In this document: piece by piece, positions 1 through 64,000 of the stretch
Numbering within the stretch: the stretch's first letter is position 1
Layout of the letters: each line of letters begins with the position of its first letter
DNA from: a virus
Virus record (IMG/VR): IMGVR_UViG_3300034121_001395
Reading direction: 5' to 3' (one strand)
DNA: 64,000 nt
Program-made: the position numbers and the translations under genes
The notes under the pieces: generated by a model
Told to the model about the DNA's origin: nothing
The model's database searches: none
Seen by the model: the letters and a program-made list of their open reading frames with translations, nothing else

Positions 1-5
1 ATGAG

Positions 6-3000
6 TTGCCCACAGTAACTGCATTAACTTATGTCTCTGTTGGGTTTGCATCTGGGCTAGTCTGTGAAGAAGGTGTATTTTTTACAAAAGGATCATTTGT
101 AGCAGTTCCACGTCAAACAGTTTTCATTGATAAGACATCTGAAGAAACAACGCTCTCTGGATATGCTGTTTTAAAAATTGACGAAAATATTGTTATATAT
201 TCAAGTGATAATACACTACTTGATAATGCAAATGGCACGCCAAACTATAGTGCTCCAGGCGCTGATCGCTATTCAATAGACTTAACACTGCAATGGATCA
301 CGTCAACAGCATATGCCTCTGACACATTAAATTCATATATAAAACTACTTGTAATAAATTCTTCGCGTCCAGTAGAAGTTGTTGAAACTGCAGAATACTC
401 TGAAATTGTTGATATACTTGCAAAGCGTACAAGTGAAGAGTCTGGTAACTATACAGTAAATCCATTTTCTATACAAATACGCGAAACGTTTGATGGTGAC
501 GCTTTGCCTGCAAATTGTATAGTGGTTGGTCGACGTTATCGCATTCAAGATCTTGGTAGTACAGTTGCTCCACTCACTGATTGGGTTGCTCTCGGTGCAA
601 CGTCTCCGGCAACTGTAGGTTCAGAATTTGTCGCAGTATTACCTCCTGGCGATGGCACAAACGGAACTGCAACTGTAAATGGCGGACGTGTTAGTGAGAT
701 TGCATACATACACGGCGCATATCGCGCTGATGACCTTGACCAAATAGGATACACGCTTGATACACTAGCTCAGCAAAAGTCGGCAATTGAAGACGCCCGC
801 GGTAAATATACCCTCACCGTTGATCCTTCAATAGCTTATGTAGATGGCTATCGAGTCTCATTGGATAAAAGTTTAAATATAACTGCCCCAAAAGCTCTTG
901 AGACTGGAGAATTTAATATTAGCGTAAGTGCTAATATTGGTAATTATTTTATTGGTAATATACAAAAGGCTAATAATTCCGATTCCACTTTTCCAACTCT
1001 TTCGTCAATAACAAATGTTTATAATTTGTATGCATATGCAAATGGTGCACCATCAAATAGTACGTCTGGCGGCGTAATAATTGGAACTTGTCGTATAAAA
1101 GCATTTGAGGCAACCGGTGGTTCAGCAACGCAATTTAAATGTTATGTATATGATATAACATTTAATACGTCTGCACCTACAGCAGATTGGAATATTCGTC
1201 GATTTGATAATATAGATCAAATTGTTGGAAATAATTTTATGTTTAATGTCTCTAGTGGTAATCTACTAGAAACTGGTTCAAATACAAATCTATTTGACCT
1301 TCCACATCCGCAAACAAAGACTCTTCAAAATATATCATACTATGTTCAACAAACCTTTAGTGGTTCAACTGGGCCAAATATAACATTAACTGTTGGAGAC
1401 AATAAAGTATTTACTGATACGAGTGATATAGTTGTTCTTGTCAACGGAGACGTTAAAACTGTTGGCACACATTATACTGCAACACTTTCGTCAAACACAA
1501 AAACTATTACGATTGTTCCAATTAGTAGCAACTGGTCATCCGGCGCGCTTTATAGCGTAATAGCAAAAGTTAAAGTTACAAATGCTAATACTGCATCACG
1601 AGTAACAAAAAGCAAAGCAACTACTACTGATAGCGGAATTACGCCTGCGTCAGGTGGGGCTGCAAAAATATACACTCTTAAAAATACAGACATTATACGC
1701 ATAATAAGTGTAACTTCAAACAGTAAAGACATTACGTCATCATTTAAATTAATTGATGATGGACAACGTGATAATGTCTATACAAATGGGCGAGTTCAAT
1801 ATATTGGATCTGCAACATTAAATGCTAATATTAATATAACATATGAATATTATGAGCGACTTGGTGGAGTGTCTGGTCGTGACTTGGTAATGTATACTGT
1901 TGATTCATACAGCTCAAATAACAATAGTGTTGGCACAGCATTTGATGACATTCCAACATATGCAGGAGTTAAACTTTCTGATGTACTAGACTTTAGACAA
2001 GACGTACTATACAGCGTAACTGGTGGAGTTGTTGGAAGTGTAGTACAAAATCTTGGCAAAGCTGTTATTGACCCAAACACTCCAATAACTGCTGCAGCTA
2101 CATTTTATTTGCCACGCATTGATAAACTTACAGTAAATTCTAAAAATGAATTTTCAATTATACAAGGCATTCCATCTTTGACTCCAATTGAGCCAAACAC
2201 CCCAAAAAATTCAATGACGCTTTATTCATTGAATGTTCCAGCATACACAGCAAATGTTTCAGAAATCGTAAAAAATTACATTGATAATCGTCGATACACA
2301 ATGAGAGACATTGGCACTCTTGAAAAACGTATTGGCAATATTGAATATTATACGTCATTATCATTATTAGAACGCTCTGCAAATGATAAATCGATATTTG
2401 ATGATACCGGTGAACGATTTAAAAATGGAATATTAGTTGATAACTTTATTGGTCATGGCGTAGGAGATGTATTTGATCCACAATATCAGTGTGCAGTTGA
2501 TCGAAATGAAGGAATTTTACGCCCAAGATATAACAGTCATAATATTGATCTCGCAATTGACAGCGCACTTTCTGACACAACAAAGCTTGCAGACAATGGG
2601 AAAATAAGAGTGCATGACAGCATAATTACACTTTCATATGATGAAGTTGAACTTGTATCTCACTTAAAAGCAACCGCACACATTAGCGTTCACCCACACG
2701 TCTATGCTAAAATTAATGGTTCAATTCGTCTGTCTCCAGCAGCAGACAATTGGAAAGACACTGTCACTCGTCCTGATCTTATCGTCACTGATAACAGCGC
2801 GTTTGACGCAATTAAATTTATTGCTGAAGACCCAAGCCTTGATATACTTGGCACAGACTGGAACAACTGGGAACGTGAATGGGGTGGTTCTACAACTACT
2901 CGAGTAGTAGGAAAATTTCAAAAAGGTAGAGGTATACCAACTACTACTACAACCACACGTCAATACACTGAAGAGCGTACAGGCACAAATACGACACTTG

Positions 3001-5024
3001 GTTTTTCATTTGTTCCAAAAAGTCTCGGCGAAAATGTAGTTGACACTGCAATTATACCATTTATTCGCTCACGAATAGTATATTTCCATGCGACTGGCTT
3101 AAAGGCGTCTACTCGTGTCTATCCATTTTTTGAAGACAAAGATATATCAGCCTACACAAATCAAATATTAAATAATGATTCTAGTAAATTTATTGTTCCT
3201 ACAACAGTAAATGATAACACTACTCGTCGTTTTGATGGAATTTTATCAAATGAATTGCCGGCTTCAGAGTCTGGTTATAGCGCATATGGAAGTGTATTGA
3301 CTACTGATGCATCCGGTGAATTGTATGGATCATTTATTATTCCAAATAATAGTTCAATGAGATTCCGAACTGGTGATCGCACATTTAAGCTTACAGATGA
3401 TCCTAGAAACTTATCATCAGAGACGACATACGCGCTATCGAAATATACTGCAAGTGGTATACTTGAAACTGTTCAAGAGACAATATTGTCTACAAAAACC
3501 CCGCAATTTACTGTAACACCATTAAATGAAACGCGTTCTGGTAGTGTTGTAACTTCAACAACTACATATCATGACCCTCTTGCGCAGTCATTTGTAATTA
3601 GTCCAGAAGACTATCCAACTGGTGTGTTTATAACTTCAGTTGACTTATATTTTGCCCAAAAAGCACTCTTCCAACCAGTTGAAATTTATATTGTAACTAT
3701 GGAAAATGGCGCACCAACACGTAAAATTGTTCCATATTCACGCACTTTCCGTCGTCCGTCTGAGGTGCAAATAAGTGCAAATGGATCACTACCTACAAAC
3801 TTTAAATTTAGTGATCCGGTCTTTTTAAAGAGTGATGAAGAGTATGCAGTAATTGTGTCTTCAAATGACGGTGACTATCGTTGCTGGTATGCTATACTTG
3901 GCGAGTCTGATGTAATTACTGGCAAGCGCATAGAAAAACAAGAATATCTTGGAACATTCTTTACTAGTGCAAATGCATTTACGTGGACGCCACAACAAGA
4001 ACAAGATTTAAAGTTTAAAATTAATCGTGCTCAATTCTTTGATCCTGCAACAACTTCATTTAAATCTGGTAACATTTCATTTAGAACACAATTACACACC
4101 GGTGTTGAAGCCATTGAAATTGTAGATGGCGGAAGTGGTTATGGGTTGCCTCCAATTTTAACATTTAGTCCAGACAGAGGAACTCGCGCAGAAGCAATTC
4201 TTGATCCATCTAATGGAAGCGTTTCACGTATAATTATACATGATCGCGGTGCTGGTTACACAAACAATCCACCAGCAGTAATTGTAACTAAAGACCCAAC
4301 AGACACTAATACTCCAGTTGTGGCAAATCTAATTGCTAAACGGGCAGAAGTTCCAGTGTCAATTTATAATTTGCGCCAACCAAATTTAATATTTAATAAT
4401 TCTGCAATTTCTCATAACATTCAATTTGGTGCAGAATCATCTGTGCGCATTGAATCAAATACAAATAATTATATTCCAAGTAGTTATGGTAATTTAAATT
4501 CACATACACTCACTTCATTAAATCAAAACATTCCGTTTGGACCGCGTGCAGTAATAACATCAACCCTTGCCACTGCTGATTCAGCAATATCACCAGTAAT
4601 TGATGCCGATGGCTCATCATTATTAACAATAACAAATCTTATTAATGATGACTCTACAGATGAAACCGGTAATGTTGGTGCTGCACTCACTCGCTACATT
4701 ACTCGTAAAGTTAATTTAAATGCTCCGTCTGATTGGTTAGACATTTATATATCTACTAATCGTCCTACGGCTGAAACAAACATTAAGGTTTATGCCAAAC
4801 TAGGTTTTGATACTACAACTCCAGATGATCAATTGTTGTGGACAGAATTGACACCTACAAATCCTATACCAATTAATGCTAATCTTGATGTATATTCTGA
4901 AACACAATATAGAATTGACCCAGGTGATGACTTTATTTCTTTCCAAGTAAAGGTTGTACTCTTATCAGACAATATTTTTGATATACCAACAATTAGAGAC
5001 TTTAGAGCAATTGCAACAGTATAA
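6..5024 (+). CDS. Large baseplate-wedge/virion structural protein (DUF4815/VrlC-like); probably 5'-truncated by the window edge
   Basis: 1672-aa ORF with motifs typical of this family in T4-like phages (APGADRY, LAKRTSEESGNY, NRRYTMRDIG, RFKNGILVDNF, DPLAQSF, C-terminal DFRAIA). The TTG start at the window edge suggests the true start is upstream. Confidence 0.8.
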   Translation: MPTVTALTYVSVGFASGLVCEEGVFFTKGSFVAVPRQTVFIDKTSEETTLSGYAVLKIDENIVIYSSDNTLLDNANGTPNYSAPGADRYSIDLTLQWITSTAYASDTLNSYIKLLVINSSRPVEVVETAEYSEIVDILAKRTSEESGNYTVNPFSIQIRETFDGDALPANCIVVGRRYRIQDLGSTVAPLTDWVALGATSPATVGSEFVAVLPPGDGTNGTATVNGGRVSEIAYIHGAYRADDLDQIGYTLDTLAQQKSAIEDARGKYTLTVDPSIAYVDGYRVSLDKSLNITAPKALETGEFNISVSANIGNYFIGNIQKANNSDSTFPTLSSITNVYNLYAYANGAPSNSTSGGVIIGTCRIKAFEATGGSATQFKCYVYDITFNTSAPTADWNIRRFDNIDQIVGNNFMFNVSSGNLLETGSNTNLFDLPHPQTKTLQNISYYVQQTFSGSTGPNITLTVGDNKVFTDTSDIVVLVNGDVKTVGTHYTATLSSNTKTITIVPISSNWSSGALYSVIAKVKVTNANTASRVTKSKATTTDSGITPASGGAAKIYTLKNTDIIRIISVTSNSKDITSSFKLIDDGQRDNVYTNGRVQYIGSATLNANINITYEYYERLGGVSGRDLVMYTVDSYSSNNNSVGTAFDDIPTYAGVKLSDVLDFRQDVLYSVTGGVVGSVVQNLGKAVIDPNTPITAAATFYLPRIDKLTVNSKNEFSIIQGIPSLTPIEPNTPKNSMTLYSLNVPAYTANVSEIVKNYIDNRRYTMRDIGTLEKRIGNIEYYTSLSLLERSANDKSIFDDTGERFKNGILVDNFIGHGVGDVFDPQYQCAVDRNEGILRPRYNSHNIDLAIDSALSDTTKLADNGKIRVHDSIITLSYDEVELVSHLKATAHISVHPHVYAKINGSIRLSPAADNWKDTVTRPDLIVTDNSAFDAIKFIAEDPSLDILGTDWNNWEREWGGSTTTRVVGKFQKGRGIPTTTTTTRQYTEERTGTNTTLGFSFVPKSLGENVVDTAIIPFIRSRIVYFHATGLKASTRVYPFFEDKDISAYTNQILNNDSSKFIVPTTVNDNTTRRFDGILSNELPASESGYSAYGSVLTTDASGELYGSFIIPNNSSMRFRTGDRTFKLTDDPRNLSSETTYALSKYTASGILETVQETILSTKTPQFTVTPLNETRSGSVVTSTTTYHDPLAQSFVISPEDYPTGVFITSVDLYFAQKALFQPVEIYIVTMENGAPTRKIVPYSRTFRRPSEVQISANGSLPTNFKFSDPVFLKSDEEYAVIVSSNDGDYRCWYAILGESDVITGKRIEKQEYLGTFFTSANAFTWTPQQEQDLKFKINRAQFFDPATTSFKSGNISFRTQLHTGVEAIEIVDGGSGYGLPPILTFSPDRGTRAEAILDPSNGSVSRIIIHDRGAGYTNNPPAVIVTKDPTDTNTPVVANLIAKRAEVPVSIYNLRQPNLIFNNSAISHNIQFGAESSVRIESNTNNYIPSSYGNLNSHTLTSLNQNIPFGPRAVITSTLATADSAISPVIDADGSSLLTITNLINDDSTDETGNVGAALTRYITRKVNLNAPSDWLDIYISTNRPTAETNIKVYAKLGFDTTTPDDQLLWTELTPTNPIPINANLDVYSETQYRIDPGDDFISFQVKVVLLSDNIFDIPTIRDFRAIATV

Positions 5025-5029
5025 AATAT

Positions 5030-5260
5030 ATGGCTACAAGAAAAAAAATTAAAGTAGAAGAAAATATATCATTAGAAAGAGATTCTTTTTCTAATGCAAT
5101 TTTAAATACTGATTTTGCTGCATACACTGCGGCACGCAATCGTAAAAAGCATATACGAAATCAAGAACGAATAATTGCAGATTTACAAGCAAAAGTTGAA
5201 GAATTGTTGTCTTGGAAAGTTGAAATAATGAAAATGCTAGCAAAAAAAGAGAATAAATAA
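5030..5260 (+). CDS. Small coiled-coil hypothetical protein
   Basis: 76-aa ORF with ATG start, tightly packed after the wedge gene; C-terminal heptad pattern. Confidence 0.7.
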   Translation: MATRKKIKVEENISLERDSFSNAILNTDFAAYTAARNRKKHIRNQERIIADLQAKVEELLSWKVEIMKMLAKKENK

Positions 5261-5269
5261 ATAAAGATA

Positions 5270-8200
5270 ATGGATTCAATTCAATTTTCAGAATTTTCTA
5301 CTGTTGGTGTTAATATATCTGACACCTTTGATATTTGGCGTCAAAAAACGAATGGTGTAGTAACAGAACTAACCGATTTGCGTAATGATATATCGCCATT
5401 ATTTTATAGTACTGGCCAAAACTCATCGTCATTGCTGCGTACTGTCACTCTTGATACACCACAAACAATCTCTGGTATCAAAACCTTTATCGGTGGCACA
5501 TCAACCGCCCCAGTGCTAAAGATTGGGGAGGTTGGACTCTATGAAAGTGACGGAGCGCTATCAACCACAACTCCGATTCAAGTAAATAAACTTATATTAC
5601 AGTCTCAATTACAATTTGGTGAACATGCATATGCTATACCAAACACAAACCCAAGTGAAGCCTCGATCTTAGGAAAGTCTGGAAACTCTCTGTCATGGAC
5701 AACGCTAAGTAGCATAATCTCTCAAGTTCAAAGTGAAGGTGCTGCAAATGTTGTAAGCACAAATGAAATTCTTGCAGTTGGTTCTCTCGTTGATTATGCT
5801 CCGAATGGCACCACATTTTCTTCAGATTGGTTACGTTGCACTGGATCACGTTTTCAAGGGAGTGCATACCCAGAACTTGCGACTGCGTTATTAAATAAAT
5901 ATGCCGCAATCTATACAACTCAAACCGGAAATACGATTGCTCCTTCAGTGTCATACAATGCTTCTTGGTGGTATACTTTGCCAAACATAAGCGGAGCACT
6001 CATAAAAGCAAAACCAGATTCTGTAATTAATACATTTATAGATCGTGGTAATGTATTTGATATAATACGAGGCACAGAGTCTATTCAAAGTCTGTCTATT
6101 GCAAATGGTGGCACTGGTGTGTTAAACTTACGCTATGACCCAACATTAACTATAAATGTTGATCGTCAGTTGGGTGTTGCACCTCTTGCAATTACGTCTG
6201 ATCGACTTGCAAACAACTCAGTCAGCCCTTCTAAATTAAGTCTTGGTGGTCCGTCATGGGATTTAACTTCTGCAGCTTTATATGAAGGCAATGACGTTAA
6301 CACCCGTCGTAGAGTTGCAACACGCGAATATGTCGACTCACTCGTATTTAAAAAGGGACCTGCTGCAAAGTTAGCAAGTAAACCTTCGCATTCTCCATAT
6401 AGTTCTGCTCCTGGATTTGGCGAGTTTTGTTATATAAATCATGACGGCGTTCCAATAATATCTGGAAGCAATGGATATAATAGATTTGGCTATGCTGATA
6501 AATTTTCACATTGCGAAATGCCATTGCCAGACAACAGGAAAGCAGTGCAGTTGCATGTTAATCGATATAATATGTGTGCTCTTGATGATGAGGGTGAGTT
6601 ATGGGCACTTGGAAATATTTGGCATAATCCATTTAATATTGTTCCATTTCCAGGAACAGCAAATGTAGATTCACGAGTAAAAGAATGGACAAAGGCATAC
6701 AATCCCCTCTATAACTATTCAGCTGACAATAAAATAGCTAAAGTTGTAATTAGTGGTGGTTATGACATTAACAACGTTGCCGTAATCGACACATCAAATC
6801 GTCTTTGGATTGCAGGATATAACCAACATGGTGTATTAGGTCGTGGTAACAATGGGACAACTACTACAAGTACTGCAACAAAACCAACTGGAGAGACAAC
6901 ACCAGTACTTGAAAATGTGTATGACGCATGTATTATTGGTACATGGTCAGGAGCAGCTGAATATGCAACATGTATAGCACTAACTTCAACTGGTATACGT
7001 GTATCTGGATATGGTAGTAGCGGTTTACGTGGTGACGGATTAAATCCAGCAGCAGTTAATAATACATTTAATACTGTTACAATATCAGGTATCTCTGACT
7101 ACTCGTCATGCAAACTGTATGCTGGAGGAGAAGACTCTGCAACTACAGCATTTTTAATTACAGACTCTGGAAATGTAGTTTATGGTTGGGGTTATAATGG
7201 TAATGGAATACTTGGCGATAATACAACATCAAATAAAAATCGTCCAACTGTAATTTGGGAAAATCCAGATTTAAACATTGATAAGGTTTATACGACAACA
7301 CACGCGGATGGAACAGGCGCAGCATACTTGTTTGGTAGTAAAAATAACTCTACTGCAAAACTCGGTTCTGATATAATTTCAACTGTTAGTGATCACCTTT
7401 TAGGAACGTCTATTAGTTCCAATGATGCTGGCAGTATAATCGCAGCTGGCTCTCCAGGTGTTGGAACTGGACGTGTACAATGCTATCAATATTCTGGAAC
7501 AGCATGGAATGCATATGGAGCAATTATAAATGGTTCTGAAAACGCCAGTAATTTTGGTAATTCTGTAAGCTTAAGCTCGTCTGGTAATCGCCTTGCAATT
7601 GGTATACCTGACGGACAACGTGTAGGCTCAGAAATTAGAGGACAAGTGCGTATTTATGATTATTCTGCTGGAACCTGGTCTCAACTTGGTACAAATTTAA
7701 CTGGTGAAAATAAAAATTTATCGAAATTTGGTAATAGTGTCGCATTGTCTGGAAATGGTAACGTCTTAATAGTTGGTGCACCAAACACAAATAGACTAAT
7801 CAGTGGTGTAAACACTACAAATGTTGGTCAAGTATTTGTTTATTCTTTAGTTGGTGCAAATGCTGTTGAACTTGGATCATCAATATACGGGTCTGGAGGA
7901 GGCCAACTTTGTGGATCAAATGTTGCAATTAACACTGACGGTACCATAATCGCCATTTCTTCAATGGGTGTTTCTAGTGCGGGAGTTGTTAGGATTTATC
8001 AATTAGTGGCAGGTCAATGGTCGCAACTAGGTGGAGACATTGCTGGAAATAGTGCAAACGATAATTTTATTAATATATCACTCAGTGGTAATGGCACTAG
8101 AATTGCAATAGGTGCACCTGGTAGTGATATCAATGGAGCAAACAGTGGACAAACACGAGTATTTGAGTACAACTCAACTATAACTACTTGGGAACAGATT

Positions 8201-8980
8201 GGTACAAACATCAATGGGTTTGGTATAGGAGACGCTAGTGGAAGTGATGTTGTATTATCGCGTGACGGACAAAATCTTGCAATAGGCGCACCAAATGCGG
8301 ACTCACTTGGAAGAACTGATAATGGATATGTTCGTCTGTATAAACTCTTAGGTAATAGTTGGAAATTATTAACCGGTAATTTATCTGGAGAAAATTCTAA
8401 TGAAAAATCAGGATCAGTTGTTGCACTCAGTTCAGATGGCAATACTGTAATAATTGGTGCCCCAACATATAATGCGAATCGTGGACTTGTTCGTGCAATA
8501 TCTTTTGTATCTACTCCAACAATAACTAATGAGTTATGGTGTTCTGGTACAAATACTGGAAATAAATTTGGTATAACTGGAAACAGCAATCAATGGAGAC
8601 TGTCTGGTCCACTGCCGTCTGGATATAGTCTCCAAGACTTTTGGTGTGGTAATGGATTTTATTCGGATAATGTAAACTTTGCAAAGGGTTATCGTCAAAG
8701 TGATGACAAATATTACTTGTTTGTAGTTGGTGCAAATAGTAGTTATCAAAGTGGAAATGGTAGTAATATACAGCTAAATACTTGGACTCGTCTTAATTTA
8801 AGTTCAGAAATTGTACAAAAAATAGTTGACATCCAGTGCGTGTCTCCATACGGTTCTGAGGATTATACAATTTTATTATTAGACGATGGCACATTATATT
8901 TTTCTGGACATAATGCCTATATGATTGATCCAAATTTACCAAACAACGCTTACAGAACAGACTTTACACGCATTAAATAA
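5270..8980 (+). CDS. Tail fibre/baseplate-associated protein with tail-collar domain, RCC1-like repeats and FG-GAP repeats
   Basis: N-terminal DTFDIWRQKTN; collar-like VGSLVDY...WLRCTGSRFQGSAYPELATAL; RCC1-like LWIAGYNQHGVLG and YGWGYNGNGILGD; about 7 FG-GAP-like repeats (FGNSVALSGNGNVLIVGAP). Confidence 0.75.
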   Translation: MDSIQFSEFSTVGVNISDTFDIWRQKTNGVVTELTDLRNDISPLFYSTGQNSSSLLRTVTLDTPQTISGIKTFIGGTSTAPVLKIGEVGLYESDGALSTTTPIQVNKLILQSQLQFGEHAYAIPNTNPSEASILGKSGNSLSWTTLSSIISQVQSEGAANVVSTNEILAVGSLVDYAPNGTTFSSDWLRCTGSRFQGSAYPELATALLNKYAAIYTTQTGNTIAPSVSYNASWWYTLPNISGALIKAKPDSVINTFIDRGNVFDIIRGTESIQSLSIANGGTGVLNLRYDPTLTINVDRQLGVAPLAITSDRLANNSVSPSKLSLGGPSWDLTSAALYEGNDVNTRRRVATREYVDSLVFKKGPAAKLASKPSHSPYSSAPGFGEFCYINHDGVPIISGSNGYNRFGYADKFSHCEMPLPDNRKAVQLHVNRYNMCALDDEGELWALGNIWHNPFNIVPFPGTANVDSRVKEWTKAYNPLYNYSADNKIAKVVISGGYDINNVAVIDTSNRLWIAGYNQHGVLGRGNNGTTTTSTATKPTGETTPVLENVYDACIIGTWSGAAEYATCIALTSTGIRVSGYGSSGLRGDGLNPAAVNNTFNTVTISGISDYSSCKLYAGGEDSATTAFLITDSGNVVYGWGYNGNGILGDNTTSNKNRPTVIWENPDLNIDKVYTTTHADGTGAAYLFGSKNNSTAKLGSDIISTVSDHLLGTSISSNDAGSIIAAGSPGVGTGRVQCYQYSGTAWNAYGAIINGSENASNFGNSVSLSSSGNRLAIGIPDGQRVGSEIRGQVRIYDYSAGTWSQLGTNLTGENKNLSKFGNSVALSGNGNVLIVGAPNTNRLISGVNTTNVGQVFVYSLVGANAVELGSSIYGSGGGQLCGSNVAINTDGTIIAISSMGVSSAGVVRIYQLVAGQWSQLGGDIAGNSANDNFINISLSGNGTRIAIGAPGSDINGANSGQTRVFEYNSTITTWEQIGTNINGFGIGDASGSDVVLSRDGQNLAIGAPNADSLGRTDNGYVRLYKLLGNSWKLLTGNLSGENSNEKSGSVVALSSDGNTVIIGAPTYNANRGLVRAISFVSTPTITNELWCSGTNTGNKFGITGNSNQWRLSGPLPSGYSLQDFWCGNGFYSDNVNFAKGYRQSDDKYYLFVVGANSSYQSGNGSNIQLNTWTRLNLSSEIVQKIVDIQCVSPYGSEDYTILLLDDGTLYFSGHNAYMIDPNLPNNAYRTDFTRIK

Positions 8981-8981
8981 T

Positions 8982-10625
8982 ATGTCAGATTATAAAAAAA
9001 TAATTTTAAAAAATAGTCCAGTTGCTGGTGCAGTTCCGCTAGAAAATTTCTTGGATTTTGGTGAACTTGCATTAAATTATGCTGATAACAAACTATATTA
9101 TAAAGAACTTGGAGGCGGAATTGTTGTACATGAGACTCCATATCTTGACGTTGAAGGCAGTCAAAATTCTGTAGTAAAGAGAAATGGTGATGGTTCCGGT
9201 ATTTTTAATGGAGTCATTAGTAATGTATCTGATCCAGACCTATATGCATTAGATATTTCTTCTAGTGCATCTACTACCGCTCGGGTGTCTGCTCTAAATG
9301 CACAAACCGCAATAAATGCATCTGCGGTGAGCGGTATTGGTGCAAATATAAACAGCGTTTCTGGCATAGGTTCGGTTATAAGCAGCAGCAGTTCTACAGC
9401 TGCAGTTATAAGTAGTAATAGTTCCACATATCACGCAGAATTTGGTAACATTGCAACCAATAATTCATCTGCAATTGAAAGAATTCGTGGCGCGTTTGTG
9501 TGGTTCTATAACACATTTAAAGGTCGATTACAGACTTCAAATATAACTGCAGACCGCAATTGGACACTACCAAATTTAAGTGGCACAATAGTACTAGACT
9601 CAAGTGAAGTCACTGGTAAAACAATATTTGTTGATGCAACTTCTGGAACAGACACGCGCACAAATCTTACTAAATATTCTTTAAAACCATATGCAAGTAT
9701 TTCAGCAGCAGTTGCAGCTTCTGAAAGTGGTGATTTAGTTTATGTACGCGCTGGAACATACACAATATCCGCTCAAATTAACTTAAATCTTAAAGGTCAC
9801 TTATATTTTGAAACCGGAACAACTATTAATGTTGCGACTGGAATTGTAGCATTCTCATATAGTCAAAATAGCATTCCAATTTATATTAAAGGAGCTGCAG
9901 ATTTTGTACTGGCTGGAGGTGCAGCGGGCATATTAACAATGCCTAGCGGTAATGCCGCAACAGCAGTTGCCTTTGAATGTAATAATATAAGTGGTCCTAA
10001 TAGTGTTAGTGGCACACTCTTTAATTGCGCAGTTGGTGTATTGGTTGTCGATGTTAAGGTGGTTCAGATGACCACGACGTTTACTGCTTCTAGTGCTACT
10101 GTGTTTAATGTCACTGGTGCTGGGAAAGTTACAACACGAATTCTATTTGTATATTGCGGTGTGTTTGTTAATGGTGCTGGTGCTGCTAATCCAGGTAATG
10201 CTACTGGTGCTCAAATCAATGCTGACGTTTGGACATTAGCTACATACAACGCAACTGCTGGCATGCTACTAAGTTTAATTATCACTAACTTTAGCATAGT
10301 TAATTATAATCATGCGGGTGTAGGTGCTGCATTAAGTTGGACAGAAAATACCACATTTGAAAGTCATGCTTTCCGAGGAATTACTTGGACTAGTTCAGCT
10401 GGTCAACCGAATATAACATTTGCTTCTACCAATGGTTCAACAACTAATAAAATCATTAGACTATACCAAACAAATATAATGCGTGCGGCTACTGCAAACA
10501 GTCTAAGTTCTAATGTACCTATAAATGTAGGCACATATGGTACATTTGCATCAGTGCCAGCAACTTCAAACGTTACATTTAAGATTGGTACATTCACAGT
10601 CGACGCGGACATAAACACTTATTAA
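8982..10625 (+). CDS. Tail fibre/tailspike with probable right-handed beta-helix (pectin-lyase-like) domain
   Basis: Likely start is the ATG at 8982 (MSDYKK). N-terminal fibre attachment motif KNSPVAGAVP...GELALNYADNKLYYK; beta-helix cap TIFVDATSGTD...PYASISAAVAASESGDLVYVRAGTY. Confidence 0.7.
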   Translation: MSDYKKIILKNSPVAGAVPLENFLDFGELALNYADNKLYYKELGGGIVVHETPYLDVEGSQNSVVKRNGDGSGIFNGVISNVSDPDLYALDISSSASTTARVSALNAQTAINASAVSGIGANINSVSGIGSVISSSSSTAAVISSNSSTYHAEFGNIATNNSSAIERIRGAFVWFYNTFKGRLQTSNITADRNWTLPNLSGTIVLDSSEVTGKTIFVDATSGTDTRTNLTKYSLKPYASISAAVAASESGDLVYVRAGTYTISAQINLNLKGHLYFETGTTINVATGIVAFSYSQNSIPIYIKGAADFVLAGGAAGILTMPSGNAATAVAFECNNISGPNSVSGTLFNCAVGVLVVDVKVVQMTTTFTASSATVFNVTGAGKVTTRILFVYCGVFVNGAGAANPGNATGAQINADVWTLATYNATAGMLLSLIITNFSIVNYNHAGVGAALSWTENTTFESHAFRGITWTSSAGQPNITFASTNGSTTNKIIRLYQTNIMRAATANSLSSNVPINVGTYGTFASVPATSNVTFKIGTFTVDADINTY

Positions 10626-10634
10626 TTTTAAAAT

Positions 10635-12422
10635 ATGAGTCAACAAACACTATATAACGATTTGGTAATTACTGGTGACCTAACCGTATCAGGTGCCACA
10701 ACTACAATTAGCACTACAAATTTAATTGTAGAAGATAAAAATATTATACTAGGCAATGTCGATGACACTCCTACAAATGTTACAGCAGATGGAGGAGGCA
10801 TCACACTACGTGGCACTACTGATAAAACTTTTAATTGGACTTCATCCACCTCTTCTTGGACTTCTTCTGAGGATTTAAACCTGTCCTCTGGAAAGGTATA
10901 CGAGATAAATGGAATCAGTGTATTAAGTTCAACTACACTAGGAAGTGGAGTAACTGGTTCATCATTAACAGGCGTAGGAACAATCGGAACTGGAACGTGG
11001 GCTGGAACAATTATAAGTCCAACTTATGGAGGAACTGGTGTCAATAATGGTGTCAAAACAATAACTCTTGGTGGTAACTTAACAACAAGTGGAGCATTCA
11101 CTACTACGCTAATCGCAACTGGAAATACCAGTGTGATTTTGCCGACGAGTGGTACACTCGCAAACAGAGAAACAAATCTTAGTCAGTTCGCGTCTACAAC
11201 TTCAGCACAGCTTGCAGGCTTGATTCCAGATGAAACCGGAAGCGGTTCATTAGTATTTTCAATTAACCCAGTATTAAATGAACCAATTATTGGCACTATA
11301 AATGGTTCAGGGTCGGCAAGCGGAACACTAACTCTACGTTCCACAACAAACATAGGAAAGGCTAATGCTGGAATATTAATGCCAGATAATATTCCATCTA
11401 GTTCATCAACTACAGGTTCGCTCGTAGTAACTGGTGGAGTTGGAGTCAGTGGAAACTTGTATGCTGGAGGAAACATCTATGCTAACAATGAGATTCTAGC
11501 TACTAAAAGTTATGTAGATACACTTGCTGAAGGACTACACGTTCATGCCCAAGTGCATGTTATACTAAATACACCGCTTGAAACTATTACTGGTGGAAGT
11601 GTCACCTATAACAATGGAACTGATGGTGTAGGTGCGTTCTTAACACTTAGCAATCCTATTAGTTTTACTACTGGACTAGAAGGTGATCTCGATCTTGGGG
11701 TTGGTTCACGAATTATAGTCAACGGGCAAAGCCAAGCACTTCGCAACGGGATCTATGTTATTGCATCGACAACACGTTTAGATCGTGCTACTGATTTTGA
11801 TACCCCTCTTGCAATGGCTGGTGGAGATTTTGTATTCGTCACTCATGGTTCAACATACGCGAATACTGGTTGGGTGCTCGGTGAAGCTGTAGCATCAGTT
11901 GGAGTTTCTCCGGTAAACTTTATTCAATTTTCTGGAGCAGGCACACCTATAGCAGGTGCTGGACTGTCCGCTGACGGATTGATCTTGAACGTTGGAGGTA
12001 CAAGCGGCCGCATAGTTACAAATTCAGATTCAATTGATCTTGCTACGACTGGGGTGTCAGCTGGTACATATGAAAATGTAACTGTTGACGCATATGGTCG
12101 TGTTACTTCTGGCACAAATACTACATTTGATTCAAGCATAACTGGAAGTGGTAAAACTTTTACAAACGCTGATGATGGCAAAATATTTCATATCACTGGA
12201 GCAAATACACTTACTCTTCCAAGTTATGCATCGGCAAGCAGCGGATGGATCATTGGTATTGTAAATGTCGGCGGACTCGCGCTTACTCTCAATATTGCGG
12301 ATGGTTCTGGAAATACTATAAATGATGGCACTACAATAAGCAATACTGTTAAATGGTCATCTTTTTATGTGTATAAATCAGATGTATCTGATAAATTTAT
12401 TGCAATTGGTGTCTTATATTAA
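10635..12422 (+). CDS. Tail fibre protein
   Basis: G/T/S-rich fibre motifs (GDLTVSGATTTI, GSLVVTGGVGVSG); shares a ~200-aa module with ORF 17280..22037. Confidence 0.75.
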   Translation: MSQQTLYNDLVITGDLTVSGATTTISTTNLIVEDKNIILGNVDDTPTNVTADGGGITLRGTTDKTFNWTSSTSSWTSSEDLNLSSGKVYEINGISVLSSTTLGSGVTGSSLTGVGTIGTGTWAGTIISPTYGGTGVNNGVKTITLGGNLTTSGAFTTTLIATGNTSVILPTSGTLANRETNLSQFASTTSAQLAGLIPDETGSGSLVFSINPVLNEPIIGTINGSGSASGTLTLRSTTNIGKANAGILMPDNIPSSSSTTGSLVVTGGVGVSGNLYAGGNIYANNEILATKSYVDTLAEGLHVHAQVHVILNTPLETITGGSVTYNNGTDGVGAFLTLSNPISFTTGLEGDLDLGVGSRIIVNGQSQALRNGIYVIASTTRLDRATDFDTPLAMAGGDFVFVTHGSTYANTGWVLGEAVASVGVSPVNFIQFSGAGTPIAGAGLSADGLILNVGGTSGRIVTNSDSIDLATTGVSAGTYENVTVDAYGRVTSGTNTTFDSSITGSGKTFTNADDGKIFHITGANTLTLPSYASASSGWIIGIVNVGGLALTLNIADGSGNTINDGTTISNTVKWSSFYVYKSDVSDKFIAIGVLY

Positions 12423-12424
12423 TT

Positions 12425-12622
12425 ATGAATTTAGAAGATTTTAAACGCGCAACAATTGCCCAAGTAAGTGAATTTTGGAGATTTACGACGTCTGGAACCA
12501 CCACACTATCTAATTTTAATGTGACTACTAGCAGTGGTAATATTAAAATTATTTGGTCTGATGGTACGCCGCCAGACATTGCTACCTCTGGTCAAAATAT
12601 TTCCCATATATATACCTTATAA
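12425..12622 (+). CDS. Small hypothetical protein (PKD-like W-x-DG...H-x-Y motif)
   Basis: 65-aa ORF with ATG start, 2 nt from each neighbour; IIWSDGT...SHIY. Confidence 0.55.
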   Translation: MNLEDFKRATIAQVSEFWRFTTSGTTTLSNFNVTTSSGNIKIIWSDGTPPDIATSGQNISHIYTL

Positions 12623-12624
12623 CT

Positions 12625-13641
12625 ATGCCTACTAGATCTATCAACATTGTACCGCAAAATGGTAATGCCTCAGTAACGGCAATAAACTGTGGTACTTCAA
12701 CCCCAAAATTAGGCGGCACAATAGATGTATCTGCTTTTCCTAATTTGCAGGAGTTTAGGTGCAATTCTAATGATATAACAGCATTGTCTGGTTATACAAA
12801 TAATAGCAATTTGACAATTGTGGATTTTGCTGTTAATAAAGTAACTGGTTCTATCCCCGGTTTGACTGGGATGAGTAATTTACAAACTTTTCGTTGCCAC
12901 ACAAATCAACTTACCGGATCGATTCCAAGTTTGACTGGGTTGAGTAATTTACAACTATTTGCATGTCACACCAATCAACTTACCGGATCGATTCCAAGTT
13001 TGACTGGGTTGGCTAGCTTGTTAACATTAAACGCTTACAATAATTTGATTACTGGGAGCATTCCATCATTAACTGGAGCGCCCAATTTACTTAATTTGTT
13101 TATTCAAAGTAACCAACTTACCGGATCGATTCCAAGTTTGACTGGGTTGAGTAATTTACAAGAGTTTCATTGTGAAATAAATCAACTTACTGGATCGATT
13201 CCAAGTTTGACTGGGTTGAGTAATTTACAGGGTTTTTATTGCCACACAAATCAACTTACCGGATCGATTCCAAGTTTGACTGGGTTGAGTAATTTGCGAT
13301 ATTTTTATTGCAATAACCAACTGGGAACAACAAAATTAACAGGATCTATTCCCAGTTTAAGCGGATTGAGTAATTTGCAATCTTTTGATTGCACCCTAAA
13401 TCAACTTACTAGCTTTGCGGGTGGTTCTGTTTCTGCTACTTTAGGAGACTTTCGAGCTAATGTTAATCTATTGTCAGCATCAGCAGTAAACGCGATTTTA
13501 GCGGCTTTTGTTGCTGCCAATAAAACAACCGGGACAAGGGTATTAAATCTTGGCGGAACTGGTAATGCAGCCCCAACCGGTCAAGGGCTAACAGACGTGA
13601 CTACGTTGAGAAATCGTGGATGGTCAGTTACTACAAATTAA
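12625..13641 (+). CDS. Leucine-rich-repeat protein (23-aa plant-type LRR, NQLTGSIPSLTGLSNLxxFxCxx)
   Basis: About 9-10 LRR units visible in the translation, within the tail gene cluster. Confidence 0.85.
   Translation: MPTRSINIVPQNGNASVTAINCGTSTPKLGGTIDVSAFPNLQEFRCNSNDITALSGYTNNSNLTIVDFAVNKVTGSIPGLTGMSNLQTFRCHTNQLTGSIPSLTGLSNLQLFACHTNQLTGSIPSLTGLASLLTLNAYNNLITGSIPSLTGAPNLLNLFIQSNQLTGSIPSLTGLSNLQEFHCEINQLTGSIPSLTGLSNLQGFYCHTNQLTGSIPSLTGLSNLRYFYCNNQLGTTKLTGSIPSLSGLSNLQSFDCTLNQLTSFAGGSVSATLGDFRANVNLLSASAVNAILAAFVAANKTTGTRVLNLGGTGNAAPTGQGLTDVTTLRNRGWSVTTN
12907..13296 (+). repeat. 69-bp-period coding tandem repeat (LRR framework)
   Basis: caacttac(c/t)ggatcgattccaagtttgactgggttg starts at 12907, 12976, 13114, 13183 and 13252 (spacings 69, 138, 69, 69). 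Confidence 0.95.
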
Positions 13642-13645
13642 TATT

Positions 13646-13915
13646 ATGATTAAAATATATACAAAACAATTAGAGGCAGAAGAAATAATTTCTTCTCCAG
13701 ATAAAGTTTATACAACGGAACAAGATTGGTGGATGATATATGATGCTACCACTAAACAAATAATTGTAGAACCGCAACAATGCTCTGGCTATACTTCAAG
13801 CCCTCTTGCTATGGTTATTGCTGATGCTATAGAAGAACTTGAGCAATATATTGCTGATAATAATTTAATATTTAAAAATAAACTTCAGCCAAACTACATT
13901 GGCGAGGAATTATAA
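13646..13915 (+). CDS. Hypothetical protein
   Basis: The ATG at 13646 (MIKIYTK), just after the LRR stop, is more plausible than the overlapping start at 13616. Confidence 0.65.
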   Translation: MIKIYTKQLEAEEIISSPDKVYTTEQDWWMIYDATTKQIIVEPQQCSGYTSSPLAMVIADAIEELEQYIADNNLIFKNKLQPNYIGEEL

Positions 13916-13924
13916 ATAATTAGT

Positions 13925-15496
13925 ATGTCAACACCAATTAATTTAGGTCCATATTTACTTAACGCTCCAACAGAAACTGAAAAGGGGCATATACGTAATA
14001 GTTTAAGTCTTGGATCAGCTTCTCTTTTACAAGGACAATTTTTAGATAATAACAGATTAGAATTTGCTGACCCAAATAATTCTACTCGTAAAATTATACT
14101 TGATAAAACTCTTTTTGGATCAGCGGTAGCCGATCGTTTACGTTTTGCGCGGGCACTTAACATTACCGGTGAAGTTACTACAGCAACTCCAATTCCACTT
14201 TTCGATGGAACTGAAGACGTTAATATACCAATAAGCATTAATCCTGGAGCAATTACTGAATCTAAATTAGCTACAGACGCTGTAGTTGCATCTAAAATTA
14301 AAAATGGTGAAGTTACTCCGGCAAAACTTTCTGCTGGAGGACCATTTTGGGCTGGCAGCACTACATTTTTATCATCTGGTCTAGAACTTGGAAATAACAT
14401 TATTGCCGATGGTTCTTCTTTTGTAGATTTTCATTCATCTTTCCCAATAGTTGATTATGACGCTCGAATAGAACGCAAATCAGGTGTTAATGGAGCATTA
14501 GATATTATTAATGTCGGTACTGGTCCAATAAATGTTGGCTATGGTTTGTCGATTGCATCTAATAATACAGTAACCACATCACGTCAATTAATAGGCAGAT
14601 TAGAAATTATTGGAAATCAAATTAATACGACGTTTGCAAATAATGCAGAAATTGCGCTCAACTTTGAAAACAGCGATAGTACGGTTGCAAATTTCTTAAA
14701 TACTACAATATACAACGGTAAACGTGAAGTTTCTGCAAAGTTTTTTGGTGACACAAAAACACTTGAAACATATGGGCCGTGTCGTTCAGTAACAAACGGA
14801 CAAGTTGGGTGGGCTACCGCTGGACTTGAAACACGCAGCACATCTGGAAATACATTGCTAGCATTACATGCTGTTGGTTCAACCGCAACTCTATTAAAAC
14901 ATGTTCGTGGCGGATCAGGATTAGAAATACGTGACGCGGGAGACACTGGCTTTGCTCCGCTGAAGGCTTCAACATTTACAGGTAATAACGCGCTCTATTT
15001 AAACTACGAAACTCCAACAATATATCTTCAAGACACAAATCATCGTGGTTCGATGATATATGTAGACAACAATATATTTTCTATACGTCGGTCGTCTGGC
15101 AATAATTCTACAACGATGCAAGATCTTAATGGTCGTTGGCCACTAGACATCAACCTAGAGACAAATAACGCGACCTTTGGTGCAGATGTAAATGCTGCTT
15201 CATTTACTTCTCGTTCTTCGATTCGTTATAAGAAAAACATACAACCGCTACAAGATTCGCTGTCTAAAGTAAACTCGTTAAATGGAGTTTCATATGTTTG
15301 GAAAGAAACTAAAAAGGCTGATCTTGGATTAATAGCAGAAGAAGTGTATAAGGTTTATCCAGATCTTGTGCATAAGACAGAGACTGACGAAGTTGAGGGC
15401 ATAGATTATGGAAAATTAACTGCGGTACTTATTGAAGCAGTAAAAGAGTTGACTTGTCGTGTACAGACCCTTGAAAAACAATTAAAACAAAGATAA
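13925..15496 (+). CDS. Tail fibre with C-terminal intramolecular chaperone (Peptidase_S74-like)
   Basis: FVDFHSS...DYDARI motif seen in long tail fibres; C-terminal SSIRYKKNIQPL...GLIAEEV...PDLV...GIDYGKLTAVLIEAVKEL followed by a coiled coil. Confidence 0.85.
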   Translation: MSTPINLGPYLLNAPTETEKGHIRNSLSLGSASLLQGQFLDNNRLEFADPNNSTRKIILDKTLFGSAVADRLRFARALNITGEVTTATPIPLFDGTEDVNIPISINPGAITESKLATDAVVASKIKNGEVTPAKLSAGGPFWAGSTTFLSSGLELGNNIIADGSSFVDFHSSFPIVDYDARIERKSGVNGALDIINVGTGPINVGYGLSIASNNTVTTSRQLIGRLEIIGNQINTTFANNAEIALNFENSDSTVANFLNTTIYNGKREVSAKFFGDTKTLETYGPCRSVTNGQVGWATAGLETRSTSGNTLLALHAVGSTATLLKHVRGGSGLEIRDAGDTGFAPLKASTFTGNNALYLNYETPTIYLQDTNHRGSMIYVDNNIFSIRRSSGNNSTTMQDLNGRWPLDINLETNNATFGADVNAASFTSRSSIRYKKNIQPLQDSLSKVNSLNGVSYVWKETKKADLGLIAEEVYKVYPDLVHKTETDEVEGIDYGKLTAVLIEAVKELTCRVQTLEKQLKQR

Positions 15497-15499
15497 ACT

Positions 15500-16909
15500 A
15501 TGCCAACCGGTTATACAATAAACGGTACTGACTTTGATGAACTGTTTAAACCACGCGTAGGAACTGCTGGGGCGGCGTGTGGTTATAATGTAGTAACTTC
15601 TACAAACCCATACACGACTCAAGATTTAGCGAGCCGCTATGAGCCTAGTAGAGGAGCAGTGGATCGAATACCTGAATTTACGAGACTTAAAACATCAACT
15701 GGCATTGACCTGCGTGATTTGTTTATGAATGGCGGTTTTGAAATTATTCCTACATACACACTTGTTGCAAATAAAACTTCAATCAATGAAACGACTGACC
15801 GAACTGTAACCTTTACATTAACCACAACTGATGTGCCTAATGGAACAATCCTGTATGTGTCACTGTCTAGAACTGACTTGACATTAAGTGCAAGTACGAT
15901 TACAGTAAACTCTAACACAGCAAGTTTTAGCGCGACTGCAACAGATGACGCAGTTGCTGAAGGATATGTTACATTTCAGGCAATTCTTCGTACTGGTTCT
16001 CAGTCTGGTCCAGAGGTTGCACTCAGCAATGCTATTGGGTTGGTTGATTCTTCGATTCCAATTCCAACATATTCTATTGCCCCTTCATTATCTGCCATTA
16101 ATGAAGGGGGTTCAGTAACATTTAATGTCTCTACCACAAATGTTAATCCTGGAACTACATTATACTGGACCACATCTAGAACAGATTTGACGCCTAATAA
16201 TGGGAGTTTTATAGTATCTAGTGGCAGTAATTCTTTTGCAGTTACTGCAAACTTAGATAGTACAACTGAAGGATACACTACATTTACTGCAAGTTTACGC
16301 GCAGGAAGCGTGACTGGCGGAATTTTAACTACAAGCGGTACAGTTGGTATAAATGATACATCAACCACGCCAATAAATTATTCTATAGGTCTTAGAATTG
16401 ATGTATATCGAAATACTTCTGGTGGAAGAAATGGTAATGCTGATAACGGTAAAGTACGAGTTTTAATAAACCGTGATAGTGTTTTAAAATATGGATCAGA
16501 TGGTTATTGTAACGTGACTGTAAGAGTTTCAAATAACTTTATGGATCCAGATAAAGATGGAATAAATACTGGATATTATCTATTAAGACAATGGAATAAC
16601 ACAGTTTTTTCCGGATTTATTCCACTTACATCATTTAATTGGAATTTTACTCTCAGATTAACTGAACAAGAGTTAAAAACTAAAGTACCAAATACTGTTA
16701 TAGGTAGAGCAAATGATACAGGATATTATGATATTACAAGTACATTACCAACTCCATCGACAGCGGGATGGTCAGAAACTAATGGTATACCATGGGGTTC
16801 AAATACTACAATAACTATAAAAGATACTCTTGCAGGCACAACTAAAACTGGAATAGTATCATCGCATTTTAATGGTTATACTGATCAAGCATATCCAAAT
16901 TATTTTTAA
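15500..16909 (+). CDS. Fibre-associated adhesin with two Calx-beta/Ig-like repeats
   Basis: Two repeats of PTY...INE...VTF...TT.V..GT.LY...SRTDLT...EGY.TF.A.LR.GS..G; directly follows the S74 fibre gene. Confidence 0.6.
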   Translation: MPTGYTINGTDFDELFKPRVGTAGAACGYNVVTSTNPYTTQDLASRYEPSRGAVDRIPEFTRLKTSTGIDLRDLFMNGGFEIIPTYTLVANKTSINETTDRTVTFTLTTTDVPNGTILYVSLSRTDLTLSASTITVNSNTASFSATATDDAVAEGYVTFQAILRTGSQSGPEVALSNAIGLVDSSIPIPTYSIAPSLSAINEGGSVTFNVSTTNVNPGTTLYWTTSRTDLTPNNGSFIVSSGSNSFAVTANLDSTTEGYTTFTASLRAGSVTGGILTTSGTVGINDTSTTPINYSIGLRIDVYRNTSGGRNGNADNGKVRVLINRDSVLKYGSDGYCNVTVRVSNNFMDPDKDGINTGYYLLRQWNNTVFSGFIPLTSFNWNFTLRLTEQELKTKVPNTVIGRANDTGYYDITSTLPTPSTAGWSETNGIPWGSNTTITIKDTLAGTTKTGIVSSHFNGYTDQAYPNYF

Positions 16910-16940
16910 TCATCATATTAAAATATTATAAATATAGAAT

Positions 16941-17276
16941 ATGGCTACATATTCTGATATTTTTATAGACCAGGGCAGTACATATTCCTCAACTATAGAT
17001 GTACTTGATGCTAATGGATTGCCTTTTAATTTGACTGGATATTCTGCTCGTGGTCAAATTCGTAAAAGTTATTCATCGACAAATGCAATAGCTTTTGCTA
17101 CAAATATTAATCTTCCTCTTACTGGTAAAGTCAATATTTCGTTGACATCAAGCCAAACTCGAGTCATGAAGTCTGGACGATATGTCTATGACGTTGAAAT
17201 TTATAATAATGGTGGTCATGTTATTCGTATAAGTGAAGGTCAAGTCGAGATTTCTCCAGCGTCAACACGTCCTTAA
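16941..17276 (+). CDS. Conserved small virion structural protein
   Basis: IDQGSTY...LTGYSARGQIRKSYSS...GRYVYDVEI...RISEG motif set, common next to T4-like fibre genes; late promoter immediately upstream. Confidence 0.7.
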   Translation: MATYSDIFIDQGSTYSSTIDVLDANGLPFNLTGYSARGQIRKSYSSTNAIAFATNINLPLTGKVNISLTSSQTRVMKSGRYVYDVEIYNNGGHVIRISEGQVEISPASTRP

Positions 17277-17279
17277 TGC

Positions 17280-20200
17280 ATGTCAAATATAACTTCTACA
17301 ATAACACCTGACACTCTTATAACATCTACAGTATCATCACCAATTACTGTAAGTGTTTCTACATTTAGTGAGGGTGGACGCACACTTTCAGAGCTTACTG
17401 ACGTTGATTTACAAGGCGTAACATCTGGATCAATACTAATTTATGATACAAACGAATTTGTGTCACGCGCATTGACTGGTGATGTTACTATAAACTCTTC
17501 AGGAGTCACAACAATATCTCCAAATTCTGTGACACTTGGCAGTGATACAACTGGTCAATATGTGTCAACAATTGTTGGAACGTCAGATCAAGTTATTGTA
17601 GGTGGATCTGGAGTCGAGTCTGCTGCAGTTACACTAAGTTTACCACAATCCATAGCGCCTACATCGAGTCCTACATTTAATAATATTACACTAAGCGGGT
17701 CAATTACAAATGCTGATCTAACTGCTAAATTAAACGCTAAGGCACCATCTCATTCTCCTACATTTACTGGAACCGTAAGTGGAATTACAAAGGAGATGGT
17801 CGGACTGAGTGCTGTAGACAATACAAGTGATCTTAATAAACCAATTTCAACCGCAATACAGTCTGCGTTAAATACAAAAGTCAACGTAATAGTTGGAAAA
17901 GCACTTTCAGATGAAAATTATACAGCAATTGAAAAGACTAAGTTAGCTGGGATAGCAAATGGCGCAACCGCAAATTCAACTGATGCATATCTACTTGACC
18001 GAGCAAATCATACTGGCAGTCAATCATACACAACTATAACCGGCCTAGGCACACTTGCAACTCAAAGTGGGACTTTTAGTGGGACTTCAAGCGGTACAAA
18101 TACTGGTGACCAGACTATTACCCTTGGCGGCGATGCAAGTGGCAGCGGAACTGGATTATTAAATGTTACTCTATCTTCAACTGGAGTGTTTGCCGGAACA
18201 TATAATAATAGTGCTACAGTAGTCTCTCCACTTACAATAGACGTCAAAGGACGCATTACTGCAGTTGGAAATCCAATTACAATTTCTCCACACTGGAATT
18301 CGGTAACAAATAAGCCAACCACATTGTCTGGTTATGGCATCTCAGATGCTGTTGACCTGTCTAGCTCTCAAACTATAAGCGGGCATAAAGATTTTACAAG
18401 CAGTCCCACAGTTCCACTTATACCAACTGCTTCTGGACACGCTGCATCAAAAGCATATGTTGATACACTCTCTGAAGGACTGCATGTGCATGCTGCTACG
18501 CATGCGATTATCACCGGTCCATTATCGCAATATCTAGATGATGGAACTTATGTAATTTATAGCAATGGCACAAATGGAGTTGGAGCAAAATTAACAGTGT
18601 CTGCTCCAGTAACATGGACAACGGTTTTTAATGACTCTGATATTATAGTTGGCAGTCGAGTAATAATTGCTGGTCAAAGTACAAGTGCTCATAATGGTAT
18701 ATATGTTGTAAGTTCTAGCACCGAATTAACTCGTGCAGATGATTTTAATACTCCAACAGAAATGGCAGGAGGTGACTTTGTTTTTGTTACTCATGGAACA
18801 TACGCTGACACTGGTTGGGTACTCTCTGAGCCAGTGACTGAGGTTGGTGCAACTGCAGTAATATTCACACAATTTTCTGGAGCAGGCACATATGAAGCTG
18901 GGTCGGGACTCTCTCGCGATGGCACAACATTTTCAGTAAAAAGTGCTGGTATTGATAGAATCATTGTTGATGTGCTTGGCGTTGATCTTGCAAGGACTGG
19001 AATATCAACTGGCACATATCGTTCAGTGACTGTTGACTCTTATGGGCGAGTCACAGCTGGCAGCAATCCGACTACATTAAACGGTTATGGAATTACAGAT
19101 GCGGCATCTTCAACTGCTCTAAGCAATCATATTAGCGATGCTACAGTTCACCTAACAAGCACACAAAATACGCTGCTTGATGGCATCACTGTGACATCTG
19201 AAAAGGTTAACTATCTGTCTAACGTCACATCAAATATACAGAGTCAACTTGACGGCAAGAGTGCAAGCGGTCATACACACTCTGCTGCAACTACAAGCGT
19301 CGCTGGATTTTTATCAGCAAGTGATAAATCTAAACTTGATGGTATTGCTGCAGGCGCCGAGGTAAATGTTAACGCTGACTGGAGCGCAGCGAGTGGAGAC
19401 ACCCAAATTTTAAATAAACCAACCACGCTGTCTGGATATGGCATTACTGATGCTGTAAATTTAACTGGCACTCAAACTATAACTGGAACAAAAACGATAA
19501 ATGCTCCAGTCACGATGAATAGTAATTTTCTTACGATTCAAAGTGATGCATTAAACCCATCATACGGTTTAAAGATAGCAAATACAAATTCATTTGATCC
19601 TGGAACGCCGTTGCTTGTTGACGGTCGAGCACGATTTGTGCATGGTGTATCATTTGCAGCAGGCATAACAAACTTTACGAATAATAGCGATCACACACAC
19701 GTTCAATGGACAGCTCAAGGTCGTGGTAATTGGCAGATGATTCAAAATGGTGGAACAAGTTCTACCAATAGAAATACATTTTTACTAACGACTGTAGGAT
19801 CCACTGCATCGCAAACGTTTTTTAATGAGTCGAATGCATACAACGTTGATACTACGGGTGTAGTAGCAAGCAGCGTCTCTCCATTTATCGCGACTGGAAT
19901 AAAGGTAAACTATAATACTGCTGGTTCTGGACTAGCGATTGGAGACTATGTGCAAATTACGTTTAATCCTGGCGCTGCGGGTGTTGTAGCAAATACCTAT
20001 CCAGGTGTTGTAACTGCTGGTCCTACCGCAGTTACGATTGCTGGTACTACTAAACATCAATATACATTTTCATTAGAAAATTTTAGTAGCGTTAACTGGG
20101 TGGCAGCGTCTGCGCGCGCTGAATTAATCTACTTAAATTCGAGTAGCGTTAATAACGTTCGCGTCTCTTATGCGCCTACACAAATTGATGGCACTCGAGT

Positions 20201-22037
20201 GTCGTTAACTGGCAACTATTCTGGAATTGGAAGATATGTGCTTGTTAATATCACTGGTCATACTGCATTCGAAGGTCAAAGTGCAGTTCTTGTAATAAAC
20301 ACTACATCAAAAATTGGTCTTGCTGTTGGAAGCTATAACTGTTTTGTTAAGCGCGTGATTGGCTCTAATAGTTTTGTAATTTCTGTCGGCAACGCTATAA
20401 ATGGTTGGTCGTCTACAAGCGGATCGACTGGAAGCGCTGGATGGATTCTTTATAAAGGATCAACAGATGCGGTTCATCAATACACGCCTGCGCTTCAACA
20501 TTTTTACTATCAGCGCTTTCCGACATCTGACACGTCACCGACAACTACTGGTGGAAACCGAAACGTAGCGCTAGGAAACAGCGCAGAGGTTGACGGTGAC
20601 TTTTCATATTCTTTAGGTCATAAGTCTGCTGTCTATGGAGCACACTCAGTAGCTCTTGGCGGAGAAGACAGTTTTGTCACTGGCAACTATTCTACGACGC
20701 TTGGCGGTCAAGGACTAGTTTCATCTGGAGCATATCAGACGATTATCGGCAAGTATAACACGATTGATTCATCAAACACAAAACCATTCATCGTTGGTTG
20801 GGGATCAAGTGACTCTAGTCGATCCAACCTTTTAGAGTTATCAAACACCACTCTTACACTAAACACTGCAATAAATGCAAGCGGCTCAGCGACTGCATCG
20901 TCATTTATAAGACTTGGTGGAACAAGTTCTCAGTTTTTAAAAGCTGACGGAAGTGTTGATTCAAATACATACAGCGTTTCAGGTCATACACATGTCACAT
21001 CGCAAATAACTGACCTATATCAACCATCGCCACAACAAGATCCTGATGCAACTTCAAATATAACTGTAGGTGGTACGCTCTATATAAAGACTGGTGCACA
21101 ATATTATGAGGAGTCAGGAAACAACAATAATTGGCTTAATTATAATTCTAGCATCAATCGTTGGCAACTAGGCGATAATGTAGATGGTGTGTATGCAACT
21201 TCTACAAGTGATGGGTTCTATCCTTGGCTTGCAACATGGAGCGGATATAGTGTTGAAAAATATTCATATCCACGAATAGTGGGTGCTCTATTGGCATCAA
21301 TGGCGTCTGATGGAGTTTCAAATTACGCAGCTCGCGCAGATCACGTTCACCCGCTTCCTTCTGCACTTCAAGTTGGAGCAGCACCATTAGTTGGTGGAAA
21401 GATTCCAATAGAATATATTCCATCTGCATCAGATGATGTGCTTGTGTTTAATAGCAGAGCAAACTTTCCAGTAACAGGAGAGACTGGAAAGGTCTATATT
21501 GCACTCAATGAAACATACTTTAACAATATTTATTATGAAGCTGAGAGAATGTATGTTTGGCAAGATGCTTCTTTTCCTTCTCGTTATATAGAATGTGCGC
21601 CGTTAAGTGACCTTAATCCATCAAATAGCCAGGCATCTTTTATTGCAAACATATCGGGTAATTCTGTATTATTTAGACCATCAGGTCTAACTGGAGATCG
21701 CAATCAATATAAGTCTATACTTAACGAAACTTATACTTTTTATAACACTGGACGATGGAAGATAATATCATATGGAGAAGAAACTTATACTGAAGCTGAA
21801 GCTAATCTTGGAACTGAACTTTATCCATGGCAAGCTACTTGGCCAAGTACTTCAGTTTCTCGCTATCCAGTTTCATACAATTCAAATGCAATTCCACGAC
21901 CGCTCTCCTCGGTCGCTAGCAGCGGAACAAGCGGCCGCTCTGCTCGAGCAGATCATGTTCATCCGCTTCCAACTGCAGCAGAAGTTGGTGCGACCACAGA
22001 AAACTTCGCAATTGCAATGGCTATAGCTCTAGGTTAA
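17280..22037 (+). CDS. Long mosaic tail fibre protein
   Basis: 1585 aa; PTTL(S/N)GYGI(S/T)DA three times; YadA-head-like repeats (~20560-20770); duplicated YPW.ATW...ARADHVHPLP module; ends FAIAMAIALG. Confidence 0.8.
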   Translation: MSNITSTITPDTLITSTVSSPITVSVSTFSEGGRTLSELTDVDLQGVTSGSILIYDTNEFVSRALTGDVTINSSGVTTISPNSVTLGSDTTGQYVSTIVGTSDQVIVGGSGVESAAVTLSLPQSIAPTSSPTFNNITLSGSITNADLTAKLNAKAPSHSPTFTGTVSGITKEMVGLSAVDNTSDLNKPISTAIQSALNTKVNVIVGKALSDENYTAIEKTKLAGIANGATANSTDAYLLDRANHTGSQSYTTITGLGTLATQSGTFSGTSSGTNTGDQTITLGGDASGSGTGLLNVTLSSTGVFAGTYNNSATVVSPLTIDVKGRITAVGNPITISPHWNSVTNKPTTLSGYGISDAVDLSSSQTISGHKDFTSSPTVPLIPTASGHAASKAYVDTLSEGLHVHAATHAIITGPLSQYLDDGTYVIYSNGTNGVGAKLTVSAPVTWTTVFNDSDIIVGSRVIIAGQSTSAHNGIYVVSSSTELTRADDFNTPTEMAGGDFVFVTHGTYADTGWVLSEPVTEVGATAVIFTQFSGAGTYEAGSGLSRDGTTFSVKSAGIDRIIVDVLGVDLARTGISTGTYRSVTVDSYGRVTAGSNPTTLNGYGITDAASSTALSNHISDATVHLTSTQNTLLDGITVTSEKVNYLSNVTSNIQSQLDGKSASGHTHSAATTSVAGFLSASDKSKLDGIAAGAEVNVNADWSAASGDTQILNKPTTLSGYGITDAVNLTGTQTITGTKTINAPVTMNSNFLTIQSDALNPSYGLKIANTNSFDPGTPLLVDGRARFVHGVSFAAGITNFTNNSDHTHVQWTAQGRGNWQMIQNGGTSSTNRNTFLLTTVGSTASQTFFNESNAYNVDTTGVVASSVSPFIATGIKVNYNTAGSGLAIGDYVQITFNPGAAGVVANTYPGVVTAGPTAVTIAGTTKHQYTFSLENFSSVNWVAASARAELIYLNSSSVNNVRVSYAPTQIDGTRVSLTGNYSGIGRYVLVNITGHTAFEGQSAVLVINTTSKIGLAVGSYNCFVKRVIGSNSFVISVGNAINGWSSTSGSTGSAGWILYKGSTDAVHQYTPALQHFYYQRFPTSDTSPTTTGGNRNVALGNSAEVDGDFSYSLGHKSAVYGAHSVALGGEDSFVTGNYSTTLGGQGLVSSGAYQTIIGKYNTIDSSNTKPFIVGWGSSDSSRSNLLELSNTTLTLNTAINASGSATASSFIRLGGTSSQFLKADGSVDSNTYSVSGHTHVTSQITDLYQPSPQQDPDATSNITVGGTLYIKTGAQYYEESGNNNNWLNYNSSINRWQLGDNVDGVYATSTSDGFYPWLATWSGYSVEKYSYPRIVGALLASMASDGVSNYAARADHVHPLPSALQVGAAPLVGGKIPIEYIPSASDDVLVFNSRANFPVTGETGKVYIALNETYFNNIYYEAERMYVWQDASFPSRYIECAPLSDLNPSNSQASFIANISGNSVLFRPSGLTGDRNQYKSILNETYTFYNTGRWKIISYGEETYTEAEANLGTELYPWQATWPSTSVSRYPVSYNSNAIPRPLSSVASSGTSGRSARADHVHPLPTAAEVGATTENFAIAMAIALG

Positions 22038-22052
22038 TATAAATATATCTAC

Positions 22053-22559
22053 ATGAAGAAGTTAATAACAAATTACACTTTCAATGCCACGGCGCAGACG
22101 ATAACGTTTGTCGATCAAACTTCTATAGATCTTGAAAGTGTGTTGTTGATTACTAATGTCACCTCTAACGTTATCGTCTATAATTTTGCAAATCCTGCGC
22201 AAGGTGGAAGTGTTGCTGGTAATGTCTTATCGTTAAACTATGACACTACATTAATGTCAAACAGTGACGCTCTTCAAGTATATTATGATGATGGAGTTGA
22301 GTCTGCGTCTGAAATTACTGCCGAGGCAATTGTAGATGCCGTATTAACACTTAAACGTATCGCAAAAAATATGGAGTCTCTTCAGGTTGTAGACTCTAAC
22401 CAACGTCAGCGCGTTAACGTTGAAGCTGTGCCAACTATTGCGACTGTTACCACTCTTGGTAATATTGCAGGTATAGGTGGTATTGATCCGCGTTGGCAAA
22501 CTATAGATTGGGCGCGTGCTGCTGCAGACACACTTCGAACAAAATTAACATTCTCTTAA
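22053..22559 (+). CDS. Virion structural/fibre-associated protein
   Basis: 168 aa; YTFNATAQTITF start; TATAAATA promoter upstream. Confidence 0.65.
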   Translation: MKKLITNYTFNATAQTITFVDQTSIDLESVLLITNVTSNVIVYNFANPAQGGSVAGNVLSLNYDTTLMSNSDALQVYYDDGVESASEITAEAIVDAVLTLKRIAKNMESLQVVDSNQRQRVNVEAVPTIATVTTLGNIAGIGGIDPRWQTIDWARAAADTLRTKLTFS

Positions 22560-22577
22560 AACAAATATACATAAATT

Positions 22578-25451
22578 ATGTCAGTAACTAGTCAGTTAAA
22601 ACCAATAGTCGATCTTCCAGTATTTGAATGGGCAAGATTTTTACCAGCAAACACAAGCAACAGTTCATGCTTTACCAAAGATGATCGATATATCTATTAT
22701 ATCTATACTACGGCATTTTGGCGCTATGACACATACAACGACTCTTGGCAGCAACTAGCGACCCCAGTTCTTGGCATTGGTAACTGCACTGCAATGGAAT
22801 ATTGCAAGACTCAAGGATATTATGGTCGAGCAATCAGTGCAGGTGGTGGAAATAATACCATTCAACTTGCTGGACTTGTAGGAAATCGTCTTGTCGGACA
22901 AAAGATTCGTATAATTTCTGGAACTGGTGCTGGCCAAGAGCGTACAATTACTGCAGTGTCTGCTCCTACTATACATGATCGTGGAATAGTTACTGACTCA
23001 TCTAACCTTGGTTTAACAGATGGCTCTACTGGTATTGGTGCAAAGGCTTGGAGAATTAATCAATGGCGTGACTATCAAGTACGTCTTGACTATTCTGCTG
23101 GTACTGGTGGTCAAACACAATGTCGTCCGATTTTAAATAATCGTGCAACTGTATTAAACTGGTATGTTGCTGACTATGCAACAATTGATCCTTGGTGGGG
23201 ACGTCTAACAAACCCAGCTACGAGTAACACTGCAGGTACCCAAACATTGTATCAAATTGAGTCGCACGTTGCTACAGTTGATAGCAACTGGGATGTAAAT
23301 CCTGATGCATCTTCAAAATTTGTAGTTATGGGTGGTGGAATATGGGCAATGTCAACTGTAACTGGTTCATATTCATTTCAATATTATGATGTTCTTGCTG
23401 ACGCTTGGTATTATAAAAGTTCACAGGACAATATGTTGCCTGCTGCTCTCGGTACTGAAGCCTCTCTTGCGGTAATTTCCGAAGAAGACACTCCTCCATT
23501 AAGTGGTACAGCAAGTGCCGCAACTGATATGTCATTGGTTGATAGCAGCAAAAATTTAGCTCATAATCAGTATGCCAACTTTGAAATTCGAATCACTGGA
23601 GGTACAGGTCGTGGACAGGCTCGTACAATATTAGCAAACACAGCTACAACATTTTACGTCACTCGTCGCTGGGATGTTAATCCAAACAACACATCAACAT
23701 ATGAAATCTATAGCGACACTGGTAAAATTTGGTTTATCGGTGATGGTCGTAGTCAAACATATCAATATAGTCTAGAGAGTGATCAATTTTCATTAGGTCG
23801 TCAGTTAGATTATGGTGCTGCACGTATAGGTGGCGCTGCATTGCCTGGTCAAGATGCTATTCCTCTTACATCTATAACAAAGGCAACAGGCGGCGTAACT
23901 GTATTAAATCCAACTCCAACTGCTGGAGGTAGTGGTTATCTTGCTGATCAAATATTAACAATTTCAACTGGCGGTACTAATGCGACTGCACGTATTACCA
24001 GCGTTAACGCTTCAGGCGCAGTATTGTCTGTAGCACTTGAAACATGCGGATCTGGATATACAACTGGTGCAAGTAAAGCTACAACAGTAAACGTAACTGG
24101 TGGGTCTGGCTGTACTCTGGATATTACAACTATCGGTGATATTGCTACAGTAACTACACCATACTTCCATAACTTTAAACATGGAGAAGTTGTTACTATA
24201 TCTGGTGCGTCTGCTGCAAATTATAATGGAGCAAAAACAATACTAGGCATTCTTACACACACTACATTTCAATATATTGCTCCAGCCGACGCTGCTCCAA
24301 CCTTTGGCTCGCACAGCGCGACTACACTAATCGACTCTTCTAAAAATTGGATTGTAAATGAACATGCCGGTAAGATTTTACAATATACTGCATCGGTAGG
24401 TCCAACAAATTCAGAAAACAAACGACGTATTGTAAGTAATACCGCAAATACTATTACGTTTGTTTCTGGCACTACTCCTACAAACGGAACAACACGATAT
24501 GTTATATATGATGTAAAGCCGTTTGGCACTGAAATGTCGATGTATGCCCGCACTGCCGGTGGACGTGCAGGAATTGCTACTGGAGGTACATCTACATCAC
24601 TTACTGACACTACTAAAAATTGGCCTGTTAACTATTGGAGCAATACGCTTCCATCGGGCGCAAGCAATACTGGACGTAAAGTAAAAATTATTGCCGGAAC
24701 CGGAGTAGGTCAGGAACTGACAATTACTTCAAACACAGCAAACACTTTAAATTTTGCAAGCGCAACTGCGCCAGACGCAACTAGTGTCTATGTTATTATG
24801 GATTGTCATGGAGTTGCAACAAGCACAAGTTCAACATCACTCACTGATACAACTCAAAACTGGGCAACAAATATTTGGGCTGGTAAACGTTTACGTATTA
24901 CGTCTGGAGCGTCTTCAGGATCTGCAGACACTGAAGTTACTATAACTTCTAACACTCAAACTACACTAACATTTGGTGCTGTAACCAACACACCTGACTC
25001 TAACTGTACATACGCTATTCTTGAAGTTCCACCACGCGGTGCTGGTACAAATCTCGTTGGTGCTAAAGATTCTACAGACGCATCGCTAAACAGTCGTTAT
25101 CTGTATGCATGGAGAGGCGCAGCTACTTCTGAGATTGCACGTTATAATATTAACACAGAACAATATGACTTGCTAACATACTTCCCACTCACAGAGACAC
25201 TAACTACAGGCTCTATGTATGCATATGATGGAGTTGATAGAGTGTATTTTACAAAAGAAGCAACTGGTCGTATAATGTATTATGATATTGTAAAAAATAT
25301 AACAGTTCCTGCCGGCACAATTCCTTATGGTATGGGTACTGCTCAGATTGGTGATCGCATGGAAATATTTACTACACCAGATGGTCTTAAATATTTGTAT
25401 ATAGCACGTCATTCAAGTACTGAACTATGGAGAACGCTACTTTTTAATTAA
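22578..25451 (+). CDS. Virion structural protein with repeated (K/R)I.I..GTG.GQ.R.I..NT beta modules
   Basis: 957 aa; at least 5 copies of the module D..KNW..N...(G)..IRI..GTG.GQ.RTI..NT, flanked by propeller-like segments. Confidence 0.65.
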   Translation: MSVTSQLKPIVDLPVFEWARFLPANTSNSSCFTKDDRYIYYIYTTAFWRYDTYNDSWQQLATPVLGIGNCTAMEYCKTQGYYGRAISAGGGNNTIQLAGLVGNRLVGQKIRIISGTGAGQERTITAVSAPTIHDRGIVTDSSNLGLTDGSTGIGAKAWRINQWRDYQVRLDYSAGTGGQTQCRPILNNRATVLNWYVADYATIDPWWGRLTNPATSNTAGTQTLYQIESHVATVDSNWDVNPDASSKFVVMGGGIWAMSTVTGSYSFQYYDVLADAWYYKSSQDNMLPAALGTEASLAVISEEDTPPLSGTASAATDMSLVDSSKNLAHNQYANFEIRITGGTGRGQARTILANTATTFYVTRRWDVNPNNTSTYEIYSDTGKIWFIGDGRSQTYQYSLESDQFSLGRQLDYGAARIGGAALPGQDAIPLTSITKATGGVTVLNPTPTAGGSGYLADQILTISTGGTNATARITSVNASGAVLSVALETCGSGYTTGASKATTVNVTGGSGCTLDITTIGDIATVTTPYFHNFKHGEVVTISGASAANYNGAKTILGILTHTTFQYIAPADAAPTFGSHSATTLIDSSKNWIVNEHAGKILQYTASVGPTNSENKRRIVSNTANTITFVSGTTPTNGTTRYVIYDVKPFGTEMSMYARTAGGRAGIATGGTSTSLTDTTKNWPVNYWSNTLPSGASNTGRKVKIIAGTGVGQELTITSNTANTLNFASATAPDATSVYVIMDCHGVATSTSSTSLTDTTQNWATNIWAGKRLRITSGASSGSADTEVTITSNTQTTLTFGAVTNTPDSNCTYAILEVPPRGAGTNLVGAKDSTDASLNSRYLYAWRGAATSEIARYNINTEQYDLLTYFPLTETLTTGSMYAYDGVDRVYFTKEATGRIMYYDIVKNITVPAGTIPYGMGTAQIGDRMEIFTTPDGLKYLYIARHSSTELWRTLLFN

Positions 25452-25455
25452 TCTT

Positions 25456-25611
25456 ATGACAATAGAAGAAATCAAACAGATACTACAAAATAAATTAAAC
25501 GATTTAACCAATCGGAAAAACCTTGCATATATGTCTGGTGATCTAGCGACATACACATCACTAGACACTGAAATAGCTGAAACTCAAGCCACGCTTGTTA
25601 AGTTAGGCTAA
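25456..25611 (+). CDS. 51-aa helical hypothetical protein (below the ORF-track cutoff)
   Basis: Translated by hand: MTIEEIKQILQNKLNDLTNRKNLAYMSGDLATYTSLDTEIAETQATLVKLG; starts 4 nt after the previous stop. Confidence 0.65.
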   Translation: MTIEEIKQILQNKLNDLTNRKNLAYMSGDLATYTSLDTEIAETQATLVKLG

Positions 25612-25785
25612 CTTAACCTCTTCAAACTCTTCTTTCGAGAGATGTAGTTTTGCAGAGTTTGCTTTAAAAAATATCTTGTCTCCTTCTTTTTTATAGACAA
25701 CAATATAGTCGACAATGCCGACATTCATACTGCGGAGAAGATCTTTAAATTCACTGTTGATATAGACTTTTTCATTTAGTTTCAT
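25603..25785 (-). CDS. 60-aa hypothetical protein; the only plausible minus-strand gene
   Basis: MKLNEKVYINSEFKDLL...; fills an otherwise empty gap; a late-promoter-like AATAAATA lies just upstream on the minus strand. Confidence 0.55.
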   Translation of the reverse strand: MKLNEKVYINSEFKDLLRSMNVGIVDYIVVYKKEGDKIFFKANSAKLHLSKEEFEEVKLA

Positions 25786-25802
25786 ATAGATAGTATTTAT
25801 TG

Positions 25803-25831
25803 TGTACATGCTCAATAAACTATGATAAAAT
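25803..25831 (+). promoter_or_regulatory. Sigma70-type early promoter of the glf cassette
   Basis: TGTACA-N17-TAAAAT with extended -10 TG; same pattern as at 50940, 54422, 56775 and 58712. Confidence 0.6.
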
Positions 25832-25839
25832 AAAAATAT

Positions 25840-26838
25840 ATGAAAAAAAGTGCTAAAATAATTGGATGTGGGTTATCTGGAATTACTGCTGCGGTGTTGC
25901 TAAAGGAAAAGGGATACGCCGTAGAGATTTTTGAGACTCGTCCTCATATTGGTGGAAATTGCTATGATACCTACATTTGCAATACGCTTGTACATCAGTA
26001 TGGCCCTCATATTTTTCATACCGATGATGAAGAGGTCTATGAGTTTCTCAGTCGTTATACTGAGTGGACTCCGTTTGCGCTGCAACCAAAGGGAGACACC
26101 CGACTCGGACGTGTGAGTTTGCCGTACAGCAAAAAGACGATAAGTGAGATTGGTCGTGAGCTGTCACAAGAAGAGATTGTTGAGTATATTTTTAAAGAGT
26201 ATAGCGAAAAGCAATGGGGCGTGCCATTCGACGAGATTCCTAAGACTATTACAAATCGAATTCCAAAGACTGCAGAATGCGAAGATCCAACATGGTTTGA
26301 AGGTCAAAAGTATCAATGCATTCCAAAAGATGGTTACTCTGCAATGTTTACAAAGATGTTAGAAGGTATTATTGTGCATTTAAATTGTGGAGAGGATGAT
26401 TGGATGTACAAACGGGAGGCAGGTGATTTGATTGTCTATACTGGCAAGATTGACAGTTATTTTGGCACAATACATGGACGTCTGCCATATCGTTCACTTG
26501 AGTTTAAACATCATGTGTTGTGCGAAAAGCAAGACACATTTATTGTAAACCAAAACAATAGCACAACCGACTATACGCGAATCTATGATCACAGTTATTT
26601 TATGCCAGATCATGCCGGTCCAACAGTAGTCACCACTGAGCACCCGAAAGAATGCGGGCAGGGAGACATTCCGTTTTATCCTATTCCATGGGGTGAAGGA
26701 CAGGAAACATATCGACTCTATGAATCACTATCAAAGGCAGAAAAGGGAGTGATTTTTGTTGGTCGACTTGCAACCTATAAATACCTAGACATGTGGATGG
26801 CGATTAAACACGTCATGTTAAAGTTAAAGGATCTATGA
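25840..26838 (+). CDS. glf: UDP-galactopyranose mutase
   Basis: FAD motif IIGCGLSG; HIGGNCYD; HQYGPHIFHT; YSEKQWG; LPYRSL; PFYPI; GRLATYKYLDM. Confidence 0.92.
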   Translation: MKKSAKIIGCGLSGITAAVLLKEKGYAVEIFETRPHIGGNCYDTYICNTLVHQYGPHIFHTDDEEVYEFLSRYTEWTPFALQPKGDTRLGRVSLPYSKKTISEIGRELSQEEIVEYIFKEYSEKQWGVPFDEIPKTITNRIPKTAECEDPTWFEGQKYQCIPKDGYSAMFTKMLEGIIVHLNCGEDDWMYKREAGDLIVYTGKIDSYFGTIHGRLPYRSLEFKHHVLCEKQDTFIVNQNNSTTDYTRIYDHSYFMPDHAGPTVVTTEHPKECGQGDIPFYPIPWGEGQETYRLYESLSKAEKGVIFVGRLATYKYLDMWMAIKHVMLKLKDL

Positions 26839-27506
26839 AACTAGCATTATGCATGCGTGGGCACGTTCGTGATGGACTATTTACCCGAGGTTTAACTCAA
26901 TATATAGACCAGTTAACTGCTAAGGGTCATGACGTTCAGTTATATTTGCATACGTGGAAGGAGTCAGAGGCAAAATCTAGTTATCGAGTACTCGATCGAA
27001 AATATGTGTTTAAGGTAAGTGAAGAGTTGTTGCAGAATTATTTTAAGGACTATAATGTTCAAAAAATAATCATTGATGATGACTCAAAAATAAAAATATA
27101 CGGGAAAAAAACAGGGCATGTAAGTGCGAGCACATGTCCATTACTAGCATGGAAACGTATGTGGGCTGGCCAGCATAAAATACTATCATACGTCTATGAG
27201 TGTCAGGAAAAATATGATGTAGTCATTAATACTCGTTTTGATATGTTTACTACACCAATATGCTATACACCTCCTTCAACCCTGAATAGTTTAATTTTAC
27301 AAAAAGACAATATAGTATTTAAATATCCAACATACACTAAAAATATAGTTGGTATTGATAATTTTTATATTGGAAAAATTGAAATGATGTATAAATTAGT
27401 CTCTAACTTTTATGTTTCTTTAGATGATATTTTAAAAACTTATTCAACTATTAAACATCAAGAAGAAATAGTATATCGTTATGCAGCGGACAACAACATA
27501 TTATGA
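26835..27506 (+). CDS. Putative glycosyltransferase-like/sugar-modifying protein (paralog 1)
   Basis: MKLALCMRGHVR...YLHTW...YDVVINTRFD...DNFYIG; overlaps the glf stop (ATGA). Confidence 0.5.
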   Translation: MKLALCMRGHVRDGLFTRGLTQYIDQLTAKGHDVQLYLHTWKESEAKSSYRVLDRKYVFKVSEELLQNYFKDYNVQKIIIDDDSKIKIYGKKTGHVSASTCPLLAWKRMWAGQHKILSYVYECQEKYDVVINTRFDMFTTPICYTPPSTLNSLILQKDNIVFKYPTYTKNIVGIDNFYIGKIEMMYKLVSNFYVSLDDILKTYSTIKHQEEIVYRYAADNNIL

Positions 27507-28180
27507 AACTGGCATTTTGTATTCGTGGACACCTAAGAGGCGGGTTACAAGACTCACGCTTAAATGACTATATAAATCTGTTAAAGCAAAACGGCCACGC
27601 GGTTGATCTTTTTCTTCATACATGGTGTGAGTCAGAGGCAAAAAGCTCATACCGAAAACTAGACTATAACGGTATTTTTACAGTAGAAAAAACTCATCTA
27701 TCTGATTATTTCCATGACCAAACTATAAAACATGTGTGTATCGAAGACGACTCACGTTTAAAATTACACGGCAACTTAGAAGGCGTCATTCCTGGCAGTC
27801 CTTGCCCAATATTGGCATGGAAACGCATGTGGGCCGGAAAGTTTAATCTGGTGTCCCACTTGTATCATAATCATACCTATGACTATAACCTCGTAGTAAA
27901 TACACGTTATGATAAATTTACTACGCCAGTGTGTTATACACCAACTAAAAATCTCTTGAAAATGACAACAGTTGGAAATGGATTGAGTCTAAAATATCCT
28001 CAATATTACAGACAATTTAAGGGTATAGACAACTATTATGCAGGAGACATAAAAAGCATGTATGACATAACTTCAGCGTTTCATTATTCTTTAGATGATA
28101 TTGTCAAAAAATATAATGTAAGAGCCCTCCAGGAAGAACTCTTTTATAAATATGCAGTTGATCATGCCTTGACCCGTTAA
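27503..28180 (+). CDS. Putative glycosyltransferase-like/sugar-modifying protein (paralog 2)
   Basis: Clear paralog of the preceding ORF (shared HTW.ESEAKSSYR, CP.LAWKRMWAG, NTR.D.FTTP.CYTP). Confidence 0.5.
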   Translation: MKLAFCIRGHLRGGLQDSRLNDYINLLKQNGHAVDLFLHTWCESEAKSSYRKLDYNGIFTVEKTHLSDYFHDQTIKHVCIEDDSRLKLHGNLEGVIPGSPCPILAWKRMWAGKFNLVSHLYHNHTYDYNLVVNTRYDKFTTPVCYTPTKNLLKMTTVGNGLSLKYPQYYRQFKGIDNYYAGDIKSMYDITSAFHYSLDDIVKKYNVRALQEELFYKYAVDHALTR

Positions 28181-28255
28181 AACGGTGTTTTTTATAAATA
28201 CATTTAGATTGATAGTCATATTGTGATGTTTCACACTTTAAAAGTATAGTTATAA

Positions 28256-28576
28256 ATGGAACCAGAAAGATCGATGCTAAAAGAGTTTCTAGAGGGTGGG
28301 TGGATAATCCCTCTTGTTGGAGCGGCAGGCATGCTTGCTCGACTCATGACAGCAAAAAAAGAGTATACAATTCTCGAGCAGTTTAAAAATATAATATCAG
28401 CCGCACTCTCTGCAGCAATCGCTTGGTTTATATTGGAACAGACCGATATTCCCAGCCTATACAAGGCAATTACATATGGTATTATAGGAGTCGTTTCCCC
28501 AGAAATTATTACAGGCATCATCAAGCTAGCCAAGAATTTTGAACGCGCCCCAGAAAAATATGTAAAGAAGCCATGA
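28256..28576 (+). CDS. Putative holin (small multi-TM membrane protein)
   Basis: 106 aa with three hydrophobic segments and a basic C-terminus; late promoter at 28193. Confidence 0.5.
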   Translation: MEPERSMLKEFLEGGWIIPLVGAAGMLARLMTAKKEYTILEQFKNIISAALSAAIAWFILEQTDIPSLYKAITYGIIGVVSPEIITGIIKLAKNFERAPEKYVKKP

Positions 28577-28728
28577 AAACTGTAATATGGTTAGCACTAG
28601 CGCTTATTGTTATTATACAAATAATAGCATTTAATGCTGTCGTTAATCCAAATGAAGTCATTTCTCACTATGTCGTATTGATTGCGCTTGGTCTTTCGTT
28701 ATATACTGGAATGGCTATAAGAGAATAA
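28573..28728 (+). CDS. 51-aa two-TM membrane protein
   Basis: Translated by hand: MKTVIWLALALIVIIQIIAFNAVVNPNEVISHYVVLIALGLSLYTGMAIRE; ATGA overlap with the upstream gene. Confidence 0.6.
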   Translation: MKTVIWLALALIVIIQIIAFNAVVNPNEVISHYVVLIALGLSLYTGMAIRE

Positions 28729-28741
28729 TATAAATAAGACT

Positions 28742-29026
28742 ATGAGTACTAACGTCTACGAAAAGGGTTTAATACACCAAAACACATCTGCTGTTGCATA
28801 TGAAGCATTGACTTTTACAGATGGCTTTTACACACCAACTGTTGGTAAAGTGTTTGCTGGTTTGTATATTGCTCCAGGTACTGCTAACGGAAACATTGTG
28901 ATTGAAGGAGTAGATGGAGAGACAGCTACACTTACATTGAGTCCAGGAGTATGGCCTCTTGGTGGTCAGCGTATAGTCGATAGTGGAACTACTATATCTG
29001 AAGCTGCTGTAACAGTATTATTCTAA
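28742..29026 (+). CDS. Small hypothetical (probably virion) protein
   Basis: 94 aa; TATAAATA at 28729-28736. Confidence 0.65.
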   Translation: MSTNVYEKGLIHQNTSAVAYEALTFTDGFYTPTVGKVFAGLYIAPGTANGNIVIEGVDGETATLTLSPGVWPLGGQRIVDSGTTISEAAVTVLF

Positions 29027-29030
29027 TAAT

Positions 29031-29447
29031 ATGTTAGGCCTAGGATTAAATTTGGCATACAAATATGTCAATCCAGTTGCTACTATTGGTAGTGATAATC
29101 CAGCAAATGCTGCTGAACCAGATGCTACAGCATGGGTGTTAATGGACGGTCCATGGTACAACACTCCGGGAGACCAAAGTTCTGGTTTTGTTGGCGGACA
29201 AAGTTGGCGTAAGATGGCTCCGATTGGATATGCACCATATGGTAACGAAACATATGTTTATGGAGATGAAGTTGTAAGATATGAAACTGGCGTTTGGCTC
29301 TATTTAAATTCTACACTTGGAGAAATAGCCAGAGCTTATAGTTATGAAGGCCGTCCTTGGTTGGTAACAACATGGAATAATGGTTTCTCTGCCGCAAAGA
29401 TTACTTCTTCATATGTGAAGACAACTAATTATCCTGAGGTTCCATAA
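29031..29447 (+). CDS. Hypothetical virion protein (MLGLGL start)
   Basis: 138 aa, tightly packed; contains a W...PW...TW module resembling the fibre C-terminal modules. Confidence 0.6.
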   Translation: MLGLGLNLAYKYVNPVATIGSDNPANAAEPDATAWVLMDGPWYNTPGDQSSGFVGGQSWRKMAPIGYAPYGNETYVYGDEVVRYETGVWLYLNSTLGEIARAYSYEGRPWLVTTWNNGFSAAKITSSYVKTTNYPEVP

Positions 29448-29468
29448 TAGTCTTATAAATAATATATT

Positions 29469-30215
29469 ATGGCAAAACCAGCATCACGCCAAGAATTAGC
29501 AGACTATTGTTTAAGAGCACTCGGTGCTCCAGTACTCGAAATCAACATCGATGAAGATCAGATTGAGGATCGTATCGATGAGGCACTTCAGTTTTATCAA
29601 GAGTATCATAGCGACGCGGTTGTGCGCACATTCTTAAAGCATCAGGTCACTCAAGCAGACTATGACAACAACTATATTACTCTACCCGATCAACTTATTA
29701 GTGTACTTCGCGTCCTAAACTTGAGCAGCGGTGATGCTGCTGATATGTTTAGCGTTAAATATCAGATGTTTTTAAATGATCTGTATGGACTACGCAAACC
29801 TGACTCACTCATCAACTATGAGATGACGAAACAGTATATGAACTCGATTGAGCTTATACTTACAGGCTCAACTCAGCAGATTATATTTACTCGTCACATG
29901 AATCGTCTGAGCATTCAAGACGACTGGAAAACTTATGTAAATATTGGTCAGTATATTATAATTGAAGGTTATCAAACCATCAACCCAAATGATTTTACTG
30001 ACGTGTACAATGATATGCTTCTTAAAAAATATCTTACCGCACTGTTAAAAAAACAATGGGGGACAAATTTGCTGAAATTTGAAGGCATGACTCTTCCAGG
30101 TGGAGTTACGATAAATGGTCGTGCAATCTATGAAGATGCAATTGCTGATATTGAAAAGATTGAGACTGATTTTGATACCAAGTATCAAATGCCCCCAGAT
30201 TTTTACATGGGTTAG
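29469..30215 (+). CDS. gp13: Neck protein gp13
   Basis: LADYCLRALGAPVLEINIDEDQIEDRIDEAL; KKQWGTNLLKFEGMTLPGGVTING; T4 synteny. Confidence 0.95.
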   Translation: MAKPASRQELADYCLRALGAPVLEINIDEDQIEDRIDEALQFYQEYHSDAVVRTFLKHQVTQADYDNNYITLPDQLISVLRVLNLSSGDAADMFSVKYQMFLNDLYGLRKPDSLINYEMTKQYMNSIELILTGSTQQIIFTRHMNRLSIQDDWKTYVNIGQYIIIEGYQTINPNDFTDVYNDMLLKKYLTALLKKQWGTNLLKFEGMTLPGGVTINGRAIYEDAIADIEKIETDFDTKYQMPPDFYMG

Positions 30216-30228
30216 TAGATAATACGTT

Positions 30229-31155
30229 ATGCCACGCAGTGTATATTTTAGTGAACGTTATAGAGCCGAGCAAAACTTACTTGAAGATTTGCTTATAGAG
30301 TCTATGAAAATTATGGGGCATGATGTCTATTATATACCTCGTAAAATTGTAAAGCAAGACTTTATCCTAAACGAGGATGTCATATCAACGTTTGATGCTT
30401 CATTTTCGATTGAGATGTATGTTGAAAGTGTTGATGGCTTTGAAGGTGATGGCGACCTTATGACAAAATTCGGACTTGAAGTTCGTGACCAGGTTACACT
30501 TGTCTGCAGTCGTCGTCGATGGAATGCTTTGATTGGACGTCATGGCTATACAAATGACGCAGTACGTCCGCGTGAAGGCGATCTTATCTATTTGCCACTA
30601 ACTGGTGGACTCTTTGAAATTAAATTTGTTGAAGACAAGAGTCCGTTTTTCCAACTTGGTGGTACTGGAGACAGCAAGGGGACGACTCCAACGTTTAAAC
30701 TTACATGCGAACTCTTTGAATATAGTGGTCAGGAAATTGATACTGGAGTGCCTGAAGTCGATCTTATACAAGTTGGACAGACCCAAAGTGCACGCGCTAT
30801 ACTAGACTTTGATGGAGATGTGCATGATCTTGGTGAAACATTAGTCTTTACATTACCTTCTGGAATTACAGGTGAGGCAGAACTGCTACAATACGAACAT
30901 ACTGAAGATGGCACGATAGCAAACTTTGGTACGCTGACATTTGATGATGGTGAGTTCCACTCATTAACAGTTGACACTACTATAGAAGGACAAACTACCG
31001 GCACAACTTCAACAATAACTTCTCTTATAGGATTAGAGGATGGAGATGCGGCACTCTATAATAATGACGCATTGACTCAAAATAGTTCGTTTGAAGTGAT
31101 TGGAAACGACTATATCGATTTTAGTGAAAGTAACCCATTTGGAGACCCGTCATAA
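30229..31155 (+). CDS. gp14: Neck protein gp14
   Basis: EQNLLEDLLIES...GHDVYYIPR; RPREGDLIYLP; FSESNPFG. Confidence 0.95.
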   Translation: MPRSVYFSERYRAEQNLLEDLLIESMKIMGHDVYYIPRKIVKQDFILNEDVISTFDASFSIEMYVESVDGFEGDGDLMTKFGLEVRDQVTLVCSRRRWNALIGRHGYTNDAVRPREGDLIYLPLTGGLFEIKFVEDKSPFFQLGGTGDSKGTTPTFKLTCELFEYSGQEIDTGVPEVDLIQVGQTQSARAILDFDGDVHDLGETLVFTLPSGITGEAELLQYEHTEDGTIANFGTLTFDDGEFHSLTVDTTIEGQTTGTTSTITSLIGLEDGDAALYNNDALTQNSSFEVIGNDYIDFSESNPFGDPS

Positions 31156-31158
31156 GAT

Positions 31159-31941
31159 ATGTTAAATTCATCATACTATTATAATGGAAACCTAAAGAAA
31201 ATTGTAGCAGTTTTTGGTACAATTTTTAATGATATTTCTATTGCAAAAAAGGTAAATGGTAAAATGACTGGAATACAACGTGTGCCTATATCATATGGTC
31301 CACACCAAAAGTTTTTGGCACGTCTGTCAAGTCAACAAAACGAAAAGTATGGTGATGTAGCGATTAAGCTTCCACGTATGAGTTTTGAGATTACTTCAAT
31401 AGCCTATGACTCGACGAGTAAATTAAACAAACTTAATAGTAAATTATATCTGGTTGAAGGTGACTCTGATACAAAGACCAAAATATATCAAGGCATTCCA
31501 TATAAAGTCAGTATTCAATTGAGTATACTTGCACATCATCAGGATGATGCGCTCCAGGTGTTTGAACAGATTGTTCCGTACTTTACACCTGATTATACAG
31601 TTGCAGTAAAAGATCTTGAAGGACCAGGTTCTATTACTGACGTACCTATATTGCTAACAGCCACAAATTTACAAGATGACTATGAAGGTGACTTTGGCAA
31701 CAGTCGTCGCACAATCATTTATACCCTTGATTTTGATATCAAATTTAAGTTTATGGGTATACAGTCTGGCCCATCAAAAATTATTAAAGTTGTTGATGTT
31801 GACCTCTATGATACGCCTATAATGCCAGATGCATTACCAGTTGATGGTGTGCGAGTTGAGTTGGGTGATCCTATAAATGATACTCCAGAAAACTATACTG
31901 TCATTACGACTTACGGATTTGATGAAAGCCCTATACCATGA
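31159..31941 (+). CDS. gp15: Tail sheath stabilizer/terminator gp15
   Basis: FGTIFNDI; VPISYGP.QKFLARL; LPRMSFEI; EQIVPYFTP. Confidence 0.95.
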   Translation: MLNSSYYYNGNLKKIVAVFGTIFNDISIAKKVNGKMTGIQRVPISYGPHQKFLARLSSQQNEKYGDVAIKLPRMSFEITSIAYDSTSKLNKLNSKLYLVEGDSDTKTKIYQGIPYKVSIQLSILAHHQDDALQVFEQIVPYFTPDYTVAVKDLEGPGSITDVPILLTATNLQDDYEGDFGNSRRTIIYTLDFDIKFKFMGIQSGPSKIIKVVDVDLYDTPIMPDALPVDGVRVELGDPINDTPENYTVITTYGFDESPIP

Positions 31942-32396
31942 AAAAAGACAAAGACAGCATACTAGCGTCTCTTGAAAAAAACGTTTTACCAGTAAAACAC
32001 GAGATTGCAATTGCGGATGGCGCACCAGTTGGTCCATCGCATGACGAAATTGTGCTGCACGCTGAGGAAGATTATCGATTTGCTCGTGAACGTATTAAAA
32101 AACTTATAGACACGAGTGATGAGGCCATAAGTACAATGCATGCTCTTGCAAGTGATGCTGAACATCCACGCGCATTCGAAGTCCTTGCTGGCATGATAAA
32201 AACTGCAGCTGATATAAATGGACAGTTATTAGGACTGCAAAAAGAACGCAAAAAAATTATACAGGTTGACGATAAACGAGGACAACCTGCTGCTCAAAGT
32301 ACTACAAATAATGCTATATTTGTTGGCACCACTACAGAACTGCAAAAGTTGTTGAGAGGTGATGCTAATAGAGATGAACCTATTGATGTTGAATGA
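31938..32396 (+). CDS. gp16: Terminase small subunit gp16
   Basis: EHPRAFEVLAGMIK; TTNNAIFVGTTTELQKLL. Confidence 0.93.
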   Translation: MKKDKDSILASLEKNVLPVKHEIAIADGAPVGPSHDEIVLHAEEDYRFARERIKKLIDTSDEAISTMHALASDAEHPRAFEVLAGMIKTAADINGQLLGLQKERKKIIQVDDKRGQPAAQSTTNNAIFVGTTTELQKLLRGDANRDEPIDVE

Positions 32397-33286
32397 CTAC
32401 TCCAGATTCGTATAATGGCAATCCATATATCAAGAGAGACGGTATTCAACAACAGTTTACCGCTCATGAAATATCTGAGTATAAAAAATGTATGGCGAGT
32501 GTGTCATACTTTGCTGAACACTATGTAAAGGTTATAAATCTTGATCGTGGACTCGTAAATTTTAAGTTGCGCGGCTATCAAGAAAAGATGGTCGATCACT
32601 TTACGCACAACAGATTTAGTATTGTACTTGCGTGTCGTCAAAGCGGAAAGTCTGTGACAAGTGTTGCATGGTTGTTACATTATGCAATATTTAACCCTGA
32701 TAAGAAAATAGGTATACTAGCAAACAAAGGGGCGACTGCGCGTGAGATGTTGAGTCGTCTTACACTTATGCTTGAAAACTTACCATTTTTCTTGCAACCT
32801 GGTTGCAAAATCCTAAATAAAGGAAACATAAAATTTAGTAATAACTCTGAAGTTATTGCTGCAGCAACAAGTGGTTCAAGTATTCGTGGCTTGTCAATGA
32901 ATGTTATCTTCCTTGACGAGTTTGCGTTCGTGCATGGAGCAAACGAGTTTTATACGAGTACCTACCCAGTTATTTCTTCTGGTAAAGATACAAAGGTTAT
33001 AATAACGAGCACTCCTAATGGAGTTGGTAATATGTTTTATAAGCTTTGGGAGGGAGCAATACAGGGCACAAATGAGTTTCAATCATTTACAATTCGTTGG
33101 AATGATGTGCCAGGACGAGATGAGGAATGGAAACGTCAGACAATTGCAAACAGTAGTGAACTACAATTTACTCAGGAATTTGAATGTTTATCAGGTGATT
33201 CTGAAGTTGATGTTATTATAAATAACAAAAAAGTTAAAGTCAAACTTAAGAATTTATATGAAACATATCCTTTACAAAATAACTAG
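32393..33286 (+). CDS. gp17: Terminase large subunit gp17, N-terminal fragment (264 aa) fused to a 33-aa split-intein N-part
   Basis: Walker A CRQSGKS, Walker B IFLDEFAF, ITSTPNG; ends QEFE|CLSGDSEVDVIINNKKVKVKLKNLYETYPLQNN* (Cys1 codon 33185-33187). Confidence 0.95.
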   Translation: MTTPDSYNGNPYIKRDGIQQQFTAHEISEYKKCMASVSYFAEHYVKVINLDRGLVNFKLRGYQEKMVDHFTHNRFSIVLACRQSGKSVTSVAWLLHYAIFNPDKKIGILANKGATAREMLSRLTLMLENLPFFLQPGCKILNKGNIKFSNNSEVIAAATSGSSIRGLSMNVIFLDEFAFVHGANEFYTSTYPVISSGKDTKVIITSTPNGVGNMFYKLWEGAIQGTNEFQSFTIRWNDVPGRDEEWKRQTIANSSELQFTQEFECLSGDSEVDVIINNKKVKVKLKNLYETYPLQNN

Positions 33287-33893
33287 AAGTGATGGTCAAA
33301 AATATATTGGTATCACTATTGATTATAGACTAAAAAATAGAATGTCCCAACATAAAATAAGTGATAAATTTAAAGGTTATGATTTTGAATATGAAATATT
33401 GCTAGAATCTGATGATAGATCTGTCATTGAAATAGCAGAAGAAAAAGCAATAGATGAATATGATACATTTAATAATGGATTAAATTCTACTAAAAGCGGA
33501 AAAGGGTATGGACACAATTCATCGTCATTTACTACATTTGGTTATAAATTCGACGATGAATCTAGACAGAAAATGTCTTTAGCAGCAAAGGGACGAGCTA
33601 AGCGTGAAGGATTTGAAATTAGATCTAATAGAAGTAAAAAATTTTATAATGATAATCCAGAAGTGCGAGAAAAAATATCAAAAAATAGACGTGGAAAAAA
33701 GGCGGCATTTAAATTAAATGATAATGATATTGCTCTACTAATAGAACAATATACTACGTTTGACCATCCAGATATTGGTAAAAAATCAAAAAATGGAAGA
33801 ATACTTACCAAACAAAGAGTTTTTTCCAATGTTATTGCTCGTTTTTTTAATGTCACTCCAGTTGCAATATATGGGTATGTAAAAGATTTGTAG
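33258..33893 (+). mobile_element. Free-standing GIY-YIG homing endonuclease interrupting terL
   Basis: ILYKIT...KYIGIT...R...H and E...NGLN motifs; NUMOD3-like ESRQKMS; lies between the two terL halves and is very AT-rich. Confidence 0.88.
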
Positions 33894-33894
33894 T

Positions 33895-35013
33895 ATGCAA
33901 AACGTTTTAATTAAAAATGGTGATGGTGAATATGTTAAATTTGATGGTGTGCGAAAAACTGTACACGACAAATATATCAAATTAACACTATCTACAAATA
34001 AAATCATAAAATGTTCAGTTGATCATAGATTTGTCGTTAATGATAATATTATTTTCGCTAACAGATTAGAGATTGGAGACCATATAAACTCTAATAATAA
34101 AATTATTCATATTGAAATCGTTAACGAATCAATTGATTTATATGATCCCATTAATGTTAGCAATTCTCATACCTTTTATCATGATGACAATATCATTTCA
34201 CATAATTGTAATTTTATTGGCAGTAGTCAAACATTAATAGGTTCAGACACTCTATTGGGGCTGCAATCATATGATCCGTTGCAATTACAACATGGCATAC
34301 GCTATTATATTGAACCAATTGAAGGTCATGACTATATAATAACCGCAGATGTCAGTAAAGGACGCGGTCAAGATTACAGCACTTTTACAGTATTTGATAT
34401 ATCTGGAGTTGATGGTGTCTTTAAACAGGTGTGTACCTATAGAGATAATCTTGTGTCTCCACTTATGTTTCCAGAATTTATTGTTCGTGCCGCGAAAACA
34501 TACAATGATGCGCTTGTAATAGTTGAAAACAATGATGCTGGACAAGTTGTGTGTAATGCAATCTATTATGACTATGAATATGACAATACTTTTGTGCAAA
34601 GCTCAGTAAAAAGCAGTGGCATTGGGGTGACTATGACAAAACGTGTAAAACGTATTGGTTGTAGTAACTTAAAAGACCTGCTTGAGAGTGGTAAACTTCA
34701 ACTATGTGACGCAGACACAATAGTTGAACTCAGCAGTTTTGAACCAAAGGGAGACAGCTATGCAGCTCGTGGAAACACACATGACGATATGGTTATGAAT
34801 CTTGTACTCTTTGCTTGGTTTGTAAGTACAGATGCGTTTGGAGGACTCAGTAATATTGAACTAAAATCACTGCTCTATAGTGAAAAAATTAAAGAGATGG
34901 AAGAGGACTTGCCTCCATTTGGTATATTTGATACTCCACAAACATCACAAACTCCTAGCATGATTGACTATGAACGCCAAGTGTCATCGCTTCAAGAGTG
35001 GAATGCGCTGTAA
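33895..35013 (+). CDS. gp17: 104-aa split-intein C-part fused to terminase gp17 C-terminal (nuclease) fragment
   Basis: Block B CSVDH, block F LYDPINV, block G ISHN|C (His-Asn 34201-34206, Cys+1 34207-34209); then CNFIGS...ADVSKGRGQDYS...VENND...HDDMVM. Confidence 0.95.
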   Translation: MQNVLIKNGDGEYVKFDGVRKTVHDKYIKLTLSTNKIIKCSVDHRFVVNDNIIFANRLEIGDHINSNNKIIHIEIVNESIDLYDPINVSNSHTFYHDDNIISHNCNFIGSSQTLIGSDTLLGLQSYDPLQLQHGIRYYIEPIEGHDYIITADVSKGRGQDYSTFTVFDISGVDGVFKQVCTYRDNLVSPLMFPEFIVRAAKTYNDALVIVENNDAGQVVCNAIYYDYEYDNTFVQSSVKSSGIGVTMTKRVKRIGCSNLKDLLESGKLQLCDADTIVELSSFEPKGDSYAARGNTHDDMVMNLVLFAWFVSTDAFGGLSNIELKSLLYSEKIKEMEEDLPPFGIFDTPQTSQTPSMIDYERQVSSLQEWNAL

Positions 35014-35104
35014 AAGTGACTTTTTATAAATATCGATAGATTGAATTTTTCTTATTATGCAACTTAAACTTATAATTACAACACTGAAAGAAAGATAAAA
35101 ATAT

Positions 35105-36820
35105 ATGGCAACCTTACAAAGCGTAGGAGTGCAAGTCACAGAAACAGACTTGACACCAGTAACACAACCAGTATCAGCATCAGTCGGAGCGTATGTCGGT
35201 CACTTTAATTGGGGTCCAGCAGACGAAGTTACTAATGTTGGTTCTGAAACGGCATTAGGAAAACTCTTTGGCACACCAAGTAAAAGTGATGATGTCAATG
35301 CGGCGTCATTCCTAACTGCAGAAAGTTTTCTTAAATATGGAAATTCGTTGAGAGCAATTCGTACAGTTGATAGCGCTACAGCAAAAAATGCTGCTGCCGT
35401 TGCTGGTTATGAAGGCACATCTGAATTTGCCACATTAATTAAAAACAAAACACAATTTGATAATTTATCAACAAATGAATTACAAGCTCCATTGTACTCA
35501 CGTTACCCTGGTGAACTTGGTAATTCATTAAGTGTACAAATTTTTCATAAAGACAACCAAGGGACTACTTCAGTAGAATCTAAAAAGTTCTTCACTAATT
35601 TAGCTGATACTACTCTTTGGGCAGAGGAAGTTGCCGAAACACAACTAGCTTCAGACGAAATTCATATTGCAGTTTATGATGAAAAAGGATTAATTAGCGG
35701 AACAAAGGGTACAGTACTTGAAACCTGGCAAGGTCTTTCATTGCATCCAGATGCGCGCAATTCAAATGGTTCCAATAACTATTGGGCTGATGTAATTAAC
35801 CTCGGTTCAGAATTTATCTATGTAACAGCTCCACTTGACGTCGCATCATTATCAACTGATACATATTCTTTGTCTGGAATTGGATTTTATTCCTTTGTTG
35901 GTGGTGCTAATGGAACAAGAGACATTGATAATGTAGTTAATTCTTTAAGCATACTAGAAGACACTGATAATATTGATGTTAATTTGATATTTGCTGAAGC
36001 ATTTATTGGTGATAATGCAAATGAAATTAATGCAGCATTAATTTCAGTTGTTGAGAATCGCAAAGATTCTATTGCATTTTTATCGGCTCCACTTAACTTA
36101 TACACACTATCAACAGATGATGCAAAATTAACTGCACTTAAAACCGCAAAGGAATCATTTTCATCTACAAGCAATAGCATTTTAAGTTACACAGTATTTG
36201 ATAGTACTCCTGTATATGTGTACAATAAGTACGCTGATCGTTATGAGTGGGTTCCAGCATGCGGTCATATGGCAGGTCTCTGTGCATACACTGATGAAAT
36301 CTCTGATCCATGGTTCTCACCAGCAGGATTTAATCGTGGTCAATTGCGTGGAGTCACTAAGTTGGCATACAATCCAAAAAGTATTGATCGTGATGATTTA
36401 TACAACTCTAATATCAATCCAATTGTGAACGTTACTGGCCAAGGGATTATTCTCTATGGAGACAAAACCGGCCAAACACGTCCAAGTGCATTTGATCGTA
36501 TAAACGTGCGTCGTCTTTTCATCACAATACAACGTGTGTGTGCACAAGCTGCTAAATTCCAGTTGTTTGAATTAAACGATGAATTTACTCGTAATGCATT
36601 TATTAATACGATTGACCCATACTTACGAGACGTTCAAGGACGTCGTGGTATTACTGACTATAAGGTTGTATGTAATGAAACAAATAATACACCGCAAGTA
36701 ATTGATACCAATCGTTTCGTGGCTGACATCTATATCAAACCTGCTCGTTCAATTAATTATATTTCACTTAATTTTATTGCAACACGCACTGGTATATCAT
36801 TCACTGAAATTGGAGCATAA
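35105..36820 (+). CDS. gp18: Tail sheath protein gp18
   Basis: FNWGP; PWFSPAGFNRG; SAFDRINVRRLF; IYIKPARSINYISLNF. Confidence 0.97.
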   Translation: MATLQSVGVQVTETDLTPVTQPVSASVGAYVGHFNWGPADEVTNVGSETALGKLFGTPSKSDDVNAASFLTAESFLKYGNSLRAIRTVDSATAKNAAAVAGYEGTSEFATLIKNKTQFDNLSTNELQAPLYSRYPGELGNSLSVQIFHKDNQGTTSVESKKFFTNLADTTLWAEEVAETQLASDEIHIAVYDEKGLISGTKGTVLETWQGLSLHPDARNSNGSNNYWADVINLGSEFIYVTAPLDVASLSTDTYSLSGIGFYSFVGGANGTRDIDNVVNSLSILEDTDNIDVNLIFAEAFIGDNANEINAALISVVENRKDSIAFLSAPLNLYTLSTDDAKLTALKTAKESFSSTSNSILSYTVFDSTPVYVYNKYADRYEWVPACGHMAGLCAYTDEISDPWFSPAGFNRGQLRGVTKLAYNPKSIDRDDLYNSNINPIVNVTGQGIILYGDKTGQTRPSAFDRINVRRLFITIQRVCAQAAKFQLFELNDEFTRNAFINTIDPYLRDVQGRRGITDYKVVCNETNNTPQVIDTNRFVADIYIKPARSINYISLNFIATRTGISFTEIGA

Positions 36821-36856
36821 TAAAACGTATAAATACTAAATATATAGAAAAATACA

Positions 36857-37396
36857 ATGAGTAATTTATCACAATTTAAAAATCAATTTTTAGGTGGAGC
36901 TCGTCCAAATCTATTTGAAGCAGAAATTTATTTTCCAAGCAATGTTGCCAGTGGTGCTACGGCATCATTAAAGTCACGTTTCTTAGTTAAGGCTGCACAA
37001 CTTCCAAGTAGTATTATTGCTCCTATTGAAGTGCCATATCGTGGACGTAAATTAAAAGTTGCTGGAGATCGTACATTTGAACCATGGACAATCACAGTAA
37101 TTAATGACAGCAAAATGGAAATTCGCAACGCGTTTGAAAACTGGATGAATTTGATTAATCGTCATGCTTCAAACACAAGTGCGTACACTGCTGCTCCACT
37201 TGGTTACTACAAAGACCTGCACATCAAACAATTAACACGTGAAGATGCAAACCCTACGAAAAAATATACATTCGTGGGTGCATTTCCAACAAATATAGGT
37301 GCAATTGAGCTTAATTACGAAACTAATGATACTGTAGAAGAATTTACAGTTGAATTAAACTATCAGTATTGGACTTCTGATAGTACTATTGGGTAA
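36857..37396 (+). CDS. gp19: Tail tube protein gp19
   Basis: GGARPNLF; GRKLKVAGDRTFEPWTITVIND; EEFTVELNYQYW. Confidence 0.97.
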   Translation: MSNLSQFKNQFLGGARPNLFEAEIYFPSNVASGATASLKSRFLVKAAQLPSSIIAPIEVPYRGRKLKVAGDRTFEPWTITVINDSKMEIRNAFENWMNLINRHASNTSAYTAAPLGYYKDLHIKQLTREDANPTKKYTFVGAFPTNIGAIELNYETNDTVEEFTVELNYQYWTSDSTIG

Positions 37397-37423
37397 TTAG
37401 TTTTTGCACTATAAATATATATT

Positions 37424-39049
37424 ATGAAGCTATTTGGCTATGAAATATCAAAGGTAATCAATAAAAAAGATACCTCAGAACTTAATACAGTACCATCGTT
37501 TTCAGCTCCAATTGAAAACGATGGTACTTCTGTTATAACGTCATCGGCTACTGCCGGTTATTATGGACAGGTACTTGACATTGATGGTACTGCTCTTACA
37601 AATGAAAAGGATCTGATTTTAAAATGTCGTGCGGCATCAACTCAACCAGAATGTGACTCTGCCATATCAGATATTATAAATGCGTCAATCATCTCAGACT
37701 CTGATGGCTCTCCAGTTAACCTAGTACTTGATAATCTAGAACAACCTGAAAACATCAAGAAAAAGATTCTTGAAGAATTTGCTACAATTACTAAACTGTT
37801 ATCATTTAACTACAACGGGCAAGACATCTTTAGAAAGTGGTATATTGATGGTAAGGTTTATTACCACATGATGGTTGACCCTAAAAAGCCAAAAGAAGGT
37901 ATCAAGGAACTGCGTGCGATTGATCCATTAAAAATTAAAAAGGTCAAAGAAATAACGACCAAAGTTGATAAAGTTACTGGAGTAAAAACTTCAGATGTTA
38001 CCGCAGAATATTTCTTATATTCAGACGACTTTAACAGTAACAGTGGCTTTAAGATTGACCCTAATAGTATAGTCTATGCTCCGTCTGGACTACTTGATGA
38101 AAGCAATAAGTTTGCAGTTTCATATCTACACAAGAGTGTAAAGTTGGTTAACCAATTGCGTATGATGGAAGACGCACTTGTGATCTATCGTATATCGCGC
38201 GCACCAGAACGTCGTATTTTCTATATTGATATTGGTAACTTGCCAAAGGGTAAGGCTGAAGAGTATGTCCAGGGAATTATGGCGAAATATCGCAATAAAC
38301 TTGTCTATGACGCAAACACCGGTGAAATACGTGATGATCGTAAAAGCATGAGTATGCTTGAAGACTTTTGGTTGCCTCGTCGTGAAGGTGGTCGTGGCAC
38401 AGAAATTACTACACTCCCGGGCGGAGACAATCTCAGCCAGATTGAAGACGTAATTTTCTTTCAAAAGAAACTTTATCGCTCACTAAATGTACCAGTTAAT
38501 CGCCTTGAGAGTGAAACTGGATTTAATATTGGTAGGGCGAGTGAGATATCACGTGAAGAGGTCAAGTTCCAAAAGTTCATCAACCGGTTACGTAAAAAGT
38601 TTTCAATGCTCTTTATTGAAGCACTGCGAGTGCAGTTGTTATTAAAAGGAATATGCACTACAGATGATTGGGAAACTATACGCGAAGGCATTTCGGTTGA
38701 CTATATTGAAGACAACTATTTTTCGGAATTAAAAGACTTTGAGATTATGCGGGAACGTATAAACATGCTTGATACTATAAGTTCTCATATTGGCAAATAC
38801 TATAGTGACAAGTGGGTGCGCAGCAATGTACTTAATCAATCTGAAGCTGATATTGAGCGCATGAACGCTGAGATCTCTGAAGAAAAACCTGCTGAAGAGT
38901 CTCCACCAGAGGAGTCTAGCGGAGATGAAGAGTCAGTAAATTTTGAAAGCACCTCAGGCGACACATATATAGATAATAGTCATAAAGAAGAAATTCATGA
39001 AGCTCAATTAAAAATGATTGAGAGTATGACTAAAATTCTAGAAGAATAG
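37424..39049 (+). CDS. gp20: Portal protein gp20
   Basis: NQLRMMEDALVIYRISRAPERRIFYIDIGNLPK; EDFWLPRREGGRGTEITTLPGG. Confidence 0.97.
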   Translation: MKLFGYEISKVINKKDTSELNTVPSFSAPIENDGTSVITSSATAGYYGQVLDIDGTALTNEKDLILKCRAASTQPECDSAISDIINASIISDSDGSPVNLVLDNLEQPENIKKKILEEFATITKLLSFNYNGQDIFRKWYIDGKVYYHMMVDPKKPKEGIKELRAIDPLKIKKVKEITTKVDKVTGVKTSDVTAEYFLYSDDFNSNSGFKIDPNSIVYAPSGLLDESNKFAVSYLHKSVKLVNQLRMMEDALVIYRISRAPERRIFYIDIGNLPKGKAEEYVQGIMAKYRNKLVYDANTGEIRDDRKSMSMLEDFWLPRREGGRGTEITTLPGGDNLSQIEDVIFFQKKLYRSLNVPVNRLESETGFNIGRASEISREEVKFQKFINRLRKKFSMLFIEALRVQLLLKGICTTDDWETIREGISVDYIEDNYFSELKDFEIMRERINMLDTISSHIGKYYSDKWVRSNVLNQSEADIERMNAEISEEKPAEESPPEESSGDEESVNFESTSGDTYIDNSHKEEIHEAQLKMIESMTKILEE

Positions 39050-39053
39050 CTCT

Positions 39054-40741
<1,688 letters not shown>

Positions 40742-40745
<4 letters not shown>

Positions 40746-42640
40746 TTATTTTACAACCAACACGTAGTTTACTTTCTAGTTGTGATCAGTTGGCACTTGA
40801 GTTACAAATCGCTGCTGATAAGTCTTATAGCATTGATCCAAATAATCCAGCTGGATTTCTAATAAATTCAAGAGTTGGTCCACCTGCAACATTTTCACGA
40901 GCTTCAGGCGCAACCGAAGTAGATAGCGCTGGACGCATAGTATTTTCTAATGAAAATTTTGCACTATACTCAAATGAAATTATATTAAACAGAGGGTGGG
41001 CTTTAGGAGCTACTACATCTACACTAAGTGGAACCGCTCCGCTTGGTGGAAATGCTTATCTGATTACAGAAACTACAGATAATGCATTACATAACTGCGC
41101 TTCATATGGATCTACTACAAATATTGGTGCAATAACTACAATGCTAGGAATGATCTATACTGGCTCGCTCTTTGTAAAAAAAGTAGAGGGTAGCATTGAT
41201 TGGATTCAAATTACTATGGGTAGTGGTGGGTTTGGAACTGCACAATATGCAAATTTTAATATTGCCAATGGAACAGTTGGTAACTTTGCAAATTTAGCTC
41301 CTGGCACAACACCTACTATCGAAGCGTATGGCGATGGTTGGTATCGAGTAAGTATAGCTGCAGTAGCGACTGCTAACACAACAAACTCTGTTGCATTTTC
41401 TCTAGGTTTTATCAATAATATAAATGGTACGGTACGACTTCCTGTTTATGCTGGAAATCCAGCTAATCGAGTGTTTGCTGCTATGGGACAGTTTCAAAGA
41501 AACTCTTTTACTGGACCATATATCTTAACAACCACTTCGCCACGATTTGCTCCATCATTTTATCATGATCCGGCGTCTCTGCAAAGTCGAGGACTCTATA
41601 CAGAAGAAGGCAGAACCAATATAGTTCGACAAAGCGAAGCCTTTGAAACAACTTGGACGCGATCTGCTATAACTATTTCCTCAAATGTTGAAATATCACC
41701 ATCTGGAGATCGTACTGCAGATAGACTTATTGAAGATGCCTCAACTGCTGCGCACGGTATAGCGCAAAACATAACATATACTGCAACTCCTCATACATTT
41801 AGTCTCTATGCAAAAGCCGGTACAAGAAACTGGATACGATTAGGATTTGGAAATCCAACTCCAGACAATGTATGGTTTAATCTTGCTAATGGAACTATTG
41901 GAACAATATCAACTGGATTTTCTGCTTCTATGCAAAATGCTGGAAATGGTTGGTGGAGGTGTATAATAACGCGAACGCCAACTGCTGGTTTATTGAGTAC
42001 ATACATGCGTATTGCGTCTGCGGATGGAAACATAAGCTATCCTGGAAATGGATCTGGAGATGTTTATCTTTGGGGTGCACAGGTTGAACCTGGACCTTTT
42101 GTCACTCGATACAATCCAACTACGAATGCTAATACTATTCGCAGTGTTGATGTTTGTGATATTAATGGTGCAGGATTCGCTGAGATGTACAACCCACTTG
42201 AAGGCACATTATGTGTATCAGCAATTTTCAATGCTCCTATTAATTACTCAACTTCACAAATGTTGGTGGATATAAATGATACTACTGTATCAAATCGCTT
42301 AAGAATATTTAGACAAAATAGTACTGGATATAGTGGATTTAACAATACATCTAATTCGATAACAAATGTTTCAATTACTACTTCGGTTGCAGCTCAGCCG
42401 TTTGAGATTCAAAAATATTCTGTAGGATTTAAACAGAATGATTATGCGTTCTACGCTAACAATACTTTGATTGGAACAGACACTGATGGTGCGATGCCCA
42501 TCTCTCCAACCACGTTGACTATTGGTGATGCTGCAGTTGGGTTTTCGCGATTATACACCAATGGAATAATCTCCTCTATTCGATACTATCGTCGCCGATT
42601 GCCGAACCCTAAACTTCTGGCTCTCACACAGCCAGATTAG
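40742..42640 (+). CDS. Fibre/adhesin with two CBM-like repeats and a LamG-like C-terminus
   Basis: TFSRAS.AT; two copies of ...FN(I/L)ANGT...G.GW.R..I; ends IRYYRRRLPNPKL. Confidence 0.65.
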
Positions 42641-42657
42641 ATTTATAATCTTTACTT

Positions 42658-43050
42658 ATGATTGACTATATACTTAAATTTCCATCTAAAGAAGTCGCTC
42701 AACAGTTTGGACTCGCTAATGGTTTTGCTGTCCAAAATGAAAGTGGGGATATAGTCTCGCGTCTGGCAAGTTATGAGCATGCGTTGTATGAGATTGGAGA
42801 ACATTTTATTGCACAGCAGACAGACATCGTCGATGAGTCTGAAACAGAAAGCATTATTGAACAGCCAGCATTAATTGGTGACGGCCGATATTGGGTTCTT
42901 TTTCGTGATTTAGTAGGGATTCCAATTCCCGATGGAGCAGATCAGTTTATCTATTGGTCATCTAATCAAACATTTTTAAAGGATGACCAAGAAGTATATG
43001 TCTCTAGACCAATAGAAGATCCAAATGTTCCAAATATATTTTGGGCATAA
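42658..43050 (+). CDS. Hypothetical protein (possible fibre chaperone)
   Basis: 130 aa; MIDYILKF start, ends P.IFWA; follows the fibre gene. Confidence 0.6.
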   Translation: MIDYILKFPSKEVAQQFGLANGFAVQNESGDIVSRLASYEHALYEIGEHFIAQQTDIVDESETESIIEQPALIGDGRYWVLFRDLVGIPIPDGADQFIYWSSNQTFLKDDQEVYVSRPIEDPNVPNIFWA

Positions 43051-43091
43051 TTATTAAAGTTGAAATCATAAAATGTATAAATAGTTAAAGT

Positions 43092-43262
43092 ATGGAAAAA
43101 ACAAAAGAATTTATTGACAGCCTAATGAATGGTCAAAAAGAGACCTCAAATTCATTATTCTCTGGCATGATACGTGATAAAGTTCGTACAGTATTAGATA
43201 TCAAAAAGGTTGAACTATCAGCAAATATCTATAACGCTTCACAGCCACAAAGTGAAGTATAA
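43092..43262 (+). CDS. Small prohead core protein (gp67-like)
   Basis: Translated by hand, 56 aa: MEKTKEFIDSLMNGQKETSNSLFSGMIRDKVRTVLDIKKVELSANIY...; has its own TATAAATA; lies between gp20 and gp21. Confidence 0.7.
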   Translation: MEKTKEFIDSLMNGQKETSNSLFSGMIRDKVRTVLDIKKVELSANIYNASQPQSEV

Positions 43263-43297
43263 ACGTTAATTTTTATAAATAAATACACAACAATCGA

Positions 43298-43942
43298 ATG
43301 AAGTTAATTACCGAACATTCAGAAGATTTAAGATATATCTCAGAAGCTGCCGACAATGGTGAAAAGAAATTCATCATTGACGGTATTTTTATGCAAGCTG
43401 AACAGGTGAATCGTAATCGCCGTATATATCCAAAAACAGTTTTAGAAAAAGCCGTGCGTAAATACGTCGCGGAATATGTTAATAAAGGACGTGCTGTAGG
43501 TGAGCTTAATCACCCAGAAGGTCCTACTATTAACCTTGATAAAGTTTCACATCGCATTACCGAACTGCAATGGAACGGCAATGATGTTGTTGGAAAGGCG
43601 CTTATACTTGACACACCGATGGGTAAAATTGTGAAAGGACTTTTAGAAGGTGGTTGTCAACTAGGCGTCTCTAGTCGTGGTATGGGAACCGTTGCGAGTA
43701 AAAACGGCCAATCCTTTGTTAATGACGACTTTGTGTTGTCAACAGTTGATATTGTTCAAGACCCAAGTGCTCCATCTGCTTTTGTAAATGGAATTATGGA
43801 AGGTGTCGAATGGATCTGGGACAATGGTTTGTTAAAGGCGCAACAACTTGAAAATTATGAGACAGAAATCAAAAAGGCCTCTTCTGCAAGTCTTGCCGAA
43901 GCACAAACAAAAATCTGGACTGATTTCCTCTCCAAACTCTAA
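43298..43942 (+). CDS. gp21: Prohead protease gp21
   Basis: MKLITE; NRNRRIYP; GELNHP; GVSSRGMG; DIVQDPSAPSA. Confidence 0.97.
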   Translation: MKLITEHSEDLRYISEAADNGEKKFIIDGIFMQAEQVNRNRRIYPKTVLEKAVRKYVAEYVNKGRAVGELNHPEGPTINLDKVSHRITELQWNGNDVVGKALILDTPMGKIVKGLLEGGCQLGVSSRGMGTVASKNGQSFVNDDFVLSTVDIVQDPSAPSAFVNGIMEGVEWIWDNGLLKAQQLENYETEIKKASSASLAEAQTKIWTDFLSKL

Positions 43943-43962
43943 ACAATAGAAAAAAGTAATAT

Positions 43963-45552
43963 ATGGAAAATACAATAATTGAAAACACAGAAGATGTCGT
44001 CATTGAAGACATCAACGAAGAAACATTACTTTCTCTTGACGAAACCTTAGAGCTTGATCAGGAACAAACTGAGATCGCTGAAGGCAAGTGTAAGAAAGAG
44101 GGAGAAGACATGGAAGATGAAGAAGAGTCTGATGAAGACGAAAAAGAGGATGAAGAAGAGTGTGAAGATGACGAAGAAGAAATGACTGAAGCTAAAAAGA
44201 TGACTGAAGCTATAAATGCATCACGTAAAAAACAAATTTATGCTATTGCAAAGAAATTAGGAATAACTGAAGACGAAGTCAATAAACTCATAATTAAAAG
44301 CATAAAAGTCTATGGCGCTGCTGGAAGTGACTGGGGATGGATACGTTTACATCATATTCTGGAGTTTATACGTGATGAAGCAACAGGTAATACACAAAAA
44401 AAATTAATTAGTCTTGCTAAATCAGGAGACTTTAAGAAGCTTGATAAAGAAGCTAGTGATGGTTATGATCCAGAAATAGATGATTTAGAATATCATTATG
44501 AAGCTAAAAAGATGACTGAAGCTGAAGTAAGCTCTGATGAAGAGTTTACCTCATACGCTAAGGGTATTCTTAAGGCTGCTCATGGAGACAACTATGATGA
44601 AACCAAGGCAATGGCCGCAATTGAAGGCATCCTTAAAAAGGCTGATGGAGATTATGGTTCAGCAATTGGTATGCTTACAAGTGGTCTTGGCGAAGAAATG
44701 GAAGACGAAAAAGAAGTTGAGATGAAAGAATCAGAAGAAGTTATTGAAGAAAACACAATCTCAATTGATATATCTGACATTACTCGTCTCGTTGAAAGTG
44801 AAACAGGATTGACTGAAGAGTTTAAAGAAAAAGCTACTACAATCTTTGAAGCTGCTGTTAAGAGCAAGATCAAAGAAACTGAAGAAACTCTTAAAGAAAG
44901 CTATGCAGTCGCTCTTATTGAAGAAGTAGAAACAATTAAAAACGAACTCGTTGAAAAGATTGACAACTATCTTACCTATGCAGTTGAAAGCTGGGTAGAA
45001 GATAACGAGGTTGCAATCGAAGGCGGACTTCGTACACAAATTGCTGAAAACTTTATTCAATCACTCAAGACAGTATTTGTTGAAAACTATATTGAAGTGC
45101 CTGAATCCAAGAAGGATTTGGTCGCTGAGATGGAAACTTCAATCGCTCAACTTCAAACTGAGTCTTCAGAATTGGAAAACACAGTGCTTGCCCTCAACGA
45201 AAAGGTTAATAGCCTTACTCGTGAAAAGGTAATCTCTGAGTCTACAACAGATCTTGCTGATACCCAAGTTGAAAAACTCAAGTCATTACTTGAAGATATC
45301 GAATGCACATCAGAAACATCATTTCGCAAGAAGGTAGCTACCATCAAGGAATTTTACCTTAATGGCGCTGCAGTCGAAGAAACAGAAACATTGGTTGAAG
45401 AAAATGCCAATGAATCTTCCTATATAACAACCGAAACAGTTATAGAAAATGAAACAATTGCAGAAGAAACAGTTTCGCCTGCAATGCAAAAATACTTGAC
45501 CGCATTATCACGTCTGAACAAGGCAAATGAAGCCACTGTTCCAGTACGTTGA
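43963..45552 (+). CDS. gp22: Prohead scaffold gp22, elongated by inserted domains
   Basis: Acidic; LTEEFKEKATTIFEAAV; IDNYLTYAVESW; FVENYIEVP; MQKYLTAL; lies between gp21 and gp23. Confidence 0.9.
   Translation: MENTIIENTEDVVIEDINEETLLSLDETLELDQEQTEIAEGKCKKEGEDMEDEEESDEDEKEDEEECEDDEEEMTEAKKMTEAINASRKKQIYAIAKKLGITEDEVNKLIIKSIKVYGAAGSDWGWIRLHHILEFIRDEATGNTQKKLISLAKSGDFKKLDKEASDGYDPEIDDLEYHYEAKKMTEAEVSSDEEFTSYAKGILKAAHGDNYDETKAMAAIEGILKKADGDYGSAIGMLTSGLGEEMEDEKEVEMKESEEVIEENTISIDISDITRLVESETGLTEEFKEKATTIFEAAVKSKIKETEETLKESYAVALIEEVETIKNELVEKIDNYLTYAVESWVEDNEVAIEGGLRTQIAENFIQSLKTVFVENYIEVPESKKDLVAEMETSIAQLQTESSELENTVLALNEKVNSLTREKVISESTTDLADTQVEKLKSLLEDIECTSETSFRKKVATIKEFYLNGAAVEETETLVEENANESSYITTETVIENETIAEETVSPAMQKYLTALSRLNKANEATVPVR
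44187..44523 (+). repeat. 25-bp direct repeats flanking an in-frame cassette in gp22
   Basis: tgaagctaaaaagatgactgaagct at 44187-44211 and 44499-44523, 312 nt (104 codons) apart. Confidence 0.95.
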
Positions 45553-45602
45553 TAAAGGTTCCAACCCCAAACAACAACAAACAATAAAGAAAAAATACTA
45601 TT

Positions 45603-46895
45603 ATGTTTAATTCAGAAACACTAGAAAAAAAGTGGGCCCCAATTCTTGAGGCTCAAGACGCCCCTAAGTTCAAGGACAACTATCGTAAGTCAATTACTGC
45701 AGTTCTTCTCGAAAACCAAGAAAAAGCACTTAAGGAAGAAAATGCACAAGCTGCATATCTTGCTGAAGGCAACTCAATCGGTGACGGTACCGGTGCAGTT
45801 AAGACCTGGGATCCAGTTCTTATCAGCCTTGTTCGTCGTGCGATGCCAAACATCGTTGCTTATGATATCGCTGGTGTTCAGCCAATGACCATGCCAACTG
45901 GCTTGATCTTCGCTATGCGCAGTCAATATCAAAATGCAGCTGGTGTAAATACTGCTGAAGCTCTCTTCAATAAGCCAGACACCGCATTCGGTGGTCCAGT
46001 TACTACTGCACAAGGTGAAGCTCTCACTGGCAATGGTACAAATGGTAGCTATGTTGATCCAGATCCAGCTGTTGGTACTGTTCAAATTGGTCGTACAGCT
46101 GCTGCTGGTGGCTTTGGTCAAATGGGATTCACCGTTGACAAAACAACCGTTACTGCTAAGACACGCGCTCTTAAGGCTGAATATTCAATGGAACTTGCTC
46201 AAGACCTCAAGGCTGTTCACGGCCTCGATGCAGAAGCAGAACTTGCAAACATCCTCAGCACTGAGATTCTTGCAGAAATCAACCGTGAAGTTATCGATAC
46301 CGTTAACGCAAAAGCACAAGTTGCTGGCATCAATGGTACTTTCGATCTTGACCAAGATGCTGATGGTCGTTGGGCTGTTGAGAAGTTCAAGTCACTTCTT
46401 TTCCAAATTGAAGTTGAAGCTAACGCAGTTGCTAAGGCAACACGCCGTGGTAAGGCAAACTTTGTACTTTGCAGCAGCAATGTTGCAAGTGCTCTTGCTG
46501 CAGCTGGTGTGCTTGACTATGCTCCAGCTCTTGCAACCAACCTCAATGTTGACGACACTGGCAATGTATTCGCTGGTATGGTAAATGGCCGCCTCAAGGT
46601 GTTCATCGACCCATTCGCATCCGAAGACTATGTAACTGTTGGCTATCGCGGTACAAATGCATACGACGCAGGTATGTTCTATTGCCCATACGTTCCACTC
46701 ACAATGGTTCGTGCAGTTGATCCAGACACATTCCAACCAAAGATTGGCTTCAAGACACGTTATGGTCTCGTTGCTAACCCATTTGCTGGTAACCCAACAG
46801 CTAACGGCGGTACAGGTGCTAATGCAGCTAACCCATACTTCCGTAAGTTCACAGTAACTGGTATCGGTGGTTCTACTTACACTAACGCAGCATAA
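45603..46895 (+). CDS. gp23: Major capsid protein gp23
   Basis: DPVLISLVRRAMP; GVQPM; KTRALKAEYSMELAQDLKAVHGLDAEAELANILSTEI; FQPKIGFKTRYG. Confidence 0.98.
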   Translation: MFNSETLEKKWAPILEAQDAPKFKDNYRKSITAVLLENQEKALKEENAQAAYLAEGNSIGDGTGAVKTWDPVLISLVRRAMPNIVAYDIAGVQPMTMPTGLIFAMRSQYQNAAGVNTAEALFNKPDTAFGGPVTTAQGEALTGNGTNGSYVDPDPAVGTVQIGRTAAAGGFGQMGFTVDKTTVTAKTRALKAEYSMELAQDLKAVHGLDAEAELANILSTEILAEINREVIDTVNAKAQVAGINGTFDLDQDADGRWAVEKFKSLLFQIEVEANAVAKATRRGKANFVLCSSNVASALAAAGVLDYAPALATNLNVDDTGNVFAGMVNGRLKVFIDPFASEDYVTVGYRGTNAYDAGMFYCPYVPLTMVRAVDPDTFQPKIGFKTRYGLVANPFAGNPTANGGTGANAANPYFRKFTVTGIGGSTYTNAA

Positions 46896-46925
46896 TTTGT
46901 TGCAATAGGTAATAACCTTAAAATT

Positions 46926-46956
46926 AGAGGCTATCCGAAAGGATAGCCTCTTTTTT
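46926..46956 (+). terminator. Rho-independent terminator after gp23
   Basis: AGAGGCTATCC-GAAA-GGATAGCCTCT followed by a T-tract. Confidence 0.92.
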
Positions 46957-46970
46957 GCATAAATACTATT

Positions 46971-47426
46971 ATGATAGATTCAAATTTATTAGCGTTAACT
47001 GGATTCAAACTCTACATACATGCTGAAAATTTTAAGCATACCCAATATTTTGCGGTAAGTGCAAGTTTTCCTGCTGTGTCATTACCAGAGGTAACTACTG
47101 GATTTCGAAACTTACAAGGGTTTGTTCCAGGCGATAAGTTGGCATATGATCCATTAACTGTACGCATTGCAATAGATGAAAGTTTAGAGTCATATCGAGA
47201 GATTTTTAATTGGATCTATGCTAATACATCATCTGATGCACCTGTTAACTATGATATGTCATTACACTTTTTAACAAATCATAATAATATATCACGTAGC
47301 GTACGTTTTGCAAATGCTTTTCCAACAAATATTGGTGGGATTGAATTTAGCGTACAACAAACTGATTCAGAATATGCCTATGTAGATGTTACTTTTAGAT
47401 ATGACTATTTTGAATTTATAGAGTGA
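46971..47426 (+). CDS. gp3: Tail completion/sheath stabilizer gp3-like
   Basis: PGDKLAYDPLTVRIAIDE; F.NAFPT; VTFRYDYFEF; synteny gp23-gp3-uvsY. Confidence 0.85.
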   Translation: MIDSNLLALTGFKLYIHAENFKHTQYFAVSASFPAVSLPEVTTGFRNLQGFVPGDKLAYDPLTVRIAIDESLESYREIFNWIYANTSSDAPVNYDMSLHFLTNHNNISRSVRFANAFPTNIGGIEFSVQQTDSEYAYVDVTFRYDYFEFIE

Positions 47427-47442
47427 TATAGATATATAATAT

Positions 47443-47892
47443 ATGATGCAACTTGAAGATATACTTAAATTATGGGAAACTGACAGCGTTATTGATGAGA
47501 TTAATTTAGATGAAACAAGTGTCAAAAGCGCGAGTCTCCATTCTAAATATCTAGAACTTTATAGCATTGCAAAGTTAAATCTCAAAAAGAAAGAGCTCTC
47601 TATGGCTCATTTACGCAAAGATAAGTGGTTGTACTATAATGGTAAGATGACTAAAGATGAAATGGATGCCAAAGGATGGCAATATGATCCATTCTCTGGT
47701 ATGAGCAAACCACTTAAAAGTGATATGGAGTTATTTTACACTACAGACTCTGATATTATGAAACTTCAAGGACAAATAGAATATCAATCTACAATTGTTG
47801 AAGCTCTTAAAGATATTATGGACAATATAAAGTGGAGACAGTCTACAATTAAAAATATTATAGATTGGAAGCGATTTACGTCAGGCGTTTGA
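47443..47892 (+). CDS. uvsY: Recombination mediator UvsY
   Basis: WETDSVID; LHSKYL; KWLYYNGK; IKNIIDWKRF. Confidence 0.92.
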   Translation: MMQLEDILKLWETDSVIDEINLDETSVKSASLHSKYLELYSIAKLNLKKKELSMAHLRKDKWLYYNGKMTKDEMDAKGWQYDPFSGMSKPLKSDMELFYTTDSDIMKLQGQIEYQSTIVEALKDIMDNIKWRQSTIKNIIDWKRFTSGV

Positions 47893-48644
47893 TGACAAAC
47901 CTAGGCATAACTAAAGTTGACGAAACTTCATTGAGAATAGTCTCTAATGATTCTGGAATTCTTATGGAGCTTTCAGAACATTTTACTTTTTTTGCTGAAG
48001 GATATAAGTTTATGCCGCTGTATCGAAATAAGATGTGGGACGGCAAGGTGCGTCTCTATGATTCGCGTACTGGTCGCTTGCCATATGGACTGTTGTTTGA
48101 AGTGTTAAAGTTTGCAAACTCTCATGGTTATAGTTATGAATTGCATCCTAGCATAACTGAACGAGATGTACCAACATCACAGTCATTGTTAGATTATGCA
48201 AATAGTTTACATATTACAGGTGGTGAAACACGGATAACACCACGAGACTATCAACTTGAAGCATATGTACATGCTTGCACTGAAGGACGCAGTCTTGTAA
48301 TATCTCCTACAGGTTCTGGAAAAAGTTTAATTATCTACTTATGTGTTCGTTGGTTTTTAGAACATTATGACCAAAAGGTATTGATTGTAGTGCCTACAAC
48401 ATCACTCGTTCACCAAATGACAAAAGATTTTGAAGAGTATTCTAAATCTGATGATACATTTAATGTTGAAGATAGTGTATCTATGATAATGAGCGGATAT
48501 GATAAAAATCCCCAAAAAAATAAAATTAAATTGACTATGGAAGATGGATCAATACAGTCGTATTTTCCAAATGATATAGTAAATACTAGTAATAGAGGTA
48601 AAATTAAAGCTGGTGATTTAACTTTAAAAGATGACATAGTATAA
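47892..48644 (+). CDS. uvsW: UvsW helicase N-terminal fragment with 44-aa intein-like tail
   Basis: Likely start is the ATG at 47892. WDGKVRLY; PRDYQ; Walker A SPTGSGKS; motif Ia IVVPTTSLV. Helicase sequence ends near SGYDKN (48509). Confidence 0.92.
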   Translation: MTNLGITKVDETSLRIVSNDSGILMELSEHFTFFAEGYKFMPLYRNKMWDGKVRLYDSRTGRLPYGLLFEVLKFANSHGYSYELHPSITERDVPTSQSLLDYANSLHITGGETRITPRDYQLEAYVHACTEGRSLVISPTGSGKSLIIYLCVRWFLEHYDQKVLIVVPTTSLVHQMTKDFEEYSKSDDTFNVEDSVSMIMSGYDKNPQKNKIKLTMEDGSIQSYFPNDIVNTSNRGKIKAGDLTLKDDIV

Positions 48645-48673
48645 ATATACCTATAACAACCTTTGTAGGTATG
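48640..48673 (+). promoter_or_regulatory. Late promoter plus start-codon-sequestering hairpin for the HNH gene
   Basis: TATAAATA at 48640-48647; stem ATACCTATAA (48647-48656) pairs with TTGTAGGTAT (48663-48672), covering AGGT and the ATG at 48671. Confidence 0.75.
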
Positions 48674-49501
48674 AATTACTTTTTAAATGAACTTAATAAT
48701 CTTGCGATAAGCAATAAATATACAAAATGGTATAATGCCTTAATCAATCGCGCTATATCTAGGAATATATTAGATAATCCTATTGAAAACCACCATATAT
48801 TTCCAGTTTCGTTTAATCGTGATTGGAAAAATAAAAATGATAACAAAGTAGTTCTTACGATTCGGGAACATTTTATTTGTCATTTACTTTTAACAAAGAT
48901 GTTTTTTGGAGAAAATAGGTTAAAAATGGTTAGAGCGATGTTCTTTCTAAATCGCAGAAATAAATCTAAATCTTCAAGACAATATCTTGATTATAAATTG
49001 ATTTGGATAGATCATATGCAGAAAAATAATCCATTATTTGATGATAATACCAAACAGAAAATTAGTAAGGCTTTAAGTGGGAGAACTAAAGAAACTCATG
49101 ATTATATTAGAATCGCTAATATAAAAAAATCACAATATACTGCTGAGAATTCACAATGGCTACGAGATTCGCGAAATAAATTCAATGAAACTATTGCTAA
49201 GATGACAAAAGAAGAGCGGAAACAGAAATTTGGACATGAATGGTCTGATGAAGTTAGAAAAAAGTTTAGTTTAGAACGAACTGGTCAAACAAAGGAAAAT
49301 TCAGATCGTGTTCGCAAAATGTCGAAAACTAAAATAAAAAATAATTCCTTATTAAGCGCTGAAGAACGTAAAGCCAAACATTCTACTACTACAGGAATGA
49401 AATGGTATCATAATGATGAATTACGAATTTCAAAGTTAATGTTTCCTATTATAGATAATAATGAATGGGTGTTAGGCAGAAAAAAATATGAAAATATCTA
49501 A
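48671..49501 (+). mobile_element. Free-standing HNH homing endonuclease interrupting uvsW
   Basis: ENHHIFPVS...NKVVLTIREHFICHLLL (Mob-type HNH); repeated basic K.KIS.AL.G.TKE DNA-binding modules; KWYHN...W.LGR C-terminus. Confidence 0.9.
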
Positions 49502-50399
49502 AATTGATATCATTGAAACTCCATCGCCTGTTATTATTACTACATGGCAAAGCGCAATCACATTACAAAAATCATGGTTTCAAAGCTATGGTATGGTTAT
49601 AGGAGATGAAGCTCATCTCTTCAAAGCAAAAAGTTTAAATACGATTATGTCTGCATGTGTTAATGCATGTTATCGCATAGGCACTACTGGCACTCTTGAT
49701 GGCAGTCTTTGTAATGAACGAGTGCTTGTTGGTAATTTTGGTCCAACACATCGAGTAATTACAACAAAAGAGCTTATTGATAACGATACTCTTGCTGCAT
49801 TAAAAATTAAATGTATTGTATGCAACCACAGTGATGAACTTAAAAAGGTAATCTCTAAAGCAGACTATCAAACTGAGATAGATGCAATTGTGACTCATGC
49901 TGGTCGAAACTCTTTTATAGCAAACCTTGCGCTCGATCAAAAGGGCAATACACTCGTACTCTTTAATCTAGTTCAGAAACATGGCAAACCTCTTTTTGAA
50001 CTTATAAGTAGTATTAATAGTGATTCTAATAGACATATATTCTATGTGTCTGGAGAAGTAGACGCAACAAACCGAGAACACATACGTGAATTAACTGAAA
50101 CACAAAACAATGCAATTATTGTGGCGAGTGTTGGTACGTTTAGTACAGGAATCAATATCAAAAATCTGCACCAGATTATATTTGCTGCGCCAACAAAGAG
50201 TCAAATACGTGTATTGCAAAGCATTGGTCGAGGACTACGAAAATCTGATGATGGTCGACCAACAACAGTCTATGACATATCAGACAACTTCTCATGGAAA
50301 AAGAAAAAGAATTATACGCTGCAACACGCAATAGAGCGTACCAAAATGTATGCAAAGGAAGGGTTTAACTATAAACTATATGAAATACCACTGCAATGA
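49488..50399 (+). CDS. uvsW: UvsW helicase C-terminal fragment with a short intein-C-like head
   Basis: MKISKIDIIET, then PVIITTWQS, GDEAHLFKA, GTTGT, STGINIKNLH, QSIGRGLR. Confidence 0.92.
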   Translation: MKISKIDIIETPSPVIITTWQSAITLQKSWFQSYGMVIGDEAHLFKAKSLNTIMSACVNACYRIGTTGTLDGSLCNERVLVGNFGPTHRVITTKELIDNDTLAALKIKCIVCNHSDELKKVISKADYQTEIDAIVTHAGRNSFIANLALDQKGNTLVLFNLVQKHGKPLFELISSINSDSNRHIFYVSGEVDATNREHIRELTETQNNAIIVASVGTFSTGINIKNLHQIIFAAPTKSQIRVLQSIGRGLRKSDDGRPTTVYDISDNFSWKKKKNYTLQHAIERTKMYAKEGFNYKLYEIPLQ

Positions 50400-50857
50400 T
50401 TGATGGCTTATATTCAAAAGTAAAAGATCTTGACATACGGGTCTTTACATTGTCGAGTGGTAAAGTCCTTATAGGAGAAGTTGTGCATGCCTATGAAGAT
50501 GGCATACAGTTAAATTATCCACTAGAAATAAGAAAAGCACTTGTAAAGTCTGGAGTCTATACCCAAGTAATGCTACCACTTGTGGCTGGCAATGACAGCG
50601 AAAATTGTATTGTCTATGATCGTAGTATTGAAACAGAATCTGATACATCTGATGAGGTTAAACGTAAATATACAGAAGCACTTATATATCAGAGACTACT
50701 TCATTTGATATCCAATTCTTCTAAAGAAACAGATGAGAATGAATTGGATGAATCAGAAGATTTAAATTATCCCATTCCTGAAATTGATCCACCAGAAGAA
50801 TCACAGTCTGACGAAGAATTATGGAATATTTTCTTAGATCGTTGGAAGAATGTATGA
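50396..50857 (+). CDS. Hypothetical protein (Sm-like fold suspected)
   Basis: FTLSSGKVLIGEV...PLEI; occupies the usual slot between uvsW and gp55. Confidence 0.6.
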   Translation: MIDGLYSKVKDLDIRVFTLSSGKVLIGEVVHAYEDGIQLNYPLEIRKALVKSGVYTQVMLPLVAGNDSENCIVYDRSIETESDTSDEVKRKYTEALIYQRLLHLISNSSKETDENELDESEDLNYPIPEIDPPEESQSDEELWNIFLDRWKNV

Positions 50858-50939
50858 TGACTATCAAACAATCATAGATTATTATACACTCTTTTATAAT
50901 CTATGTAAATAACAAAATTCACATAGATGTAAAAAAGTA

Positions 50940-50967
50940 TTTACATTTGCAAAATATAGTATATAAT
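50940..50967 (+). promoter_or_regulatory. Sigma70-type promoter for gp55
   Basis: TTTACA-N16-TATAAT; the ATG at 50974 is only 6 nt after the -10 box. Confidence 0.6.
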
Positions 50968-50973
50968 GAAGCT

Positions 50974-51576
50974 ATGAAAACTGAAAAGACAAAACGAAAA
51001 TCACGCGGTGATGACTATGTCAACAATAAAGATTTCTCTACTGCTGTTGTTGAGTATGTAAGTGCAGTTACAGAGGATAAAGCAAGTGGTCGAGAACCTC
51101 GACAAATTACCAACTATATTGGTGAATGCTTTATGAAGATTGCAAACGGGCTGTCACGCAGCCCAAACTTTATGAATTATAGTTATCGTGAAGACATGGT
51201 TATGGATGCAGTAGAAAATTGCATCAAAGCAATTATGAATTATGACATCAACAAGCCAACGCGTACTGGCAATCCAAATGCATTCTCATATTTTACACAA
51301 ATTTCATGGTATGCGTTTTTACGTCGTATTGCAAAAGAAAAGAAGCAGGCTGATATCAAGCAACTACTAATCGAAAAAGGTGGCATTGGAAACTTTGCTG
51401 AGTTTGAAGACGATTCAGACTATGGTGAGTCACTTGTCGAAAAGATGCGCCAGCGTAATGACGCTTTTTACAAAGAAAGTAACGAAGTTGCTGAGACAAG
51501 TGAAAAGCCTCGAGCACAAAAAAAAGTCAAAGAAGAATCACAAAAGATTGGTGCTCTTGACAGTTTTATCTCATGA
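50974..51576 (+). CDS. gp55: Late-transcription sigma factor gp55
   Basis: YVNNKDF; YIGECFMKIA.GLS..PNF.NYSYREDMVMDAVENC; NAFSYFTQI..AFLRRI.KEKKQ. Confidence 0.96.
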   Translation: MKTEKTKRKSRGDDYVNNKDFSTAVVEYVSAVTEDKASGREPRQITNYIGECFMKIANGLSRSPNFMNYSYREDMVMDAVENCIKAIMNYDINKPTRTGNPNAFSYFTQISWYAFLRRIAKEKKQADIKQLLIEKGGIGNFAEFEDDSDYGESLVEKMRQRNDAFYKESNEVAETSEKPRAQKKVKEESQKIGALDSFIS

Positions 51577-52637
51577 AAATAGCAATACTCACTGACACTC
51601 ATGCCGGTGTCAAAAATGGTAGTGATGTCTTTATAGACTACACTGAGCGGTTCTATTCTGAAGTCTTTTTTCCGACCTGTCAGACACAGGGCATTACTCA
51701 GATACTTCATCTCGGTGATTACTTTGATCATCGTAAATATCTTAACTATAAGGTGTTAGCACGTAACCGAGCCATGTTTCTTGACAAACTTGAAGAATAC
51801 GGTATGACTATGGATATTATTCCTGGCAACCATGACACATTTTTTAGAAATACAAATTCACTTTGTAGCCTTACTGAGTTATTGCAGTATCATAGTAAGA
51901 ATGTGAATGTGATTATGTCCCCTACTGTGCGAGACTATGATGGCCTCTCAGTTGCGTTGCTGCCATGGATTACGCCTGAAAATTATGCAGAGTCATGTGA
52001 TTTTATTGAAAAAGCGAATGCACCAATAATTGGAGCTCACTTGGAACTTGCCGGATTTGAGATGATGAAGGGTGCTCCAGCAGTCAGTCATGGCATGTCA
52101 GCAGATTTGTTCTCTCGATATGAGATGGTACTATCTGGACACTATCACACAAAGAGCAGTCGTGGCAACATTCATTATCTTGGTGTGCCATATGAAATTA
52201 CTTGGGCAGACTGCAATGACCCCAAATACTTTCATATATTAGACACAAACACCCGTGAACTTTCAGAGATTCGCAACCCGCTTTCACTCTTTAAAAGATT
52301 GACCTATGACGACACCCTTGGTCCTGTCACCCTAGTTGAACCAAGTGAAGTCTCTGGAACATATATAAAGGTAGTTGTAACAGCTAAAAAAGATCCATAT
52401 TCATTTGATAAGTATATTGATTCTATAAACGCTGGTGAGCCATTTGATCTAAAAATCGTTGAATCATTTGTAGAATATTCTGCTGACTCTATAGATGATG
52501 ACTGCATTGAGGTGTCTGATACTCCTTCACTCTTGAATAGTTATGTTGATGCAATTGAAACCGATCTCGATAAGACTCGTATAAAAACTAAACTTCAAGA
52601 ACTCTATCTTGAATCTCAACTAATTGATGGCATATGA
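51573..52637 (+). CDS. gp47: Recombination nuclease subunit gp47 (Mre11/SbcD-like)
   Basis: DTH.G; LGDYFD; GNHD; SGHYH. Confidence 0.95.
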   Translation: MKIAILTDTHAGVKNGSDVFIDYTERFYSEVFFPTCQTQGITQILHLGDYFDHRKYLNYKVLARNRAMFLDKLEEYGMTMDIIPGNHDTFFRNTNSLCSLTELLQYHSKNVNVIMSPTVRDYDGLSVALLPWITPENYAESCDFIEKANAPIIGAHLELAGFEMMKGAPAVSHGMSADLFSRYEMVLSGHYHTKSSRGNIHYLGVPYEITWADCNDPKYFHILDTNTRELSEIRNPLSLFKRLTYDDTLGPVTLVEPSEVSGTYIKVVVTAKKDPYSFDKYIDSINAGEPFDLKIVESFVEYSADSIDDDCIEVSDTPSLLNSYVDAIETDLDKTRIKTKLQELYLESQLIDGI

Positions 52638-54355
52638 TTATTTTTACTTCTTTAACATATTGTAATTTTTTAAGCGTAGGAGACAAAGAGATTACGATGA
52701 ATCTAAATGATTCTCGTTCTACCTTGATTGTAGGTCATAATGGTTCAGGTAAATCACTTATGCTTGATGCATTGTCATTTGTACTTTTTGGCAAGCCTCA
52801 TCGTAACATAAACAAGCCACAACTAATTAACAGCATAAATGGCAAAAACTGCCTCGTAACTGTTGAGTTTAAACTTGGACCTTCACAATATAAGATTGTG
52901 CGTGGACTAAAGCCAAACATTTTTGAAATTTGGCAAAACGGAATACTCATAAATCAAGAGTCACATTCGCGTGACTATCAAAAGTTACTTGAGACAAATA
53001 TCTTAAAGTTGAATCACAAGAGTTTTCACCAGGTTGTTGTGCTTGGTAGCAGCAACTTTATTCCATTTATGCAACTTAGCAGTCATCACCGTCGTGAGGT
53101 TATTGAAGACCTACTTGATATTGGGGTGTTTAGTAAAATGAATGCAGTATTAAAGGAAAATTCCGCAAAACTAAAAGATAACATAAAGGATACAGAAAAC
53201 CAACTGTTTACCTTAAAAGAAAAAGTTGATTTGCAGAAAAAGCATATCTTACGACTGCAGCAACTAAATGAAAGTAATGCAGCAAAATATTCTGAAGAGA
53301 TAGTAAATCTTCGAAATAACATTGATGAGATGATGACAGAAAATTTATCTCTTAGCTCGGAATATAGCGAGGCATATGGCAAGACTCAGCAGCAATTGCA
53401 ACGTCATGAAAAAACAAAGGCTTCATTGCTTTCGTATGAGAGACAAATAAAAGACAACATTAAAAAAATTGTGTCTGACTCTCAATTTTATGAAAACAAT
53501 ACAGAGTGTCCAACATGTAACCAAACTATAGGCTCGGAGATTCGTGAACATAAAATTAGCGAATGCAAACATAACGCGCAAGAATTAAATTCTGGATATG
53601 ACAAGCTTAAAGAGACTTTAGCTCAAACCGGAGATTCTATACAAGAAGTGTCAAGCGAGTTGCAAAGACTAAACTCTCTACATAATAAAATACACAGCAA
53701 TCAAAACTTGGTTAGTGGGTTTGAAAAGCGAATCTCTGACTTGACAACGTTAATGAATACTCATCATGAGACTTCAGAAGTCACTGATGCACAGTCTTCT
53801 CTTGACTCCATCTACTCTGAAAGAGAGAGCCTTCAGGAATTAAAGTCTACACAACTTGAAGAGAGAATGTACAATGAGATTCTCGCTGAACTCTTAAAGG
53901 ACACTGGAATAAAGACGAAAATTATTCGTCAGTATTTGCCAGTTATGAACAAACTTATAAATCACTATCTACAAATTTTAGACTTTTTTGTTTCATTTAA
54001 TCTTGATGAAAATTTTACAGAGACGATACGCTCACGTCATCGCGATGACTTTTCATATAGTTCATTTAGTGAAGGAGAAAAACAACGAATAGATTTGAGT
54101 CTGCTCTTTGCATGGAGACAAGTCGCAAAGATGAAAAATAGTAGCAACACAAATCTACTCATTCTCGACGAAGTATTTGACGCAAGTCTTGATTCTGATG
54201 GTATTGACAACCTACTTAAGATTATGAACACCCTTGATGCAGACACACGCATATTTGTGATTAGTCATAAGCAGGATCTTCTAGAAGGCAAATTTGAGCA
54301 AAAAATCGAGTTTGAAAAGGTTAAAAACTTCACAAAAATCAAGGAAATGGCCTAA
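52634..54355 (+). CDS. gp46: Recombination ATPase gp46 (Rad50/SbcC-like)
   Basis: GHNGSGKS; CPTC zinc hook; FSEGEKQRIDL; LILDEVFD; ISH. Confidence 0.96.
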   Translation: MIIFTSLTYCNFLSVGDKEITMNLNDSRSTLIVGHNGSGKSLMLDALSFVLFGKPHRNINKPQLINSINGKNCLVTVEFKLGPSQYKIVRGLKPNIFEIWQNGILINQESHSRDYQKLLETNILKLNHKSFHQVVVLGSSNFIPFMQLSSHHRREVIEDLLDIGVFSKMNAVLKENSAKLKDNIKDTENQLFTLKEKVDLQKKHILRLQQLNESNAAKYSEEIVNLRNNIDEMMTENLSLSSEYSEAYGKTQQQLQRHEKTKASLLSYERQIKDNIKKIVSDSQFYENNTECPTCNQTIGSEIREHKISECKHNAQELNSGYDKLKETLAQTGDSIQEVSSELQRLNSLHNKIHSNQNLVSGFEKRISDLTTLMNTHHETSEVTDAQSSLDSIYSERESLQELKSTQLEERMYNEILAELLKDTGIKTKIIRQYLPVMNKLINHYLQILDFFVSFNLDENFTETIRSRHRDDFSYSSFSEGEKQRIDLSLLFAWRQVAKMKNSSNTNLLILDEVFDASLDSDGIDNLLKIMNTLDADTRIFVISHKQDLLEGKFEQKIEFEKVKNFTKIKEMA

Positions 54356-54421
54356 TTAAAGGCCCCCGAAGTCTTTGGTAGCTTAACTTCCGCACTTTTT
54401 TCATAAATTTTCACTTTTTTA

Positions 54422-54450
54422 TTTACAAGTGCCTATTTTTATGCTAGAAT
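54422..54450 (+). promoter_or_regulatory. Sigma70-type early promoter
   Basis: TTTACA-N17-TAGAAT with extended -10 TG; ATG at 54460. Confidence 0.65.
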
Positions 54451-54459
54451 AGTCTCATA

Positions 54460-56739
54460 ATGGTTGCAGTAGCAAATCGTGAGAGTCAAACAGTCCTAGC
54501 CAAACTCTTGGCTAAAGAGAACATTCAAGTTGCAATTGGCAACTACAAGACAGCATTCTTTGATGTCAAGAATCGTGTGCTTGGTCTTCCAACATGGAAT
54601 ACAGACAATAAGAATGTGTCTGACTTACTTATTGGTCATGAAGTTGGACATGCTCTATATACTCCATCAGATGCAGTGACTCGTTTCAAAGAGAAGTTTC
54701 CTACTCTGCCATTTGATATTGGAAACATTGTTGAAGATGTTCGTATTGAACGACTTGTGCGAGACACATATCCAGGTCTTGTTCTCTCTTTTAAAAATGG
54801 TTATCGTCACTTTATCGAAAAAGACTTTTTTAAAATCTCTGGTGTTGACTTATCAACTCTTGGATTTGCTGATCGCCTCAATTTGCGTGCCAAAATCGGC
54901 CAACTAGTAGATGTGCCTCTCAACGAAAAAGAGACAGATATTTACAAACGATGCCTCTCTGCAAATACTTACGATGAAGTTTTGCAAATTTGTGCAGACA
55001 TTGCTGAAATGGTCAAAGGAGAAAAACCACAGACACAGCAGTCTCATGAATCCCAAGACTCTGAAGATTTTAAAACTGATGATGACATGGAAATTGATCC
55101 TACACAAGGTCAAGATTCTTTAAATTCAGATTCGCGAGGCAATGAACGAGACGGCGACACATCTTCAAATGAATCTTCAGACGAATCTTCAGATAATGGT
55201 GACGAACAGTCTTCTCAACAAACTGATCAAGAGGGCCAAAATCCAATGTCGAGTTCAAAACCGCTTGATAACGACAACTCTTCTGATTCACGAGGCTCTG
55301 GAAATGAAGGCGGTCATTCATCAGTTGTTCAAGAACTACAATCTAAAACTATGCGTGAGGTTGAAAAAAATCTGCAAGACATGCAGGTTCGTGAAACGAC
55401 TCATGTAATGTGCAACAAGCCTTATGTCCAGGACATGATGTCAGCTATCATTCCAGTAAAAGAGATTATGGCTGCTCGTCGTCATGATGAATATCGCTAC
55501 TCGGCCATTATGACAAATGAACAAGTTGTTCAAGACTGGACAGAGTTTGCTGCATCTACTAAAAAACATGTTGCAATTCTCGTCAAAGAGTTTGAACGTC
55601 GCAAGGCAGCATACCAATATAGCCGGGCAACTCGGTCTACTACTGGAGCGCTAGACGTCAATCGCTTGCATTCCTATCGCTTTGAAGATCAGATCTTTAA
55701 GAGTGTCACTCGACTCGCAGACGCTAAAAATCACGGCATGGTATTTTTTATCGACTATTCTGGTTCGATGCGTGATACAATAGGTCGAGTGATCGTTCAG
55801 GCTCTTCAACTTGTGACATTTTGTAAAGCGGTCGGCATCCCTTTTGAAGTCTATGGTTTTACAAGTCGGTATTTTAATCCTTCTGAGTCTCAATGTCCAT
55901 TGCCTGGCTACAATCTTGACTTTTCTGACACCATCATATTTCAACTATTGCACTCACGCATGGCTCGCTCTGAGTTTGAAACTGCGTGTCGTGAACTCAA
56001 AGCTCAGACTATCTATCGTGATTCTTATGGTCGTGGCGAACTTGCATTCAACAGCAAATATGAAGTTATGAATGGTACACCTCTCAATGAAACTATTATT
56101 ATTGCTCATGAGATTGTTCGCCGCTTTCGTGACAACTACAAGGTTCAAAAGATGAACACAATCTTTTTAACTGACGGCGATTCATGCCCTCCGCGCTATC
56201 GTAAAAATAACGTAGGTGAAGAGTATGAACACACAAACCCTCGTCCCTGGAACGCGACCAAAGTGTTGCCACTCTATGGTAAGAATATCGAGATGTCTAC
56301 TAATCACTCTATCCGAAGCCTCTACCGCGATCTCGTTATGAGCCTCAAGAGGACATGTGATACTACAGTAATTGGTTTCTTTGTAGCAAACTACAAGTCA
56401 GACTATAAAAATAACTGCATCACTGCTCTTCGTAGCCGCAAACGTGATCTTTCATGGTCAGATGCTGTGATCGAGTTTAATGCACTACAAAAGATTGCTA
56501 AAAAAGAAAAGTGTCTTGCTATTCAAAATGGATTTGGCTATGATGCATATTTCGTCTTCGACTCTAAAAATGGACTTGATATTACCGAAGATGGTGAAGA
56601 GTTTGTGAGTGAAGGCTTCTCAAAGGACGTGACTGACAACTCGTCACAAAATAAAATTGCCAAGGATTTTGCTAAATTCAATACTGAAAAACGTGTTTCT
56701 AGAGTGTTTTTGAATAAATTTGCTGAGTTTATTGCATAA
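54460..56739 (+). CDS. Metallopeptidase-like/VWA (CobT-like) protein
   Basis: HEVGH (HExxH); NIVEDVRIE; acidic linker; MIDAS motifs DYSGSM, GTPL and FLTDG. Confidence 0.85.
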   Translation: MVAVANRESQTVLAKLLAKENIQVAIGNYKTAFFDVKNRVLGLPTWNTDNKNVSDLLIGHEVGHALYTPSDAVTRFKEKFPTLPFDIGNIVEDVRIERLVRDTYPGLVLSFKNGYRHFIEKDFFKISGVDLSTLGFADRLNLRAKIGQLVDVPLNEKETDIYKRCLSANTYDEVLQICADIAEMVKGEKPQTQQSHESQDSEDFKTDDDMEIDPTQGQDSLNSDSRGNERDGDTSSNESSDESSDNGDEQSSQQTDQEGQNPMSSSKPLDNDNSSDSRGSGNEGGHSSVVQELQSKTMREVEKNLQDMQVRETTHVMCNKPYVQDMMSAIIPVKEIMAARRHDEYRYSAIMTNEQVVQDWTEFAASTKKHVAILVKEFERRKAAYQYSRATRSTTGALDVNRLHSYRFEDQIFKSVTRLADAKNHGMVFFIDYSGSMRDTIGRVIVQALQLVTFCKAVGIPFEVYGFTSRYFNPSESQCPLPGYNLDFSDTIIFQLLHSRMARSEFETACRELKAQTIYRDSYGRGELAFNSKYEVMNGTPLNETIIIAHEIVRRFRDNYKVQKMNTIFLTDGDSCPPRYRKNNVGEEYEHTNPRPWNATKVLPLYGKNIEMSTNHSIRSLYRDLVMSLKRTCDTTVIGFFVANYKSDYKNNCITALRSRKRDLSWSDAVIEFNALQKIAKKEKCLAIQNGFGYDAYFVFDSKNGLDITEDGEEFVSEGFSKDVTDNSSQNKIAKDFAKFNTEKRVSRVFLNKFAEFIA

Positions 56740-56774
56740 AAGTGAAAAAAAGTGAGTTTTTTATCATTTTCTTA

Positions 56775-56803
56775 TGTACAAATCGTGAATTTTAGTGTAT
56801 AAT
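56775..56803 (+). promoter_or_regulatory. Sigma70-type early promoter
   Basis: TGTACA-N17-TATAAT. Confidence 0.65.
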
Positions 56804-56839
56804 CATCCTGTAAGCAAAAGCAACCACAACATACAAAAT

Positions 56840-58009
56840 ATGACAAACGAACAAAAAGCATCTGTCCTCAAAGAATTGTTTGCTAACAATGATCCAAAAT
56901 CTGTCTCTAGCAAGACAATTTTTGACGCTGGTCGGACCCATTCCCTAAAGTTTAGGGAAATTGATGAAGTCTTTATCAAGCGTGCGCGAAAAGTTGGTCG
57001 TGGTAAATTTGACATCTCTGGACTGCTCGATACAGAGTCAAGCATTCCAACCGCACCAGTCTCAGTGCAGGAAGTTCCTCAGCATGCAATGAAACTTGCT
57101 TGTGCAGTGGCTTCGGTCTCGAATGATGAAATCTTTATCCCTGAAAATGACCATACCTTTGTTAAATGGGGCGAATATAAAACCATTCAAAAAATTATTG
57201 AATCACGAATGTTTTTTCCGCTCTATATCTCTGGTATGTCAGGCAATGGTAAAACCATGATGGTTGAACAAGCTTGTGCCAAACTCAAACGCGAGTATAT
57301 TCGAGTACAAATCTCCCCTGAGACTGATGAAGATGATCTAATTGGTGGTTTTCGCTTGATAAATGGCGAGACTGTATTCCAAAAAGGTCCTGTGGTAAAA
57401 GCCATGGAGCGAGGCTGTATCTTGCTCATTGATGAGCTTGATCGTGGTAGCAATAAGATTATGTGTCTTCAGGGGGTGCTTGAAGGTAAGCCAATTCTAA
57501 TCAAAAAGGTTGGTGAAGTCGTCACCCCGGCCCAAGGGTTCAATGTGATTGCTACTGCAAACACCAAGGGCCGGGGGTCAGATGACGGCCGCTACAGCGC
57601 GGCAAACATTATTGATGAAGCCTTTATTGAACGATTTGTGGCTACAATTGATCAACCATATCCTCCTTACAAGGTTGAACGCAATATCATCAGCAAACAT
57701 ATGGAGTATTTCAAAGTTGATGACAATGAATTTGTTGATAAGCTTGTTGCATGGAGTAGCGTTATCCGCAAAACGTATGATGCGGAAGGGGTTGATGAAC
57801 TCATCTCAACTCGTCGCTTGTGTCATATTGTCAAGGCTTATAGCATCTTCCACGATCGTTTGACCGCAATTGGAATGTGTATTGCTCGATTTGAAACTGA
57901 AACTCGTGAAGCATTTCTCGATCTCTACACAAAGATTGACAGCAACCAAATTCAGGCTGAAGCAACCTCTGCAACTGAAACTCAAACACCAGAAGAAGCA
58001 CCATTTTAA
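56840..58009 (+). CDS. CobS/MoxR-type AAA+ ATPase
   Basis: GMSGNGKT; LLIDELDRG; ATANTKG.G; DEAFIERF; ISTRRL; paired with the VWA gene. Likely start is the ATG at 56840. Confidence 0.9.
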   Translation: MTNEQKASVLKELFANNDPKSVSSKTIFDAGRTHSLKFREIDEVFIKRARKVGRGKFDISGLLDTESSIPTAPVSVQEVPQHAMKLACAVASVSNDEIFIPENDHTFVKWGEYKTIQKIIESRMFFPLYISGMSGNGKTMMVEQACAKLKREYIRVQISPETDEDDLIGGFRLINGETVFQKGPVVKAMERGCILLIDELDRGSNKIMCLQGVLEGKPILIKKVGEVVTPAQGFNVIATANTKGRGSDDGRYSAANIIDEAFIERFVATIDQPYPPYKVERNIISKHMEYFKVDDNEFVDKLVAWSSVIRKTYDAEGVDELISTRRLCHIVKAYSIFHDRLTAIGMCIARFETETREAFLDLYTKIDSNQIQAEATSATETQTPEEAPF

Positions 58010-58092
58010 ACACTTTAGCGGTTGGTCTACGCTAAACCATGAATCTATAGACCAAAACTGAATAAACATAATTGAAACAAAAAACATATAAT

Positions 58093-58350
58093 ATGACTAA
58101 AATTGAAACAACTAAGTTGGCACGTCTCGTTAAGAACATGACTCAAAAGGAAGCTCTCTTTGCTTTCCTTGAAGCAGGTCATGAATTTTCCGCTGCCGAA
58201 GCACGTAAGGCTGGTATTGCTGACCCAAGTCGCGTCATCAGTTCGCTTCGCAATGACCACGGTCTTGCAATCTACCTTAACCCACGCAAGACCCGTACTG
58301 GCGAGCGTATCAATCGCTATCGCCTTGGTACCCCACGTAAGAACGGCTAA
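58093..58350 (+). CDS. Small winged-helix-like DNA-binding protein
   Basis: TQKEALFAFLEAG...PSRVISSLR..G..IY.N...YRLGTP; likely start is the ATG at 58093. Confidence 0.6.
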   Translation: MTKIETTKLARLVKNMTQKEALFAFLEAGHEFSAAEARKAGIADPSRVISSLRNDHGLAIYLNPRKTRTGERINRYRLGTPRKNG

Positions 58351-58365
58351 TTGCTAAAGTTAAAT

Positions 58366-58402
58366 ATGCGGCAACAGTGTAAAAGCTGTTGCCGCATTTC
58401 TT
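58366..58402 (+). terminator. Hairpin, probable terminator
   Basis: ATGCGGCAACAG, 8-nt loop, CTGTTGCCGCAT, followed by TTCTT. Confidence 0.65.
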
Positions 58403-58406
58403 CCCT

Positions 58407-58706
58407 ATGAAAAAAACAAATGCCGAAGTTGGAGTTAAGTATGATTCGGAAAAACCCGACTATAGTTTAATTCCTCCGCATGCTCTTGATGAAACAGTAA
58501 AGGCACTCACATACGGCAAAAACAAATATTCTAGGGATAATTGGAAACTACTCGACGACGCCGAAAATCGCTATTTCGCCGCCGCTCAACGACACCTATG
58601 GGCTCTCCGCAAAGGAGAGACCTATGACCACGAGTCTGGATTGCATCATGCCGCACACGCAATGGCATGCATACTTTTTTACTATGAATTACAAATGCAA
58701 AAATAA
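58407..58706 (+). CDS. dATP/dGTP diphosphohydrolase-like protein (DUF5664)
   Basis: GVKYDSEKPDYSLIP; LTYG..KY..DNW; RYFAAAQRHL; D.ESGLHH.AHA. Confidence 0.8.
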   Translation: MKKTNAEVGVKYDSEKPDYSLIPPHALDETVKALTYGKNKYSRDNWKLLDDAENRYFAAAQRHLWALRKGETYDHESGLHHAAHAMACILFYYELQMQK

Positions 58707-58711
58707 TTGCA

Positions 58712-58740
58712 TTTACACTCACTCTTTTTTGATATATAAT
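58712..58740 (+). promoter_or_regulatory. Sigma70-type early promoter of the gp45 operon
   Basis: TTTACA-N17-TATAAT. Confidence 0.7.
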
Positions 58741-58751
58741 ACACTTACACT

Positions 58752-59426
58752 ATGACTAAACTATCCTCTCAAACAATTGATATTCTAAAGAATTTCTCAG
58801 GCATCAACTCTAATCTTGTTGTAAAAGCAGGAGAACCACTCTCTACAATTTCTGAAGCCAAAAATATTATGGCAATTGCAGATATTACTGAACAATTCTC
58901 TGTTGATTTTGGTATCTATGATCTAAATGAATTTATCTCAATGTTTTCACTACTTCAGGATCCAGATCTTGAGTTTACAAATGATAGTGTACAGTTTAAG
59001 TCTGGACGTACTCGTGCCTCTTATCGATTTGCAGATCAAAGTATTCTTACAAGTCCTAAGAATAAGATCAATATGCCACAGTCTGATTTAACTGTAAACA
59101 TTACTTCTGAACTACTTTCTCAAGTTCGTAAAGCAGCTGGAGTACTTGGTCATTCAATTGTTTCGTTGAAAGGCGAAGACGGAACTGTTACACTTTCTGT
59201 TGTTGATCCTAAAAACTCTTCAGCAAATACATTTTCAGTGGTATTAGATGAGAACAACTCACAGCATGGTTCGTTTGACCTGCAATTTTTGATTAATAAT
59301 CTTAAAGTGCTTCCTGGTGACTATGTGGTGAATATCTCGTCAAAACTTATTAGCCATTGGAAAAATGAAAATACTCCGGTGCAATACTATATTGCTCTGG
59401 AAAAAACTTCAACGTTTAATAACTAA
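58752..59426 (+). CDS. gp45: Sliding clamp gp45
   Basis: LKNFSGINSNL; FGIYDLNEF; NLKVLPGDY; YYIALE. Confidence 0.96.
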   Translation: MTKLSSQTIDILKNFSGINSNLVVKAGEPLSTISEAKNIMAIADITEQFSVDFGIYDLNEFISMFSLLQDPDLEFTNDSVQFKSGRTRASYRFADQSILTSPKNKINMPQSDLTVNITSELLSQVRKAAGVLGHSIVSLKGEDGTVTLSVVDPKNSSANTFSVVLDENNSQHGSFDLQFLINNLKVLPGDYVVNISSKLISHWKNENTPVQYYIALEKTSTFNN

Positions 59427-59437
59427 TATATATTACT

Positions 59438-59704
59438 ATGGAAGAACAGACAACTAAACAAACAACTGGAAATGAAATCACTCTTGGTGATCTTATTTTG
59501 ATGTATAACATTATTGCTACAGTATCTCGCCGTGGCGGATTTGAAGCAAGTGAATTTAAACTTGTTGGATCGCTTTTTGAAAAGCTTAAAACATATGTCC
59601 CAGCAAAAGAAGACACTACAGAAACCACCAATACTTCGACTGAAGAAAATCAAATGAAATTTGAATTTGTCGAAGAAGATACCGCTGAGACTGTAACTCA
59701 ATAA
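59438..59704 (+). CDS. Hypothetical protein
   Basis: 88 aa; II...SRRGGF.A.E...VG.LFEKL. Confidence 0.7.
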   Translation: MEEQTTKQTTGNEITLGDLILMYNIIATVSRRGGFEASEFKLVGSLFEKLKTYVPAKEDTTETTNTSTEENQMKFEFVEEDTAETVTQ

Positions 59705-59708
59705 AAAT

Positions 59709-59936
59709 ATGGCAAAAGATAGGCTTGACGGGACTGCTGCATGCAACCCACTATATGAAATATTCGTCCTTCCAGGTAGAATAATTTTATGGCTACAATA
59801 CATGAATCCAAAAGGAGGAATGTCTGGAGTCGCAAAATCTAAGAGACGTGCAAACAGTCCCGTCATGACCTTCATCTATGCATTAGGGTTTTGGACTCTT
59901 GCTGGCTTTATTGCATACATGCATTACTTTGGTTAA
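59709..59936 (+). CDS. Small membrane protein
   Basis: 75 aa with a C-terminal hydrophobic helix. Confidence 0.6.
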   Translation: MAKDRLDGTAACNPLYEIFVLPGRIILWLQYMNPKGGMSGVAKSKRRANSPVMTFIYALGFWTLAGFIAYMHYFG

Positions 59937-59948
59937 AACTAATATATT

Positions 59949-60200
59949 ATGGAAATTGAAGACGATAAAACAAAAGAAGAATTGCTTGGTGCAATTCGTG
60001 AAATCTCTGCTGAACTTGCTAAAATGGATGAAGCGCGAGATGCAATCAAAGAAATTATAGATGCTGCGGCAGATGCATTTACTCTGCCAAAACCACTTAT
60101 TCGTAAAGTTGCTAAATTGTATCACAAGAAAACTGCTGCTCAATTTGAGCATGAAGCAGAAGAAATTAAAAGTGTGTACAAACAAATCACTTTGGTATAA
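59949..60200 (+). CDS. dsDNA-binding protein (T4 DsbA-like)
   Basis: IKEII...F.LPKPLIRKVAKLYHK...F..E; 83 aa. Confidence 0.65.
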   Translation: MEIEDDKTKEELLGAIREISAELAKMDEARDAIKEIIDAAADAFTLPKPLIRKVAKLYHKKTAAQFEHEAEEIKSVYKQITLV

Positions 60201-60209
60201 GATAGCATT

Positions 60210-61151
60210 ATGAAGAATGATGAATATTTGTGGGTAGAAAAGTATCGTCCCCAGACGATTGATGATTGTGTACTTCCCGCAGAGTTAAAGAAAACATTCA
60301 ATGAAATAGTGCGGGGAGGTCAACTCCCCAATCTATTATTGTCTGGCTCTGCAGGCCTTGGAAAAACTACAGTTGCACGTGCGCTATGTAATGCTTTAAA
60401 CCTTGATTATATGTTGATCAACGGGTCTGAAGAGAGTGGTATTGATGTGCTTCGCAACAAGATCAAACAGTTTGCTTCAACAGTATCATTAAATGGCGGA
60501 TACAAAGTAGTTATTCTTGATGAGGCTGACTATCTTAACCCCCAGAGTACAATGCCTGCACTTCGCGGGTTTATCGAAGAGTTTAGCAACAATTGTCGCT
60601 TTATCCTCACTTGTAATTTTAAGAATAAGATTATTGAACCACTACACAGTCGCTGTTCAGTAATTGAATTTAATACTACTAAAAAGTCGTTGGCTTCTCT
60701 TGCTGGTGACTTTATGAAACGGTTGATCTTTATTCTTAAGACTGAAGGAATTAAGTATCATGAGCAGACTCTTGCTGAACTTATCATTCGTTATGCCCCA
60801 GACTGGAGAAGAGTGCTCAATGAGTGTCAACGATACAGTACGAGTGGTGAGATTCCAACTGCTATTTTGGTTGGTATGTCAGATCAGAGTATTGCTGAAT
60901 TGGCTCGTTACCTTAAAAGCAAAGACTTCAAGTCGATGAGATCATGGGTTGTAAACAATAGCACACTCGATAGTGCAGTTGTTTTTCGTAAACTCTATGA
61001 TTCACTCTATGATGTTGTCGCTCCATCTTCTATTCCGTCTGCAGTTCTTATTCTTGCTGACTATTCTTACAAAGCAGGATTTATGGCTGACAAAGAGTTG
61101 AATATGGTTGCATGCATGACAGAACTAATGGGAAATATTGAATGGGCGTAG
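60210..61151 (+). CDS. gp44: Clamp loader large subunit gp44
   Basis: LWVEKYRP; GSAGLGKTT; ILDEAD; PLHSRC. Confidence 0.97.
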   Translation: MKNDEYLWVEKYRPQTIDDCVLPAELKKTFNEIVRGGQLPNLLLSGSAGLGKTTVARALCNALNLDYMLINGSEESGIDVLRNKIKQFASTVSLNGGYKVVILDEADYLNPQSTMPALRGFIEEFSNNCRFILTCNFKNKIIEPLHSRCSVIEFNTTKKSLASLAGDFMKRLIFILKTEGIKYHEQTLAELIIRYAPDWRRVLNECQRYSTSGEIPTAILVGMSDQSIAELARYLKSKDFKSMRSWVVNNSTLDSAVVFRKLYDSLYDVVAPSSIPSAVLILADYSYKAGFMADKELNMVACMTELMGNIEWA

Positions 61152-61594
61152 AAAATAAAAAACTCTCGCCATTTGACTTTATCAATAGCATTAATGAAGG
61201 TCAAAGTGGTAAAAATTTACTAGAAGCTTCGCGAGCAGATAACAGCGAAAGCCTCGATCATGATAGTCTAGATAAACAGTATGTGCCGTTTATAATCAAT
61301 CGCGGGCTGTCATACTTTAATGATACTATACTACTTGCAAATGAAATGAATAGACGAGCATTCTTGCCGCACAAGATGCAGTATGATTTTTTAAAACATT
61401 GTACACGTCCTCGTAAGAGATTTAGCAAATGGGCAAAAAAGTCAGATGACTCTGAATATATAAAATGTATTATGGACGAATACTCATATAGTGCCGAAAA
61501 GGCACGAGCAGTATTCGGTTTATTTACTCAAAATCAACTAACACAACTAAAAAACAAAAGAGATGTCGGAGGAAGCACGCGAAAAAGTAATTGA
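61142..61594 (+). CDS. gp62: Clamp loader small subunit gp62
   Basis: PFDFINSIN; YVPFIINRGLSYF.DT.L.ANEMN; QYDF; RKRFSKW. Confidence 0.93.
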   Translation: MGVENKKLSPFDFINSINEGQSGKNLLEASRADNSESLDHDSLDKQYVPFIINRGLSYFNDTILLANEMNRRAFLPHKMQYDFLKHCTRPRKRFSKWAKKSDDSEYIKCIMDEYSYSAEKARAVFGLFTQNQLTQLKNKRDVGGSTRKSN

Positions 61595-61772
61595 AGCAGA
61601 AGTATTGTCAGACACCCCAGTTGAAAAACTTCAGATTGATCCGTCTAAGTTTATTAAACGTATGATGGCCGGAGGCTGGAGGACATCTTCTGGCAAAAAG
61701 AACTTGTCTCCAAAGCGAGTAGAAAAACGCCGCAAGAAGAATAAAGTCGCACGAAAGAGCAGAGCACGGTAA
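61563..61772 (+). CDS. Small basic hypothetical protein
   Basis: 69 aa with an R/K-rich C-terminus; overlaps the end of gp62. Confidence 0.5.
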   Translation: MSEEAREKVIEAEVLSDTPVEKLQIDPSKFIKRMMAGGWRTSSGKKNLSPKRVEKRRKKNKVARKSRAR

Positions 61773-61810
61773 ATTGCAAACACGATATATTATAAATATA
61801 GTATATCGTT

Positions 61811-62248
61811 ATGACAGTACCACTTTCCCCCACAGATATCGTTGATTGGTCACCGCCTCAGATGCTTGAGGTATATTTGAATGACCCTGATGACTTTTTA
61901 AAGATTAAAGAAACTCTTTCTCGCATTGGTGTCTCTTCTAAGCGAGAAGAAAATGTACTCTTTCAAAGTTGTCATATCTTGCATAAACAAGGGCGCTACT
62001 TTATTGTGCACTTTAAGGAACTCTTTATGCTTGATGGCAAGCCATCTACATTTATGTATGATGACATGTGTCGTCGCAACACAATCACAATTCTTCTTTC
62101 TGATTGGGGTTTGCTTGAAATCGTCAATAGAGATCAAGTAAAAGATACCACTAGTCTAAAACAAATTAAAATTATCTCTCACCGAGATAAAACCAATTGG
62201 GATTTGCGTTCAAAATATAGCATTGGCAACGTTAAGAAAAAAGCATGA
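61811..62248 (+). CDS. regA: Translational repressor RegA
   Basis: DDFLKIKETLSRIGV; QSCHILHKQGRYFIVHFKELF.LDG; RRNTI..LL.DWGL. Confidence 0.96.
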   Translation: MTVPLSPTDIVDWSPPQMLEVYLNDPDDFLKIKETLSRIGVSSKREENVLFQSCHILHKQGRYFIVHFKELFMLDGKPSTFMYDDMCRRNTITILLSDWGLLEIVNRDQVKDTTSLKQIKIISHRDKTNWDLRSKYSIGNVKKKA

Positions 62249-62931
62249 AAAGCTTCGTTGAGTATAACGCCTGTTCAATTCAAGAAGAGTATGACTACTA
62301 CGAAGCTTTGTCACTTCTTGAAACTGCCGAGCTGACTGAAAAAGTTTTAAATGGCTTGACCTCTGGAGTACGAGCCAAACTAGACTTTATAAAGACTCTT
62401 GCATCAACTGCTGGAGCAAATTTGCAAGACACTCTAACACTCTTTAAAGACAGTCGGGTTTTTAAGTTTTTTAGCGCGCTACGTTTTAACTTAGCTAATC
62501 TTTGGAAATCAATAAAGGCTGGTTTTGCAACATACGCCCAAATACAGCGGGCAATCGCAGAATACGTTTCAAAAACTAAAATTGGCAGATGGACAGAGGA
62601 GGCACTTCGTGATCTAGACGTCTGGTTACAAAAACATCCTGTTATAAAAAGAATAGGAGGCTTTGCTGTCGCAGGCCTGTTACTCTATATTTGGTTGAAT
62701 ATGTCATTTACAGGTGATTTGTCATACGACTTTGACTCTTCTGATATTTTAGCCGCGCTTTCAGGAAATTTTGCCCTATCAACACTTTTTGCTGGCACAG
62801 AGGGTACACGAATGCTATTGCTATTTGTTACCGGAGTAATTGGTTTAAGCTTTCCATGGCCAGGACCTACAAGCGGAAAATTAGCGTTGTCAGTGTTAAA
62901 CGGTTTGAGAAAGCTGGCTAAATCGCGGTAA
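62245..62931 (+). CDS. Hypothetical membrane protein
   Basis: 228 aa; hydrophobic segments in the C-terminal half; MKSFVEY start. Confidence 0.65.
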   Translation: MKSFVEYNACSIQEEYDYYEALSLLETAELTEKVLNGLTSGVRAKLDFIKTLASTAGANLQDTLTLFKDSRVFKFFSALRFNLANLWKSIKAGFATYAQIQRAIAEYVSKTKIGRWTEEALRDLDVWLQKHPVIKRIGGFAVAGLLLYIWLNMSFTGDLSYDFDSSDILAALSGNFALSTLFAGTEGTRMLLLFVTGVIGLSFPWPGPTSGKLALSVLNGLRKLAKSR

Positions 62932-62970
62932 AAACGCCACGTTATAAATAGTATATAGCAATTATCTCAT

Positions 62971-63885
62971 ATGTGTGTCGTAGCAGTAAAATACATTAAG
63001 AAATTTGGTTGGGTCGGCGCTAAAAATCGCGACAGAAACTATTCAACCTCTATCAAGGTTGTAAACTCAAACCGTGACGGCATTCAACGCCTCTTTATTG
63101 ATGATCAAACCACGCGATGGACCGAAGGTGTAAACGAATATGGTTTGTCAATTATTTCTGCATCATTTAGCGTAAAGAGTGATGAAAAAGAAGGAGAAAA
63201 GGTTCTTTCAAAAAATAAAAAGAAGACTCCAATCGTCTCTCCTGACGGCCTTGCAATTCGTAATGCACTTCGTTTGCAGGAGCCTAAAGATGCAGCAAAA
63301 TTTCTAATTGAAAAAGAACTTGCTGGTGCAACATTCATCTTTAACCCTGAAAAATGCTACCTTCTCGAAGGTGGATTTACTGTTAAAAAAGAGGATGCAA
63401 CAAAGGAAAATCCTCGCAAGTATGTCTACAACCTTAAAGAGATAACACAGGAAGAAGATCATTGCGTTCGTACAAATCATGGTATCGATCTAACGATGCT
63501 TGGCTATAGCGCAAAGGCAACTGACCCTCATCTTCAAGCAGCTCGTAAGAGTTCTGAGACTCGCTGGGAAATCGTAAACAACTATCTTCGTGACAATACG
63601 ATTAATGATCCTCATGAGTTTCTCGAGGCAATGTCCCAAAAACCAAATGATGATAAATTCATGAATCCAATACGAACTGGAGACATCAAAAAAGCTGAGA
63701 TGGTCACTACTGGTCAGCTCTTACTTGTTGCTAAAGAACGTACTCTTCACTATCGTCCTATATATTCTGCCGTAGAGTTTGACTATAAAAAGTTAAACTC
63801 TGAAGAGGCAAAGACATTCTTTGAAATAATTTCTAGTAGAAAATTACTTTCTTTCAAAGAATTTGTACTTCCTGAATATAAATAA
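62971..63885 (+). CDS. Putative N-terminal-nucleophile (Ntn) hydrolase/peptidase
   Basis: Begins M-C; KNRDR; EGVNEYG; RTNHG pattern of Cys-type Ntn hydrolases. Confidence 0.6.
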   Translation: MCVVAVKYIKKFGWVGAKNRDRNYSTSIKVVNSNRDGIQRLFIDDQTTRWTEGVNEYGLSIISASFSVKSDEKEGEKVLSKNKKKTPIVSPDGLAIRNALRLQEPKDAAKFLIEKELAGATFIFNPEKCYLLEGGFTVKKEDATKENPRKYVYNLKEITQEEDHCVRTNHGIDLTMLGYSAKATDPHLQAARKSSETRWEIVNNYLRDNTINDPHEFLEAMSQKPNDDKFMNPIRTGDIKKAEMVTTGQLLLVAKERTLHYRPIYSAVEFDYKKLNSEEAKTFFEIISSRKLLSFKEFVLPEYK

Positions 63886-63974
63886 AGTTGTATAACCATG
63901 GTGGTTGTACCAGTAGATGCCAGAAATGGGTCTGCTGAACATATATAAAACTCGCTTAAAAAGGAGAAACGAAA

Positions 63975-64000
63975 ATGAAAATAAGTACAACGTATAGGCC
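63975..64000 (+). CDS. Start of the next gene (truncated; hsp20 by synteny only)
   Basis: AAGGAG at 63961-63966 and ATG at 63975. Only 8 codons are visible, so the identity is an inference from the usual regA-hsp20 order. Confidence 0.35.

Follow-up and report, generated by a model that had tools for sequence, protein, structure and literature searches.

A uvsW gene split around a homing endonuclease gene

The stretch of DNA that we analysed, hereafter the window, comprises 64,000 nucleotides of IMG/VR virus record IMGVR_UViG_3300034121_001395, a T4-like freshwater phage seen in lake-water metagenomes. A capsid gene and a gene in the position of uvsY are followed by the three overlapping open reading frames of the uvsW region, where we mapped the following features:

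47892..48644, + strand: open reading frame of the UvsW N-half, 250 amino acids from its ATG, with a UvsW_N domain, Q motif, Walker A and motif Ia, then the tail
48391..48506, + strand: recoded copy of uvsW residues ~167-205, in which identity to the intact locus L004 falls from ~97% to ~57%
48507..48641, + strand: C-terminal tail of 45 amino acids, matching the end of an IntN (strand-LEDG hairpin, a block-B position lacking Thr/His, a helix and a DDI strand)
48640..48647, + strand: T4-type late promoter, TATAAATA, overlapping the stop codon of the N-half
48646..48673, + strand: predicted RNA hairpin with an 11-bp stem (-12.5 kcal/mol, z -3.0)
48671..49501, + strand: open reading frame of an HNH-type homing endonuclease, 276 amino acids, in a frame that differs from that of the uvsW halves and overlaps the start of the C-half by 14 nt
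49488..49527, + strand: N-terminal head of ~12 amino acids, MKI.KI, matching the first strand of an IntC; the right cassette boundary is at about 49527
49488..50399, + strand: open reading frame of the UvsW C-half, 303 amino acids, with the head, motif Ib, DEAH and motifs III-VI

An earlier note on this DNA had proposed that uvsW is broken between motifs Ia and Ib into two open halves, and the reading frames, domains and motif positions agree with this. Walker A occupies residues 139-145 of the N-half and motif Ia lies at residue 167; in the C-half, TTWQS is at residue 18 and DEAH at residue 40, with motifs III-VI present. T4 UvsW aligns end to end with an intact relative (E 5e-93), and the break falls just before motif Ib. 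The two halves share one reading frame, and the C-half is a single open frame with no translational bypass cassette of the kind found in T4 MobA. The middle frame encodes an HNH-type homing endonuclease (phrog_655, E 3e-30), for which a search of the PDB found no relative. As an independent contig of 5270 nt covers positions 48081-50500 free of gaps, and as the same split occurs in three related loci (L001-L003), the break is not an assembly artefact. The split allele is also the sole uvsW found in a 97%-complete relative of 174 kb. In the RNA data, the sole contig covers positions 49945-50169, and no reads cross the junction.

The late promoter is one of 18 in the window, all on the + strand, where 6.8 are expected; a scan for sigma-70 promoters gave nothing above chance. 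The hairpin is predicted to bury both the ribosome site and the AUG of the HNH gene.

The insert is a cassette with the signature of homing

DNA identity to the intact locus L004 drops at about 48392 and recovers at 49528, which gives the element a length of ~1.14 kb, made up of a recoded uvsW stretch (~115 nt), the tail, the late promoter and hairpin, the HNH gene and the head. The earlier note had the tags right, but missed that the cassette also takes the place of uvsW sequence upstream of the tail, over ~115 nt. This recoded stretch, whose left boundary is at about 48380-48395, shows 0-1 change among cassette-bearing alleles and probably serves to remove the nuclease target. G+C content is 22-28% in the tail, HNH gene and head versus 36% in uvsW.

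Among 80 related loci, four are split (L001-L003 and L006) and the remainder that cover the site are intact. Intact alleles 97-99% identical to the window in the C-half carry neither tail nor head, as the earlier note had predicted. It had also considered that unsplit homologs might hold the same segment as ordinary sequence; they do not, since L004 and L005, with 99% amino acid identity in the C-half, pass straight from motif Ia to TTWQS.

The cassette differs by 0-1 change in 1137 nt among the window and L001-L003, in flanks that are 11-13% (N flank) and 1.6-2.8% (C flank) divergent in L001-L003; run X9 gave 1 change in the cassette versus ~45 in the flanks. In a UvsW tree for which the tails were removed, split alleles fall among intact ones, with 15 changes of state, at least 8 of them forced by branches with support of at least 95. 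The tree is a quick one, its distant split rows sit on long branches, and its intact rows come only from near the window, so that only the interleaving near the window is meaningful. A near-invariant cassette in diverged flanks, together with an interleaved tree, is the signature of homing. The pattern is thus as expected if the cassette spread by homing, presumably through an active nuclease.

Tail and head match one lobe of the Hint fold

Searched against the PDB, the tail profile found NrdJ-1 and gp41-1 inteins as its top three matches, in register with the end of IntN; the E-values are modest (0.009-0.018), and an unrelated Plasmodium enzyme scores similarly to the solved inteins. On a profile made from inteins only, the window's tail scores 38.9 bits, which 0 of 2000 shuffles reach. 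Tails and heads of this kind are here called clasps; the tail consensus of clasps agrees with that of inteins at nearly every position except block B.

For the fold, we turned to P0142, a natural cis-fusion of tail and head. Its model (62 residues, pLDDT 84) was made with an alignment that holds no inteins, and represents a homologue of the window's two chains; an earlier fold with flanks reached pLDDT 69 and placed the head poorly. In the P0142 model the head forms the long last strand, residues 49-58. A fold search returned Hint domains for all of the best 28 of 48,161 chains, with 46-62 residues aligned at an rmsd of 2.4-3.3 Å and Z up to 9.0. The matches include gp41-1 residues 41-104 (Z 7.6, rmsd 2.7, 58 aligned) and PI-PfuI residues 77-430 (Z 8.6, rmsd 2.6, 62 aligned), and in gp41-1, NrdJ-1 and PI-PfuI the alignment runs across the split or endonuclease site. 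Sequence profiles and the predicted fold thus show tail and head to be one Hint-fold lobe. The break coincides with the usual IntN/IntC site, which the profile register and the fold alignment both locate where the earlier note had placed it. In established intein structure, this segment is one of the two pseudo-symmetric lobes of the Hint fold, with its two ends side by side, an arrangement that suits insertion into a loop.

The Hint relationship was first suggested by an alignment, made by eye, to a TerL intein in the same window. Taken by itself, that match is weak (hhalign probability 4%, E 0.0095), and the link holds through the profile and fold searches with tail and head that the earlier note had called for. 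The TerL intein is indeed present, but is itself split around a GIY-YIG gene.

The catalytic elements of splicing are missing

The splicing elements said to be lacking were not found. No block A lies upstream of the window's tail; block B reads F-P-N-D; and the His-Asn or Lys-Asn plus Cys/Ser/Thr of blocks F and G are absent from all frames of the cassette. Across the family, Glu, Asp or Gln stands at the block-B His position. The intein and clasp classes were separated on the TxxH motif, so the block-B column differs by construction, and block A provides an independent test: among the matches listed, a block-A-like motif occurs upstream of 52 of 67 intein-type tails and 1 of 55 clasp-type tails. 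All catalytic elements thus lie in the missing lobe or are changed. Lacking blocks A, F and G and the block-B His, the tail and head cannot splice, and their residues place the element outside the split inteins.

Clasps recur in several genes and phages

The earlier note had proposed a search for other split genes with such a tail and a partner starting MKI.KI. Such genes exist, with partners that start MKI.K[IV]. A homologue search found about 24 N-halves of 230-272 amino acids, with identity down to 34%, that end in a related tail; M-K-I-x-K-I is invariant in 10 partners at this site (site 1), and similar heads begin the partners of DnaE, NrdA and other enzymes. The tail profile retrieved 851 representatives at E<=0.001. 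Among the matches listed, 73 are ordinary inteins and 63 are clasp-type, with no block-B motif, and these 63 share one length and one consensus. Clasp-type tails are fused straight to host sequence, the hosts among the matches listed being UvsW at site 1 (44) and at two later sites, DnaE (4) and NrdA (3); a radical-SAM protein and an RNA ligase were recognised by motif only. Wherever the downstream half is present in the loci fetched, it starts with a similar head. The nuclease between the halves varies (HNH, GIY-YIG-like or none), and one gene, at L089, is in three pieces with all motifs kept. For the tail-bearing genes of L160 and L165, no partner half was found nearby. At L163, one clasp is located inside an NrdA intein.

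Cultured phages carry the clasp at a third UvsW site: in Dickeya phage LIMEstone1 an HNH gene accompanies it, and in Vibrio phages there is no HNH gene and no spacer between the tags. About 58 Vibrio phage records hold the gene concerned, and after nuclease loss the halves and tags are under purifying selection (dN/dS 0.07 and 0.04). The split copy is the only one present in these cultured phages.

Other searches returned little. Pfam gave no match to the window's tail, the ESM Atlas feature search no usable match, tblastn of the tail against GenBank phages one weak match, and a metagenome scan with P0147 nothing; no longer fused forms of the N-half were found, which is weak evidence. Matches in Salmonella S16 uvsW and Klebsiella KP13-7 nrdA were rejected as clasps, being ordinary split inteins.

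Relationship to known genes in pieces

The closest sequence relatives of the window's tail are the split inteins of fractured genes (gp41-1, NrdJ-1 and the uvsW of Salmonella phage S16; Dassa et al. 2009, PMC2677866), which have the same layout of hairpin and late promoter (PMC2677866). They share with the window the break position and the order of IntN end, hairpin, free-standing nuclease and IntC start. However, split inteins keep blocks A, B, F and G and splice, whereas the clasp in the window retains one lobe, ~57 amino acids of ~125-150.

The uvsW of LIMEstone1, with its nuclease I-LimI, was published as holding a putative intron, and the tags were not noticed (PMC3296691). This gene is split by an HNH gene and has the same tail as the window, with an MKPTKI head; its insertion site lies later, in the second RecA domain, whereas that of the window lies in the first.

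In Aeh1, nrdA-a is separated from nrdA-b by the HNH gene mobE, and the products work as two chains with no splicing (PMC3045599). The tails of the NrdA halves are not needed for the a/b heterodimer, but are needed for higher assembly and activity (PMC3045599). Such tails were expected to be case-specific and hard to find by similarity; Crona et al. considered a degenerate intein as their possible origin and pointed to T4 gp39/gp60 (PMC3045599). As in the window, a late promoter and a hairpin over the nuclease start are present. The Aeh1 tails, however, are oppositely charged, whereas the window's tail and head are near neutral, and we rejected them as clasp homologues (-1.3 bits on the clasp profile, no match in the genome).

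T4 offers a closer parallel. The MobA element, an HNH cassette of ~1.1 kb, splits the topoisomerase into gp39 and gp60 and adds an extension at the C terminus (~44 residues), another at the N terminus and a recoded homologous region; the extensions are described as unique in sequence (10.1101/2022.08.31.505936). By cryo-EM the insertion is a pendant 'assembly bracket', the main text being silent on inteins (PMC11461880, PDB 8YO3). The window has the same combination of HNH cassette, extensions and recoded region; its recoded stretch resembles the HomR region of MobA, but is on the N side. In T4 the head is longer and a ribosomal bypass cassette is present, whereas the window has a ~12-residue head and no bypass. 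On the clasp profile the gp39 tail scores 24.4 bits, with 0 of 2000 shuffles reaching this and a shuffle maximum of 10.3 (scores of 20-24 bits are modest), and it is the sole profile match in the T4 genome (E 2e-5). The profile also finds the gp39 tail in the PDB at E 0.003, where an unrelated enzyme has a similar score. The start of gp60, MKFVKID, is head-like. PDB 8YO3 is not among the matches listed in the P0142 fold searches. From the sequence scores and the shared layout, the T4 gp39/gp60 tags probably belong to the same family as the window's clasp.

Predicted pairing of tail and head

When the tail was modelled in complex with residues 1-30 of the C-half, the prediction scored 0.34, versus 0.01 for the best control, lending weak support to pairing; the score may reflect memory of solved split inteins. 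Runs agreed in at least 90% of contacts, and the partner had a pLDDT of 75. In calibration, the mark was reached by 58 of 80 solved and 2 of 110 mismatched pairs, with scores of 0.60 or below in 7 of the 80 solved pairs and in both of the mismatches.

Discussion

We favor a model, to which we give a probability of roughly 0.7, in which a homing cassette split uvsW and the separate halves are clasped non-covalently by a half-Hint lobe that aids a two-chain helicase, with no splicing. The cassette would have entered a loop of the first RecA domain, and the two halves would be translated separately. The 45-residue tail and 12-residue head would be the pieces of one Hint lobe, derived from a split intein minus its catalytic lobe. 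The head strand would complete the beta-sheet of the tail. The small pendant domain so formed, non-covalent in nature, would bracket the split RecA1 domain and may help to assemble or stabilise the helicase. The element would thus work like the Aeh1 and T4 genes in pieces. The evidence on sequence, mobility and fold is strong, and function is inferred. The earlier note spoke of an essential gene; this is too strong, since T4 uvsW knockouts exist and are hydroxyurea-sensitive (PMC3016281), so that uvsW is useful, not strictly essential, in T4.

The lobe might form and yet be accessory. Assembly would then be driven by the helicase core, and the tags would serve mainly to cap the halves for folding or solubility, or the head would mainly supply a start of translation that is coupled to the stop codon of the HNH gene. 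As the Aeh1 tails are dispensable for heterodimer formation, a split RecA domain might indeed pair without a clasp, and the TOPRIM insertion of T4 is without effect on structure or activity in a fused enzyme (PMC11461880). The C-half ATG does lie within the HNH gene overlap; however, the residue pattern of the head is kept in different hosts, with different nucleases and where the nuclease has been lost, and in the model the lobe is completed by the head, which makes a mere start signal unlikely. Overall, we consider an accessory role unlikely.

Alternatively, the tags could be decaying, functionless remnants of a split intein in a uvsW that is dead or whose splitting is tolerated. This would fit the viability of T4 uvsW knockouts, and the recent arrival of the window's cassette means that any selection seen on its flanks may have been inherited. 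Decay would not be expected, however, to leave 63 clasp-type tails with their length and consensus kept and the whole catalytic lobe cleanly lost. Moreover, close intact alleles have no intein at clasp sites, both halves are under purifying selection in cultured phages that have only the split copy, and three-piece genes such as that at L089 retain all motifs. We therefore find functionless remnants quite improbable.

An insert that is removed as a self-splicing intron or bypassed by ribosomes would yield one full-length UvsW. T4 gene 60 uses ribosomal bypassing, a precedent for this reading, and the halves in the window are in the same frame. Although the LIMEstone1 insert was annotated as a putative intron (PMC3296691), the insert in the window shows no group I or II ribozyme core at its ends: no Rfam intron match was found, only 26 nt are non-coding, the 3' end is doubly coding, and the hairpin is the sole folding signal. 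Conservation of the tags is at the protein level, and in the Vibrio phages they occur with no spacer at all, leaving a full-length product by either route very improbable. Finally, true Hint homology, the split TerL intein in the same genome and the clasp inside an NrdA intein at L163 could be taken to favor non-canonical trans-splicing or cleavage, perhaps with a catalytic Hint lobe acting in trans (e.g., that of the TerL intein), but the N-terminal nucleophile, the Thr/His of block B, block F and the terminal Asn are all absent and the junction residues are not conserved, which makes this hardly credible.

The non-covalent clasp may have wider reach. The earlier note knew of no description of such an arrangement; the principle is known from Aeh1 NrdA and T4 gp39/gp60, but in a partial coverage of the literature we found no paper on a recurring family of non-splicing half-Hint tags. 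It is, in our view, an even bet that a non-catalytic half-Hint clasp, portable by any homing nuclease, is a distinct class of mobile element, present in many phage replication enzymes including T4 gp39/gp60. If so, it would be a third way, besides introns and inteins, of inserting within protein-coding genes, and the T4 topoisomerase gp39/gp60 extensions would be explained.

Tails that rescue nuclease-split genes, thought to be one-off, here form one detectable family of defined origin, that of an intein pared down to its pairing lobe. Such an origin would provide the degenerate-intein link put forward in 2010 and offer an identity for the T4 gp39/gp60 insertion that can be tested. Genes of cultured phages annotated as introns or broken helicases, in LIMEstone1 and about 58 Vibrio phage records, would also be read anew. 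One Hint lobe would be an autonomous, splittable domain usable as a pairing tag of ~45 + 12 amino acids and, if its binding is tight and orthogonal, a very small natural one. Such a lobe would bear, too, on a half-domain origin of the Hint fold.

Clasps and cassettes at related uvsW loci

The position between motifs Ia and Ib at which uvsW is split in the window (site 1) is also occupied in a close relative (L006:653-3146; 93% at the amino acid level in the C-half), but by a different cassette. The N-half tail of this locus belongs to another subtype, with a C-terminal Trp helix, its nuclease differs from that of the window, and its cassette is without the recoded upstream region. At a second locus, L089:3501-6219, two clasps divide uvsW into three pieces, the middle of which bears both a head and a tail. 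Here, a nuclease gene lies within the site 1 clasp, and the clasp at the later site, site 3, is without one. In the uvsW at L088:491-2041, which encodes the protein P0142, the site 1 clasp has been re-fused in cis and the nuclease lost; P0142 ends in the tail of a second clasp, which is split.

Around the uvsY/uvsW junction, a contig of a related strain from sequencing run X9 carries ~907 extra bases between window positions 47865 and 47917, possibly another nuclease gene. Elsewhere in the window, the major capsid gene is preceded by a scaffold-like gene (43963-45552), which is acidic and, at 529 aa, very long.

Inteins in terL and nrdA

The window terL is likewise fractured (32393-35013), into an N-part and a C-part separated by one gene:

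33258-33893, GIY-YIG-type gene between the terL parts; TATAAATA at 33217

The N-part ends in an IntN of ~33 aa, and the C-part starts with a long IntC that has His-Asn-Cys at its end. This is apparently a splicing-competent intein, atypically split with a short N-piece. In nrdA of another locus (L163:2405-6458), the intein interior appears to hold an inserted clasp and nuclease gene, in the order block A, lobe, nuclease, head and remaining intein.

The lobe in other proteins

P0135, a lipoprotein-like protein of 293 aa, contains a tandem pair of lobe-plus-strand copies, inserted in cis (residues ~125-234), from both of which splicing residues are absent. This protein suggests that, outside phage enzymes, the lobe can stand as an inserted domain in its own right. 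In the ESM Atlas, the clasp model was matched by RNR, NrdD, terminase and family-A polymerase clusters (TM 0.72-0.82), some of the matching clusters missing an intein Pfam; these clusters are possibly additional clasp hosts.
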